DNA of 64,000 nt from an uncultured Candidatus Rokubacteria bacterium (GTDB taxonomy: Bacteria > Methylomirabilota > Methylomirabilia > Rokubacteriales > CSP1-6). Below are positions 1 through 64,000 of the stretch, one piece after another (position 1 is the first letter of the stretch; the number at the start of each line of letters is the position of its first letter). Under the pieces are notes generated by a model. That model ran no database searches. It saw nothing but the letters and a program-made list of their open reading frames with translations, and had not been told where the DNA came from. The position numbers and the translations under genes were made by a program. The stretch is from assembly GCA_963789955.1 (NCBI GenBank), contig CAWBMV010000034.1, forward strand, positions 1 through 64,000. Reading direction: 5' to 3'.

Positions 1-48
1 CGACGCGTGCCGGTCGAGGCCGTTGTTCGAGCCCTGTGAAAAGAGAAA

Positions 49-126
49 GACTCCTGACCTTCTGTCCTCCTGATCTTGTGTTCAAATTCCCCGATGCCGA
101 AGAGATCTTCTGATCTCCTGATCTCG
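49..126. repeat. Degenerate octamer (CTCCTGAT/CTTCTGAC) intergenic repeat arm
   Basis: ctcctgaccttctgtcctcctgatcttgtgttcaa...gaagagatcttctgatctcctgatctc; same motif family as 1505-1702 and 12387-12662. Confidence 0.6.
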
Positions 127-127
127 C

Positions 128-1364
128 TCATTTCTCCGCAGCCGGGATCTTGAGCAACACGTAAGTCAGATGCTTCCCCTGCGGCACGAGGAAGCTGTGC
201 GGGATCCGGCCGGGATGTGTACCAATGTCGCCGGCGCCGAGCGGATGACGCTCGCCACCGCTGAGCCCCGTGCCGACGAATTCACCAGGCTCGGTTGTCC
301 TCCGCCCCGGCCATCATCCCGCCCAGCATCAGCGTCCCTCGCCGCTCTTCACGTAGACGATGTCGATGATTGTGTCGTGCTGCTCGGGATTGCCGTCGAG
401 ATAGAGCATGCGGAAGCGGTGGCTCTTGTAGTCGGCGAGCGTCTCGCGCGACGAGTAATCCGCGCCGACGTGCTTCGAGAGCTCCTCGTCGTGCTTCATG
501 AGGTCGCCGCTCTTCCAGAGCGCGAATGTCGGAGCCAGCGCAGCGAGGGCTTCGCGGTCGACGGGCCGCGGGTCAGCGGCCTGATCCACACGTTCCGGTA
601 GCGGACCGGGTTGCCGTAATCCTGGAGCGCGAGGGGCCCCTTCGCCGTGTCGGGTGTGTAGGCGCCGATCTGCTTATGCAGGGTCGGCCCCCAGAACGTG
701 GCGCCGTTCTGGACGACGACGCCGTTGTGGACGACCGTCACCGACGCCGGCCGGTCGAGGGTGGCGCCGGCCTTGAACCGCGGCGCGGTGGAGGGCGATG
801 TCGTAGACGTTGCCGCTGCCCGGCGGCCGCGTACACGTTCGCCGGCCGCGGGTAGCCGTAGAGCACGGCCTGGCCCTGGGAGTAGGTCGGGTTCTGATAG
901 CTGTCGAGGACCTGCACCTCGAACTTGCCGAGCAGGAAGACGCCGCTGTTGCCGCGCCCCTGGCTGTCGCCCTTCACGTCTCGGGGCGTCGCGAACTCGA
1001 CGTGCAGTTGGAAATCGGTGAACTCGGCGCGCGTCCGCATCCACACCCTTGCCGGTCTCGACCACGCCGTTGGTCATCGCCCAGGTCGCGGGGGAATCCG
1101 TCCATCATCTGCCACGCGTTGAGATCGTCGCGCGTGCCGATGAGCACGGTGGCGTCGGCGGGAGGCGGCACCGGGTTGAGCGCCCGCCGGCCCGGGCGTG
1201 ACCACCGGAGGCTGCGGGCGGGTGCCGTCGTGGATGTGCCACCGGCCGTCGGGCTGCATCGGCGTGTCGTCGTAGCCGAGATTGGCTTGCTGCCCGCCCG
1301 CGGCCACCGCGAGCGTGAAGACCATCGCCAGGCTTGCGGCCCCGATATGTTCCCGGATTGTCAT
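128..1364 (-). CDS. Secreted DUF1080 (3-keto-disaccharide hydrolase-like) domain fused to a C-terminal cupin; several frameshifts
   Basis: Stitched across frames: signal peptide and GYDDTPMQP, DFQLHVEF..GQ/RGNSGVF..FEVQVLDS, LQDYGNPVRYRNVWIRPL, then a cupin part EQHDTIIDIVYVKSGEG..IPHSFLVP; stop at 128-130. Confidence 0.7.
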
Positions 1365-1504
1365 GATGCCTCCAGCGGCTGCGATCAGCCAGAAACGCCG
1401 TCCGAGCTGCGCGCATCATGAACCGAAGGCAGGCCCGGCGCAATCCTTCGGCGCCGGCGGCCTCGTCGGACGCCGGTTCCCGATCCGCTGCGATCGCGCA
1501 TCGG

Positions 1505-1702
1505 TGAACAGGAGGTCAGGAGGTCAGGAGGTCAGGAGGCCGCAAGCTGGCGCAGCGGTTGCGTGACTCGATTCGGCGGGCGCCGCGCAGCGGCGCGCAC
1601 GGTCGTCGGCCTGCGAAGCAGGCCGCCCGCCGAATCAGTAGGGTGTGTGGCCTCCTCCTTATCTTCTAATCTTCTGATCTTCTGATTGCTGATCCCCTGT
1701 TC
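1505..1702. repeat. Structured intergenic element: (CAGGAGGT)n left arm, GC-rich hairpin core, (CTTCTGAT)n right arm
   Basis: gaacaggaggtcaggaggtcaggaggtcaggagg ... gattcggcgggc...gcccgccgaatc ... tcttctgatcttctgat...cccctgttc. Confidence 0.7.
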
Positions 1703-1812
1703 CCCGCGGGCGATCGCAGCGTAACGGTGACCGTCCCCAATTGCAGACGCTCTCCTTGTCTCAGGAGTTCGGCGGCCTCCCCGGCTGAAATGGTCGCCTG
1801 AAGCCGGGCGGG

Positions 1813-2235
1813 TTGATGTTTGCCGGCGACCGTCGGGTACGCTTCACGTCGATGTGGCAGCCGAACAGCTCGCAGTGGTGGATGCTCGCCATCTTCTCGG
1901 TGTTGATCGTCGCCGCGTGGCCTCCCGGTGACGGCAAGAGCCTGGCAGCGAAGTTCGTCAACTGGGTGGTCGATCCGACGAACCAGCTGCCGACGCTGCC
2001 CGATCAACTCGCGCTCGGCAGCGGCGACGATCCCGACGCGGTGAACGCCCGCGACACGCAGGTGCAGCAGTACGACGCGCTGTATCTGAAGGGCGGATGG
2101 ACGAGAAAGCGGTTCGAGCTGAAGGTCGCCGGCGACCCGTTCGATCCGGGAACGGAACGTCAGCTGCTCACTGTCGCGGCTGTGATCCTCGCGCTGGTGG
2201 GCTGGCGAATGGGAGCGCGTGGGAGTCGGGGCTAG
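1813..2235 (+). CDS. Hypothetical membrane protein (N- and C-terminal hydrophobic helices)
   Basis: Intact ORF with typical codon usage and TM segments WWMLAIFSVLIVAAW and LLTVAAVILALVGW; true start may be ATG 1852. Confidence 0.65.
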   Translation: MMFAGDRRVRFTSMWQPNSSQWWMLAIFSVLIVAAWPPGDGKSLAAKFVNWVVDPTNQLPTLPDQLALGSGDDPDAVNARDTQVQQYDALYLKGGWTRKRFELKVAGDPFDPGTERQLLTVAAVILALVGWRMGARGSRG

Positions 2236-2250
2236 ATGCCAGCGGCTAGA

Positions 2251-2281
2251 TGCTGGTTGCTAGACGTCTTAGCAACCAGCA
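2251..2281. terminator. Perfect 12-bp hairpin between convergent genes (possible bidirectional terminator)
   Basis: TGCTGGTTGCTA-gacgtct-TAGCAACCAGCA between stops at 2235 (+) and 2288 (-). Confidence 0.5.
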
Positions 2282-2287
2282 ACTGAC

Positions 2288-3362
2288 TCAGTCGGCGGAT
2301 GGGCGCGTCGTGCCCTTGATCGTGATCTTTTCGACCGTCCAGGTCGAGCAGTCTCCCTTGTAGATCACATTCTCAGACTCGCAGTGCAGTTCGTGCACGA
2401 GGCAGCCGGCCTGCCCGTGACCCAGTCCGGTCTGCGCCCAGCCGATCAGGTTGCCGTTCAGATCCAGCTTGTAGATCTTCCCGTTGCCGTCGCCGCTGAA
2501 GAGGTACTGCGTCGGCCCGGGCGTCATGCAAACGGACCACGGCGCACCGATGTTGGCGAAGGTCTTCTGAAGGTTCAGCTCGGATCGATAGACCTTGATC
2601 CGGCGATTGCCGCGGTCGGCGACGTAGATGTTGCCCCTGGCGTCCGACGTGATGCCGTGCGGCGTGTTGAACTGGTCCGGCCCGGCGCCGCGGTGCCGAC
2701 GGCCTTCACCCAGCGGCCGTCCTTGGTCATCTTCGCGACGCGCGAGTTGTTGTAGCCGTCGGAGACGAAGATGTTGCCTTGCGAATCCCAGTCACGTCGG
2801 TGGGACGATTGAAGGTGCCGGGGTTGCCGACCGGGTAGCGCACTCTCGGTTTTCTCGCCGCGTTCGTAGGTGCTCTTCGAGATAGTCGATGGCTCGGTCT
2901 TCCGTCCGAGCACCATCGCCACGTTGCCCTGCGGGTTGAACTTGACGACCATGTTCGCGCCTTCGTCGGTCATCCAGACGTTGTCGTCCTTGTCGACACG
3001 GACGGTGTGCGCGAACGACACGGCGTAGTTGTCCGGCCCCCACTGCTTCACGAACTTCAGGTTCGGATCGAACTCGAACAGCTGCGACGCGGTGGCGCCC
3101 TTCGCCGGGCCGGCGTTGCCGCTGCGAGTGAACACGAACAGGTGTCCCTTGGAATTCTTCGCCACGCCGACGGCCTCGCCGATGGTGTGGCCGGGGATGA
3201 CCAGCGTCAGCACCTCCTCGGTGACCTGGAGCTGGGGCGTGGCTTTCTCGAGCTCCGCCTGTTTGGCCATCGCGGCCTGCTGTTCAGGGCTCGGCCCCCA
3301 CGCTGCGCGGTGACGACGACGCTGAGCAGAAGCACGATAAAGACGATCATGGACCGTTTCAC
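2288..3362 (-). CDS. Secreted NHL-repeat beta-propeller (peptidyl-alpha-hydroxyglycine alpha-amidating lyase-like family); frameshifted
   Basis: GVAKNSKGHLFVFTR, FAHTVRVDKDDNVW, WDSQGNIFVSDGYNNSRV; GTG start after AAGGAGG. Confidence 0.8.
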
Positions 3363-3465
3363 GAGACCCTCCTTGTGTTCCTGGACGATTAGTCGTTCTC
3401 ATCTCTTCCGTCCGACCGGGCCGGAACGCGACTCCGTTGGGGAGGTGATAAAAGACGGACGTACG

Positions 3466-4516
3466 TCAGGCCGACCGGGCGAGCCGCGGCAGCAGCCTCA
3501 CGGCGTTGTCGCGCTCGATCGCGCGCAGATCGCTCTCGCTGAAGAGGCGGAGATCCGCCAGCGTCTTCGCGACGTCGAGGCTGGTGCCGCCAGGCGGAAA
3601 ATCGGTGCCGAACAGCACCTGCGCGCTGGTCACGAGCTGCAGCAGCGACGCGATCGCGCCTTTGTTCGCCGCCCCCGCCAGGTCGTAGTAGAACTTCTTC
3701 AGCTCGTTCATGAAACCGTTCGGCAGGCGATCCTTCGCGTTGTTCGACGCGCCGTCGATGCGCCCCGCGAGAAACGGCGCCGTGCCGCCGGCATGCGACC
3801 AGATGAAGCGGATGTTCGGGAAAGCGCGCGGCGTCGCCGCTGAAGGTCACGCCCATGATCGCGCGCGTCGTGTCGGTGCCGTACTCCATGCTGCCCGGCC
3901 CGACGCCGGGCGCGTAGTCGAGATTCCGGCAGCAGTTCGCGGCGGTCGGGTGCACGTGGACGACCGCCTTGCGCCGATTCAGCTCCTCCATCACCGGGCG
4001 ATAGGCCGGCGTTGCCGAGCCACGTGTCGCCGTAGCTGGTCAGCAGGCCGACGCCGTCGGCCTTGAGCGTGTCGTAGGCGTACGCGATCTCCTTCGAGCG
4101 TCGCGTCGACGTCGGGCAGCGGCATCGACGGCGAACAGCCCGAACCGCGTCGGATGATCCTGCACCAGCTTCGCGCCGTAGTCGTTGCAGGCGCGCGCGA
4201 GACGTCGCGTGACCGCCGCGTCGCCGAACCACAGCCCGGGATTGGTGATCGAGACGACGGCGGCGGCGACGCCGCCGCGATCCATGTCGTCGATCGACTT
4301 GGCCGGCGTCCAGGTGGTGTTCGCCGGTTGCAGCAGCGGCCGCCCCTTGACTTCGGCGACCCATGCCGGCGGCGCGAAGTGATGGTGGATGTCGATGCGG
4401 CCGGCCCGTGCCGGCGCGGGCTGAACGCCGCCGGCAGGCGCCGTGCGCCGGCCGTCGCGGCGAAGCCCAGCGACGCGAGCGCGCCGTCAGGAACTGTCGT
4501 CGATCAGCGTCGTCAT
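3466..4516 (-). CDS. Amidohydrolase_2 family protein with Tat-like signal; frameshifted
   Basis: DRRQFLT, an IDIHHH metal motif, VHVHPT and FYYDLA..QVLFGTDFP across frames. Confidence 0.8.
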
Positions 4517-4536
4517 CAATGCGTCGATCGTGAATC

Positions 4537-6247
4537 TCAGCGCGCCGCCGTGGCGGCTGGCCGCGGGTCGAGCGGCTCCAGCTTGACGATCGACGCGCCG
4601 TGATTGTTCCCGACCCAGAAGGTGACCGGCGTCGTCGAGTTGTCGACGAACACTCTCCGGACGTTCGTCTGCGCCGGCAGGAGGTACTCGATGAACTGCC
4701 CGGTCTTCGGGATTCAGGCGCAGGATGCGATCGTTGTACTCGCCGCCGGACCACACCTCGCCGTTCTTGTCGACGGTCACGTCGTAGGGCCACGCGCCGG
4801 GCGTCGGCGGCGCCCACTCCTGGAAGCGTTCGCGTCCTGGTGTCGAACATCCCGATCCGATCGGCGCGGTTCTCGCCGAACCAGAGGCGATCCTGCGCGT
4901 CCATCATGCCGCGGCGCGGCCCTGACCCCGGCGTCGGCGTCTTGTAGATCGTGATCGCGCCGGTTCTGCGCGTCGATCTTTCCGACGTCCTCGGCGCCCA
5001 TCACCAGGAAGAAGCCGTTGTTGCTGGAATCGGGAATCACGTCGTAGACGTTGGGACGCGGAATCTTGTACGGCTCGAAGACCTCGAACGTGCCGGACTC
5101 CGACGTCGAGCCGCAGGACGGTGTAGGTGCCGGCATCCTGAAGCCAGACCTTGCCGTCGACGTGATGTCGATCCGGGCTCACCTGATTGATCTGGACGTG
5201 ATCGCCGTTCAACGCCGGCGGCAGGCTCCAGGTCTGGAACTTCTCCGTCTTCCTGTCGAACTTCGCGATGCCTCCCTGGAACTGCAGGCCGAGCCACAGG
5301 TTCTCGATCGTGGTCGAACCGCATGCCGAGGATGCCGGTCGGCGCGGCCGGCTTCAGCAGCGGGACCTCGGTATTCGGTGACCGTTGCCGGTTCTCGGAT
5401 CGAGCTTGCCGAGGATCTGTTCGCCGAAGCTCGCGTACCACGCCATGCCCTGCCGAATCGACGATGACGTCGTGCGGCTGTCTGGTTCGTTTCGGCAGGT
5501 CGTATTCGGTGTAGATGACGCGCGTCGCGTTGCCCGTCGGACGCGGGAGCGTCTTGAAGCCGTAGCTCCACTGCGGGCCCGCGCTCAGGTTGATGCTGCT
5601 GAGGTACTCGGCCTGACGCCGCCGCGCCTGCTGCTGTCGCTCGGCCTGCACCGCGCCGCCGCCGATCCGCGGCGCCGGCGTTCTCTGCGGCATCAACGGG
5701 AACGCGAGCGGCGGGTAGCCGGCCATCCGTTCGATGACCGCGACGAATTCGATTCGCGTCGTGCCGCGATCGCGTCACCAGCTCCAGCGTGTGGCAGTGC
5801 GCGCAGCCGCGCATCGACGCCTTCTGCTCGTCGGTGCCTGGCATGCTCGCGAGCCATTCCGCGTTCGTGAGCTGCGACGCGACGTCGCTCGCCTTGCGAA
5901 GCTTCAGATCCGCGGTCGACGCGTGCCGCTCGCGAATCGGCACGGTGAGCGCGCGCTCGAGCTCGTACCCGATCGCCCGGATGCGAAGCGCGTACTCGCC
6001 CGGTTCGAGCCGCGCGCGCGGAAACTCGGTAGCGCCCCTGCCGATCGCTGACGACGGTGGTCGTCACTGTCGAGCCGGTCCTGCGGGCGCTGACGAGCAC
6101 GCCTTCCATCGGCCCTTCCTCGGCGGAGGTGACCTGCCCGGTCAACGCGACGGCGTTGTCGCCGGCGACGACGGTAACGGGACGCGGAAGATGAAAACCA
6201 GCGGAGAGCGAAACCATCACCGCGAGCAGCCCGAGTCGAGTCTTCAT
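4537..6247 (-). CDS. Secreted carboxypeptidase-regulatory-like domain + CxxCH + Vgb (virginiamycin B lyase)-type propeller protein; frameshifted
   Basis: GQVTSAEEGPMEGVLVSA, LTNAEWLASMPG..GCAHCHTLE, TEYDLP..QPHDVIVD, MDAQDRLWFGENRADRIGMFD. Confidence 0.75.
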
Positions 6248-6290
6248 TGCAGCTCCCCCGCGCGAACCCTAGCACGACCTGCTCCGCGCG

Positions 6291-6432
6291 GTCGAGTGGG
6301 TCGAGTAGGTCAGGTGGGTTGGTTGGGTTCGAGTTCACGGGGCAGGTGGTTGGTCGAGTGGGTTCAAGGTTGGCAGGCGAACCCTTTCACGCGAACCCAA
6401 CCAACCCACCCGACCCACGCGACCCACAAGAC
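6291..6432. repeat. GGGTTGGTTGGGTTC/GAACCCAACCAACCC self-complementary element, copy 1
   Basis: Internal inverted arms; resembles the reverse complement of 6961-7110. Confidence 0.7.
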
Positions 6433-6933
6433 TCAGTTACAGCGGACGACCTTCTCCTTCGGATGTCCGGTGTACGACACGATCCGCCATCCGTCCTTCG
6501 TCCTGCCGAGGAGATAGGTGACGCCGCCGACCGACATCACGCTGCCGTCCTTCTTGTAACGGGTGTTGTAGCCGCTGGCGAGCGCCGCGTTGGCGTTCAG
6601 CACGCAGACGTTCTCGGTGGTGAAGATCGACTTGCCCCAGCCGTTCTGCACCAACTGCTTGAGCGAGGCGTCGAAGCGGGCGAACGCCTGTTCCTTGGTC
6701 AGATCGGCCTCGGGCCCGTTGCCGCCGATGATGATCCACGGCGTCATGTAGATTTCCTCGGGCAGCGCTTTCATGTTCTGCTCGGTGAAGAGGCGGTCGT
6801 ACTTGTCGACGGTCGCCTTCACCTCAGTCGTCACTTTCGCGACGTCGACCGGCGGCTGTTGCGCACCGACAGGCGCGACGCTGATCAACATCACCGAGGT
6901 TGCACCTATCACGGTCAGAAGCCGTCCCAACAT
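6433..6933 (-). CDS. Secreted NTF2/SnoaL-like protein
   Basis: Intact ORF with signal peptide; C-terminal TRYKKDGSVM..TYLLGRTKDGWRIVS typical of the NTF2-like fold. Confidence 0.7.
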   Translation of the reverse strand: MLGRLLTVIGATSVMLISVAPVGAQQPPVDVAKVTTEVKATVDKYDRLFTEQNMKALPEEIYMTPWIIIGGNGPEADLTKEQAFARFDASLKQLVQNGWGKSIFTTENVCVLNANAALASGYNTRYKKDGSVMSVGGVTYLLGRTKDGWRIVSYTGHPKEKVVRCN

Positions 6934-6960
6934 CTGTCCTCCGTTTCACAACCGATGCGT

Positions 6961-7110
6961 GTCGCATGGGTCGCGTGGGTCAGGTGGGTTGGTTGGGTTC
7001 GCGTGCAAGGGTCGCGAGGTCCAACCCGCCAACCTGTTACCGACCCCACCAACCCTTCAACCTATTCACCTACCCAACCAACCCACCCGCTCCCACCAGA
7101 CCCACTCGAC
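6961..7110. repeat. Same element as 6291-6432, copy 2, inverted orientation
   Basis: gggtcgcgtgggtcaggtgggttggttgggttcgcgtg ... cccaaccaacccacccg...acccactcgac. Confidence 0.7.
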
Positions 7111-7126
7111 TCTGCGAGCGGCGCGA

Positions 7127-9940
7127 TCACCACGCCGAGCTTGATGCCCACGCGCGCGACGCGAGGCGGTGTGATTGCCGACGGGAACAGCCACGCGCTG
7201 CCCGAGGTCGTCGTCAGCGTCTGCGGCTCGTTCTTATTGAAGATGTTGTAGACGTCGAAGAACGCGCTCACCCTGCGGCCGGTGACGTTGAACACCTTCT
7301 CGGTGCGGAGGTCGAAGAGCGTCAGGTGCGGTGTCCGCTCGTCGCCGACGCTCTCGGCCTTGATCGTCACCGCCGAGCTGTAGTTCAGCGCGGTCGTGAA
7401 GGTGCGGGCGAAGGCGGTGCCCGACTGGTGCCGCACGATCGGCGTCACCCGCACGTTTGTACGGCAGCGTCAGCGTCGCGTTGATCTTCGCCTGCCAGGT
7501 CGTGAACTCGTTGTTGCCGTCGACGGTGTTGATGAGGAGATTCGGCGTGGCGTTGGCGGCAATCGCGCCCTCAAAGTTCCAGGTTCGCGCGAAGCTCGCG
7601 AGCAGCGACCAGCTCGAGGTCTGGCGCCGCGTCGCGGTGATCTCCCAGGTGTAGTAGTTGCGATCGGATCCCGGGCCGAGGTTCAGCGTCCGGTTGACGA
7701 CCGGAAGCGAGAGGAATTCCGGCGCCAGGTTGTAGGCCGTCAGCGGTCCGCCATCGTCGGCGGTGTTGAGCCGACCGTCGGGACCGACGTCACGAATCGT
7801 GACCGGCACCGTGTAGGCCTCGAGCGGACGGTTGATGTTCGTCTGTCCCGTCAGCTGCCGTCGTCCATTCCAGACCACGCCGGTGCGGACGCCGAGGTTC
7901 GGCGCCGCCTCGTGCTCGATAAACGCCATCACCTGATGCGCGTAGGTGTTCTGGATGTCCGGGTCGTAGACGGTGGCCGCGGTGCCGCCGGTCGCCGAGG
8001 TCGGGTTGCCCTGCTGCTCGCCCGAGTCCCAGCGTCCGTTGGCGTTGGTATCGCGCCAGGTGTAGAATCTGGCGCCACGTCGCCGGGTTCGGGTTGATGT
8101 TGTTCGCGAAGTCGGCGGCGGGATAGAGCCAGTACCGGCCGTAGTTGAACTTCAGCACGGTCTTCCCTCTGCCGCTGATGTCGTAGCTGGCGCCAAGGCG
8201 CGGGCCGAAGTTCCGCCAGACGAGGATGTTGTCGACGGCGGCGAAGTTCTGCCCCGCCGGCCCGACCTGCTCGGGCAGGAACGGCTGATACCGATCGAGG
8301 CGGACGCCGAGATTGAGCGTGAGGCGATTGTTCACCTGCCACGCGTCGTTGGCGTAGACGGTCGTCGCCCACAGCCCGGTCTTCGAGTTGACCGGCGATT
8401 GATAAAGGTAGACCTGGCTGGGCGTGTTGTTGTTGAAGACCGAGACGCAGTTGCACGGATCGCCGAAGCCGCGGAACGGCTGGTCGAGCCGATCGAGCAT
8501 GAACTCGCCGCCGATCTTGAAGTTGTGCGAGCCGGCCCAGTCGCTCTTGAAGTAGCTGAGCGCGGTGTTGACCTGCGGGCGAAACCGCTCGTTGTCGATG
8601 CCGAAGACGCCGCCGGAGACGAAGTTCGTACTGATGTCCTCGACCCGCGGCCCGCTGCTCTTGAAGTTGCGATACCAGAACGATTTCATCGCTCCGCCGC
8701 GGACCAAAAGGAACATGCGGTCCGACAGCGTGCCGTTGTACTCGGCCTTGGAGATGTCGTTCGGATAGCCGGAGCTCCACACCGTGTCGGCGTGCATCAC
8801 CGCGGTGGTGTCGCGACCGGTCGGCAGCGCGATCGCGCCGAGGTAGTCGGGCTGCACCTTGCCGGCGTGCTGGTAGTAGCCAATCAGCTTGTGATTCCGT
8901 CCGAGGTTGGCCGTGCCCTTGGCGCTGTAGACCGGCCCGTAGGTGTGCTGGATGTCGTCGACCAGGGTCGGGAAGCGGAGGTCGGCGACGTTGTTGCGGT
9001 AGCCGAAGTACCACCACAGCCGATCCTTCTTCACGTAGCCGCCGATGTCGGCGGTGAAGTCGCGGAAGAGCGAGAGGCGATTCAGGTCGCGGGCGTCGAG
9101 GAACTCGCTACCCTTCACGCCCGCCGCGATCTGCGCATCGTCGATGTTGTGCGCCTCCATCGCGTCGTTCTCGAAGTCGAAGTAGACGTTGCCGTGGTAG
9201 GTGTTGCTCCCCGACTTGCTGACGAAGTTGCTGAAGGCGCCCGGCGTGCCGACTTCCGCGGTGTTGCCGACCGCGGTCACCGAGATCTCCTCGAACGAGG
9301 AGAAGTCGGTGTAGTACATCTGGCCGGAGCCCTCGTTGACGAGGATCCCCTCCACCTCGTTGCGCTCGCCGCCGCCGACGCCGTATGCCTGGAACCCCTG
9401 CTGCGTCCACGCGGTGCTGCCGCCGACGTCCATGCGCGACATCGCCACGCCGGGCGTCTGCGCCGCAACCGCCCACGCGTCGCGCGAGCCCGGCAGTTCG
9501 GCGAGCCGCTCGCTGTCGAAGTTGTTCGCCACCTTGGTGGACTGCACGTCGACGACCGGCGTCGCGCCGCTGACGGTGATGCTCTCGTTGAGCCCCCCGG
9601 GACTCAACTCCACGTTCACCGTTGCGATGAAGCCGACGCCGACGCGGATCCCCTCACGCGCGATCGAGCCGAACCCGGCAAGCTCGAAGGCGAGCTTGTA
9701 GTCGCCGATCGGCACGCTGGAAAAACGAAAGAGGCCGTTCTGATCGGTCACGGCGACGCTGGTGCCCATCAGCGACGGGCCGGAGAGGGTGACGGTCACA
9801 CCCGGCAGCACCGACCTGGTGCTGTCGGTGACGGTGCCGTTGATCGCGCCGGTCGTCGAGGTGACCGTCTGCGCGGCGGCCACGGGCGCGAAGCAGGCAA
9901 GAGACACGACGAGGGACAACACACGCGTCACGGTGGCCAT
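7127..9940 (-). CDS. TonB-dependent receptor with N-terminal carboxypeptidase-regulatory-like domain; frameshifted near C-terminus
   Basis: GAINGTVTD..LPGVTVTL, ESITVSG, DAWQVNNRLTLNLGVRLD, FGPRLGASYD..GKTVLK, FDVYNIFN..PRVARVG. Confidence 0.85.
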
Positions 9941-9975
9941 CTCGCTCCTCCTCGATTGAAGCTACGCAGCTTCTT

Positions 9976-10392
9976 CTATTTCTTCTTCACGAACTTCATC
10001 GTCGCCAGCGCGGCCTTGCTCTCGATCTCCTTGTCACCGGCCGGGAACCCGTTGGTCTGAATCACGTAGGCGATGATGTCGAGCACTTCCTTTTCGCCGA
10101 GGCTTCCGGGCGCATCCTCCGGCATCGTCGTCTGGATGCGGGTGAAGAAGCCGCCGACGTCCTTGTTCTCCCACTGCGTCAGGAACGCGTCGCCCCAGAG
10201 CTCCGGTCCCATCGTGCCGCCGTCGTGGCACGAGGCACACTTGCCGTCGTAGGATGCGCGGCCGCGCTTCGACTGCTCCTGGCTGTAGACCTTGTCGCGA
10301 ACCGTCCCGTCCGAACCGGCCGGCTGGCCCGACGCTGCCGCGGCCACGCCCGCGGCCAACACGCCTGCGATCACTATCCGCTCGACCTTCAT
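9976..10392 (-). CDS. Periplasmic c-type cytochrome
   Basis: Signal peptide, CASCHD heme motif, distal TMP Met; start overlaps stop of upstream PQQ dehydrogenase (ATGA). Confidence 0.85.
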   Translation of the reverse strand: MKVERIVIAGVLAAGVAAAASGQPAGSDGTVRDKVYSQEQSKRGRASYDGKCASCHDGGTMGPELWGDAFLTQWENKDVGGFFTRIQTTMPEDAPGSLGEKEVLDIIAYVIQTNGFPAGDKEIESKAALATMKFVKKK

Positions 10393-12327
10393 GGCAACCC
10401 CAAAGCTATCCATTCAGCGGGCTCGTCCCTGCCGCCGATGGGAACAACGATGTATTGCTTCCCGCGCGCGATGTACGTCATCGGGCCGCTCGTCGTGCCC
10501 GACGGCAGCTCCGTTTCCCAGATCACCTTGCCCGTCGCCTTGTCGTAGGCGCGGAAGCCCTTCCCCCACATCGAGGGGTGGATGCCGCCGAACAGGTTGC
10601 TGCCGTCGCCGATGAAGAGCAGCGTCTTGGTCAAGAGCGCCGTCGGCCGGCTCGCCGTGCCGAGCGGCGGCAGCTTCAGATCCTTCAGCAGCGGATGGTT
10701 GCGGGGGCCGTCGCCGTTCACCGCCGTCCACACCTGCTCGCCCTTGTTCATGTCGAACGCGACGATGCGGGTGTACGGCGGCTTGATGAGCGGCAGGCCG
10801 TCGATGTACGGGGCGTCGCGGTTCGGGCTCCAGTACCTCGATCTCCGAACCCGCCTCGGTCGCTTTGGCGATGCGGTAGACGCGCGGGATCTCGTGCGAG
10901 AAGGCATAGTAGTAGCCCGTCTCCGGATCGAATGCGCCGGTGTTCCAGTTGCCGGCGCCCCATGAGCCGGGCACCATCAGCGTCCCCTGCTTGCCGCCGG
11001 GAGCGTCGCTCACGAGCGACGGCGGCGTGTAGATCGGACCGATGACGAACTGCTTCGCGACCTCGCGCGCCTGCGCCTTCAGCTCCGGCGTGAAGTCGAT
11101 GAAGTCGTCCTCGGTGAGACCGCTGCGCGAGAACGCCGGCGGCTTGGTCGGAAACGGCTGCGTCGGCGACGTCTTCTCGCCTGGCACGGTCGACTGCGGT
11201 ACGGGCCGCTCTTCGATCGGCCACACCGGCTTGCCGGTCGCGCGATCGAAGACGTAGAGGAAGCCGGTCTTGCTCGGCTGCATCACCGCCTTGATGCGGC
11301 GGCCGTCGACGCGGATGTCGCCAAGCGTCGCCGGCCCGACCAGGTCGTACTCCCACAGGTCGTGATGCACGGTCTGGAAGTGCCAGACACGCTTGCCGGT
11401 CTTCGCGTCGAGCGCGACCAGCGCGTTCGAGAACAGGTTGTCGCCGGGGCGATGGCCGCCGTAGTACGCCGCGGTCGGCGCGGTCAGCGGGATGTAGACG
11501 TGGCCGAGCGACTCGTCCGACGAGATGCAGCACCACGAGCCGAGATCGCCCGAGAACTTGCCGGAGTCGCTGCCCCAGCTGTCGGCGCCGAACTCGGTGC
11601 CGCGCGGCACGACGTGGAACGTCCACAGCAGCTTGCCGCTGCGCGCGTCGTAGCCGCGCACGTCTTCGGGCGGGCTGCCCTTCCACTGCGTCCCGCCGTC
11701 GCCCGCGCCATCGAGGTTGCCGGCGATGACGACGACGTCGCCGACGACGATCGGGCCGGAGCTCCAGCCGAAGCTGCGCGCGCCTTCCGGGACCAGGCGG
11801 ACGCGGCCGTGATCGCCGAACGCCTCCAGCGTGCGGCCACGCAGATCGATGGCGTAGAGGTAGCCGCCGCGAACGTTGAAGAGGCGATGATCCGATCCGC
11901 CTTTCCAGAAATCGACGCCGCGGGTGCTGGAGGCGCCGGCCTCGTTCGCCATGTCGGGGACCGGTTCCTGCCGCCAGATCGTTTCACCGGTCGTGGGATC
12001 GAAGGCCTCGAGCAGCCCGGCGGAGTCCGGCGCGTAGAGGACGCCGCCGATCATCGTCGGCGTCGCGCGCAGGTAGTTGTTCGTCCGCAGCTTGGGGAAT
12101 TGCTCCTTCAGCTTCGGATCGAGCGCCTGGCGGCGCCAGAGGACCTTCAGGTTCTTGACGTTGTCCTTGGTGATCTGCGCGAGCGGCGAGTAGCGGGTGT
12201 AGGCGGAGTCGCCGCCCGACGACCGCCATTCGCCGTTCTTCGTCTCGTCCTGGGCAATCGCGATCATGCCGGCCGCGATCGCGGCCGAGATGAGGAGGAT
12301 CACGCCGCTACGCTTCCGCATCGTCAT
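10389..12327 (-). CDS. PQQ-dependent dehydrogenase (glucose/quinate/shikimate-type, no N-terminal membrane domain); one frameshift near 10840
   Basis: [81 protein letters not shown]. Confidence 0.9.
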
Positions 12328-12386
12328 GCTATAGGCCTCGTGCTGCTTTCCGGGGCTCACATCTTTTCCGACGGCCGGCGATCTAA

Positions 12387-12662
12387 AACAAAAGATCAGG
12401 AGATCAGAAGGTCAGGAGGCTCGTCTAAAACGCGTTGTCTGCCGGCTGTCGATCATCGCGATTCGACGGGGCGGCGCTGCGCGCCGCGCGGCCTGAGACG
12501 GAACACGTGAAAACGAGTCGCTCGATGCGTGTGCGATTCGTTTTCACGCGTTCCGCCTCCGGCCGCATGTTGGCCGGCGAAGCCGGCCAGCCCGTCGAAT
12601 CGAAGACGAAGCAACGGAACTAGAAGAGCCTTCTGATCTCCTGATCTTCTGACCTCCTGTTC
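12387..12662. repeat. Structured intergenic element: (CAGGAGAT)n arm, nested hairpin core, inverted arm
   Basis: gatcaggagatcagaaggtcaggaggctc ... gattcgacggg..ggaacacgtgaaaacga..tcgttttcacgcgttcc..cccgtcgaatc ... gagccttctgatctcctgatcttctgacctcctgtt. Confidence 0.7.
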
Positions 12663-12687
12663 AACTTCACTGGCGCCCGAAGAGATC

Positions 12688-14667
12688 TCAAGGCAGCGCC
12701 AGCGCCACGTACTCCGCTGGCTCACTACGCGAGCCAATCGGGATGACGATGTACTGCTTGCCTTTCAGCATGTAGGTCATCGGGCCGCCGGTCGTGCCCG
12801 AGGGCAGCTCGATTTCCCACAGCACCGCGCCGGTGGCCTTGTCGTAGGCCCGGAACTTCTTGCCCCAGCCCCAGTCGGTCTGCGGTGTGCCGCTGACGGC
12901 GTTGCTCCCTTCGCCGAGGAACAGCAGCGTCTTGGTCAGGACCGGCGCCGGACGGTTCGGGACGCCGAGCGGCGGCAGGTTGAGCGCCTTGAGCAGCGGG
13001 TGGTAGCGCGGGCCATCGCCGTTGGCCGCCATCCACACCTGCGTGCCCTTGTTGAGATCGAGCGCGGTGATGCGCCCGTACGGCCCCTTGATGATCGGCA
13101 GCCCTTCGATGTCGGGGAACGTGCCGACGCTCGCGTACTCCATCGTCGCGTCCGGGCTGGTCATCTTCTTGATCGCCCGGTTCGACGGCCCGGGAAGAAT
13201 CGCCGACATCGCGTAGTAGATGCCGGTCTCCGGATCGAACGCGCCGGTGTTCCAGTTCGCCGCGCCCCACGAGCCGGGCACCATCAGCGTGCCGCGGTTG
13301 GTGCCTGGCTCCTCGGTGGTGATCGACGGCGGCGTGAACATCGGGCCCATCGTGAAGTCCTTGGCGATGTCGCGCGCGCGCTGCTTCAGCTCGGGCGTGT
13401 AGTCGATCAGATCGTCATCGGTCACACCCTGGCGATCGAACGCCGGCGGCTTGGTCGGGAACGGCTGCGTCGGCGACGTCTTCTCGCCCGGCACGTTCGA
13501 CTGCGGCACCGGCCGCTCCTCGATCGGCCACACCGGCTTGCCAGTGGTGCGATCGAGCACGAAGAGAAACGCCGTTCTTGTTCGGCTGGATCACGGCCTT
13601 GATGCGGCGTCCGTCGACCGTGATGTCGGCCAGCATCGCCGGCCCGACGTTGTCGTAGTCCCAGAGGTCGTGGTGCACCGATCTGGAAGTGCCAGACGCG
13701 CTTGCCGGTCTTCGCGTCGAGCGCGACCAGCGAGTCGGAGAAGAGGTTGTCGCCCGGGCGCCACCGCCATAGGCCGAGCGCGGTCGGCGCGGTCAGCGGG
13801 ATGTAGACGTAGCCGAGCTCTTCGTCGCGCCGTCATCGGGTTCCAGGCGCCGAGGTCGCCGGCGATCTTCCACGAGTCGTTGCCCCAGGTGTCGTTGCCG
13901 AACTCGCCCGGCCGCGGCACGACGTGGAACGTCCAGAGCAGCTTGCCGCTCTGGGCGTCGAAGCCGCGCACGTCCTCGGGCGCCGCTTCCTTCTTCATCG
14001 TGCCGGTGTCGCCGGCGCCGGCGGTGTTGCCGGTGACGACGACCACGTTGCCGACGACGAGCGGGCCGGTGCTGTCGTTGAAGCGCCCGGCGAGTGGCTG
14101 CTCGCCCTCGTCGAAGTGCAGGCTCGCGCGGCCCTGATCGCCAAACCCGGCCACCGGCTTGCCGGTCTCGGCGTTGAGCGCGTAGAGATACTCGCCGCGG
14201 ATCGCGAAGATGCGCTTGTCGGCGTTGCCCGACCCGCCGCGCCAGTAGTCGACGCCGCGCGTCGACGCGCCGTTGGCTTCCTCGCGCGTGCGCGCGAACA
14301 GCTCCTGCTCCCAGACGGTCTTGCCGCTCTCGCCGTCGAAGGCGACGACCAGGCCGTGCGCGTTCTGGGTGAAGAGCCTGCCGTCGATGAAGATCGGCGT
14401 CGCCCGCAGGTAGTTGTTCACCCGCACATCGGGAAACGCCTGCGTCAGCTGCTCGCTGACCGCCGGCCGGCGCCAGGCGATCTTCAGGTTCTTGACGTTG
14501 TCGCGGGTGATCTGATCGAGCGGCGAGTAGCGGTTGAACGCCTTGTTGCCGCCGTAATACCGCCACTCGCTGGACTCGCCGCGCCCCTGCGACTGGATCG
14601 CCGCGGCCGCAGCCACGACCAGGCACACCGAGAGGCTGGCGATAGAAATGCGCTCAAAACCTCGCAC
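12688..14667 (-). CDS. Second PQQ-dependent dehydrogenase paralogue; frameshifted at about 13570-13830
   Basis: [51 protein letters not shown]; closely similar to 10389-12327. Confidence 0.9.
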
Positions 14668-14808
14668 GGATCCTCCTCACTATCGAAGCGTGACGAGACT
14701 ATACATGCAATGGGCGGGTGATGTTTCAACCTTACAAATGTGTGTGGGAGAGACGGCGGCCGCCGATCGAGTACCGCTTCGGCGTCCGCCGCGCGCGAAG
14801 AGGTTCAA

Positions 14809-14836
14809 GGGTTCTGGGTTCTGGGTTCTGGGTTCT
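14809..14836. repeat. Heptamer tandem repeat (GGGTTCT)x4
   Basis: gggttctgggttctgggttctgggttct in a divergent intergenic region. Confidence 0.8.
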
Positions 14837-14855
14837 GGCCCCGAATTGTCATCAA

Positions 14856-15290
14856 ATGTTTCCAAGCTCCGCGATTCGATGGCTGATGCTCGCGGCGCTG
14901 CTGTGCGGATCGTGCCGCCGCGAGGTGCCGCCGCGCGCGGTTGAGCCGGCCGTCGTCTGGCGCCCGCTCGGCTCGTGGTCGGGGCGCGGCTCGATGCAGA
15001 CCGACGCCTTCATCAGCGACACCGGCTCGATGCGGCTGCGCTGGGAAACCCGCAACGAATCGGCGCCCGGCAAGGGATTCCTGCGCGTCATCGTCCACAG
15101 CGACGTCAGCGGGCGGCCGCTCGTCGAGGCCGTCGACGTCCACGGCGTCGGCGGCGCGACGGCCTACGTCACCGAAGACCCGCGGCCGTTCTTCCTCGCC
15201 GTCGAGTCCGCCAACCTCGACTGGTCGGTTGCCGCAGAAGAGGCGGTCGCCGCGACCGTCACGCCGGGCGCAAAACAACGCCAACCATAG
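14856..15290 (+). CDS. Hypothetical lipoprotein-like protein
   Basis: WLMLAALLCGSC signal; beta-rich body WSGRGSMQTDAF..LRWET. Confidence 0.6.
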   Translation: MFPSSAIRWLMLAALLCGSCRREVPPRAVEPAVVWRPLGSWSGRGSMQTDAFISDTGSMRLRWETRNESAPGKGFLRVIVHSDVSGRPLVEAVDVHGVGGATAYVTEDPRPFFLAVESANLDWSVAAEEAVAATVTPGAKQRQP

Positions 15291-15405
15291 GCCTGTCCTG
15301 AGCGGGCGGAGCGAGCCGAAGGACGTTGAAACGGGGCTCGTTTAGGCGTATCGTCGCGGTGATTCCTTAGGGTTTCCGAACGCGTACTCATCCGAGGAAC
15401 GAAGC

Positions 15406-16083
15406 ATGGCTGAAAAGAAGGCGACGACGCTCGTCGGCCACAACTACACCACCCCGGATCTGGTCGCCAAGGTGACCGGCAAAGCGAAATACGCCGAGGA
15501 CTACCGCGTCGAGGGGATGCTGTTCGCCAAGCTGCTCGTGAGCCCGATGCCGCACGCGCGCGTCTCGCGGCTCGACACGCGCGCCGCCGAGGCAATGCCC
15601 GGCGTCAAGGCGATTCTCACCGTCGACGATCTGCCCGCGGTGGTCGAAGGCGCCAACCTCGGCGAAGGGATCATCGCCAGCACGCTCAGCGAACGCGGGC
15701 TCACCAACGAACCGCTCTACGTCGGCGAGCCGGTGATTGCGGTCGCGGCCGTGGACGAGGCCACCGCGGTGGCCGCCATCGAAGCCATCGACATCGAGTT
15801 CGAGCCGCTTCCCTTCGTGACCGATCCGATCGCAGCGCTGCGGCCGGGCAGCCCGAACGCGCGAACGCAGGGCAACGTCTGGGTGCGGCCCGCGCCGGCG
15901 CCGCCCGCGCAGCCGGGCGCCGCGCCAACGCCCCCCGCCGGTCCGAAGGTGCAGGAGCTCAAGTGGACCGACGCCGACTTCTCGGCAGCGAGCGACGGAC
16001 AGCTGCCGCTCGGCAAGCATACTGACGAGTGGGTGGTTGGCGATCTCGACGCCGGCTTCAAGCAGGCCGACCTCGTCCTCGAC
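15406..16083 (+). pseudogene. Xanthine dehydrogenase/aldehyde oxidase family molybdopterin subunit, N-terminal fragment truncated at apparent junction
   Basis: AKVTGKAKYAED..GMLFAKLLVSPMPHAR..MPGVKAILT..YVGEPVIAVAA..GDLDAGFKQADLVLD, then recognisable similarity stops abruptly. Confidence 0.8.
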
Positions 16084-16933
16084 AACCAAGCGGGCCCAGC
16101 GCCATCGCCTGTGGCAGCGCGTCGGCCACGCCCTGACCTATCTCGGGCTCTTCGCGGCGCTCGTGTTCTTCCTGGGACCGTTCTTCTGGATCGTGACCAC
16201 GTCGCTGAAGGGTAACGAGGACTTCTTCGCGTTCCCGCCGGTGTGGATCCCGGTCGAGCCGTCGCTCAAGCACTACGTGGCGCTGTTCACGCGGTCGAGC
16301 GGGGCGCGGTACTTCACGAACAGTCTGGTGCTCTCGACCCTCAGCATGATTGCCGCGGTGGTCGTCAGCCTGCCGACGGCGTACTCGATCGCGCGCTGGC
16401 GCTTCGGCGGCGGGCTCCTGTCGATCTTCCTGCTCGTGCTGCGGATGCTGCCGGCCATCGCGCTGATCATCCCGATCTACATCGTGTACAAGATGCTCGG
16501 CATCACCAACAACTACCTGGCGCTGATCGTCATCTACACGGTGCTCTACATCCCGTTCGCGGTGTGGCTCCTGGTCGGCTTCCTCCGTGATTTTCCCGTG
16601 GAGATCGAGGAGGCGGCGATGATCGACGGCTGCTCGCGCCTGCGGGCGCTCGTTCAGGTGGTCGTGCCGATCATCGCGCCGGGCCTGGCCGTCGTCGCGC
16701 TCTTCTCGTTCATCGCGACCTGGAACGAGTTTCTGTTCGCGATCGTGCTGACCGGTATCGAGACCAAGACCATGATGGTGCTGGTGACGTCGTTCACGTC
16801 GGGCGGTACGGACATGTTCTACGGCGAGGCGTCGGCCTCGGTCGTGCTCGGCGTGCTGCCCGCGTTCGCGATCGCCTTCATGCTCCAGCGCTACCTGGTC
16901 AAGGGCCTGGCGCTCGGCGGCACGAAGGGCTGA
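16084..16933 (+). CDS. Carbohydrate ABC transporter permease (MalG-like), no credible start
   Basis: PFFWIVTTSLK, YFTNSLV, EAA loop EIEEAAMIDGCSR, FIATWNEFLFA, QRYLVKGL. Confidence 0.9.
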
Positions 16934-16958
16934 GCAAACGAAGACAAGGGAGATTCCC

Positions 16959-18425
16959 ATGAGACGGTTCTGGTCCGCGACTTCGGTCGCCTTGCTGCTC
17001 GGTGGCTTCATCACGATCGGCTGGCTCGCGTGGCCGGACCGCGCGCCGGCTGCGCGGCCGTACGAAGGGCAGACGATCCGCGCGGTGGTCAACGCGGAAT
17101 TCGTGAAGTACTCGCTCACCCTCGTCGAGCAGGACCTCTACGACAAGCTCGGCGTCAAGCTGGAGACCGAGGTCATCCCCGCCGACGCGTTCGTCGCCAA
17201 GACCCTGCTCGAGTTCAACAGCGCCGGCAGCCCCTGGGACCTCGTGATGTTCGGGCCCTCGAACATGCCCGACTACGGCCGGCACTTCGAGCCGCTCGAG
17301 CCGTGGATCGAGAAGCTGAAGCTCGACTTCGCGATGGACGACATCGTCCCGGTGTTCGCCAAGGTGATGCTGCGTTACCAGGGCAAGCTGGTCAGCATGC
17401 CGTACGACGGCGACATCCACATCATGTACTGGAACAAGCCCGCCTTCGAGCGTCCGGACAACCGGGCGAAGTTCAAGGCCAAGTACAAGTACGATCTCCA
17501 GCCGCCGAAGACGTGGAAGCAGTGGGACGACGCCGCCGAGTTCTTCCACGGCTGGGGCTGGGACGGCAGCCAGGCCAAGCTCTTCGGCGCCGGCGCCTCG
17601 TACAAGCCGTCCGGCAGCGGGTACTCGTACCACTGGTGGCGCTCGCGGTTCTTCTCCTACGGCGGAAACTACTTCGACGCGAACATGAAGCCGCTGATCG
17701 CCACCACGGCCGGCGTGCGCGCGCTCGAGGAGATGGTCAAGACCATGCCGTACTATCCGCCGGGCGTGCTCCTCTTCGAGTCGGAGGAGCCGAAGACCAT
17801 GCTGGTCAAGGGCGAGGTCCCGCTGCTCTATTCGTGGACCTCGACCGGCAAGCGCGTGGGCAATCCGGCCGAGTCGCTAATCGTCGGCAAGGCCGGGTTC
17901 GGCCTCGTGCCCGGCGCCGACATCGACGGGAAGATCGTCAACCGCCCGGCCATCACGCCGGGCCGCGGCATGGCGGTCTCGAAGTACTCGAAGAAGAAGG
18001 AAGCGACGATGAAGGTTCTCGAGTTCATCTCGAATCCCGACCAGAGCCTGAAGATCGTGATGGATGCCAAGACGATCATGGATCCCTGGCGGGTGAGTCA
18101 TCTGCGCTCAGAAAAGTTCCGCAAGCTGTTCCCAGACGCCGACAAGTATCTCGACGCCATCCAGCAGAGCTTCCCGTACCTCGTCCCGGATCCGGTCATT
18201 CCGGCCGCCGACGAGTATCAGCGCAAGCTCTCGTTCGAGATCACCGAGGCGCTGGCCAAACGCAAGTCGCCGAAGGACGCGCTGGATTCAGCCGTCAAGG
18301 AATGGGACAAGATCACCGAGCGGCGGGGGCCGGACAAGCAGAAGGCCGCATGGGGCGAGAAGCTCGCGGAGATGAAGCAGCTCGGCATCGAGTATCACGC
18401 GGACTGGGCGGCCAAGGCCAAGTAG
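16959..18425 (+). CDS. Carbohydrate ABC transporter substrate-binding protein
   Basis: Signal peptide, MPYDGDIHIMYWNK, PPKTW; follows the permease. Confidence 0.85.
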   Translation: MRRFWSATSVALLLGGFITIGWLAWPDRAPAARPYEGQTIRAVVNAEFVKYSLTLVEQDLYDKLGVKLETEVIPADAFVAKTLLEFNSAGSPWDLVMFGPSNMPDYGRHFEPLEPWIEKLKLDFAMDDIVPVFAKVMLRYQGKLVSMPYDGDIHIMYWNKPAFERPDNRAKFKAKYKYDLQPPKTWKQWDDAAEFFHGWGWDGSQAKLFGAGASYKPSGSGYSYHWWRSRFFSYGGNYFDANMKPLIATTAGVRALEEMVKTMPYYPPGVLLFESEEPKTMLVKGEVPLLYSWTSTGKRVGNPAESLIVGKAGFGLVPGADIDGKIVNRPAITPGRGMAVSKYSKKKEATMKVLEFISNPDQSLKIVMDAKTIMDPWRVSHLRSEKFRKLFPDADKYLDAIQQSFPYLVPDPVIPAADEYQRKLSFEITEALAKRKSPKDALDSAVKEWDKITERRGPDKQKAAWGEKLAEMKQLGIEYHADWAAKAK

Positions 18426-18453
18426 GCGGCGCCGAGCCCGAGGAGCGCGCGCG

Positions 18454-18912
18454 ATGAGCGAGGCAAATTGCGTCTTCTGTACGGTGGTCGCGGCGCTCGA
18501 GCGATCGGACACCTGTCCGGCTGGAGAAGCCGGGCAGGTGCTCCGCAAGGTGCGGGACCTGCCCGCGTCGATCGCGATCCTGGCGCCCGATCAGTACTAC
18601 AAGGGCTACACAATGGTCGTCTCGAAGACGCACGCGATCGAGCTCTACGAGCTGCCCGAGCGTCAGAGCACGCAGTACTACCAGGACATGGTGGCCGTCG
18701 CGCGCGCGATCGCCACCGCGTTCAAGCCACGCAAGATGAACTACGAGGCGCTCGGCAACACGGTCGGGCACCTGCACTGGCACCTGTTCCCGCGCTACGA
18801 CTCGGACCCGAACCCCAAGCGCCCGACCTGGGAGAACAACCATCCGCCGCGCCTGCCGAGCCCTGAGGAATACGCGGACACGCTCGCGGCGATCCGCCGC
18901 TATCTTGCCTGA
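18454..18912 (+). CDS. HIT family hydrolase
   Basis: CVFC and HLHWHLFPR histidine triad. Confidence 0.9.
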   Translation: MSEANCVFCTVVAALERSDTCPAGEAGQVLRKVRDLPASIAILAPDQYYKGYTMVVSKTHAIELYELPERQSTQYYQDMVAVARAIATAFKPRKMNYEALGNTVGHLHWHLFPRYDSDPNPKRPTWENNHPPRLPSPEEYADTLAAIRRYLA

Positions 18913-18945
18913 GCCGTACGGCCCCGAAGGCCGGGAGCAGTCACC

Positions 18946-20492
18946 ATGATCGTGCCCCTCACCCTGGCTGATTTCCTGGAACGCGCCGAGCAGGTCTACG
19001 GCGATCGCGAAGCCGTCATCGACGAGCCGAACCCGCCCGGCGGCGGACTCGGCCGCATCACCTACGGAGAGTTCGCCGCGATGTCGCGCAGCCTGGCGGC
19101 CGCGCTCGACGACCTGGGCGTGCGCGACGGCGAGCGGGTCGCGATCGTCTCGCCGAATGCCGCGCGCTTCCTGGTGAGCCTGTTCGGCGTGAGCGTCTTC
19201 GGGCGCGTCATCGTCCCCGTGAACTTCCGGCTGAACGTGGAAGAGGTCCGCTACATCATCGAGCACTCCGGCTCGACCGTGGCCCTCATCGACCCCGAGC
19301 TCGACGAGCCGCTCAAGCAGCTCAACGTCAAGCACCGCTTCGTGCTCGGCACGTCGACCGACGCGCAGCTGTTCGGGCGACGGAACGCCGCGCCCGCGGG
19401 GCCGCGTGACCGACGAGAACGCGACCGTGTCGATCAACTACACGTCGGGCACGACCGCGCGGCCCAAGGGCGTTCAGCTGACGCACCGCGGCTGCTGGCT
19501 GAACGCGGTGACGTTCGGCTGGCACCTGGGCCTCTCGGATCGCGACGTCTACCTGCACACCTTGCCGACGTTTCATTGCAACGGCTGGGGCATGCCCTAC
19601 GCGGTCACCGCGATCGGCGCGCGCCAGGTGATCATCCGCAAGATCGACGGCGAGGAAATTCTCCGGCGGGTCGAGGCTCACGGGGTGACCCTGTTCAACT
19701 GCGCGCCGGCGGTGATCGCGGCGGTGCTCGACGCGGCCGTCGCCCGGCGTCAGCGCGGGGAGAACGTGCCGGGCGCCGGGCGCGTGCGGGTCGTGGTCGC
19801 CGGAGCGCCGCCCCCGTCGAAGACGATCGAGCGCATCGAGGCCGAGCTCGGCTGGGAGTTCATCCAGATCTACGGACTCACCGAGACCTCGCCGCTGCTC
19901 ACGATCAACCGCGCGCCCCAGGAATGGGAAGGCGTCGACCGGAGCGAGCGGGCGCGGCGGCTCTCGCGGGCCGGCGTGCCGGCCGTGGGCGTACGCATGG
20001 CCGTCGACGAGAACGGCGAGATCCTCACGCGGACGAACAACGTCTTCGAGGGCTACTGGAACCAGCCCGAGGAGACCGCGAAGGCGCTGGCGGACGGCTG
20101 GTTCCACACCGGCGACGGCGGCCATACCGAAGACGCCTACGTCGTGATCGCCGACCGAAAGAAGGACGTGATCATCACCGGCGGCGAGAACGTGTCAGTC
20201 GATCGAGGTCGAGGACTGCCTCTACCAGCACCCCGCCGTCGCCGAGGCCGCGGTGATCGGCGTCCCCCACGAGAAATGGGGCGAGACGATCAAGGCGCTG
20301 GTGGTGCTGCGCCCGGGCGCCCAGGCGAGCGCGGACGATCTGGTCGCGTTCTGTCGCACGCGCATGGCGCACTACAAGTGCCCGACGTCGATCGAGCTAC
20401 GCGACGCGCTCGCCCGCACCGCCACCGGCAAGCTCCAGAAGTTCAAGCTGCGCGAGCCGTACTGGGCCGGGCGCGAACGGAAGGTGAACTAG
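18946..20492 (+). CDS. AMP-binding acyl-CoA synthetase; frameshifts near 19395 and 20198
   Basis: INYTSGTTARPKG, IYGLTET, WFHTGD, DRKKDVIITGGEN, PHEKWGE, TATGKLQK. Confidence 0.9.
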
Positions 20493-20498
20493 CGCCGG

Positions 20499-21279
20499 CT
20501 ACGCGAACTTCGCGCGCTCTTCACGTCGATACGATCTCACCGCCAGAGTCAGGAAGAGCGCCGTGTAGCCCGCGAGCCACAGCACGCTCACGCCCAGCGA
20601 CTCCCGGCCGGCGCCGAGCGCGCTCCAGGCGAGCTGTGCGTAGTGATAGCTCGGCAGGTAGGGCGCCAGGTTCTGGATGAAGACCGGAAGCTGGTTGAGC
20701 GGCACGAAGAGCCCGGAGGCGAACGACAGCGGCAGGTAGATCAAGTTCGCCATCGCCGGCGCCGCGTTGGGTCCGGACCAGTAGCCGATCGCGAAGCCCA
20801 GCGCGATGAAGGGCAGCGAGCCGGCGAGCAGACGCAGGATGATCGTCGCCCACACAGCCGGCGTCTGGTGGATCCCGCCCACGACGATCCCGTAACCGAT
20901 CAGCAGCACGAGAGCGATCGAGCGAGAACACGAGCGCAGTCAGTACCTTGGCCAGCATGAAGACGAGCGGCGGGAGCGGGCTCGCGCGCATCAGACGGTC
21001 GATTTTCATCCCGCGCTCGTTGGCGACGCCGATGCCGAAGCCGTAGACCATCACGTTGCCGACCGCATAGGCGCCGAACGAGGCGAGCAGATACGCGCCG
21101 ATGCTCACGCCGTCGCTGCGCACGAGGCGCGCGACCGGCAGGCCGAAGAACGTGAAGAACACGATGGGCAGGACCAGGTTGGTGACGCTGAAGGCGGGAA
21201 CCCGCCAGCGCATCAAGAGCTCGCTCCTGGTCTGGGCGAGCAGCATCTGGAGCACGGGCGCTGCCGTTGCCGTCGTCAC
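20499..21279 (-). CDS. ABC-2 type exporter permease; frameshift near 20915
   Basis: LPIVFFTFFG, ANERG..LMRASPLPP, SGLFVPLNQLP..APYLPSYH. Confidence 0.85.
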
Positions 21280-22163
21280 GAGCGCCTCGTCATGATGAGG
21301 AACGCTTCCTCCAGGTCGGCGCCCGTCACCTCGAGATCGCGCACCGTCACGCCGCGCTCGAACAGTGCTCGAAGAACCGCCTCGGGCTCGTTGCTGAGCA
21401 GGCGCACGCGATGATCGGCGATCTCGAGATTCTGCACCGGGAGGCCGCTGAACGACGCCTCGCCGAGCGCCGTCTCGCAGCTGAAGTTCACGCGCTTGCT
21501 CGGGATCCGCGCCTTGATCTCACGCGGCGTCGCGTCGGCGATGACGACGCCGTGATCGATCACGACGATCCGATGCGGCCAACTGATCCGCCTCTTCGAG
21601 ATAGTGCGTGGTGAGCACGATCGTCTTGCCGGCGTTGGAGAGCGCGCGAATGCTCGCGAGCACGCCGCGCCGCGCCTCGACGTCCATGCCCACGGTCGGT
21701 TCGTCGAGGAAGAGCGCTTCCGGATCGCCGCACACGGCGAGCGCGAAGTAGAGCCGCTGGCGCTCGCCGCCGGAGAGCGTGCCGATTCTGGCGCCGGCCT
21801 TGGGTTCGAGCCCGGCCAGCGCGATCGCGCGGGCGGTCGGCAGCGGCGAGGGGTAGTAGGCGCGGAAGAGATCCACGATCTCCGTGACGGTGAGCACGCC
21901 CGTCGTCCCGGATTCCTGCAGCATCACGCCGCAGCGGCTCCGCGCGCGGCGATCCGTTCGGGTTGAGCCCGAAGAGCCGGGCCTCGCCCGCGGTCGGCTG
22001 CCGGAGACCGAGCATCAAGGCTGATCGACGTCGTCTTGCCGGCGCCGTTCGGCCCGAGGAGCGCGACCAGCTCGCCGGGCCCGATCGCGAGATCGACTCC
22101 CTTGACCGCCTCGATCTCGCCGAACCGCTTCCGCGCCCCGCGTAGCTCGACCACCGCTGTCAT
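21276..22163 (-). CDS. ABC exporter ATP-binding protein; frameshifted
   Basis: [38 protein letters not shown]. Confidence 0.9.
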
Positions 22164-22199
22164 CGCGCCCAGAGTATCAGTCAATCGCGCGGCGTCTTC

Positions 22200-22308
22200 G
22201 AGCGTGGAGTCGGGCGAGCAAAAGGAAAAGGCCGAGACGGTCGCCAGAAGCGTTCCTGGCGTCAAGCGCCTCGTCAGCACGCTCGAAGTCCGGACGCGAC
22301 AGGAATAG
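22200..22308 (+). pseudogene. Orphan C-terminal fragment of a BON-domain protein
   Basis: [30 protein letters not shown] resembles a BON C-terminus; no N-terminus or start. Confidence 0.55.
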
Positions 22309-22368
22309 ACATCTCCTCAGCGAGCCGCACCGCCGGTTTCGCCGGACGGCTCCGCCGAGCACTTTCTC

Positions 22369-23733
22369 CTAGAGCAGCGTGCCGCGCAGGACGGCGAACG
22401 CCACGGTGAAGTAGATCACGAGGCCGGTGACGTCCACGAGCGTCGCCACGAACGGGGCCGAGGCGCTCGCCGGATCGAACCCGAGCCGACGCAAGACGAA
22501 GGGCAGCATCGAGCCGGCCAGCGAGCCGAACGTCACGACGCCGATCAGCGCCAGGCCGACCGTGAGGGCGATCAAGAACCAGTGCTCGCCGTAGTCGTAG
22601 AACCCGAGGAACTGCCAGGACACGATCCGCGCGATGCCGATGCCTCCGAGAATGGAGCCGAGCGCGATGCCGGTCGGAAGCTCGCGCAACGCCACCCGGT
22701 ACCAGTCACCCAGGCGGAGGTCGCGCAGCGCCAGGGCGCGGATGATGAGCGAGGTCGCCTGTGATCCGGAGTTACCCCCGGAGCTCATGATCAGCGGAAT
22801 GAAGAGCGTGAGCACGATCGCACGGCTCAGCGCTCCCTCGAAGTGCTGCATGGCCGTGGCGGTGAGCATCTCGCTCAAGAAGAGCGCGCACAGCCAGCCG
22901 CCCCGCTTGCGAATCATCGTCCCGAAGCTGACTTTCGTATACGGCTCGTCGAGCTCTTGCACGCCGCCGAGCTTGTGGACGTCCTCCGTCTGCTCCTTGA
23001 TCATCGCGTCGATGACGTCGTCCACGGTGACGATGCCGAGCAGGTGGCCGCCCTCGTCGATGACAGGCACGGCCAGCAGGTCGTACTTCGCGATCAGGCG
23101 AGCCGCTTCCTCCCGATCGGTCCACGCTTTGACGGTGACGGGAGGATGTCGCTCACCGATCTCGAGCAAGGTGCGGGTGGGATCGGCGAGCACGAGCTCT
23201 CGCAGGGTGACCACGTGAATCAGGCGACGGTCCACCGGATCGAGGACGTAGACGGCATAGACGGGTCGCCGCGGGTGGCCGCTGCCGCGGATCTGCGCGA
23301 GCGCGCGTTCCGCCGTCCACGTCGCGGGCGCCTCGACGTGCTCCGTGGTCATGATCCCGCCCGCCGTCCCCGCCGGATAGACCAGGAGTGACTGTAATGA
23401 CGCTCGGGAGCTCGGGTCGAGTGCGGTCAGCAGCCGCGCGGCGACGCCCTGGGGCAGCGCACGGAAGACCTCAGTGCGCTGATCGGCCGACATCGCTTCC
23501 ATCAACGCCACGGCCTTCTCGATGGGCAGGTGCTCGAACAGGTGTGCCCGGTGATCGAGCTCCGGCTGGTTGAGCGCGCGCACCGCCAGATCGAACGGCA
23601 GCGCGGCCAGCACGCGCGCCGCCGCGTGGGGTTCGATGGCGTTCAGCGCGTCGGCGACGTCGGCGTCGTGGACACGCTCGAGCGTTTGCGCGAGATGGGC
23701 GGTGTCGGGCGTGGCGAGCTCACGATCGTCCAT
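22369..23733 (-). CDS. mgtE: Magnesium transporter MgtE
   Basis: TAGGIMT, CBS pair with GIVTVDD, FIPLIMSSGGNSGSQ, DPASASAPFVATLVD. Confidence 0.95.
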   Translation of the reverse strand: MDDRELATPDTAHLAQTLERVHDADVADALNAIEPHAAARVLAALPFDLAVRALNQPELDHRAHLFEHLPIEKAVALMEAMSADQRTEVFRALPQGVAARLLTALDPSSRASLQSLLVYPAGTAGGIMTTEHVEAPATWTAERALAQIRGSGHPRRPVYAVYVLDPVDRRLIHVVTLRELVLADPTRTLLEIGERHPPVTVKAWTDREEAARLIAKYDLLAVPVIDEGGHLLGIVTVDDVIDAMIKEQTEDVHKLGGVQELDEPYTKVSFGTMIRKRGGWLCALFLSEMLTATAMQHFEGALSRAIVLTLFIPLIMSSGGNSGSQATSLIIRALALRDLRLGDWYRVALRELPTGIALGSILGGIGIARIVSWQFLGFYDYGEHWFLIALTVGLALIGVVTFGSLAGSMLPFVLRRLGFDPASASAPFVATLVDVTGLVIYFTVAFAVLRGTLL

Positions 23734-23879
23734 GGCATCTCCGTGTGGTGGTCGCCACATCGACGGGCATGTTCTCTACGGTCGCTCGCAGTGAATTGTA
23801 CGAGATGTCGGCGGCACAACGAGAGCAACATCCGACCGGCGGCGGCCCGGCTCGTGGATCACCGGGGCCGCCCAGGCGT

Positions 23880-24704
23880 CTACCGTTGCGGCGGGCTCCC
23901 GTACGGGCTGTAGGAGGTCCCGTCGCGCGTAGACACGTGGCCGTGTGCATTGCGAGGAACGAGGGCCTCACCGCTCAGAATCTGCTGTTCCCTCCGAGCG
24001 AATAACGCGTAGTCCATCGACGGCCGGTATCCGGCCGTCGCCGCGTGCTGTGGGCTCTCGAAGTGCACGAACGGATCTGCGAGCAGAAGGTGGCGGGACC
24101 CGTCGTCCGGATGAAAATAAATCTGCAGTCGCGTGTTTCCGAAGACGCCGGCGGGCCGGGGCCGATGATACTGTGCGGCGTCCGGGTCGGCCCAGAGGCC
24201 GCGTCTCGCCTGACGCGCTTCACGCTGCCGCGTCATGAATGTCTCGCGATGCCGAACGTTTGGTGGGTACGTGGCCACTTCAGCGTAGCCGGCGGCCACA
24301 AGCTCGGCGTTCAGGAACGAGTCTCCGGCATACACGTACGCGAGCAGGCGGCCGAAACGATCACGACGCTGGACGTCGAAGACGAGCTGAACGTTCTTGC
24401 CGGTCGCCAGTCGGGCGTTGGTGGCTTTGGCCGCTTCGCCGGATCGCTCGGCACCGCGCGTGGGGAGCTGAATCTCTGGGGTGCTGATTCCGATGTAGCG
24501 GACGATCTCGGTGCGGTCTCCGATCTTCACCTCGATGGCTTCGCCGTCGATCGCGCGGGCGACCTGGGCACTCGTGGGCGTCCATTGCGATTGAGCCGCC
24601 GCCACGGAAGCCGTGGCCAGCAGCGCCAGCGCGCACAGTGTCACGAGAGGCCGGCGCGCCTCCACCGCGGCTCCAGTGTCACTATTGGCGACAGCGGCTG
24701 CCAT
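23880..24704 (-). CDS. Secreted thermonuclease (SNase) family protein with Ada-like C-terminal segment
   Basis: VRYIGISTPE, RDRFGRLLAYVY, NAELVAAGYA, ARQARRGLW, then FESPQHAATAGYRP. Confidence 0.85.
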   Translation of the reverse strand: MAAAVANSDTGAAVEARRPLVTLCALALLATASVAAAQSQWTPTSAQVARAIDGEAIEVKIGDRTEIVRYIGISTPEIQLPTRGAERSGEAAKATNARLATGKNVQLVFDVQRRDRFGRLLAYVYAGDSFLNAELVAAGYAEVATYPPNVRHRETFMTRQREARQARRGLWADPDAAQYHRPRPAGVFGNTRLQIYFHPDDGSRHLLLADPFVHFESPQHAATAGYRPSMDYALFARREQQILSGEALVPRNAHGHVSTRDGTSYSPYGSPPQR

Positions 24705-24921
24705 GATGACCAGGGGCTAGTGGCCGATAGACCCCATACAAACCCATTGTTCACTTCTCCCGAGCTTCTGGGGGTGCAACCGAGATGCCACCTCGGGTCA
24801 GAATAGTCGAGGGGCGGCGCCCCGTTGGACCCCGCATCTGACGACCCGCCGCAGAGCTAGTTTCGCCGGACGCCCCGATCTTGTATCCTCCCTGCATCCG
24901 ACTACAAAGGAGCCCGGTCAT

Positions 24922-25846
24922 ATGAAAGAGCTGAACATCTGGATGAACGGCAAGCTCGTGCCCCAGGCGCAGGCGGTCCTGCCCGTCAACAGCGCCGCCG
25001 TGTTCTACGCGACCAACGTGTTCGAGGGGCTCCGCGCCTACTGGAACGCGGCCGACGACGAGGTGTATTCCTTCCGTCTGCCCGAGCACTTCCAGCGCTT
25101 CCGGGAGTCGATGAAGATGATGCGCTTCACGATTCCCTACAGCGACCTCGATCTCTACGAGGCCGTGCGCCAGGTGCTTTCCGGAAACGAGATCAAGGAA
25201 GACATCCACATGCACATGGTGCGCGTACGTGACGGGCACCGGGCTCAACGCCACGACGCCGACCGGCATCTACATCAACCCGCGGCGCCGGCCGCGCGTC
25301 GAGGAAGGCAGCGGCCTCAAGTGCTGCGTGAGCTCCTGGGTTCGCACGTCGGACAACGCGATCCCGATCCGTCTGAAGTGCGGCGCCAACTACCAGAACG
25401 GGCGGCTCGCGACCCTGCAGGCGAATGCCGACGGCTACGACCAGCCGATCCTTCTCAACAAGGAAGGGCACGTCGCCGAGGGCACCGGCGCGACGTTCTT
25501 CATGGTGCGCAAGGGCCGGCTCGTGACGCCGCCGATCACCGCGGACATCCTCGAGAGCATCACGCGCACGACCCTGATGGACTCGATCTGCCCTGAGCTC
25601 CTGGGCATGGGCGTCGTCGAGCGCGAGATCGATCGCACCGAGCTTTACGTGGCCGACGAGGCGTTCCTCTGCGGCAGCGGCTACGAGATCACGCCGATCC
25701 TCTCGATCGACAAGTTCCCGCTCGGCGACGGCAAGGTCGGCCCGATCACGGCGCGTCTCACCCGGGCGTACATGGACATCGTGCGCGGGGTCGACAGCCG
25801 GTTCCCGGAGTGGCGCACGCCGACCTATCGCCCCGTGCGGGTGTAG
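24922..25846 (+). CDS. ilvE: Branched-chain amino acid aminotransferase (class IV); frameshift near 25222
   Basis: IWMNGKLV, VFEGLRAY, KCGANYQN, EGTGATFF, ILESITR, ELYVADEAFLCG. Confidence 0.85.
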
Positions 25847-26032
25847 TGGACGTGCGCGCTGCAGGCCGTCGCGGGGCTGGGGCCCCGCCGGCCGAGGCGC
25901 GCCTATGATGGACGTGCGCGCTACAGGCCGTCGCGGGGCTGGGGTCCCGCCGGCCGAGGCGCGCCTATGATGGACGTGCGCGCTGCAGGCCGTCGCGGGG
26001 CTGGGGCCCCGCCGGCCGAGGCGCGCCTATAA
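25847..26032. repeat. Three tandem 62-bp REP-like units
   Basis: tggacgtgcgcgctgcaggccgtcgcggggctggggccccgccggccgaggcgcgcctatga starting at 25847, 25909 and 25971. Confidence 0.9.
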
Positions 26033-26036
26033 CCCA

Positions 26037-27197
26037 ATGAACTTTCCCGGCTTCCGGCTGCCGGACGAGCTGCTCGCGCTGCGCGAGCAGATCCGAAGGG
26101 TCGTGCGCGACGAGGTCATCCCCGTCGAGCAGCGGATCGACCCCGACGCGCCCGAGCTGCCGGACGACGACTACCAGAGGATCTCGGCCAAGACGAAGGC
26201 CGCGGGGCTCTGGGCGCTCGGCGCTCCCGAGCAGTACGGGGGCGGCGGCCTCGACACGTTCTCGATGTGCGTGGCGCTCGAGGAGATGTCGCAGCACCGG
26301 ATGGGTCTCTACAATCCGGGCTGCGGCGTCTTCGGGCGCTATCCGCCTCCCGCGATCTGGGCCGGCAGCAAGGAGCAGATCGCGAAGTACGCGGTCCCGA
26401 CGATCCGCGATGGCCTGAAGACGTTCTTCGCCATCACCGAGCCCTCGGGCGGCTCCGATCCCGCCGGGGCGATCCAGACCCGCGCCGAGAAGCGCGGCGA
26501 CCGCTGGGTCCTCAACGGACGCAAGGTCTTCACCTCTCGCGCCCACGACGCGCCGTGGGGCCTCGTGTGGGCGCGCACCGACAAGACCAAAGGCCGCGGC
26601 GGTATCTCGTGCTTCATCCTCGAGCGGGGCACGCCGGGCTTCACCGCGCGGCCCATCAAGGTCATCAGGACCTCCGCGATCCCGAACGACGTCACCCTGG
26701 AAGACTGCGAGGTCCCCGCCGAGAACCTCGTCGGCGCCGAGGGGCAGGGGCTCGATCTCGCCTTCGAGCTGCTCGTGAAGAACCGCTTCCCGTACTCGGC
26801 CTGCAACCTCGGCGTCGCCGTCGCCGCGCATCGCATGGCCATCGCTCACGCCAAGCAGCGCTCGACCTTCGGCGCGCCGCTCTCCCAGCGCCAGGCCATC
26901 CAGTGGATGCTCGCCGACGCCGAGGTCGAGCTGCGCGCCTGCCGCTGGATCATCTGGGAGGGCGCCTGGAAGGCCGACCGCGGTGAGGACGCGCGGGTCG
27001 AGGCGTCGATCGCCAAGCTCTACTCGAGCGAGGTGCTCGGCCGCGTCATCGATTCCGCGGTGCAGATCCACGGCGCCTACGGTGTCTCGAAGGAATTTCC
27101 GCTCGAGCGCTGGTACCGCGAAGCGCGCGTGCGCCGCATCGGCGAGGGCCCGTCCGAGGTCCACCGCATGGTGATCGCGCGCTCGCTCTTCCGCTAG
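26037..27197 (+). CDS. Acyl-CoA dehydrogenase
   Basis: FAITEPSGGSD, WVLNGRKVF, AVQIHGAYG, RIGEGPSEV. Confidence 0.95.
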   Translation: MNFPGFRLPDELLALREQIRRVVRDEVIPVEQRIDPDAPELPDDDYQRISAKTKAAGLWALGAPEQYGGGGLDTFSMCVALEEMSQHRMGLYNPGCGVFGRYPPPAIWAGSKEQIAKYAVPTIRDGLKTFFAITEPSGGSDPAGAIQTRAEKRGDRWVLNGRKVFTSRAHDAPWGLVWARTDKTKGRGGISCFILERGTPGFTARPIKVIRTSAIPNDVTLEDCEVPAENLVGAEGQGLDLAFELLVKNRFPYSACNLGVAVAAHRMAIAHAKQRSTFGAPLSQRQAIQWMLADAEVELRACRWIIWEGAWKADRGEDARVEASIAKLYSSEVLGRVIDSAVQIHGAYGVSKEFPLERWYREARVRRIGEGPSEVHRMVIARSLFR

Positions 27198-27214
27198 ACC
27201 CCGGGGGTACGTCC

Positions 27215-27988
27215 ATGGCCGACGAAATCCTGTACGCGGTGGCCGACGGCATCGCGACCATCACCTTGAACCGTCCCGAGCGCCGCAACGCGCTCAACAC
27301 CGCGCTCATGGACGCGCTGAGCCGTCGTTTCGACGCGCTCGAGAGCGACACGAGCGTCCGGGCGGTGGTGATCCGGGGCGCCGGCCAGGCGTTCTGCTCA
27401 GGCCGAGATCTCAACGAGATGAGCCGGCGACAGGACGACGGGCTCGAGCCCGAGGCCGACGTGATCGCGTTGTTCCAGCAGATCGAAGCCTCGCGCCATC
27501 CGACGATCGCGATGGTCCACGGCGCGGCGTACGCGGGCGGGTGCGAGCTCGCCCTGCACTGCGATTTTCGCGTCGCCGCCGACGTGGCGCGCTTCGCGAT
27601 GCCGCTGGCCAAGATCGGGCTCGTCGTGCCCTTCGCGCTCGGCCAGAAGCTCGTCGAGATCATCGGCCCGGCGTTCACGCGGCAGATCCTTCTCACGGGC
27701 CAGCCGGTGGACGCCAAGCGCGCGTACGAGATGGGGATGGTGCACACGGTCGTTCCCGCCGCCGAGCTCGAGCAGGCCACCTACGATATGGCGCGCACGA
27801 TCGCCGGCAACGCGCCGCTCTCGCTCGCCGGAATGAAGTCGATCATCCGCCGTGCGGTCTCGCTGCGCGAGCGGCTCGAGCACAAGGATCTCGACGAGGT
27901 CGCGCGCCGGGCGCGCGCCAGCGCCGACGCGCGCGAAGGCGTCCGAGCGATGCTCGAGCATCGCCGTCCGATTTTTCGCGGTCAGTAG
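27215..27988 (+). CDS. Enoyl-CoA hydratase/isomerase family protein
   Basis: ITLNRPERRNAL, AFCSGRDL, AGGCELALHCD. Confidence 0.9.
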   Translation: MADEILYAVADGIATITLNRPERRNALNTALMDALSRRFDALESDTSVRAVVIRGAGQAFCSGRDLNEMSRRQDDGLEPEADVIALFQQIEASRHPTIAMVHGAAYAGGCELALHCDFRVAADVARFAMPLAKIGLVVPFALGQKLVEIIGPAFTRQILLTGQPVDAKRAYEMGMVHTVVPAAELEQATYDMARTIAGNAPLSLAGMKSIIRRAVSLRERLEHKDLDEVARRARASADAREGVRAMLEHRRPIFRGQ

Positions 27989-27996
27989 CTCCCCGG

Positions 27997-28573
27997 TCAG
28001 CGGCCGCCAAAGCGGCGAGCCAGCGGCGACGACCGCGCCGCCTGCACCTGGGTCGGCGTCAGCTCGGCCGATCGGCTGAGCGTGCCCGAGTACATGAGAT
28101 TCCGCGTCCAGGTCTGATCGTGCGGGGCGTGCTCCGGCCTGCGACCGCTGTCGACGTGAGGCAGCGCGAGCAGGTGACCGAGCTCGTGGGCCAGCATCCG
28201 CGAGGTCGCACCGAGGTCCGAGCCGTGGGCGATCACGCAGACCCGCGTCTGCTGCCGGGACTGGGTTCCGAGCTCGGCCTTCCACGACTCGATCGACCAG
28301 CAGCACCCGGATCCCATCGCCGGCCTTGTAGGTCGCCGCGAGGAAGTCGTAGCCCGCCTCGTCGACCGCGTCGCTCGCGCCGCCCGACGGCATCGTCTCG
28401 ACGACCTGCTCGCACGTGCCGAGCGGGAATTCGATGTTGGCGTGCGCCTTCAGGAGGTCACTGGCGTGCCGTAGCACCGCGACCGCGTGCTCCTCCGTCC
28501 AGCGCTGGGACAGCTCGAGGTCGCCGCGGCGCAGGGTGACGATCGTGAGGTCGGCGGGGATGATGATCGCCAC
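27997..28573 (-). CDS. Small metzincin-like zinc-binding protein; frameshift near 28295
   Basis: LAHELGHLLALPH followed by Met-turn-like NLMY. Confidence 0.6.
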
Positions 28574-28598
28574 CGGGTGGCCCCCGAGCGCGGCTGCG

Positions 28599-29660
<1,062 letters not shown>

Positions 29661-29726
29661 GCAGCGCAATGTACACGCGAAGGGCCGACTCTTCAACGGC
29701 CACGCCATGTTACCCTTCGACCCGCG

Positions 29727-32017
29727 GTGAACCGTCTGGAGCTCCTGGACCGGATCCAGAAGAAGGTGCTGTGGCTCGGCACCTACATGGTCCACCACGC
29801 CAACGCGCTCCGTCCGAACGCGGACGGCCTGAAGGTCGGCGGCCACCAGGCGTCGTCGTCCTCGATCGTCAGCCTGCTGACCGCGCTCTACTTCGACGCG
29901 CTCCGTCCCGACGATCTCGTCGCCGTGAAGGCTCACGCGTCGCCGGCGTTCTACGCGATCCAGTACCTGCGCGGGCGGCTGACGGCCGAGGCGCTGCGCG
30001 AGCTGCGGACCTTCGGCGGGCTCCAGGCTTACCCGAGCCGTCGCAAGAATGCCGACGTCGTCGACCTCTCGACCGGCTCGATGGGCCTCGGCGCCGTGCA
30101 GGCGACGTTCGGAGCGCTGGCGTCGCGCTACGTCGCCGATCATTTCGGCGGTCGAGCGACGCGGGCGCGTCATCGTCATCGTCGGGGACGCCGAGCTCGA
30201 CGAGGGGAACGTGGCCGAGGCGCTGGCCGAGGAGGTCGTCGCGCGGCTGTCCAACGTCCTCTGGATCGTGGACGTGAACCGTCAGTCGCTCGACCGCATC
30301 GTGCCCGACGGGCGTCTGCGCCAGATGCGGGCGATGTTCGAGGCGGGTGGATGGCACGTCAGCGAGCTCAAGTGGGGGCGAAAGCTTCAGGCCGTCTTCG
30401 ACACGCGTGGTGGCGAGAAGCTCCGCGAGCGCCTGCAAGGGATGACGAACACGGAGTACCAGCGTCTTCTCCGCCTGCCGCCCGGCGCCGCGCGCAAGGC
30501 GCTCGTGGCGAAGGACGCGGGTGGAATCGACCGGACGCTCGACCGGCTGCTCTCCGGCACGAGCGACGCCGCGCTCGCCGAGCTCGTCGCCGACGTCGGC
30601 GGTCACGATCTCCAGCTCCTCGCCGAGGCACTCGCCGCGGCCGGGAAGGTGAGCGACCGGCCCTCGGTCATCTTCGCCAGCACCATCAAGGGCTGGGGGC
30701 TTCCGCTGGCCGGCGATCCCCTCAATCACACGATGCTCCTCACCCAGAGCCAGATCGACGAGCTGCGGGCGTCGCTCGGTATCCGCGAAGGCCGCGAGTG
30801 GGACGGGTTCGCGCCGGACAGCGAGGAAGCCAAGCTCGTGCAGCGGCTGCCGCCGCTCTTCACCGCGCCGGCACCGAGCGCGACCAGGGTCGAGATTCCC
30901 GCCGAGCTCGACGAGAGCTACCCGGCGGAGTGCTCGAGCCAGGAGGCGTTCGGTCGCGTGCTCGGCGCGCTGAGCCGGCTGCCGGCGGCGGATCGCATCG
31001 TGACGGTGTCGGCCGACGTCGCGATCACCACGCACCTGGCGGGGTGGATCAACCGCAAGGGCGTCTACTATCCCGAGGCGCGGCGGAACCCGTTCGCGGA
31101 CGTGCCTCAGGCCATGCAGTGGAAGGAGTCGCCGAGCGGTCAGCACATCGAGCTCGGTATCGCCGAGCACAACTTGTTCCTGCTCCTCGGCGCCCTGGGT
31201 CTCTCGCGCGAGCTCCTCGGCGAGACCTTGCTGCCGATCGGCACGCTCTACGATCCCTTCGTCACCCGTGGGCTGGACGCGCTCTATCACGCGCTCTACT
31301 CCGGCTCGCGCTTCGTCGTGGCGGCGACGCCGTCGGGCGTGACGCTCTCGCCGGAGGGCGGCGCGCACCAGTCGGTGATCACGCCCGGGATCGGCGTCGC
31401 GCTGCCGGGGATCGTGTTCTGGGACCCGACGTTCGCCCGCGACGTCGAGTGGATCCTGCTCGACGCGCTTCGCGGTCTCGCCGAGGGCCGCGGCGAGGCG
31501 GCGTACCTGCGACTCTCGACTCGGCCGATCGACCAGTCGCAGGCGCTTGCCGCCGAGTCCGGCGTACCAGACCGACGTGCTGCGCGGGGCCTACCGGCTG
31601 GTGGACGCGCGGAGCGAGCCGGGCTGGGATCCCGAGGTGAACGCGGTCAGCCTCTTTGCCGCCGGTGTCACCGTTCCCGAGGCGATCACGGCGCAGCGCG
31701 CGCTCCGCGAGCGCGGCATCCTGGCGAGCGTCTTCGCGGTGACGAGCCCCGACCGCCTCTATCGCGGTCTGCGAGACGCGCGTCCATATCTCGAAGATCT
31801 CGTGAGCGCCGACGAGGAAGGCGTGCCCGTCGTCTCGGTGCTCGACGGCCACTCGCACGCGCTCGCCTTCATCGGGGCCGCGCTCGGGGTGCCGCAGCAG
31901 GCGCTCGGCGTGGACGACTTCGGTCAGTCCGGGGCGCGCGGCGATCTGTATCGGCACTACGGGATCGACTCGGCCGCCATCGCGCGGGCGGCGCAGGTCC
32001 TGCTGGGCGGGGTATAA
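29727..32017 (+). CDS. aceE: Pyruvate dehydrogenase E1 (AceE-like, transketolase-type TPP enzyme); frameshifts near 30150 and 31545
   Basis: KVGGHQASS, GGLQAYPSR, GDAELDEGN, NRQSLD, IELGIAEHN, EGGAHQS, LGVDDFGQSG. Confidence 0.8.
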
Positions 32018-32030
32018 TTCGCTCAACCCC

Positions 32031-33506
32031 ATGTCGACCTTGACGGATTCCAGGAAACGCGATCTCCGGCGCGAGCTGGAGTCGATCGTCGGCCCCGGCG
32101 CGGTGCTGTCGGACCCCGACGAGCTGATGGTCTACGAATCCGACGGGCTGACCTTGTTCCGGGCGCTCGCTGACTTCGTCGTCTTCCCGACATCGGCCCA
32201 GCACGTCTCGGCAGTCGTGAAGCTCGCGAACCGCGAGAACCTTCCGTTCGTCGCCCGCGGCGCGGGCACCGGGCTCTCGGGCGGATGCCTGCCCACCGAG
32301 GGCGGCATCGTGATCTCGATGATGCGGATGAACCGGGTGCTCGAGGTCGACTACGAGAACCAGCTCGCCGTCGTCGAGCCCGGGCTCGTCAACCTGCACC
32401 TCTCCTGGAAGGTCGGCCCCCGCGGCTACTACTACGCGCCCGATCCCTCGAGCCAGCAGGCGTGCACGATCGGCGGCAACATCGCCAACAACTCCGGCGG
32501 CCCGCACACCTTGAAGTACGGCGTCACCACGAATCACGTGCTCGGCCTCGAAGTGGTCATGCCCGACGGCGAGATCGTGTGGCTCGGCGGCAAGACGCGG
32601 GAGGCGTGCGGCTACGACCTGGCCGGCGTTTTCGTCGGCTCCGAGGGCACGTTCGGGATCGCCACGCGGATCGTCGTCCGCATCCTCAAGAAGCCGCAGG
32701 CCGTCAAGACCGTGCTCGCGGTGTTCGACGCGATCGATCAGGCGTCGGCCGCCGTGTCGGCCATCATCGCGCGCGGACTCGTGCCGGCGGCGATGGAGAT
32801 GATCGACCACCTGACGATCCAGGCGGTCGAGGACGCGTTCAACTGCGGCTACCCGCGCGACGCCGACGCGGCGCTCCTCATCGAGCTGGACGGGCTCGCC
32901 GTCGGGATGGACGTTCAGGCCGAGCACATCGTCGAGGCGTGCCGCGAGTCGGGCGCGCGCGAGGTGCGCACGGCGCGGAGCGAGGCCGAGCGGCAGCTCC
33001 TCTGGAAGGGCCGCAAGTCCGCGTTCGGCGCGTACGGCCGCGTGTCGCCGGCCTACATGGTGATGGACGGCGTCATCCCGCGCACGAAGCTTCCGTACGT
33101 GCTCCGCCGGGTGAACGAGATCGTCGCCGCCGCGGGGCTCCGCGTCGGCAACGTGTTCCACGCCGGCGACGGCAACCTGCATCCCAACATCCTCTACGAT
33201 CCGCGCAAGCCGGGCGAGGAGGCGCGCGTCGTGGCGGCCGGCGCCGAGATCATGAAGGTGTGCGCTCAAGTTGGTGGATCGATCTCCGGCGAGCACGGCA
33301 TCGGCCTCGAGAAAGCCGACTTCATGCCGTTCATTTTTTCCGCCGCAGATCTTGCCCTCATGCATCGGCTGAAGAGCGCGTTCAATCCGTCCGGACTGTG
33401 CAACCCGGGCAAGATCTTCCCGACGAAGAAGTCCTGCGGCGAAGTCGGGCCCGTCGCGTATCGGCCGCACGCGATCGAAGAAAAGGGCCTCGCCCAGCGC
33501 TTCTAG
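32031..33506 (+). CDS. glcD: Glycolate oxidase FAD-linked subunit GlcD
   Basis: RGAGTGLSGG, PDPSSQ..CTIGGN, GSEGTFG, FHAGDGNLHP, GEHGIG, NPGKIFP. Confidence 0.9.
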   Translation: MSTLTDSRKRDLRRELESIVGPGAVLSDPDELMVYESDGLTLFRALADFVVFPTSAQHVSAVVKLANRENLPFVARGAGTGLSGGCLPTEGGIVISMMRMNRVLEVDYENQLAVVEPGLVNLHLSWKVGPRGYYYAPDPSSQQACTIGGNIANNSGGPHTLKYGVTTNHVLGLEVVMPDGEIVWLGGKTREACGYDLAGVFVGSEGTFGIATRIVVRILKKPQAVKTVLAVFDAIDQASAAVSAIIARGLVPAAMEMIDHLTIQAVEDAFNCGYPRDADAALLIELDGLAVGMDVQAEHIVEACRESGAREVRTARSEAERQLLWKGRKSAFGAYGRVSPAYMVMDGVIPRTKLPYVLRRVNEIVAAAGLRVGNVFHAGDGNLHPNILYDPRKPGEEARVVAAGAEIMKVCAQVGGSISGEHGIGLEKADFMPFIFSAADLALMHRLKSAFNPSGLCNPGKIFPTKKSCGEVGPVAYRPHAIEEKGLAQRF

Positions 33507-33526
33507 CGCGGGCCGTCGCAGCATCC

Positions 33527-34858
33527 GTGCCCGACGCGCTGCTCCAAAAGCTCCGCACGACCGTCGGCGCCGCCAACGTCCTGACCGGCGTCGAGCTCTC
33601 GCCGTATGTCGTCGAGGGCCGCACGCCCGAGGTGGCGGTCTTTCCCGGCTCGGTCGAGGAGGTCGCCGCCGTGATGGCACTGGCCTCGGAGGTCGGCACG
33701 CCCGTCACGCCGTGGGGTGGCGGGACCGCCGCCAGCGTCGGTATGCCGGCCGGTCGCACCGGGCTCGTCCTCGGGCTGCGCCGGCTCGGCCGGCTTCTCG
33801 ATCATGAGCCCGGCGACCTGACCGCGACGGTCGAGGCGGGCATGACGGTCCGGGCGTTTCAGACGGCGCTGGGGAGCCGCGGCCAGTGGCTGTCGCTCGA
33901 TCCCGCCGACGCCGAACGCGCGACGGTCGGCGGCGTGCTCGCGACGAACGCGTGCGGGCCGCGGCGCCACCTCTACGGCACGGCGCGGGACGTCCTGATC
34001 GGCGTGACCGTCGTGACGGCCGATGGCTCCATCGTGAAGGGCGGCGGCAAGGTCGTGAAGAACGTCGCCGGCTACGATCTGCCGAAGCTCTTCATCGGCT
34101 CGTACGGCACCCTGGGCGTGATCGTCGAGGCGACCGTCAAGCTTCGACCGTTGCCCGAGCAGGAAGAGCTCGTGTCGGTCCGCTTCGATCGTCTCAAGGA
34201 CGCGGGCTCGGCGGTGAAAGCCGTCGCGGCCAGCGACCTGATCCCGAACGCGGTCGAGCTCCTCGACAGCGCCGGCGCGAGCGGCGCCGGACTCGCGGCA
34301 GGCTCTCCGACGCCGGGTGGTGTATTGGTCGTCGGATTCGACGGGGTCCGCGAGCAGGTCGACTGGCAGCGCGCCGAGCTCGCGCGCCTGACCGGACCGC
34401 TCGGAGGGCGCGACCCGAGGCTCCTCGACGCGGCCGCATGGACCCGGCTGCCGACGGCCGCGCGCGCGGCATTCTCGACGACGGCGGCCGTGATGGCCCT
34501 CGCGGTGTTGCCGAGCCAGGTCGCGGAGATCATGGAGCAGGGCGCGGGCATCGCCCGCGGACGCGGGCTCCAGAGCGCGTGGGCCGCCCACGCGGGGGTC
34601 GGCGTCGTGCGCGGCGCGCTCGCGTCGGAGCCGGCGCCGAAGGACCCCGCGGCGCTCGCCGTCGTCCTCGCCGAGTGGCGCGAGATGGCTCGCGCCGGCG
34701 GCGGTTACGCGAATCTCGAATGGGCGCCGCTCGCGATCAAATCGCAGATCCCGGTGTGGGACGATCCGGGCGCCGCCGGCCGGATCATGGAGCGCATCAA
34801 AGCGCAGCTCGATCCGCGGAACATCCTGAACCCCGGCCGCTTCGTCGCCGGGATCTGA
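33527..34858 (+). CDS. glcE: Glycolate oxidase FAD-binding subunit GlcE
   Basis: DLTATVEAG, ATVGG, GGKVVKNVAGYDLPKLFIGSYGTLG, DPRNILNPGR. Confidence 0.88.
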   Translation: MPDALLQKLRTTVGAANVLTGVELSPYVVEGRTPEVAVFPGSVEEVAAVMALASEVGTPVTPWGGGTAASVGMPAGRTGLVLGLRRLGRLLDHEPGDLTATVEAGMTVRAFQTALGSRGQWLSLDPADAERATVGGVLATNACGPRRHLYGTARDVLIGVTVVTADGSIVKGGGKVVKNVAGYDLPKLFIGSYGTLGVIVEATVKLRPLPEQEELVSVRFDRLKDAGSAVKAVAASDLIPNAVELLDSAGASGAGLAAGSPTPGGVLVVGFDGVREQVDWQRAELARLTGPLGGRDPRLLDAAAWTRLPTAARAAFSTTAAVMALAVLPSQVAEIMEQGAGIARGRGLQSAWAAHAGVGVVRGALASEPAPKDPAALAVVLAEWREMARAGGGYANLEWAPLAIKSQIPVWDDPGAAGRIMERIKAQLDPRNILNPGRFVAGI

Positions 34859-34892
34859 GCGCATGATCGCTTCGGAGGTCGACGGCTAGCGC

Positions 34893-36227
34893 ATGGACAC
34901 GACGACTCACACATCACCACCAGCCCCCACCGGGCCGCTCACCCTGCATGGGCTGTCGGTGGACGGCGTCAACCAGTGCGTGCATTGCGGGCTCTGTCTC
35001 GCGTACTGTCCGACGTTCTCGGAGCTCGGGACCGAGATGGACTCGCCGCGCGGACGGATCTTCATCATCAAGTCGCTCGCCGAAGGCCGGATGAGCCTGA
35101 GCGACTCGACGGTGCGCCATCTGTCGCTGTGCCTCGACTGCCGCGCCTGCGAGACCGTGTGTCCCGCCGGCGTGCCGTACGGGCGCCTGATCGAAGCGGC
35201 CAAGGCCGAGATCGAGCGCGACCGGCCGGGTGCGCTCGGGCGCCGGCTCTTTCGCTGGCTCAACTTCGGGCTCTTGCTCGGACATCCGCGCCTGCTCGGC
35301 CTCGCCGCCTCCGGCGCGCGCTTCTATCAGGCGAGCGGGCTGCAGCGTTTGGTCCGTAAGTCGGGCCTCGTGCGGCTCCTGCCCGGGACCCTGCCGGCGT
35401 GGGAGGCGCTCCTGCCGCCGGTGCCGGCGAGGAGTGAACGGACGGCGCCGCCGGCCGTGACGCGCGCCGAGGGAACCCGCCGCGCGCGCGTCGCGCTGCT
35501 GACCGGATGCGTCCAGTCCGTCATCTTCGCGGCGCACAACCGCGCGACCGCGCGCGTGCTCGCGAAGAACGGCTGCGAGGTGGTGGTGCCCGCCGGACAG
35601 GGCTGCTGCGGGGCGCTGAATGCGCACGGCGGCGATCACGAGCGTGCCCTGACGATGGCGCGCCAGACGATCGATGCGTTCGAGGCCGCGCGTGCCGACG
35701 CGGTCGTCGTGAACACGTCGGGCTGCGGCGCCCACATGAAGGCGTACGGCCACCTGCTCGCCGACGATCGCGCGTACGCCGAGCGCGCCAGGCGATTCGC
35801 CGCCTCCGTCCGCGATCTCGCCGAGTTTCTCGCGCAGGAGCCGCTGCGCGGCCCGCTCTCGCCGGTTCCGCTGACGTGCACGTATCACGATCCGTGTCAC
35901 GTGGTGCACGGCCAGAAGATCAAGAGCGAGCCCCGCAAGCTCCTGGCGCAGATTCCAGGGCTGCGGGTCGTGGAGCTCACCGAGTCGGACTGGTGCTGCG
36001 GCTCCGCGGGCATCTACAACCTCACCGAGCCCGAGATGGCCACGCGTCTGCTGCATCGAAAGGTCAGCCACGTGCTCGCGACGGGCGCCGAGGCGGTCGT
36101 GACGGCGAATCCGGGCTGCATTCTGCAGATCCAGGCCGGGCTCGGCGCGCACGACACGAGCGTTCGGGTCATGCATCTCGTCGAGATTCTCGATCGCGCC
36201 TACGGGGGTCCCGGAGGCGAGCGATGA
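34893..36227 (+). CDS. glcF: Glycolate oxidase iron-sulfur subunit GlcF
   Basis: CVHCGLCLAYCP, DSPRGRI, CLDCRACETVCP, two CCG domains. Confidence 0.9.
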   Translation: MDTTTHTSPPAPTGPLTLHGLSVDGVNQCVHCGLCLAYCPTFSELGTEMDSPRGRIFIIKSLAEGRMSLSDSTVRHLSLCLDCRACETVCPAGVPYGRLIEAAKAEIERDRPGALGRRLFRWLNFGLLLGHPRLLGLAASGARFYQASGLQRLVRKSGLVRLLPGTLPAWEALLPPVPARSERTAPPAVTRAEGTRRARVALLTGCVQSVIFAAHNRATARVLAKNGCEVVVPAGQGCCGALNAHGGDHERALTMARQTIDAFEAARADAVVVNTSGCGAHMKAYGHLLADDRAYAERARRFAASVRDLAEFLAQEPLRGPLSPVPLTCTYHDPCHVVHGQKIKSEPRKLLAQIPGLRVVELTESDWCCGSAGIYNLTEPEMATRLLHRKVSHVLATGAEAVVTANPGCILQIQAGLGAHDTSVRVMHLVEILDRAYGGPGGER

Positions 36228-36745
36228 GCCGGCCCGACAGTACGCCCGCTCGAGCACCAGCGCCACCGCACCGCGCTCGATCGGCTGCTGGGTGCTGACC
36301 GTCTCCGACACGAAGACGCCGGAGACGGATACGAGCGGCCAGCTCATCCGAAAGCTCCTGGCGGACGCCGGCCATCGCGTGGTCGGCTCGATCCATCGTT
36401 CGCGACGAGCCGAAGGATGTTCAGCGGGTGATCCGCGAGGCGTGCGCGAACGACGAGGTGCGCGCCGTGCTCGTGACCGGCGGCACGGGAGTCACGTCGC
36501 GCGATTCGACGTACGAAGCGATCGAGGCCTTGCTCGACAAGCGGCTTCCCGGATTCGGCGAGCTGTTCCGGATGCTCTCGTACCAGGAGATCGGGGCCGC
36601 CGCGATGATGTCGCGCGCCCAGCTCGGCGTGCACGCCGGTCGCATCGTCGTCTCGATGCCCGGCTCGCCGAACGCGTGCCGACTCGCGCTCGAGAAGCTC
36701 GTCATTCCGGAGCTTTCCCACCTGATCCGCGAGGTCAGCCGCTAG
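36224..36745 (+). CDS. moaB: MogA/MoaB molybdopterin adenylyltransferase family; frameshifted
   Basis: LTVSD..DTSG, TGGTGVTSRD, LPGFGELFR, MSRA..G, SMPGSP. Confidence 0.85.
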
Positions 36746-36805
36746 TCGGTTGCCCGCCCGGTCCGCCGCCCTCGCGGCGGCGTATACTGCTCGGGGAGGA
36801 TTTCG

Positions 36806-37975
36806 ATGTCCGCGTCGCCCGTCCGCGCGCTGGTCGTCCTGCTGGCTCTCGTCATCCTGGCAAGTGGATGCGCCGGTCCGTCGACCGCGGCCGGGCCCAA
36901 GCCCTGGCGAGAGAGCCCGGACACCGCCGCCGCGCCGGAGCTCGGCCGGGTCAACGACCTGCTCGCGGATCTCGCGGAGCGCCTGAGGCCCGGGCTCGTC
37001 TACGTCCGCGTCCAGCGCGCGACGACGGCGCCGAAGGACGAGCCGCCGATCCGTGAAGAGCCGGGCGAGCCGCGCCGGGCCACCGGGTCCGGGTTCATCA
37101 TCGACCCGAGCGGGCTGATCGTCACCAACGCCCACGTGATCGAAAGCGCGGGACAGATTCAGGTGCGTCTGGAAGACGGGCGGCGATTCCCGGCGACCGT
37201 CGTCGGTCGCGACAACCGCGTCGATCTGGCCCTGCTCAAGATCGACGGCGCCACCAAGCTGACGGTGCTCCCGCTCGGCGACTCGAACCGCCTGCGCGTC
37301 GGCGAGCTCGTGCTGGCGCTCGGCAACCCATTCGGGCTCGAGCAGAGCGTGTCGATGGGGATCGTGAGCCGCAAGGGCGCTCCGCTGACGGTGGCGGCAC
37401 CGGGGTTCGACTTCATCCAGACCGACGCGGCGATCAATCCAGGCAACTCGGGCGGGCCGCTCGTGAACATGTCGGGCCAAGTCATCGGCGTCAACAGCAT
37501 GGTGGCGCGGAACATGTCGATCGGCTTCGCGATTCCCTCGAACCTCGTCAAGCTGCTCCTGCCGCAGCTCGCCTCGAAGGGCCGCGTCGACTGGGGCTGG
37601 CTCGGTGTCGCCATCGCCGAGGTGACGGAAGACGACATCGGCCGACTCAAGCTGCGCGAGCCCCGCGGCGTGCTGGTCCGCAGCGTGATGCCGGGCGAGC
37701 CGGCGGACAAGGGCGGCGTGCGCGCCGACGACGTGATAGTCGGAATCGACGGAACGCGCCTGGAGAGCCCGCGCGACCTGCAGCGGGTGGTCTCGTCCAC
37801 GCCGGTCGGCAAGAAGGTCCGAGTCGTCCTGTTGCGCGAAGGTCAGGAGACCGAGCTCGAGGTCACGATCGGCCTGTACCAGGAGCGCGAGGCCGTCCCG
37901 GTCGATGCGCCGCGGCGCGGGCCGCGCCCGACCGAACCCCCCAAGGACACACCGCCGAAAGAAGATCCGAAGTAG
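36806..37975 (+). CDS. HtrA/DegP-like serine protease with PDZ domain (lipoprotein)
   Basis: TGSGFII, VTNAHV, DLALLKI, IQTDAAINPGNSGGPL; ASGC lipobox. Confidence 0.92.
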   Translation: MSASPVRALVVLLALVILASGCAGPSTAAGPKPWRESPDTAAAPELGRVNDLLADLAERLRPGLVYVRVQRATTAPKDEPPIREEPGEPRRATGSGFIIDPSGLIVTNAHVIESAGQIQVRLEDGRRFPATVVGRDNRVDLALLKIDGATKLTVLPLGDSNRLRVGELVLALGNPFGLEQSVSMGIVSRKGAPLTVAAPGFDFIQTDAAINPGNSGGPLVNMSGQVIGVNSMVARNMSIGFAIPSNLVKLLLPQLASKGRVDWGWLGVAIAEVTEDDIGRLKLREPRGVLVRSVMPGEPADKGGVRADDVIVGIDGTRLESPRDLQRVVSSTPVGKKVRVVLLREGQETELEVTIGLYQEREAVPVDAPRRGPRPTEPPKDTPPKEDPK

Positions 37976-38476
37976 TCAGGCGCGCGCGCGCGGCTCTGCG
38001 AGCGCGGCCAGGGTGGCGCGCGCCCAGGGCTCGTCGAGCGTCGGCGCCGGCGCGTAGCGCAGACCGCTCGTGATCCGCATGCCGCCTTCCCAATCCGCCG
38101 CGGCGTCCTCGAGCACCTCGTCGACCTCCAGCAGGAAATAGCCCAGCCCGTACTCGCCCGCGTCGGCGACCGGCAAGGGCCCGTCGACCGCGCGCAGCTT
38201 CACGTACACGGTCACGTCCGGCTCGATCACCAGCAAGGTTGCCGCGCCGCGCTCGGCCAGATTGCTCGCGCTGCGCGTGCGCGCGCCGATCACGAGGCCG
38301 ACCGTTCTCGTGTCGTAGGCGCGGATCTCGAGATACGAGAGCAGCATGGGGTGCGGCCGCCCGTCCGCATCGATCGTGACGAACGGCAGCGCGGCCCCGA
38401 GCCGGCGGGCGAGATCTCGCTGAGCGAAGCGTTCGACGAGGGGCTGCGAAAGGGATCGTCCGAGCGATCGAGTCAT
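37976..38476 (-). CDS. Pyridoxamine 5'-phosphate oxidase-like FMN-binding protein
   Basis: FVTIDADGRPH..LLS, TRSASNL, split-barrel pattern. Confidence 0.6.
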   Translation of the reverse strand: MTRSLGRSLSQPLVERFAQRDLARRLGAALPFVTIDADGRPHPMLLSYLEIRAYDTRTVGLVIGARTRSASNLAERGAATLLVIEPDVTVYVKLRAVDGPLPVADAGEYGLGYFLLEVDEVLEDAAADWEGGMRITSGLRYAPAPTLDEPWARATLAALAEPRARA

Positions 38477-38623
38477 GGCTCGTAGTTTCTGGAAGTGTCA
38501 TGGCACTGACAAGGGCTTGTCAATCTGCGCCGGCGCGCGCGGTCAAGTTCGCAATTCGATGTGAATCCTCAACGTGGTGTTCGCCTTGCACCCAAGCGAG
38601 TGGTGAAGGGGAAAAACGACCTG

Positions 38624-39187
38624 ATGGGTTCCGCGAATCTCCGGCTCCTGCTGCTCGCCAGTGCCCTCCTCGCGACGGCGGCCTGCTCCACGGGCGGTGA
38701 AGCCCCCGGCCTGTCGCCGCGGTCGGCCGGGTACGTTCCGGCCGAGCGCCACCGGACGGCGATGACGACGCGGGTCGCCCTGTCGCTGCCGCTGGAATCC
38801 AGCGAGCCCGCGGTCGACAAGGACGGGCTGTTGCCCGACGAGCCCGCGGTGCCCGACATTGCCGGACGCTGGACCGGAATGTGGAGCGGGGTGGGCGTGA
38901 TGAACCGGCGCGTGAGCGTGGCGCGAGCCGAGTTCACGCAGGCGGGTCGATGGGGCTGGGGCACGATCGTGCTCTCCGACACCCTCGCGGCCGACGTGCC
39001 GGCGGTCGTGACCTATCGCGGAGCGCTGGGCGTGCCGGTCGTGTTCGACGTGTTTCAGACGCGCATCATCATGAAGCACGAATCGGGAGGCAACCACCTC
39101 TCGGCGGTGTTCCGGGTCGACGGCGATCGCATGCTCGGCGCGCTGCGCGGCCACGACACGCTCATCGTGCTCTCTCGCGAACGATGA
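38624..39187 (+). CDS. Hypothetical lipoprotein
   Basis: [14 protein letters not shown] lipobox; [12 protein letters not shown] beta domain. Confidence 0.6.
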
Positions 39188-39378
39188 GCCGCCGACTCGG
39201 TCTTCGACTCGTTCCCGATCGCGTCGTCGACGAGCGCGACGACCCGCCGAGCGACGCGGAAGAGCTCAGCCTCGAACAGCTGGACCAGATCGCACGCCGG
39301 GCGCCACGCGACGAGCCGGAGATCCGCGATCAGCCGCCCGCTTTGGGAGCGACCCCCGCCGCCACGCCCTCGCGGTGA
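39184..39378 (+). CDS. Small hypothetical acidic protein
   Basis: ATGA-coupled to the upstream gene; 64 aa; overlaps the moeB 3' end. Confidence 0.35.
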
Positions 39379-40559
39379 CCGTCGGTCGTCGACACTTCGC
39401 AGGCGGCGCCCGCGCCGTTTCGGTGGACCGCAAGATCGGTGATCGTGGGCGAGGTCCCGCAGAGCGGGCACTTCGGATCGCGGCGCAGCCTGACCTCGCG
39501 GAAGCGCATCCCGAGCGCGTCGTAGGTGAGGAGCCGGCCGATCAGCGGCTCGCCGATGCCGAGCAGGAGCTTCACGGCCTCCGTCGCCTGAATCGTTCCA
39601 ACCACTCCTGGGAGCACGCCCAGGACGCCAGCCTCGCTTCAGGAGGGGACGAGACCCGGCGGCGGCGGCGTCGGATAGAGGCACCGATAGCAGGGCCCCT
39701 GATTCGGCGCGAACACCGTCGCCATGCCCTCGAACTGGAAGATCGACCCGTGGACGTTGGTCTTGCCGGCCAGGTAGCAGGCGTCGTTCACCAGATAGCG
39801 CGTCTCGAAGTTGTCCGAGCCGTCGACGATCAGGTCGTAGTCCTTGATGATGTCCATCACGTTGTCGACGGTGATGCGCGTCGGCAGCGCGACGATGTTG
39901 ACGTCCGGGTTGAGGGCCTTCAGGGTGCGCGTCGCGGACTCGACCTTCGGCTTGCCGACGTCGGCGGTCGTGTGAAGGATCTGGCGCTGAAGATTCGTGA
40001 TGTCGACGGTGTCGCCGTCCATCAGCCCGAGCGTCCCCACGCCGGCCGCCGCCAGATAGAAGGCCGTCGGCGAGCCCAGACCGCCGGCGCCGATCAGGAG
40101 GACCTTGGAGCGCAGGAGCTTGCGCTGCCCCTTGTCTCCGACCTGAGGCAGGAGGAAGTGACGGCTGTAGCGCTGGATCTGGTCCTGAGTCATCGGGACG
40201 TCGCGGACGGTCGGCATGCCCGACTGCACCCACTTCTGGTACCCGCCCTGAAGGTTGATGACCGTCGAGTAGCCCAAATCTTTCAGAGCCTTCGCGGCGA
40301 GCATGGACCGAAGCCCGGTCTGGCAGTAGAGCACGACCGGGGTCGAGGGGTCGCTCACGGCGGTCCCGACCCGGAACTCGAGGAATCCGCGGCTGATGTT
40401 GGTCGCCGCCTCGAGATGGCCGTCGCGGAACTCGTCGGGATCCCGTACGTCAATGACCACGATCTTTTCGCCCGCGGCGAGACGGCGGGCGACCTCGGCC
40501 GGCCCCTCCTCGGGAACGACCTGCCGCGCTTCACCGAGCATGTCCTTCAGGGTCTTCAT
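39330..40559 (-). CDS. moeB: Rhodanese-MoeB/ThiF adenylyltransferase with in-frame TGA at codon 307 (candidate selenocysteine)
   Basis: Rhodanese [14 protein letters not shown], then [53 protein letters not shown] in a single frame. Confidence 0.9.
39606..39625 (-). promoter_or_regulatory. Candidate bacterial SECIS hairpin
   Basis: UCCUGGG-CGUGCU-CCCAGGA, starting 13 nt after the in-frame UGA at 39639-39641. Confidence 0.6.
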
Positions 40560-40664
40560 GGTGTCGATTTTACCATTACCGTCATTCCCGGTCGGTTCGA
40601 GGGTGATCCGCAATCCAGGACCCTTCGCTCCGGCCGAACGCGGCTGCTATACTCACAGAATTCC

Positions 40665-41549
40665 ATGACGAATTCCATCAAGGGAATCATCCTCGCAGGT
40701 GGATCGGGAACGCGACTTTACCCGCTGACCCACGCCGTGAGCAAGCAGCTGGTCCCGATCTACAACAAGCCGATGATCTACTACCCCCTCTCCACCTTGA
40801 TGCTCGCGGGCATCTCGAAGGTTCTCGTGATCACGACCCCGCAAGATCAGGACGCCTTCCGGAGGCTGCTCGGCGACGGAAGGCACCTGGGGCTCAGCAT
40901 CGAGTACGCCGCGCAGCCCAAGCCCGAGGGCCTGGCCCAGGCGTTCATCATCGGCCGGCGCTTCGTGGGGAATGACCGAGTGGCCCTGGCCCTGGGCGAC
41001 AACGTCTTCTACGGCCACGGCTTGCCGGAGTATCTCAAGCACGCCGCCGACCGCCCGGCCGGCGCGACGGTGTTCGCCTACTGGGTCCGCGATCCCGAGC
41101 GCTACGGGGTCGTCGAGTTCGGCGCCGACGGCCGCGCGGTCGGGCTCGAGGAAAAGCCGGTCAAGCCGCGTTCCTCGTACGCCGTCACCGGGCTCTACTT
41201 CTACGACAACCAGGTGCTCGACATCGCGGCGGGTCTCAAGCCGTCGGCGCGCGGCGAGCTCGAGATCACCGACGTGAACGCCGCCTATCTGCGGCGCGGG
41301 CAGCTCCAGGTCGAGAAGCTCGGCCGCGGGATCGCGTGGCTCGACACCGGGACCCATGAGGCACTCCTGGACGCGTCGACCTTCATCCGCACGATCGAGG
41401 AGCGGCAGGGGCTGATGGTCGCGTGCGTGGAGGAGATCGCGTTCCGCATGGGCTACATCACGAGCGACGACGTGCTCCGCATCGGGCGTTCGATGAAGGA
41501 CAACTCGTACGGGCAGTATCTGTTGCGCCTGTTCGAGTCCGAGCCGTAA
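40665..41549 (+). CDS. rfbA: Glucose-1-phosphate thymidylyltransferase
   Basis: [45 protein letters not shown]. Confidence 0.97.
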
Positions 41550-41562
41550 GATCGGGACCTCG

Positions 41563-42099
41563 ATGGATCTCACGCCCGCCGCCAAGCGCGCCTACCAGGT
41601 CCAGTCGTACGGCCCCGCTCCGACGATCGAAGGCGTCCAGATCGTCGAGCTCAAGCGCTTCTCGGACGACGGTGGGAGCATGACCGAGCTGGCGCGTCTG
41701 ACCGACGGACATCCCCAGGCGTTCGACGGCTTCTCCGTTCGCCAGATCAACTACAGCGAGGTCGAGCCCGGCGCGATCAAGGCGTTTCATCTCCACCAGC
41801 GCCAGACGGATATCTGGTACGTGCCCCCGTCCGACCGGATGCTCGTCGTGCTGGTCGACGTGCGGGTGGGCTCGAAGACCGAGGGGACGCGCATGCGTCT
41901 CACCCTGGGCGCGGGGGGCTCTCGCATGGTGCGCATCCCGCCCGGCGTCGCGCACGGCGTGTGCAATCTCTCGTCCGCGCCGGGCCGCATCATCTACTTC
42001 ACCGACGTCCATTTCTCGCCCGAGCCCGCGATGTGCGACGAGGGCCGGTTGCCGTGGGACTATGCCGGCGCAGAGATCTGGGACGTGACGCGAGGGTAG
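41563..42099 (+). CDS. rfbC: dTDP-4-dehydrorhamnose 3,5-epimerase family cupin
   Basis: IKAFHLHQRQTD, LVDVRVGSKT, IPPGVAHG; lies between rfbA and rfbB. Confidence 0.8.
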   Translation: MDLTPAAKRAYQVQSYGPAPTIEGVQIVELKRFSDDGGSMTELARLTDGHPQAFDGFSVRQINYSEVEPGAIKAFHLHQRQTDIWYVPPSDRMLVVLVDVRVGSKTEGTRMRLTLGAGGSRMVRIPPGVAHGVCNLSSAPGRIIYFTDVHFSPEPAMCDEGRLPWDYAGAEIWDVTRG

Positions 42100-42103
42100 G
42101 GCG

Positions 42104-43102
42104 GTGAAGCTGCTGGTCACCGGCGGAAGCGGCTTCATCGGCTCCAACTTCATCCGGCACGTCCTCACGACGCACCCGGACGACCGCGTCGTCAATCTCG
42201 ACAAGCTGACCTACGCGGGGAATCCCGCCAACCTGGCCGATCTCGAGCACGACCCGCGCTACGCGTTTCTCCAGGGCGACGTCTGTGACGGCAAGATCGT
42301 GCGCGACGCCTGCCGCGGGGTCGACGCCGTCGTCAATTTCGCCGCGGAGTCCCACGTCGACCGCTCGCTGATGGAGCCCGACGCGTTCCTCAAGACCGAC
42401 GTGTTCGGCGTCTTCACCCTGCTCGAGGCGGTGCGCGAGCTCAAGATTCCGCGCTTCCTGCACGTCAGCACCGACGAGGTGTACGGCTCGGTCGAGCGCG
42501 GCTCCTCGCGCGAGAGCGATCCGGTGCGGCCGTCCAATCCGTACTCGGCCTCCAAGGCGGGCGGCGACCTGCTCGCGCTGGCCTACTGGCACACCCATCG
42601 CGTGCCCGTCGTGATCACGCGGTCGTCCAACAACTTCGGGCCCAACCAGTACCCGGAGAAGGTCATCCCGCTGTTCGTGACGAACGCGCTCGACGACCAG
42701 GCGCTGCCGCTCTACGGCGACGGACGGAACGTGCGCGACTGGCTCTACGTCCTGGACAATTGCGCGGGCATCGACCTGGTGCTGCGCCGCGGCGCCGACG
42801 GCGAGGTCTACAACATCGGTGGCGGCCACGAGGTCGAGAACATCGTCCTCACGCGCCAGATCTTGCAGCTCACCGGCAAGCCCGAGACCTTGATCCAGCC
42901 CGTGAAGGATCGCCCGGGTCATGACCGGCGCTACTCGGTCGACTCGAAAAAAGTCCACCAGCTCGGCTGGACGCCGCGGCACCGGTTCGGCGACGCCCTG
43001 CGGGCGACCGTCGAGTGGTATCGTGAGCACGAATCCTGGTGGCGCCCGCTCAAGTCCGGCGAGTTTCGCGCGTACTACGAGCGACAGTACGGCCGCCGCT
43101 GA
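42104..43102 (+). CDS. rfbB: dTDP-glucose 4,6-dehydratase
   Basis: TGGSGFIG, DKLTYAGN, FAAESHVDRS, VSTDEVYG, YSASK, DRPGHDRRY. Confidence 0.97.
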   Translation: MKLLVTGGSGFIGSNFIRHVLTTHPDDRVVNLDKLTYAGNPANLADLEHDPRYAFLQGDVCDGKIVRDACRGVDAVVNFAAESHVDRSLMEPDAFLKTDVFGVFTLLEAVRELKIPRFLHVSTDEVYGSVERGSSRESDPVRPSNPYSASKAGGDLLALAYWHTHRVPVVITRSSNNFGPNQYPEKVIPLFVTNALDDQALPLYGDGRNVRDWLYVLDNCAGIDLVLRRGADGEVYNIGGGHEVENIVLTRQILQLTGKPETLIQPVKDRPGHDRRYSVDSKKVHQLGWTPRHRFGDALRATVEWYREHESWWRPLKSGEFRAYYERQYGRR

Positions 43103-43109
43103 TTGTGGT

Positions 43110-43159
43110 GTGCGCGCTGCAGGCCGTCGCGGGGCTGGGGCCCCGCCGGCCGAGGCGAG
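43110..43159. repeat. Single copy of the 62-bp REP-like core
   Basis: gtgcgcgctgcaggccgtcgcggggctggggccccgccggccgaggcg immediately after the rfbB stop. Confidence 0.85.
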
Positions 43160-43190
43160 CCGGTAGATTGGTAATTACTGGAGACGTTTC

Positions 43191-44204
43191 ATGAGGCGAG
43201 TCCTGACCTTGGTCCTGGCGACTCTTCTGGTCGTTCCGTCCATCGCGCCCGGCGCGCCGACCTCGGCCCCGGATCGACGTCTCAACCCCGATGAGATCTC
43301 GGCGTTCCCCTCGTTCGTGCGGCGCGTCGAGCCGGCGATCGTCGGGCTCCGCGTGCGCAACGCCGAGAACGCCGCATCGTCGGCGCGGCTCGGCAGCCGC
43401 CGCTTCGGCAGCGCCGTGATCTTCGACGCCCGCGGCTACGCGCTCACGGTGAGCTATCTGCTCCTGGACTCGATCGAGCTCGAGGCGCGCGGCCGTGACG
43501 GGCGCGCCGTGCCGGCGCAGGTGGTCGGCGTCGATCTCGACACCGGGCTCGGCGTCGTCAAGCTCGAGGGGGACGGCCCGTGGCCGATCGCGACGCTCGG
43601 CGATTCGCGCGCGGTCGTCGCCGGCGCCCGAACGGGCACGGTCGGCGTCGACGAGGACAATGACCTCATCCAGGTGACGGGCGCTGTGAACGCGGTCAAA
43701 CGGTTCTCGGCCTACTGGGAATACATGCTCGACCGCGCGATCATCGTGGCGCCGGCGAGCCCGCAGTGGGGCGGCAGCGCCGTCGTCAACGACCGGGGCG
43801 AGCTGATCGGGATCGCGTCGCTCCGGCTCGGCGAGCCGCCGCACGTGAACCTCGCGATCCCCATCGAGAAGTTCGTGGCGGTGAAGGACGAGCTGATCGA
43901 GTCAGGTCGCATCGCGAGCCGGCCGCCGCGGCCGTGGCTGGGCCTCTACACCGTGGCCCTGCCCGCGGGCCTCTTCGTCAGCGAGCTCTCTCCCGTGGGC
44001 CCGGCGTCGCGCGCCGGGTTCCGGCAGGGCGACCGCATCTTGAAGATCAACGGCGTCGCGGTCGCCTCCCAGGAAGAGTTCTACGAGCAGCTCTGGTCCC
44101 GGCGCGCCGGCGACCTCATCGAGCTCAGCGTCCAGCGCGACAATCAGGTTCGGACCATCTCGGTGCCCTCGGTCGACCGGCACGGCCTCTTTCAGGTCCG
44201 TTAG
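43191..44204 (+). CDS. S1C/HtrA-like trypsin-fold + PDZ protein lacking canonical catalytic His and Ser
   Basis: GSAVIFD..ALTVSYLL, PQWGGSAVVNDRGELIGI, PWLGL and PDZ. Confidence 0.8.
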   Translation: MRRVLTLVLATLLVVPSIAPGAPTSAPDRRLNPDEISAFPSFVRRVEPAIVGLRVRNAENAASSARLGSRRFGSAVIFDARGYALTVSYLLLDSIELEARGRDGRAVPAQVVGVDLDTGLGVVKLEGDGPWPIATLGDSRAVVAGARTGTVGVDEDNDLIQVTGAVNAVKRFSAYWEYMLDRAIIVAPASPQWGGSAVVNDRGELIGIASLRLGEPPHVNLAIPIEKFVAVKDELIESGRIASRPPRPWLGLYTVALPAGLFVSELSPVGPASRAGFRQGDRILKINGVAVASQEEFYEQLWSRRAGDLIELSVQRDNQVRTISVPSVDRHGLFQVR

Positions 44205-44233
44205 CCCCGCTCCGTCGGGGTAGACTCTGTTCG

Positions 44234-45637
44234 ATGAAGGACGCCGAGGGACCCTATCAGGGGCGCGGTCTCATCGCCGACCCCATCCATCAGTACATCC
44301 TCTATACGCGTCCCGGCGGCATCCCCGGCGAGGCGACCGAGCAGGATCTGATCGACACCTCGTGGATGCAGCGGCTGCGTCGCGTGCCGCAGCTGCAATC
44401 GGCGCGCTGGGTATACCCGGCGGCCGAGCATAGCCGCTTCCAGCACTCCCTCGGCGCGATGCATCTGGCCGGGCGGCTGGCCCAGCAGCTCTATCCGTCG
44501 CTGCGCTCGGTGTTCCCCGACGCGCCGTCGGCGCCGCTGATCGAGGAGCTTCTGCGCACCGCGGGCCTGATCCACGACATCGGCCACGGCCCGTTCGGCC
44601 ACTTCTTCGACGACAACTTCCTGGTCGACTACGACCTGACCCACGAGCTGGTCGGCCAGCGCATCATCCGCGAGGAGCTCGCGGACTTGCTCCGCGGTCT
44701 GCGCCGGAGCCCGAGCGGCGCGTTCGACGCCGGCGAGGTCATCGACCCGGAGTGGATCTGCTACCTGATGGGGAAGAGCTACACGCAGCCGCTCACGTCG
44801 CACCCGAAGTGGCTCCCGCACCTGAAGCCGCTGCTCTCGGGCGTGTTCACCGCGGACAACATGGACTACGTGCTGCGTGACGCCTACATGTGCGGGGTCG
44901 CGATCGGGCCGATCGACATCGACCGCATCATCTATTACTCGTTCTTCTCGGAGAAGGGCCTCACGCTCGATCGCGCCGGCCTGCAGGCCTTCACGATGTT
45001 CCTGAACGCCCGCTTCTACATGTACACGAACGTCTACTACCACCGCACCACGCGCGGGATCGACCTGCACCTCAAGGAGATCTTCCGCGACACGATGCGG
45101 ATCGCGTTCCCGTACGACCTCCGTAAAGAGCTTCAGCCGTATCTGCATCTCACCGAGTGGACCTTGCTGGAGGACGTCGGACGGTGGCACGACGACGGCG
45201 ATCCGGACAAGCGGCGCCTCGGCGCCGAATGGCGCTACATCCTCGACCGCAAGCTCAAGTGGCGGATGTCGAGCGAAGAGGTGCTCGATCAGTTCGAGGC
45301 GCGCAAGGGCCAGGGATTCCTCGACGTCGACACCGTGAAGAAGCGCGTGCGCACCTTCCTGCCCTCGGCGCTGCGCGATCTGCCGTTCGAGATCGACATG
45401 GCGCTGCAGGATCCACGGCCGCTGAATCCGCTCAAGATGGGCGACCGCCAGATCTACGTGTACGACTCCTCGAAGCGTGTCTCGGAGGAGCCGCTGACCG
45501 AGATCTTGAAATACTTGCCGGGCAAGGTCGCGCAGTGCCGCATCTTCGCGATGTCCCACGAGCACGACCTCGAGCTGGCGCGGGCGCTGCGGCGCGCGCT
45601 GAGCGAGGAACCGCCCTCCATTTCCACGAACGTCTGA
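44234..45637 (+). CDS. HD-domain phosphohydrolase (SAMHD1/dNTP triphosphohydrolase-like family)
   Basis: DPIH, MQRLRRVPQL, AEHSRFQHSLG, HDIGHGPFGH, DNMDYVLRD, NVYYHRT. Confidence 0.88.
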   Translation: MKDAEGPYQGRGLIADPIHQYILYTRPGGIPGEATEQDLIDTSWMQRLRRVPQLQSARWVYPAAEHSRFQHSLGAMHLAGRLAQQLYPSLRSVFPDAPSAPLIEELLRTAGLIHDIGHGPFGHFFDDNFLVDYDLTHELVGQRIIREELADLLRGLRRSPSGAFDAGEVIDPEWICYLMGKSYTQPLTSHPKWLPHLKPLLSGVFTADNMDYVLRDAYMCGVAIGPIDIDRIIYYSFFSEKGLTLDRAGLQAFTMFLNARFYMYTNVYYHRTTRGIDLHLKEIFRDTMRIAFPYDLRKELQPYLHLTEWTLLEDVGRWHDDGDPDKRRLGAEWRYILDRKLKWRMSSEEVLDQFEARKGQGFLDVDTVKKRVRTFLPSALRDLPFEIDMALQDPRPLNPLKMGDRQIYVYDSSKRVSEEPLTEILKYLPGKVAQCRIFAMSHEHDLELARALRRALSEEPPSISTNV

Positions 45638-45653
45638 CGTATGATCGGACGCG

Positions 45654-45705
45654 GTGCGCGCCGCAGGCCGTCGCAGGGCTGGGCCCCGCCGGCCGGGGCG
45701 CGCCT
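45654..45705. repeat. Degenerate copy of the 62-bp REP-like core
   Basis: gtgcgcgccgcaggccgtcgcagggctgggccccgccggccggggcgcgcct after the HD gene stop. Confidence 0.8.
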
Positions 45706-45713
45706 CTAAACGG

Positions 45714-46295
45714 ATGAGCGTGACGGTCCATCACCCGCGCCGGACCGGACGACGCGGCATCGCCGTCGAGACCGGGCTACCCCCGGCGTGACCGACCGCC
45801 TGTACTGGCCGAGCTGGGTTGTTTGCGGCCTTCCTGACCGGGATCGTCGGCGGCTTCATGCTCGGCCACGCGCTCATCACGGCGCGGTTCCTGGACTGGC
45901 TGCTGCTCTCGGGCGCGCCGGCGCTGAGCCAGGCGTATCCGACCTTTCGCGGGTCAGCCGGGCGGTCGGGGCTCACGGCCTACTACGCGGTGGCCGGGCT
46001 CCAGGTGATCGGGACCAGCGCGTTCCTGCTCGTGTCGCTGGTGGCCCGACGTCATCGGAGCGCGGCGCTGGTGGCGGGTGTCGCGGGAGCGCTCTGGATC
46101 GCGGTCCACTATGCGTCGGGATTCGGGGCGCTCGAGGGGCGCGTGCTCCAGAGCACGGCGCCGGTGGCCCCGGACGTGGCCCGTCGATTCGTCGACTGGA
46201 ACGTGCCGATTCACTGCGCGCACGCAGTAACCTTGGCGGTGGCGCTGGGCGCGCTGCTCTCGGTGCCCCTGGCGCCGCTGCGGCGGAGAGGCTGA
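45714..46295 (+). CDS. Hypothetical membrane protein; probable 5' frameshift
   Basis: Four hydrophobic helices in 45819-46295; upstream ATG 45714 is out of frame. Confidence 0.55.
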
Positions 46296-46329
46296 GGGAA
46301 GCGGTCGAGGGAGGAGAGGGAGAAGCGGG

Positions 46330-47503
46330 ATGGAGAAGTTTCGGGGCGTCGACTACTACGCGATCGAAGGCTTGCTGTCGGAAGAAGAGCGGATGATCCG
46401 CGACGCGGTCCGCGACTGGGTCGAGGCCGAGTTCCTGCCGCTCGATCACGGACCATCATCGCGCCGGCACGTTTCCGGTCGAGCTCATCCCGAAGCTCGG
46501 CGAGCTCGGCGTCTTCGGCGCCACGCTCAAGGGCTACGGCTGCGCCGGGCTCAACAACGTCGCCTACGGCCTGATCATGCAGGAGCTCGAGCGCGGCGAC
46601 TCCGGCCTGCGCTCGGCGGCGTCGGTGCAGAGCGGGCTCGTGATGTACCCGATCTACACCTATGGCTCCGAGGCGCAAAAGGACACGTGGCTGCCCGCGA
46701 TGGCCCGTGGCGAGAAGGTCGGCTGCTTCGGGCTCACCGAGCCCGACCACGGCTCCGACCCGGGCGGCATGAAGACGCGCGCGAAGCGCCAGGGCGACAG
46801 CTACGTCCTGAACGGCACGAAGCTCTGGATCACCAACGGCTCGATCGCCGACGTCGCGGTGGTGTGGGCGAAGGAGGACGACGGCGAGATCTACGGCTAT
46901 CTGGTCGAGCGCGGGACGCCGGGATTCGGGACGCTCGACATCCACGGCAAGTTCTCGATGCGCGCCTCGATCACGTCCGAGCTCTCGTTCCAGGACTGTC
47001 GCATCCCGCTCGCCAACAAGCTCCCGAACGTGAAGGGGCTGCGCGGGCCGCTCGGCTGTCTCAACCAGGCGCGCTACGGCATCGCGTGGGGCGCCGTCGG
47101 CGCGGCGATGGGCTGCTACGACTGGGCGCTCCAGTACTCGCAGCAACGCATCCAGTTCGGCAAGCCGATCGGGACCTTCCAGCTCGTGCAGCAGAAGCTC
47201 GTCACGATGATCACGGAGATCACCAAGGCGCAGCTCCTGTGTCTGCAGCTCGGCCGGCTGAAGGACGCGGGCCAGGCTCGCCCGCAGCAGGTCTCGATGG
47301 CCAAGATGAACAACGTGCAGATCGCGCTCGACACGGCGCGGCTCGCGCGCGACATCCTGGGCGCGGCCGGCATCGTCGACGAGCATCCGGTGATCCGGCA
47401 CATGATGAATCTGGAGACCGTCAACACGTACGAAGGGACGCACGACATCCACACCCTCATCATCGGCCGTGACATCACGGGCCTCGATGCGTTCGGGATG
47501 TGA
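46330..47503 (+). CDS. Glutaryl-CoA dehydrogenase-like acyl-CoA dehydrogenase; frameshift near 46449
   Basis: QELERGDSGLRS..SVQSGLVMYPI, GCFGLTEPDHGSDPG, NLETVNTYEGTHDIH. Confidence 0.88.
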
Positions 47504-47561
47504 GCATGCGCGCCAGACGGGATCGACGAGCCGCGGCCTGTAACACGTACAGGGGGATCTC

Positions 47562-48377
47562 ATGCGGGTGCTGATTGCGGACGACGACGCGGATGTCCGA
47601 GAGGTGCTCGTCGAGTCCTTTCGGGACGCCGGCTTCGACGTCCTCCAGGCGGCGAACGGGCTCGAGGCTCTGCTCTGCGTCAAGCGCGACCGGCCGGACG
47701 CCGTCGTGCTCGACCTGATGATGCCGCGGCTCGGCGGGGTCGAGGCCCTCAAGCGGATTCACGCGTTCAATCCGGGCATCCGGGCGCTCGTGGTCACCGG
47801 GGCCATCGACAGCGAGCTCCATCGTCAGGCCACCCTGGCCGGCGCCGCCGGCGTCTTCGCGAAGCCGGTGTCGGCGGCGACCCTGGTCGCCGCGCTCGCC
47901 GGCCCCTCGCGGGCGCCCGCTCCGCAGCCGGCGGCGCCCTCGCCGCCGGCTCCCGCGGCGACGGGCGGCGCGCGGCCGACCGGTCGCGTCCTCGTGGTGG
48001 ACGACAACCCCGAGGTCCGGGCGATGCTCGAGGACGTGCTGACCTCGCTCGGGTACGCGACGCGCTCCGCGGCCGACGGCGCCACCGCGGTGCGCTCGGT
48101 GCTCACCGAGGCGCCCGACATCGTGCTGCTCGACGTCTACATGCCCGGGCTCAGCGGCGTCGGCGCGCTGCCGACGATCGTCGCGCTCGCGCCCAACGCG
48201 AAGGTCATCATGATCAGCGGCGCGGCGAACGAAGACGTGCTGAAGCGCTCGCTCGCCTTCGGCGCGCACGACTACGTCACCAAACCGTTCGAGATCTCGA
48301 GCCTCTCCCGAGCGCTCGAGACGGCTCTCGCGATGCGTCGTCTCGAGACCGGCCCCGAGACCACGAGCGGCGGCTAG
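47562..48377 (+). CDS. Response regulator with two tandem receiver domains and no output domain
   Basis: VLIADDD..VVLDLMMP..KP, Pro/Ala linker, VLVVDDN..LLDVYMP..KPF. Confidence 0.9.
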   Translation: MRVLIADDDADVREVLVESFRDAGFDVLQAANGLEALLCVKRDRPDAVVLDLMMPRLGGVEALKRIHAFNPGIRALVVTGAIDSELHRQATLAGAAGVFAKPVSAATLVAALAGPSRAPAPQPAAPSPPAPAATGGARPTGRVLVVDDNPEVRAMLEDVLTSLGYATRSAADGATAVRSVLTEAPDIVLLDVYMPGLSGVGALPTIVALAPNAKVIMISGAANEDVLKRSLAFGAHDYVTKPFEISSLSRALETALAMRRLETGPETTSGG

Positions 48378-48430
48378 CTCGGCGCGTGGTGGTCGGCGGG
48401 CATCGGGGAGTGGTGTAACATTGGAAGGCC

Positions 48431-49660
48431 ATGGCTGATTCCGAGCCCGCCGTCTACAGCGCGCCCGTCTCGTCGGGCCTTCTCGCGTCGGCGGCGCAGG
48501 TCGTTCGACCGAACACGAAGCTGATCGCGCTCCTGTCGATCGGCCACTTCGTCGTCGATCTGAACCAGGGCTCGCTCCCGGCCTTGTTGCCGTTCTTGAA
48601 GTCGGCCCATCAGCTCTCGTACGCGGCGGTGGCGACGATCGTGCTCGCCGGGAACGTGGCCTCGTCGATCGTGCAGCCGCTGTTCGGCTACTTCGCCGAT
48701 CAGACGGCGCGCCGCTGGATGCTGCCGGCCTCGGTGCTGCTGACCGGTGTGGGCTTCGCGCTGCTCGGGATGGCGCCGAGCTATGCCGCGCTGCTCGCCC
48801 TGGTGGTGGCCATGGGCCTCGGCGTCGCCGCCTATCATCCCGAAGCCTACAAAACGGCGACCAGCGTGGCGGGCGAGCGGAAGGCCACCGCGCTCTCCTG
48901 GTTCTCACTCGGCGGCAACGTCGGCATCGCGCTCGGGCCGCCGGTCATCACGGCGCTGGTGACCGTCGTCGGCCTGACCGGGAGCCTCGGTCTGCTCGTG
49001 CCGACCCTCATCGCGTCGCTGCTGCTGCTCACGGTGCTGCCCGCGTTCTCGCAGAGCGCCGCGCCCCGGGCGGCCGCCGCGGCCGCGGCCCGCGGCGTCA
49101 ACATGCCGCGCGCCATGGCGCTGCTGATCCTGGTCGTCACGATTCGCTCGTGGACGACGCTCGGCTTCACGACGTTCGTGCCGTTCTACTACATCGACAC
49201 ACTCGGAGCCGATCCGCGACTCGTCGGGCCGCTGCTCTTCGTCTTTCTGGGCGCGGGCGCGGTCGGGACCGTCATCGCGGGGCCGTTCGCCGACCGCTGG
49301 GGCCCGCGCGCCTTCATGCAATGGGTGCTGCTCGCCGCGCTGCCGTTCGGCGCGCTCTTCTTGCTGACGCGCGGCGTGCTCGCGTTCGTCATGCTCGGCA
49401 TCTTCGGCGCGCTCCTGACCTCGAGCTTCACGGTATCCGTGGTCCTGGGCCAGGCGTACCTGCCGCGCAACGCGGGCATGGCCTCGGGCCTGATCGTCGG
49501 GTTCGCGATCGGCGCGGGCGGGCTCGGCGTGACCGCGCTCGGCTGGGTCGCCGACCGCTACGGGTTGCCGGCGGCGCTCTGGATCAGCGCCCTGACGCCG
49601 TTGCTGGCGGTCGCGGCGACGCGGCTCCTGCCGGCTCCGAGAGTCCAAGAAGCCCGGTGA
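48431..49660 (+). CDS. MFS transporter (Fsr-like)
   Basis: HFVVD, QPLFGYFAD, YHPEA, GGNVGIALGP; about 12 TM helices. Confidence 0.88.
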   Translation: MADSEPAVYSAPVSSGLLASAAQVVRPNTKLIALLSIGHFVVDLNQGSLPALLPFLKSAHQLSYAAVATIVLAGNVASSIVQPLFGYFADQTARRWMLPASVLLTGVGFALLGMAPSYAALLALVVAMGLGVAAYHPEAYKTATSVAGERKATALSWFSLGGNVGIALGPPVITALVTVVGLTGSLGLLVPTLIASLLLLTVLPAFSQSAAPRAAAAAAARGVNMPRAMALLILVVTIRSWTTLGFTTFVPFYYIDTLGADPRLVGPLLFVFLGAGAVGTVIAGPFADRWGPRAFMQWVLLAALPFGALFLLTRGVLAFVMLGIFGALLTSSFTVSVVLGQAYLPRNAGMASGLIVGFAIGAGGLGVTALGWVADRYGLPAALWISALTPLLAVAATRLLPAPRVQEAR

Positions 49661-50505
49661 ACGACGGCCTTCCGTTCCAGGACGGCGAGCAAGTCTTGCT
49701 CACCGATCAGCGTGGCAAGCGACACCTGATCTTTCTGCGCAAGTCGGAGACCTTTCACTCCGACCGCGGGTGGGTGCCGCACGACGCGATCATCGGCCAG
49801 CCCGAGGGCAGCTGGGTGCGCAGCTCGATGGGGTTGCGCTATCTCGCGCTGCGCCCGACGCTCGCCGAGTACGTCCTGGAGATGCCGCGCGGCGCCCAGG
49901 TCATCTATCCCAAGGACCTGGCGATGATCCTGTTCTGGGCCGACGTCTACCCGGGCTGCCGCGTGCTCGAGGCCGGCACCGGCTCGGGTGCCCTGACGTT
50001 GGCGCTCCTGCGCGCCGTCGGCCCTGAAGGCCGCGTCATCACCTACGAGCAGCGCGACGAGTTCGCGCGCCGGGCGCTGGCCAACATCCACATGCGGCTC
50101 GGCGAGGTCGCGAACCTGATGGTCCGCCTCCGGCCCGTCGAGGACGGGCTCGCCGAGGAGGATCCGGTCGACCGGATCGTGCTCGATCTGCCCGAGCCGT
50201 GGAAGCTGACCGCGCTCATGGCGAAGACGCTCCGGCCCGGCGGGATCTTCCTCTGTTACGTGCCGACGATCGTGCAGTCGCAGCAGATCGCCGAGACCCT
50301 GCAACGCGAGCGGAACTGGGCGCTCGTCGAGACGTTCGAGACGCTGTACCGGCCGTGGAACATCGAGGGCCAGTCGGTCCGGCCGTTCCATCGCATGGTC
50401 GCCCACACCGGATTCATCACCGTCGCGCGACGGGTCGTTCCCGAGGAGCCCGGCGCGCCCGACGCGCGACTCAGCCGTCACCAGCCGGACGTCGGAGACC
50501 GCTGA
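49657..50505 (+). CDS. trmI: tRNA (adenine58-N1)-methyltransferase
   Basis: MPRGAQVIYPKD, VLEAGTGSGALT, LDLPEPW, HRMVAHTGF. Confidence 0.9.
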   Translation: MNDGLPFQDGEQVLLTDQRGKRHLIFLRKSETFHSDRGWVPHDAIIGQPEGSWVRSSMGLRYLALRPTLAEYVLEMPRGAQVIYPKDLAMILFWADVYPGCRVLEAGTGSGALTLALLRAVGPEGRVITYEQRDEFARRALANIHMRLGEVANLMVRLRPVEDGLAEEDPVDRIVLDLPEPWKLTALMAKTLRPGGIFLCYVPTIVQSQQIAETLQRERNWALVETFETLYRPWNIEGQSVRPFHRMVAHTGFITVARRVVPEEPGAPDARLSRHQPDVGDR

Positions 50506-52406
50506 TGATCACGCTGATGCGGCGCTTCCGCAAATCGCTCCAGATCGGCCTGCTCGTGATCATCGCGGCGTTCGTCGCCTCGCTGTTCGTGTTCGGCGCG
50601 ACCGGGTCCCGCTCCGGCGGCGGGGGCGAGCCGCGCGATTCGGTGGCGACGGTCAATGGCGAGACGATTCCCATCGAGCGGTTCCAGCGGCGCTATCAGT
50701 CGTACCTCGAGGCGTACGCGCAGATGTATCGCGACCGCTTCTCGACGGAGCTGGCCGAGCGAATGGGCCTGCCGCAGCAGGTCCTCGGCGATCTCGTGCA
50801 GGAGGCGCTGATCGTCCAGCGGGCGAACGCCGAGGGGCTCTCGGTCAGCGACGAGGAGCTGAACGCGCGGATCAACGCGATCCCCCTGTTCCAGGAAAAC
50901 GGCCGCTTCGCGATCAAGCGATACCAGGAGGTCCTCAAGCGGCGCGGGTACACCGCCGCCGCGTTCGAGGCCGAGATCCGACGCGAGCTGACACGCGCCA
51001 AGGTCGAAGCGGCGATCCGGAGCGGCGTCAAGGTCTCGGAGACCGAGCTCGAAGAGGCGTTCCGCCTGCGGCGCGAGGAAGTGCGCGCGTCGTGGGCGCT
51101 CGTGGAGCTCGCGCCGCTGCTCGCCGGCGCCAACGCCACCGACGAGGAGCTCACGGCCTATCTCACGCAGCATCCCGACGAGTTCCGGCAGCCCGACCGC
51201 CGTCGCGTGCAGTACGTGACCTTGAACCCGAAGGACTTCGCGGGCACGGTGACCGACGCCGACGTCGAGAAGTTCTACACCGAGCACGCCAGCGAGTTCG
51301 AGACGCCGCGCCAAGTGCGCGCGGCCCACGTGCTCGTTCGCGTGCCGGAGACCGGCGGCAGCGCGGGGGAGGACAAGGCGCGCGCGAAGGTCGCCGACGT
51401 CATCCGCCGCGCAAAGGCCGGAGCGGACTTCGGCAAGCTCGCGCAGGAAGTCTCCGAGGATACGGCGACGGCGCCGCGCGGCGGCGATCTGGGGCTGGTG
51501 GGCAAAGGTGAGATCGTGCCGGAGTTCGAGAAGGCGCTCTTCGCGCTGAAGAAGGGCGAGGTGTCGCCCGAGCCGGTTCGCACCCCGTTCGGCTTCCACG
51601 CGATCAAGGTGCTCGAGATCCAGGAAGGCGGCCGCAAGCCCGTGAAAGAAGTCGCGGCGCAGATCCGGAGCCGGCTCGCGGCCGAGGCCGGCGATCGCGC
51701 GATCAAGGCGAAGGCGGAGGAGATCCGGCCGCCGCTCCAGGCCGCGCAGGACTTCAAGACCGAAGCGCGCAAGCTCGGGCTCCAGCCGATCGAGACGACG
51801 ATGGCCAAGATCGACCGGACGACCGGGCTCGCCGGGCCCGATCCGCTCGAGGAGGCGGCGTTCTCGCTCGCGGTGGGCGGGGTGTCCGCGCCGGTGCAGA
51901 CACCGGTCGGGCTCGTCTTACTGAAGACGACCGCCGTCATTCCCGCCGGGGTGCCGCCGCTCACCGAGATCAGGGACAAGGTCGCCGCCGCGGTGCGACG
52001 CCAGAAGGCGGAGATGGTCGCCCTCGAGCGGGCGAAGCAGCTCGCCGCCGACGCCCAGGCCGGCGATTTTGCCGCCGCCGCCAAGAAGGCCGGGGCGGTC
52101 ACCGGAGAGACCGCGCGCTTCTCGCGCGCGAAGCCGGCCGAGAAGCTACCGGGAGATGCGATGCTGTCCGCGCTGCAGACGCCGGCCGGCCAGCTGAGCG
52201 CGCCGATCAAGGCGCAGCAGGGGTACTACGTGGTGAAGGTCCTGGAGCGGGTGCCGCCCGACATGGGCGGACTCGCAGCGGAGCGCGAAAAGATCCAGAA
52301 GGAGGTCCTCGTGCAGAAGCAGAGCCTCGCGTGGGAGTCCTGGATCAACGGTGCGCGCGCGAACTCGAAGATCGAGACCCACTTGCCCGCCTCGCGGCGC
52401 GGCTGA
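50505..52406 (+). CDS. ppiD: PpiD/SurA-type parvulin peptidyl-prolyl isomerase
   Basis: N-terminal TM, SurA N domain (VATVNGETI), VRAAHVL..GGDLG..PEFEKALF..TPFGFH. Confidence 0.85.
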   Translation: MITLMRRFRKSLQIGLLVIIAAFVASLFVFGATGSRSGGGGEPRDSVATVNGETIPIERFQRRYQSYLEAYAQMYRDRFSTELAERMGLPQQVLGDLVQEALIVQRANAEGLSVSDEELNARINAIPLFQENGRFAIKRYQEVLKRRGYTAAAFEAEIRRELTRAKVEAAIRSGVKVSETELEEAFRLRREEVRASWALVELAPLLAGANATDEELTAYLTQHPDEFRQPDRRRVQYVTLNPKDFAGTVTDADVEKFYTEHASEFETPRQVRAAHVLVRVPETGGSAGEDKARAKVADVIRRAKAGADFGKLAQEVSEDTATAPRGGDLGLVGKGEIVPEFEKALFALKKGEVSPEPVRTPFGFHAIKVLEIQEGGRKPVKEVAAQIRSRLAAEAGDRAIKAKAEEIRPPLQAAQDFKTEARKLGLQPIETTMAKIDRTTGLAGPDPLEEAAFSLAVGGVSAPVQTPVGLVLLKTTAVIPAGVPPLTEIRDKVAAAVRRQKAEMVALERAKQLAADAQAGDFAAAAKKAGAVTGETARFSRAKPAEKLPGDAMLSALQTPAGQLSAPIKAQQGYYVVKVLERVPPDMGGLAAEREKIQKEVLVQKQSLAWESWINGARANSKIETHLPASRRG

Positions 52407-52414
52407 GCCCATCC

Positions 52415-52636
52415 ATGGCGAGCCTGACTCGAGCGAAGGTCGAAGTCATGGACAATCAGGTCGAAGCCGCGCTGAAGACGCTCAAGAAGGTCATGATCAA
52501 GGGTGGTCTCTATCAAGAGATGAAGCGGCGCGTGTACTACGAGAAGCCCTCGGTCAAACGCAAGAGGAAGCAAGCCCAGGCCCGCAAGAAGCGCCGGCGC
52601 GCGCTGAAACGCTCGCGGGTCGATGACGAGGAATAG
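52415..52636 (+). CDS. rpsU: 30S ribosomal protein S21
   Basis: VEAALKTLKK..EMKRRVYYEKPSVKRKRK. Confidence 0.92.
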   Translation: MASLTRAKVEVMDNQVEAALKTLKKVMIKGGLYQEMKRRVYYEKPSVKRKRKQAQARKKRRRALKRSRVDDEE

Positions 52637-52671
52637 CGACCGGGCGGCCCGCGTGATAAGTTAAGAGCGCC

Positions 52672-53154
52672 ATGTCGATCCAGCGCACGCCGATGACGCG
52701 CCCGGGGTTCGAGCGCCTGCGCGACGAGCTCGACCGCTTGAAGCACGTCGATCGGCACGCCATCATCAAGGCCATCGCCGAGGCGCGGGCGCACGGCGAC
52801 CTCTCCGAGAACGCGGAGTACCACGCGGCGCGCGAGAAGCAGTCGTTCATCGAGGGCCGCATCGCCGAGCTCGAGGGCAAGGTCGGCGCCGCCGAGGTCA
52901 TCGATCCGCCCACCTCGGGCGACCGCATCACCTTCGCCTCGACGGTCCTGCTCGAGGACGAGAACGGCAAGGAGATCCGCTACCAGATCGTGGGCTCGGA
53001 CGAGGCGGACCCCGCCAAGGGACGGATCTCGATCATGTCGCCGCTGGCGCGCACGCTCATCGGCAAGAACGTCGGCGATCACGTGACCGCGCAGCTTCCG
53101 GCCGGCAAGAAGACGTTCGACATCGTCAAAGCCAACTTCCCCTGGACGGACTGA
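52672..53154 (+). CDS. greA: Transcription elongation factor GreA
   Basis: [32 protein letters not shown]. Confidence 0.95.
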
Positions 53155-53164
53155 GGCCAGAGCC

Positions 53165-54052
53165 ATGCCCACCGTGCGAGTCGACGGCGTCAACATCCAC
53201 TACGAGGAGTCGGGGCAGGGCCTGCCGCTGGTCTTCGTGCACGAGTTCGCCGGCGACCACCGGAGCTGGCACCTCCAGATGCGCTTCTTCTCGCGCCGCT
53301 ATCGCGCGATCGCGTTCAACGCGCGCGGCTATCCGCCCTCGGACGTTCCCGACGACGTGAAGGCGTACTCGCAGGAGCGCGCGGCCGAGGACATCCGCGG
53401 CGTGCTCGACGGCCTGAAGATCCAGAAGGCCCACGTGTGCGGCCTCTCGATGGGCGGCTTCTCGACGCTCCACTTCGGCCTGCGGCATCCGGACCGGGCG
53501 CTCTCGCTCGTGGTCGCCGGCGCCGGCTACGGCAGCGTGCCCGGCGAGCGCGACAAATTCCGCAAGGACACCGAGGTCGTCGCGCGCCGCTTCGAAGAAG
53601 ACGGCATGGTGAAGACCGCCGAGATGTACTCGAAGGGGCCGACGCGCGTGCAGTTCATGGACAAGGATCCCTTCGGCTGGCGCGAGTTCCACGCCCAGCT
53701 CGCCGAGGGCTCCGCGAAGGGCCACGCGCTCACCCAGCGGGGCGTACAGATGCAGCGGCCGTCGATCCTCGACCTCGGGCCCCAGCTCGAGAAGCTCGAC
53801 GTCCCGACCCTGATCATGACCGGTGACGAGGACGATCCGTGCCTCGAGCCGGGCATCTTCATGAAGCGCAAGATCCCGACGTCAGGGCTCGTCGTCCTGC
53901 CGAAGTCGGGGCACACGATCAACCTGGAAGAGCCCGAGGCGTTCAATCGCGCCGTGCTCGACTTCCTCACGGCGGTGGATGCCGGAAAATGGACGCGACG
54001 CAATCCCGCCTCGCAGACGGGGTCGGCCGTCCTTCCCGCGGAGACACGCTGA
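53165..54052 (+). CDS. Alpha/beta hydrolase
   Basis: FVHEFAG, GLSMGG nucleophile elbow, GDED, GHTINLEEP. Confidence 0.9.
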   Translation: MPTVRVDGVNIHYEESGQGLPLVFVHEFAGDHRSWHLQMRFFSRRYRAIAFNARGYPPSDVPDDVKAYSQERAAEDIRGVLDGLKIQKAHVCGLSMGGFSTLHFGLRHPDRALSLVVAGAGYGSVPGERDKFRKDTEVVARRFEEDGMVKTAEMYSKGPTRVQFMDKDPFGWREFHAQLAEGSAKGHALTQRGVQMQRPSILDLGPQLEKLDVPTLIMTGDEDDPCLEPGIFMKRKIPTSGLVVLPKSGHTINLEEPEAFNRAVLDFLTAVDAGKWTRRNPASQTGSAVLPAETR

Positions 54053-55218
54053 TGCCACTACCACTCGAAGGCTACACGGTCCTCGATCTCACCCGCGCGC
54101 GCTCGGGCCCGACCGCGGTGCGCCAGCTCGCCGACATGGGCGCCAACGTCATCAAGATCGAGCAGCGCGAGGAGATGGAAGGCGACTCGACCGCGCTCGG
54201 CTTCGACTTCCTGAACCTGCACCGGAACAAGCGCTCGATGACGCTCGACCTCAAGCATCCGCGCGGGGTCGAGATCATCAAGAAGATCGCCGCGCGCGCC
54301 GACGTCGTCGTCGAGAACTTCCGGCCCGACGTCAAGAAGCGGCTCGGCATCGACTACGAGGCGCTGTCCAAGGTGAACCCGCGGCTCGTCTACGGCTCGA
54401 TCTCGGGCTTCGGCCAGACCGGTCCGTACGCGGAGCGTCCGGGCTACGACCAGATCGCGCAGGGGATGGGCGGGCTCATGTCGATCACCGGCCTTCCGGG
54501 CCAGGGGCCCGTGCGCGTGGGAATCCCGGTCGCCGATCTCACCTCCGGGCTGTTCCTGGCGCAGGGAATCCTGGTCGCGCTGCTCGAGCGCGAGAAGTCC
54601 GGGAAGGGGCAGTGGGTGCACACCTCGCTCCTGCAGGCGATGGTCACCATGCTCGATTTCCAGGCCGCGCGCTGGCTGATCGATAGCGAGATTCCGCCCC
54701 AGGCGGGCAACGATCACCCGACCGGCATTCCGACGGGCGTCTTCACGACGGCGGACGGACACATCAACATCGCCGCGTCGGGCCAGACGATGTACCGGCG
54801 GCTCTGCACCGCCATCGGCGCGCCCGAGCTGATCGACGATCCGCGCTTCAAGACCCTGGCCGACCGCTCGAAGAACCGCAAGCAGATGAACGCCGAGATC
54901 GATCGCGTGCTCGTGAAGAAGCCGAGCGCCGAGTGGATCGAGACGCTCAATCGCGCCGGCGTGCCGTCGGGGCCGATCTTCAACGTGAAAGAGGTCTACG
55001 AGAACGAGCAGATCAAGCACCTCGGGATGGCGCAGCGGGTCCGGCATCCCGAGCGCGGCGAGATGCTGGTGCAGGGGCTCCCGGCGACGCTCTCGCGCAC
55101 GCCCGGCGCGATTCGCCGCGCCGCCCCGACGCACGGCGAGCACACCGACGAGATTCTTCGCGAGCTCGGCTACGGCACCGAGGAGATCGCCACCCTCCGG
55201 AAGGACGCCGTCGTCTAG
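54052..55218 (+). CDS. CaiB/BaiF class III CoA-transferase
   Basis: VLDLT..GP..LADMGANVIKIE, RNKRS, ENFRP, GFGQTGPY..GYD, GEHTDEIL. Confidence 0.93.
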   Translation: MPLPLEGYTVLDLTRARSGPTAVRQLADMGANVIKIEQREEMEGDSTALGFDFLNLHRNKRSMTLDLKHPRGVEIIKKIAARADVVVENFRPDVKKRLGIDYEALSKVNPRLVYGSISGFGQTGPYAERPGYDQIAQGMGGLMSITGLPGQGPVRVGIPVADLTSGLFLAQGILVALLEREKSGKGQWVHTSLLQAMVTMLDFQAARWLIDSEIPPQAGNDHPTGIPTGVFTTADGHINIAASGQTMYRRLCTAIGAPELIDDPRFKTLADRSKNRKQMNAEIDRVLVKKPSAEWIETLNRAGVPSGPIFNVKEVYENEQIKHLGMAQRVRHPERGEMLVQGLPATLSRTPGAIRRAAPTHGEHTDEILRELGYGTEEIATLRKDAVV

Positions 55219-55278
55219 CTGCGGAAGCGGTCGCTGACCCTCCCGGCCGAGCCTGATCCTCTCACGGAGGAACCTGAT

Positions 55279-56839
55279 ATGCAGTACGAGCCGCACCGGT
55301 CGCCGCGCGCTGTCGTGGTGCGCCGTGACCATCGTGCTTCTGTTGCGGTCTCGTCGGCGGGGCGGAGGCGCAGGCAAAGCCCGAAGGCGAGATGCGCTGG
55401 GCCCTGTACGTGACGGTCGCCCCGGCCTGGCTCGATCCGGGCGAGGTGCAGGGCTTCATCACGCCGTTCTGGATCCAGTACGCGCTCCACGATGCGCTCG
55501 TGAAGCCCATGCCCGGCAACATCATGACGCCGAGCCTGGCCGAGTCGTGGACGCTCAGCCCCGACCAGAAGACCTACGAGTTCAAGCTGCGCCAGGGCCT
55601 CAAGTTCCACAACGGCGATCCGTTCACCGCCGAGGACGTGAAGTTCAGCTTCAAGCGCGCCAAGAGCTCCCGGATCCTCAAGGAGAAGGTGCGCGAGGTC
55701 GAGATCGTCGATCCCTACCGCGTGCGCTTCCATCTCCACGAGCCGTTCCCCGACTTCATGGCCTTCTACGGCACGCTCGCGACCGCGTCGAGCTGGATCG
55801 TGCCCAAGAAGTACGTCGAGAAGGTCGGCGACGACGGGTTCAAGAAGCAGCCGGTCGGGCTCGGGCCGTACAAGTTCGTGAGCAACACGCCCGGGCATCG
55901 AGATCGTCATGGAGGCCAACGAGAGCTACTGGCGCAAGATGCCCTCGGTGAAGCGCCTCGTCTTCAAGAGCGTGCCGGAGCCGACCACGCGGGCGGCGAT
56001 GCTGAAGAAGGGCGAAGTGGACATCGCCTATCTGCTGGACGCGCCGACCGCCGCTGGAGCTGAAGCGTGATCCGAACCTCAAGCTGGCGTTTTCCGGGGC
56101 GATCGGGATCCACTTCCTCGACTTCTTCGATCAGTGGGACCCAAAGTCGCCGTGGCACGACCGGCGAGTGCGGCTCGCCGCCAACTATGCGATCGACCGC
56201 CGGTCGTTGAACGAGGCCGAGAACCTGGGCGCCTCCCGCCTCACGGGCGGCATGGTCCCGCGCAAGTTCGAGTTCGCGCTTGCCCTCGAGCCCTATCCCT
56301 ACGATCCGGCGAAGGCGAAGCAGCTGCTGGCCGAGGCCGGCTATCCCGAACGGCTTCGACGCCGGGGATCTCTATCCGTATCCGCCGTACTTCTCGATGG
56401 GGGAGGCGGTCGGCGACCAATCTCGCGCGCGGTCGGCATCAAGACGCAGGATCATCACGATGGAGCGCGCGGCCTTCCAGACGGCGTGGCTGACGAAGAA
56501 GCTGCAAGGGACTCTGCGTCTGCATCCACGCGCTCTACGGCAACGCCGCCTCACGGATGGCGCAGTTCGTGCCGAGCGACGGGCGACTTCGCGCGCGGCG
56601 CCGATCCCGACGTCGACGCGCTCTTCAAGCAGCAGGCGCGGGAGACGGACCGGAAGAAGCGCGAGGCGATGCTCCACCAGATCCAGCAGCTGCTCTACGA
56701 GCGCGTGCGGTTCGGCCCGATCTGGGAGTACATCTGGCCGAGCGGGATCGGCCCGCGCGTCGGCGGACGCCGGCCCTGCTGAAGATCGACCCGTACCCCT
56801 GGTCGGCGCCCTACGAGGACGTGACGTCTCAAGAAGTAG
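55279..56839 (+). CDS. Peptide/nickel ABC transporter substrate-binding protein (family 5); many frameshifts
   Basis: HDALVK..PSLAESW..FKLRQGLKFHNGDPFTAEDVKFS, GLGPYKF, RLAANYAIDR, YDPAKAKQLLAEAG. Confidence 0.88.
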
Positions 56840-56858
56840 CGCGCGCGTTCGGACCGGT

Positions 56859-57989
56859 CTAGCGGAGCGCGTCGCGCAGCTCGCGCGTGAGGACCTCGAC
56901 GGTCCCGCGCGTGCCGCCGGCGAGCTTCAGCTTCCACTCGCCCTCGGTCTCGAAGCGCCGGTCGCGCAGCCGCTCGCTCCACGGCTTGATCGCCTCGCGG
57001 ATCGCGTTCAGGTCGAACGGATCGCGGCGCAGCTCGCGGGCGCGCGCCATGACGTCGGGCGCCGCCCGGATGAAGGCGCGTAGCGCGGCGCCGGTCTTGA
57101 TCGAGTACTTCCGGCCGGCCCAGGCGGCCGGGAACGTGGTCGAGAGCGCCTTGATGTAGTTCAGGAAGAAGCGCTTGGCGCCGCCCCGCAGCTCCTGGAG
57201 CTTGCCGCCGCTGCCGACCTTCTCGACCGTCTCGAAGAAGTCGACGATCTCCTCGGCGAGCGGCGCCTGGCTCACGCGTCCGCGCCCGGTGCCGAGCATC
57301 TTGATCTCGCCGTGGAGCGGCGAGGTGTCGTCTTCGTTGAGCGAGCGGATCACGTCGTGGGCGAGCGCCTGGTTCGCGTCGGGATAGAGCTTGCGACCGG
57401 CCAGGCTGATGATGTGCGACGGGTTCAGGCGCGTGTGCTTGGCGTTGATCGTGACGAAGAGCTCGACGATCTGCCGGGCGTCGAGCGAGTCGAACAGCAC
57501 CGCCGGGACCTCGATCGTCATGTTCTCGCCCGCCTGCGACAAGGCGTGCAGGGCGAGGAGACGATGCTGGCCGTCGAGCACGCGCAGGACGCCGTGCTCC
57601 TCCGGAATCTGGAGCAGTCCGAGGTCGTGCTGGCCCGCGACCGGGGTGAAGGTGAACCGTCGCTCGGAGGTGATGATGACGGCACCGGGGATCGCGGGCA
57701 GGGTCGCCGCGTCCTTGCACTCCCGGTAATAGGCCACGAGCTCGTCGATCTTCCGACGGATGACCGGCCGCTGGTAGGCGGCCTCGCTCTCGCCGATCCG
57801 CTTCTCGAGGCTGTCCCAGTTGACGCGCGATCGGTTCATCCGCGTCTTCTTGGGGGGCTCGTTGGCGGGGCCGCCCGAATAGCCCAGGACCTCGAACTTT
57901 ACTAACCGGTCGATATCCTTGGCCGAAAGGCCGGCCTGATAGAACTCAACGCCGAACTGCTTCACACGGCGCGCCGGGACGGTAATCAT
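56859..57989 (-). CDS. DGQHR-domain protein (DndB-related), stand-alone, 376 aa
   Basis: AYQR, IPGAVII, LRVLDGQHRLLAL, ELFVTINAKH; ATG at 57989. Confidence 0.85.
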   Translation of the reverse strand: MITVPARRVKQFGVEFYQAGLSAKDIDRLVKFEVLGYSGGPANEPPKKTRMNRSRVNWDSLEKRIGESEAAYQRPVIRRKIDELVAYYRECKDAATLPAIPGAVIITSERRFTFTPVAGQHDLGLLQIPEEHGVLRVLDGQHRLLALHALSQAGENMTIEVPAVLFDSLDARQIVELFVTINAKHTRLNPSHIISLAGRKLYPDANQALAHDVIRSLNEDDTSPLHGEIKMLGTGRGRVSQAPLAEEIVDFFETVEKVGSGGKLQELRGGAKRFFLNYIKALSTTFPAAWAGRKYSIKTGAALRAFIRAAPDVMARARELRRDPFDLNAIREAIKPWSERLRDRRFETEGEWKLKLAGGTRGTVEVLTRELRDALR

Positions 57990-57998
57990 GGGGATAGA

Positions 57999-58039
57999 AG
58001 TGTAACTGAGGGGCCAAACCCCTGTCAATAGAGGGGTTT
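57999..58039 (-). promoter_or_regulatory. Sigma70-type promoter (TTGACA-18-TACACT) with an inverted repeat around the -35
   Basis: Minus-strand TTGACA (58023-58028) and TACACT (57999-58004); AAACCCCT-N8-AGGGGTTT at 58016-58039. Confidence 0.65.
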
Positions 58040-58078
58040 TCGGACGTACCAGCACCTGAAGTTCGGTAAGATCGTGCG

Positions 58079-58942
58079 GTGAGCGGCCCTGCCCTCGCCC
58101 TCGTCGTGTGCGCCGCTGTTCTTCACGCGACGTGGAACGCGCTGGCCAAGCGCGCCGAGAACCAGTTCGCCTTTCTCTGGTCGTCCGTGTCGCTGGCGAC
58201 CCTGCTCTTGCTGCCGATCGGACTCTTGCGCCTTCCCGCCGAGCCCACGCCCAGCGCCGGTCTGCCGTTCGTTGCCGCGAGCATAGGCATTCACGCGGTC
58301 TATTTCTGGGCACTCGGCCGCTCCTATCGCTTCGGAGACTTCTCCCGCGTCTACCCGATGGCGCGCGGGCTCGGCGTGGCGCTGGTCCCGCTGATCGCGC
58401 TGCCCGTGTTCGGCGAGCGGCTGTCATGGCTCGGCTCGCTCGGAATCGGCCTCGTCGTCCTCGGGATCGTCTCGCTCAGCCGGAGTCCATCGGCCGCGCG
58501 CGGATCGACCGGGATCGGAATCGGCGCGGGAACGGTCTGGGCCGTCGTGACTGGAGTGACCATCGCGGCCTATTCGCTGGTGGACAAGGCAGGTGTCGCT
58601 CGCCTGCACCCGATGCCCTACATCGCGCTGATGGGCCTCGGCCTCAGCGCCATCCTGAGCCCGATCGTCCTCGCGGATCGCCGGACGCTCGTCAACGAGT
58701 GGCGCCGGCGCTGGCCGACGATCCTCGTCGCCTCGGCGATGAATCTGACGAGCTATCTGCTCGTGCTCTTCGCCTTCAGGCTCTCGAAGGTCGGCTACGT
58801 GGTGGCGTCGCGCGAGCTGTCGATCCTGTTCTCGGCGTTCATCGGAAGCCTGTGGCTCGGCGAAGGGCGGCTGGCCCCGCGGCTCGCCGGCGCCTCGGTC
58901 GTGCTCGCCGGGGTGATCTGCGTGGCCTTCGCGCGCGACTAG
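58079..58942 (+). CDS. EamA/DMT family transporter
   Basis: LHATWNALAK, GDFSRVYPMARG, YSLVDK, SRELSILF; about 10 TM helices. Confidence 0.88.
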   Translation: MSGPALALVVCAAVLHATWNALAKRAENQFAFLWSSVSLATLLLLPIGLLRLPAEPTPSAGLPFVAASIGIHAVYFWALGRSYRFGDFSRVYPMARGLGVALVPLIALPVFGERLSWLGSLGIGLVVLGIVSLSRSPSAARGSTGIGIGAGTVWAVVTGVTIAAYSLVDKAGVARLHPMPYIALMGLGLSAILSPIVLADRRTLVNEWRRRWPTILVASAMNLTSYLLVLFAFRLSKVGYVVASRELSILFSAFIGSLWLGEGRLAPRLAGASVVLAGVICVAFARD

Positions 58943-58952
58943 TCGCGCCGCG

Positions 58953-60161
58953 CTACTTCAGGCCGAAGTTCTCGACGGCAAGCCCCGCGATGTGACGCCC
59001 GATCGCGATCGAGGCCGTGGCGCCGGGCGAGGGCGCGTTGAGCACGTGGATCGCGTCCGCCTCGGCGAGGATCCGAAAGTCGTCGACGAGCGAGCCGTCG
59101 GGGCTCACCGCCTGGGCGCGAACGCCGGCGCCGCCGCGCGTGACGTCCTCGGGACGCAGCGCGGGGACGAGCCGCTGGAGCGCCTGGACGAACGCGTTCT
59201 TGCTGAGCGAGCGGTACATCTCGTAGCTTCCCGTTTGCCAGTACTTCCGGGCCATCCGCCAGAAGCCGCTGTAGGTCAAGGTGCCCGCGAGCTCGCTCGG
59301 GCTCACCGTGGCGAAGCGGTAGCCCTCGCGCGCGAACGCCAGCACCGCATTGGGACCGGCCTCGACCTCGCCGTGCACGGTGCGCGTGAGGTGGACGCCG
59401 AGGAACGGGAACTCGGGATCCGGCACCGGATAGATGAGCCCGCGGACGATGTCCTGACGCTCCGGCCGGATCATGTAGTACTCGCCGCGGAACGGGATGA
59501 TCCGGAGATCGACCTTCGCGCCCGCCATCCGCGCCACCACGTCCGAGTAGAGGCCGGCGCAGTTCACGATCCGCGTGGTCCGCACGACGGCGCGGGGCGT
59601 GACCAGCTCGATGGCGCCGGCGCCGCGCCGAATCGACGTCACGCCGGCGCCGGTCTCGATCGCGACACCGCGGGCGGTCAGCTCGCGCGTCATCGCGGCG
59701 CAGACTTCCTTGTAATCGACGATCGCGGTCGAGGGCGACCGGATCGCCCGGAGCGCGTTCGCGTGCGGCTCGATCTCCCGGAGCTGCGCCGGCTCGATCA
59801 TCTCCACCGGGACGCCGTTGGCGACGCCGCGCTCGTAGAGCGTCTGCAGGCGCGGCAGCTCGGCCTTCTCGGTCGCGACGATCACCTTGCCGACGTGATC
59901 GACGCGGATCCCGTGCTTCTGACAGAAGTCGAGCATCAGCCCCTTGCCCTCGACGCAGAGCTTGGCCTTGTAGGAGCCGGGCTTGTAGTAGATGCCGGAG
60001 TGGATGACGCCCGAGTTGTTGCCGGTCTGGTGGGTGGCGAGCTTGGCTTCCTTCTCGAGGATGACGAGCCGCGCTCTCGGGACGCGCTCGCCCAGGGCCC
60101 GCGCGGTGGCGAGGCCCACGATGCCGCCGCCGATGATCGCGATGTCGTAAGAGTTTTCCAT
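58953..60161 (-). CDS. lhgO: L-2-hydroxyglutarate oxidase
   Basis: [53 protein letters not shown]. Confidence 0.92.
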
Positions 60162-60232
60162 GGCGCATCATTGATAGAATCTGGCACGACCGCTGTCAAG
60201 CGCGGAACCCGAACGACATCCGGAGGCCCGAC

Positions 60233-60685
60233 GTGGCAGGAAAGTACTTCGACGAGCTCGAGATCGGCCAGACCTTCCGGCATCAGCCCGGACGGACGGT
60301 GACCGAGGCGGACAACGTGTGGTTCTCCTGCCTCACGATGAACCCCCAGTCGCTCCACGTCGACTTTCACGCGGCGGCGAAAGCCGAGTTCGGCAAGCCG
60401 CTGGTGAACAGTCTCTTCACGCTCGGCGTGGCCGTCGGGCTCTCGGTCGGCGAGACGACGCTCGGCACGACCGTGGGGAACCTCGGCTTCGAGAAGGTCG
60501 AGTTCCCGAAGCCCGTCTTCCACGGCGACACGATCTATTCCGAGACCGAGGTCGTCGAGAAGCGCGAGTCGCGCTCGCGTCCGCAGTGGGGCATCGTGAC
60601 GTTCGTGCACCGCGCGCTCAACCAGCACGGCGAGGTCGTGATGGTGGCGCGGCGCAACGCGATGATGCGCAAGAAGGGCGCCTGA
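60233..60685 (+). CDS. MaoC family (R)-hydratase/dehydratase
   Basis: [35 protein letters not shown]. Confidence 0.9.
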
Positions 60686-60686
60686 G

Positions 60687-61568
60687 ATGGCGCGCCGGCG
60701 CCGATCGCTCCACTTCGTGCCGGGCGGCAACGATCGCATGCTCGCCAAGGCCCTGACCATTCCGGCGGACGGCTTGATCCTCGATCTCGAGGACGCGGTC
60801 GCGCCGGATCGCAAGGCGGCCACCCGCGGCGTGGTCCGGGAGTGGCTCACCCGCGAGTTCGGCGGCCGCGAGCGATGGGTGAGGATGAATCCGATCGCCA
60901 CCGGGCTCGGACAGGCGGACCTCGAGGAGACGATCGCGTCGCGCCCCGACGGCTACGTGGTACCGAAGCCCGGCAGCGCCGCCGACATCCGTGCGATCGT
61001 CCGGATCCTCGACCGGCTCGAGCAGCACCACGGGATTCCGAACGGCGCGACCCGGCTCACGTTGATCGCGACGGAGACGCCGGAAGGGCTGCTGAACATC
61101 CGCGAGATCGCCGCGGCCACGCCGCGGACGGTCGCGATCTCCTGGGGCGTCGAGGACCTGGGCGCCGCGATGGGACTCGGCCGGGTGCGCGACGCTCAGG
61201 GGCAGTACATGGACATCCCGCGCTACGCGCGCGTCATGTGCGCGGTGGTCGCCGCCGCGGCCGGGCTCGAGGCGATCGACACGGTGTTCACCGACATCGC
61301 GGATCTCGACGGCCTGCGGCGCGAGTGCGAGGACGGAGTGGCGATGGGCTTCACCGGCAAGATCTCGATCCATCCCAACCAGGTTCCCGTGATCAACGAA
61401 GTCTTCACGCCGTCGAAGGAATCGGTCGAGGAGGCGCGCCAGCTGATCGCGCTGTTCGACGAGCATGCCCGGCGCGGCGTGTACGCGTTCACGTTCAAAG
61501 GCCAGATGGTCGACGCCCCGCACCTCGCGCGCGCGAAGAAGCTCGTGGCGAGAGCGGGCGGGGAGTGA
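60687..61568 (+). CDS. CitE/HpcH-family CoA ester lyase
   Basis: RSLHFVPG, LDLEDAV, WVRMN, GVEDL, GFTGKISIHPNQV, GQMVDAP. Confidence 0.9.
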   Translation: MARRRRSLHFVPGGNDRMLAKALTIPADGLILDLEDAVAPDRKAATRGVVREWLTREFGGRERWVRMNPIATGLGQADLEETIASRPDGYVVPKPGSAADIRAIVRILDRLEQHHGIPNGATRLTLIATETPEGLLNIREIAAATPRTVAISWGVEDLGAAMGLGRVRDAQGQYMDIPRYARVMCAVVAAAAGLEAIDTVFTDIADLDGLRRECEDGVAMGFTGKISIHPNQVPVINEVFTPSKESVEEARQLIALFDEHARRGVYAFTFKGQMVDAPHLARAKKLVARAGGE

Positions 61569-62592
61569 GCCCGGGCCGGGCGCTCGTCCTCGCACGCCGC
61601 GGCGCCGATCGAAACCTCGCCGCTGCGTCTCGAAGCTCGCCCGACTCCGGTGCCCGGGCCCGGGGAAATCCTGGTCCGCGTCAGCGCCTGCGGAGTCTGT
61701 CGAACGGATCTGCACATCGTCGAGGGCGAGCTTCCGCTCGTCCGCGCGTCGGTCGTGCCCGGCCATCAAGTCGTCGGCCGTGTCGTGGGCGCCGGAGCGA
61801 ACGCGCGCCGGTTCGAGACCGGTGATCGCGTCGGGATCGCGTGGCTCCGCGGGACGTGCGGAGAGTGCGAGGCGTGCCGGCAGCGGCCGCGAGAATCTCT
61901 GCGAGAGCGCCGTGTTCACCGGCTATCACGCCGACGGCGGGTTCGCCGACTATGCCGTGGTGTCCGAGGCCTTCGCCTACGCGATCCCGCCCGTCTTCGG
62001 CGATGCCGAGGCGGCGCCGCTTCTCTGCGCGGGCATCATCGGCTACCGGGCGCTCAAGCTGAGCGAGGTGAGGCCGGGCGGCCGGCTCGGCATCTACGGA
62101 TTCGGAGCCTCCGCGCACGTGACGCTTCAGGTCGCCCGCGCCCGCGGGTGCGAGGTGTTCGTCTGCACGCGCGAGGAATCGCACCGGGCGCTCGCGCGCC
62201 GGCTGGGCGCGACGTGGGTGGGCGGCATCGGCGACACGATGCCCGCGAAAATGCACGGCACGATCCTCTTCGCGCCGGCCGGCGAGCTCGTGCCGGTCGC
62301 GCTGCGCAATCTCGACCGCGGCGGCACCCTGGCGCTGGCCGGCATCTACATGAGCCCGGTGCCGCCGCTCGACTACGAGCGCGATCTGTTCTAGGAGCGG
62401 AGCGTTCGGAGCGTGACCGCCAACACCCGGGCCGACGGCGAGGAGCTCCTGGCCGAAGCGAGCCGGATTCCGATCCGGCCGGCCACCACGACCTTCGCGC
62501 TCGAGGACGCCAACCGCGCGCTGGCGCTGCTCAAGCGGGGTGGTTTCGCCGGGGCCGGAGTGCTCTTGACCGGTGAGGGTTCTCGCGTATGA
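61565..62592 (+). CDS. Zinc-dependent alcohol dehydrogenase; frameshifts plus in-frame TAG at 62392
   Basis: ACGVCRTDLH, PGHQVVG, CGECEAC..C, APLLCAGIIGYRAL, GFGASA, DLF*ERSVRSVTANTR. Confidence 0.85.
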
Positions 62593-62622
62593 TCACCGAA
62601 CAGTTTTGACGGAGGCTCACCG

Positions 62623-63909
62623 ATGAGCGATCAAGACAATCTTCTGCGCCGCGCGGAGCAGGTCCTTCCCGGAGGCGTCCTGGGCAGTCATCGCAGCGGA
62701 CCCGGCCTCGAATTCGTCGTCAAGGAAGGCCGGGGCGCGTACCTGTACGACATGGCCGGGCAGCGGTATCTGGACTACCTCCTCGGCTCCGGCCCGATGC
62801 TGCTCGGCCACGCGCATCCGGCCGTCGTCGCGGCGGTCGAGCGGCAGATGGCCCGCGGCACCTCGTATTTCCTCCTGAACGAGCCGGCGATCCAGCTCGC
62901 CGAAGAGATCGTCAAGGCCGTCCCGTGCGCCGAGCAGGTGCGCTACACGTCGAGCGGCTCGGAGGCGACGTTCTTCGCGCTCCGCGTCGCGCGCGCGTTT
63001 CGCAAGCGGGACAAGATCATGAAGTTCGAGGGCGGCTTTCACGGCACGCACGACTACGCGCTGATGAGCGTGGTGCCCCGCTCGCCGAAGGCGTTCCCGG
63101 CGCCGATGATGGACTCGGCCGGCGTGCCGCACGCGATCGAGGCCGAGGTGCTGATCGCCCCGTACAACGATCTGGCCACGGCCGAGGCGCTGATCGCCGC
63201 GCACCACGACGAGCTGGCCGCGGTGCTGATCGAGCCCTACCAGCGGACGATCGTCCCCGCGCCGGGCTTCCTGGCGGGGCTGCGCGCCGCGACGCGCCGG
63301 TACGGCGTGCCGCTGATCTTCGACGAGATCGTGACCGGATTCCGGTTCGCCTACGGCGGCGCCCAGGAATATTACGGCGTCGTGCCGGATCTGGCGGCGT
63401 ACGGCAAGGTCGTGGCCGGCGGCTTTCCGCTCGCGTGCATCGCCGGGCCGAAGGAGATCATGCGCCACTTCGACGCGGCCCTCGAGGGCACCGCGGACTA
63501 CGTCTGGCAGGCCGGAACCTTCAACGGCAACGCCATCGCGTGCGCGGCCGGCCTCGCGACCCTGGCCGAGCTACGGAAGCCCGGCATGTACGATCGGCTC
63601 TTCAAGACCGGCACGCGGCTGCGCGAGGGGCTGGCCGCCGCCGCGCGCAAGCACGGCCTGCCCGCGCAGGTCAGCGGCGAGCCGCCGGTATTCGACATCT
63701 TCTTCACCGACCGCGAGGTCGTCGACTATCGCGCGACCCTCACGGCCGACCGCGACCGGATCAAGCGCTTCAACCAGGAGCTGGTGCGCCGCAAGGTCGT
63801 CAAGGCCGTGAACAAGATCTACGTGTCGCTCGCCCACACCGACAAGGACGTCGAGGAAACGATCGAGATCTTCGACCAGGCGCTCGCGGTCATCGCCGCC
63901 GGCGCGTGA
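62623..63909 (+). CDS. Class III aminotransferase (glutamate-1-semialdehyde aminomutase-like)
   Basis: GSGPMLLGH, SGSEAT, FEGGFHG, LIFDEIVTGFR, YGKVVAGG, AGTFNGN. Confidence 0.9.
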   Translation: MSDQDNLLRRAEQVLPGGVLGSHRSGPGLEFVVKEGRGAYLYDMAGQRYLDYLLGSGPMLLGHAHPAVVAAVERQMARGTSYFLLNEPAIQLAEEIVKAVPCAEQVRYTSSGSEATFFALRVARAFRKRDKIMKFEGGFHGTHDYALMSVVPRSPKAFPAPMMDSAGVPHAIEAEVLIAPYNDLATAEALIAAHHDELAAVLIEPYQRTIVPAPGFLAGLRAATRRYGVPLIFDEIVTGFRFAYGGAQEYYGVVPDLAAYGKVVAGGFPLACIAGPKEIMRHFDAALEGTADYVWQAGTFNGNAIACAAGLATLAELRKPGMYDRLFKTGTRLREGLAAAARKHGLPAQVSGEPPVFDIFFTDREVVDYRATLTADRDRIKRFNQELVRRKVVKAVNKIYVSLAHTDKDVEETIEIFDQALAVIAAGA

Positions 63910-63925
63910 GGTCGCGGAGGAGTCC

Positions 63926-64000
63926 ATGAATCTCAGCCGACGGCACCTGCTGAAGCTGGGCGGCGCCGCGCTGGCCGGAGCGTCGATCGCACCGGCCGTC
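63926..64000 (+). CDS. 5' end of a Tat-exported protein (runs off the window)
   Basis: GGAGGAG RBS then MNLSRRHLLKLGGAALAG twin-arginine signal. Confidence 0.75.
   Translation, partial: MNLSRRHLLKLGGAALAGASIAPAV

Follow-up and report, generated by a model that had tools for sequence, protein, structure and literature searches.

A predicted selenocysteine-containing rhodanese-MoeB in a Rokubacteria-type soil lineage

Within the window, that is the whole 64,000 nt stretch of contig CAWBMV010000034.1 analysed here, one gene is listed as two open reading frames, which raises the question of whether these are two genes or one gene with a TGA that is read as selenocysteine (Sec). An earlier note on this DNA favoured the latter, and the two halves do lie in a single frame, on the minus strand from 40559 to 39330, with 409 codons plus a stop and the TGA at codon 307 as the sole internal stop; the translation around it reads LVPS*SEAG. 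The best explanation, to which a probability of about 0.93 is given, is that this is an intact, housekeeping rhodanese-MoeB selenoprotein.

When the TGA is translated as U the product scores 531.6 bits against the NCBIfam equivalog PRK08762 (NF006444) over residues 5-376, the curated cut-off being 449, and has the architecture of that family, an N-terminal rhodanese followed by a ThiF domain (Table 1), in agreement with the 409-aa enzyme with a rhodanese cysteine that had been proposed. Both hallmarks of MoeB and ThiF are present, the nucleotide-binding GxGxxG, which as GAGGLG we take to be the ATP-binding motif, and two CxxC motifs, which are presumably zinc sites as in MoeB/ThiF. The fold is clear as judged from matches to solved structures. 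In these alignments TGA307 falls on Cys187 of E. coli MoeB, Cys184 of ThiF and the catalytic Cys of C. thermophilum Uba4, the conserved E1 cysteine at which the TGA had been placed (residue numbers are counted from the printed alignments, the C. thermophilum Uba4 chain giving 200 where papers say 202). Read-through of the TGA recovers the complete ThiF profile together with the second CxxC.

Table 1. Features of the rhodanese-MoeB gene (positions in the window) and carrier genes of the same genome. A1 is an alignment of 20 aligned single-Sec/Cys relatives.
Feature	Position	Strand	Basis or remark
Whole gene: N-terminal rhodanese + MoeB/ThiF E1-like adenylyltransferase	39330..40559	-	409 aa with TGA307 as predicted Sec; PRK08762
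Rhodanese domain, aa 21-112	40224..40499	-	Pfam PF00581, E 1.9e-19
Rhodanese active-site Cys79 (TGC; loop CQTGLR)	40323..40325	-	Invariant in A1; TGA in six related genomes
ThiF/MoeB adenylation domain, aa 131-365, includes TGA	39465..40169	-	Pfam PF00899, E 2.4e-87, profile positions 1-237 of 238
GAGGLG motif, aa 157-162	40074..40091	-	Invariant in A1; aligned to MoeB/ThiF/Uba4
First CxxC (C290/C293), 5' of TGA	39681..39692	-	Alignment with solved structures and A1
In-frame TGA, codon 307, predicted Sec at crossover-loop Cys position	39639..39641	-	Alignment and conservation
Predicted bacterial SECIS, 7-bp upper stem + 6-nt loop	39606..39625	-	bSECIS model constraints; stem conservation
Second CxxC (C364/C367), 3' of TGA; lost if UGA terminates	39459..39470	-	Alignment with solved structures and A1
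Tail Cys387 in otherwise variable tail	39399..39401	-	Nearly invariant in A1
ThiS/MoaD-like gene, about 1.1 kb upstream of selC	own genome (G000) C1:730634-730858 (L199:1501-1725)	+	
Carrier 1			Beside thiG and thiE
Carrier 2			Fused to MoaE
Carrier 3			Fused to JAB domain, after PLP enzyme
Carrier 4			After another PLP enzyme
Carrier 5			Beside aldehyde ferredoxin oxidoreductase
Carrier 6			Beside Moco-binding protein
Carrier 7			Beside TtuA
Carrier 8 (the ThiS/MoaD-like gene above)			Upstream of selC
Carrier 9			Among transporters

The assembly is a draft that is 87% complete with 5% contamination, and a gene could be split in this way by an error of sequencing or assembly or by a nonsense mutation that arose recently. 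The chance of this is negligible, as the order-level survey found 70 loci in 61 genomes, of which 52 have TGA at codon 307 (one per genome, this genome included) and 18 have TGC or TGT, and 160 of 251 genomes of the phylum carry the exact pattern around the TGA, with no match for the reversed control. The TGA is also spanned by an independent contig of RNA run X4 (39580-39723), with 0 differences among the matches listed, which answers the proposed check of TGA against TGC; contigs of runs X2 and X10 cover it, again with 0 differences among the matches listed, with just 15 letters on one side. These RNA-run sequences are contigs and not reads from the source sample, and their coverage of the gene says nothing on transcription or its level. 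The 160 matches include three unpublished genomes (G104, G135, G243), whilst a further unpublished genome, G025, counts as a miss in the order-level survey, the phylum pattern search and the family E1 count given below. By family, the pattern is found in 133 of 158 genomes of this family and 18 of 21 of family f4, and in none of families f7, f8 and f13. In one relative (L062, G011 C27:124620-125849), whose genome is 66% complete, the TGA gene appears frameshifted 5' of the TGA.

A search of GTDB with a pattern that by its construction selects for TGA gave at least 118 loci, of which 116 are MoeB with TGA at the codon-307 site. Among the matches listed (80 titles) there are at least 10 lineages, which take in Rokubacteria/Methylomirabilota, Poribacteria, Latescibacterota, Verrucomicrobiota, Actinomycetota, Chloroflexi, Planctomycetota, Nitrospinota, SAR324, Entotheonella and Syntrophaceae, and the closest loci among them are from Rokubacteria, with 86-91% identity.

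Standard gene calling gives two ORFs, as would be expected if UGA307 were a true stop, or Cys or Trp in a recoded genome, with the 3' part a separate or dead gene. It is highly improbable that this is the case. TGA ends 2060 of the 3348 long coding-like ORFs of this genome and, being its main stop, argues that the genome is not recoded. With termination at UGA307 the sole E1 found would lack its second CxxC and one quarter of the ThiF profile. Across the order the frame beyond the TGA is conserved and free of stops, and the codons that form the stem described below are fixed in TGA forms only. On the strength of these comparisons TGA307 almost certainly encodes selenocysteine at the position of the catalytic cysteine.

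The machinery that this requires had been named as a further check, and all four components were found in the same genome: on C1 a tRNA-Sec (selC, C1:731972) along with selA and selB, and on C6 selD, with selA, selB and selD scoring over their cut-offs. SelB was found in 55 of the 61 relatives. Neither selA nor selB was found in G001 and G023, two genomes that have the TGA gene and also a TGA-containing selD; the missing genes are likely to be assembly gaps. In the selD of this genome (C6:164410) a TGA (CxxU) likewise interrupts the frame, close to the start of the gene; it comes with an 8-bp hairpin that has a stem similar to that of the MoeB gene, and the HMM match to selD sets in only past this TGA. 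A choice by eye among 78 candidates gave about 30 more TGA sites that lie in Sec-like motifs and have a hairpin; these we take to be eight of the xGSC type, several UxxC thioredoxin-like, three CxxU AhpD-like, a PrdB-like and a SelW-like site. Counted by such candidates of motif and hairpin the genome is selenoprotein-rich, and a Methylomirabilota MAG with 63 predicted selenoproteins is cited in PMC13188914.

The earlier note had described a perfect 7-bp hairpin that begins 13 nt 3' of the TGA, and its 5' arm (39625-39619), loop CGUGCU (39618-39613) and 3' arm (39612-39606) are as described, with a weaker lower helix that lengthens it to about 39598-39631. Checked by hand and by script, the loop of 6 nt with G at position 2 followed by U, the stem of 7 bp, the distance of 20 nt from UGA to loop and the folding energy of -14.7 kcal/mol all agree with the bSECIS consensus (loop 3-9 nt, stem 4-16 bp, G in the first two loop positions, loop 16-37 nt after UGA, MFE <= -7.5; PMC13188914). 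The A/T-ending codons in this stretch are indeed unusual, with shares of 3.2% for CCA among Pro codons, 8.2% for GGA among Gly codons and 3.4% for GTT among Val codons (3348 coding-like ORF ends). The hairpin alone is weak evidence. The folding energy of the 45-nt stretch does not rise above that of its shuffles (mean -15.07, z 0.15), which rules it out as proof of a SECIS, and an Rfam scan of 39200-40800 gave no match at E <= 1. An equally good stem, perfect, of at least 7 bp and within the bSECIS rules, stands behind 3-5% of the ordinary stops of coding-like ORFs in this genome (111/3676 TGA, 93/2172 TAG, 23/442 TAA).

It is the conservation of the hairpin that exceeds chance. Among contexts that encode the same ten residues, at least six of the seven stem pairs are kept in 126 of 137 with TGA versus 6 of 118 with Cys (3 of 70 among GC-rich Cys contexts), and third-position entropy over codons +5 to +9 is 0.06-0.62 bits in the TGA forms versus 1.5-1.7 in the Cys forms. 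These contexts come, after removal of duplicates, from 168 TGA and 124 Cys loci, the Cys controls being same-peptide forms from metagenomes, with three loci dropped for no match or a short flank and two as non-MoeB; kin are not independent and the contrast overstates significance, so no p-value is given. Selection on the hairpin is seen where the codon is TGA and is absent where it is Cys. Of what the note had expected from an alignment of close homologues, the alternation of TGA and Cys and the keeping of the stem in TGA forms are seen, and covariation is replaced by a restricted choice of synonymous codons; strict covariation cannot arise in the main register, where the partner of every wobble base is itself fixed by the protein. 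The stem can also form one base out of register, and among the 21 distinct TGA contexts restricted to this shifted register one pair reads C-G in 10 and G-C in 9, an exchange found in Syntrophaceae and Latescibacterota. The shifted stem was rejected as evidence, as it also forms in 73 of the 118 Cys contexts. None of the outcomes named beforehand as contrary to a selenoprotein, which were TGC or TGT in reads or close relatives, an unconserved hairpin or missing selABCD, occurred.

The 18 order-level Cys loci consist of 14 distant paralogues and four close homologues with 76-83% identity. In a FastTree tree of 211 ThiF domains (219 extracted, duplicates removed, column 307 set to X in Sec rows), the four close homologues nest at two places within the Sec clade of the order, one being L036 (G022) and the others L057-L059 (G012, G006), with their stem eroded and lost; G006 and G012 retain both forms. 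Because they nest inside the Sec clade, these Cys forms are probably reversions from Sec to Cys. The whole ThiF tree needs 8 Sec/Cys changes, at least 4 of them forced by starred branches, and a single origin of Sec across phyla does not follow from it. The rhodanese is C-terminal in 11 of the 120 Sec rows of the tree set. In Sec-MoeB of the Latescibacterota type (L083, L086, L102, L106, L123, L134, L138) a Gly, and not a Cys, is aligned at rhodanese position 79, and the rhodanese of these proteins may possibly be inactive.

What the enzyme might serve is suggested by its lack of company. The rhodanese-MoeB is the one ThiF-family hit in its genome (searched genome-wide, in an assembly that is 87% complete), which has nine ThiS-family (ThiS/MoaD-type) genes (Table 1). 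Of the 37 family genomes compared, 32 carry the TGA form, one has a Cys form only and four have no full-length hit despite a rated completeness of 92-100%, and in 29 of the 32 there is no second full-length MoeB/ThiF (one fragment and two divergent ThiF-family hits). It is probably the sole E1 in its own family; in family f4 a Cys paralogue is present in 20 of 21 genomes. As the only ThiF-family E1 found in the genome it probably serves all carrier pathways, like TtuC of Thermus, and we lean a little towards it being a sole, selenium-dependent E1 hub for the thiamine, Moco and tRNA-thiolation carriers.

The immediate neighbours of the gene do not add to this. The genes rmlA, rmlC-like and rmlB (40665-43102) diverge upstream, and unknown genes lie downstream. 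Adjacency of rmlA is seen in 26 of 29 loci of this family and in none of 20 loci from other families, and a functional link to the rml genes was rejected, as the adjacency is limited to the one family. Elsewhere in the window several genes of the ORF list look frameshifted, in 28599-32043 (a presumably transketolase-like region near 30049-32017) and in 46330-47503 (presumably acyl-CoA dehydrogenase-like), which suggests indel errors in the assembly.

The following mechanism can be proposed by homology and conservation. SelB acting on the stem-loop 13-33 nt downstream would recode UGA307 as Sec. The E1 domain would adenylate the C-terminal Gly of ThiS/MoaD-type carriers, and Sec307, at the position of the thioester Cys of Uba4, would attack the acyl-adenylate to give a carrier~Sec selenoester. 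The persulfide on Cys79 of the fused rhodanese could then take over the carrier as an acyl-persulfide, from which reduction would free carrier-COSH, the product thus being a thiocarboxylate of sulfur and not of selenium. Clients may be found in thiamine synthesis (ThiS-ThiG), Moco/Wco synthesis (MoaD-MoaE and an AOR-linked carrier), tRNA thiolation (a TtuA-side carrier) and PLP/JAB-linked amino-acid pathways.

In yeast Uba4 a thioester at the aligned Cys is followed by transfer to the rhodanese persulfide (PMC6007339), the thioester has been described as helpful, not essential (PMC12954526), and the catalytic Cys is reported to guard also against oxidative self-conjugation (PMC7527816). It is possible that Sec is inserted and no acyl intermediate forms, with Sec307 resolving the bond between carrier and persulfide or blocking oxidative self-conjugation, perhaps through a selenenyl-sulfide with Cys387; this concerns the role of Sec only and is compatible with the selenoprotein call. 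Such a role would fit with C239 of MOCS3, described as cleaving the carrier-persulfide bond (PMC5372717), with Cys202 of Uba4, which under oxidative stress resolves reactive intermediates and is in communication with the linker Cys305 (PMC7527816), and with the statement that bacterial MoeB and ThiF form no thioesters (PMC12954526). However, the fused rhodanese makes this enzyme Uba4-like, and for Uba4 the thioester was shown. Cys387 is conserved within a variable tail, yet the alignments end at residue 335, short of any match to Cys305 of Uba4, and a tail Cys is present in 75 of 105 scorable Sec N-rhodanese forms and missing in the other 30, Poribacteria for example, as against its presence in 34 of 36 scorable Cys N-rhodanese forms. 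Cys387 is therefore no obligate partner of Sec, and as a Sec-specific partner it is unsupported. A literature search on the catalytic Cys of TtuC/UbaA found reviews or nothing. A resolving or protective Sec thus stays a serious contender, somewhat under an even chance, and an acyl relay in which Sec307 forms the carrier selenoester is slightly favoured over it, itself tentatively.

Sec may not be limited to codon 307 in these enzymes. Genome G023 has a second TGA at the codon for the rhodanese Cys79, and a pattern search found such a rhodanese-site TGA in 5 of 251 phylum genomes, to which a second pattern added G242 to make six. The peptide after position 79 is shared by 15 of 159 family genomes, six with TGA and nine with TGC or TGT (the nine including the unpublished G135). 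All six TGA79 forms have the same six codons, which make a 7-pair stem (5 Watson-Crick, 2 G-U) with a loop GUCC 18 nt after the UGA, and the six-codon string occurs in 0 of the 9 TGC/TGT forms; the set is small and related, the proteins being mutually 82-91% identical. Both TGAs lie in one ORF in L323 (G206), L324 (G023), L327 (G241) and L341 (G242), whilst in L325 (G233) and L326 (G234) the contig ends before codon 307, G234 having a second, one-Sec copy. SelB and tRNA-Sec were found in four of the five two-TGA genomes tested (the set without G242), and not in G023. Against the hairpin, the minimum-energy fold in 3 of 5 prefers a competing helix nearer to UGA79. In the tree five of the six form one clade (SH-aLRT 97) with G023 placed without resolution, and one origin of the two-Sec form was not accepted, as the clade support covers only five of six. 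Taken together, a variant with Sec at both the rhodanese and the E1 site very probably exists. A literature search for a double selenoprotein with rhodanese and MoeB found no such form. Rhodanese-like selenoproteins with UxxG (forms 2 and 4; PMC13188914) are alike in having what is here U-Q-T-G at the rhodanese active site, and differ in that in these six relatives it is fused to Sec-MoeB, giving two Sec in two catalytic domains. A separate arrangement is seen in Syntrophaceae-type loci (L110:2629, L116:2627, L135:2610 and, on the minus strand, L136), where the gene after Sec-MoeB encodes a distinct sulfurtransferase whose active site has the TGA (U-[HQ]-S-G-V-R), with a 7-bp hairpin, and the next one is JAB-like; in L082 there are instead a carrier gene, a JAB-like gene and one that is PLP-enzyme-like.

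The earlier note had suggested that the enzyme may pass sulfur or selenium to its carriers, and the selenium part of this is weakly supported, by a ThiS/MoaD-like gene that stands upstream of selC inside a larger conserved block. Under this proposal the enzyme would also make a selenocarboxylate on the selC-adjacent protein, which would feed Sec synthesis or another selenium pathway. The carrier gene is upstream of selB, on the same strand and within 11 kb, in 31 of the 47 genomes with a hit (in the other 16 the two are on different contigs in 13, 25 kb apart in one, and without a SelB hit in two), and lies no more than about 50-100 nt from selC in several relatives. The rhodanese-site TGA of the six relatives, and the TGA sulfurtransferase and JAB-like gene after Sec-MoeB in the four Syntrophaceae-type loci, would also suit it. 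However, the block is syntenic as a whole, running from a lipid A acyltransferase gene to selC, DUF3105, an unknown gene, selA and selB, and the upstream lipid A acyltransferase gene is kept in 10 of 11 fetched loci; because of this the neighbourhood of carrier and selC need not be functional, and as proof of selenium transfer it was rejected as confounded. The SelD of this genome is normal, there are no sel genes near the E1 gene, and an encoded Sec is a catalyst and not a selenium donor. Loading of selenium onto the carrier is very unlikely, and a joint reading, in which a sole E1 working through an acyl-selenoester and a two-Sec subclade are combined with selenium loading or with some selenium chemistry that is equally new, is unlikely also.

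The soil lineage in question is abundant, and in most of its genomes the reading given here rejoins a core enzyme whose gene call is split in two. With natural forms that have Cys, one Sec or two Sec and are 75-90% identical, the role of the crossover-loop Cys in non-canonical E1 enzymes, as an acyl relay or in a resolving or protective capacity, can be tested directly, as can the reason for keeping Sec there. Should this be the sole E1, the synthesis of thiamine, Moco and thio-tRNA in these bacteria would be gated by the supply of selenium.

That Sec-containing MoeB had been noted before is correct, the family having been predicted since 2005. MoeB was named as a new selenoprotein family from 11 Sargasso Sea sequences (PMC1088965), the GOS survey of 2008 counted 19 Sec versus 2,262 Cys MoeB sequences (PMC2398784), and in two further listings MoeB appears with one Sec, as a prediction in PMC9312934 and as one of the prokaryotic selenoproteins of PMC13188914. 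Literature searches found no biochemical study of the Sec-MoeB family, and the main text of the deep-Sep paper mentions neither MoeB, ThiF and rhodanese nor this lineage. The family is already known as a prediction; what is new here is that in this family of genomes it is nearly universal and probably the sole E1, and that relatives have a candidate two-Sec variant. As described in 2005 it is, like the gene here, a COG0476/PF00899 protein with an in-frame TGA at a conserved Cys and a downstream bacterial SECIS, there as a prediction only. The position of Sec is likely to be the same, and the marine SAR324 and Verrucomicrobiota loci with TGA307 fit with this. It differs from this soil Rokubacteria-type lineage, in which the Sec form is the norm and not rare, and in which there is an N-terminal rhodanese and, in relatives, a two-TGA variant.

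Of the other known systems, PRK08762 has the same architecture, with Sec here replacing its crossover-loop Cys. Uba4/MOCS3 likewise has an E1 domain fused to a rhodanese, and the TGA aligns to the Cys of Uba4 that forms the thioester, but the rhodanese is C-terminal in Uba4 and N-terminal here, with Sec in place of Cys and nine candidate carriers. In terms of clients there is a parallel to TtuC of Thermus thermophilus and UbaA of Haloferax, described as single E1 enzymes common to the thiamine, Moco and tRNA-thiolation carriers (PMC3980101), and the client genes of this set also occur here; they differ from this enzyme, which has a rhodanese domain of its own and would depend on the decoding of Sec.
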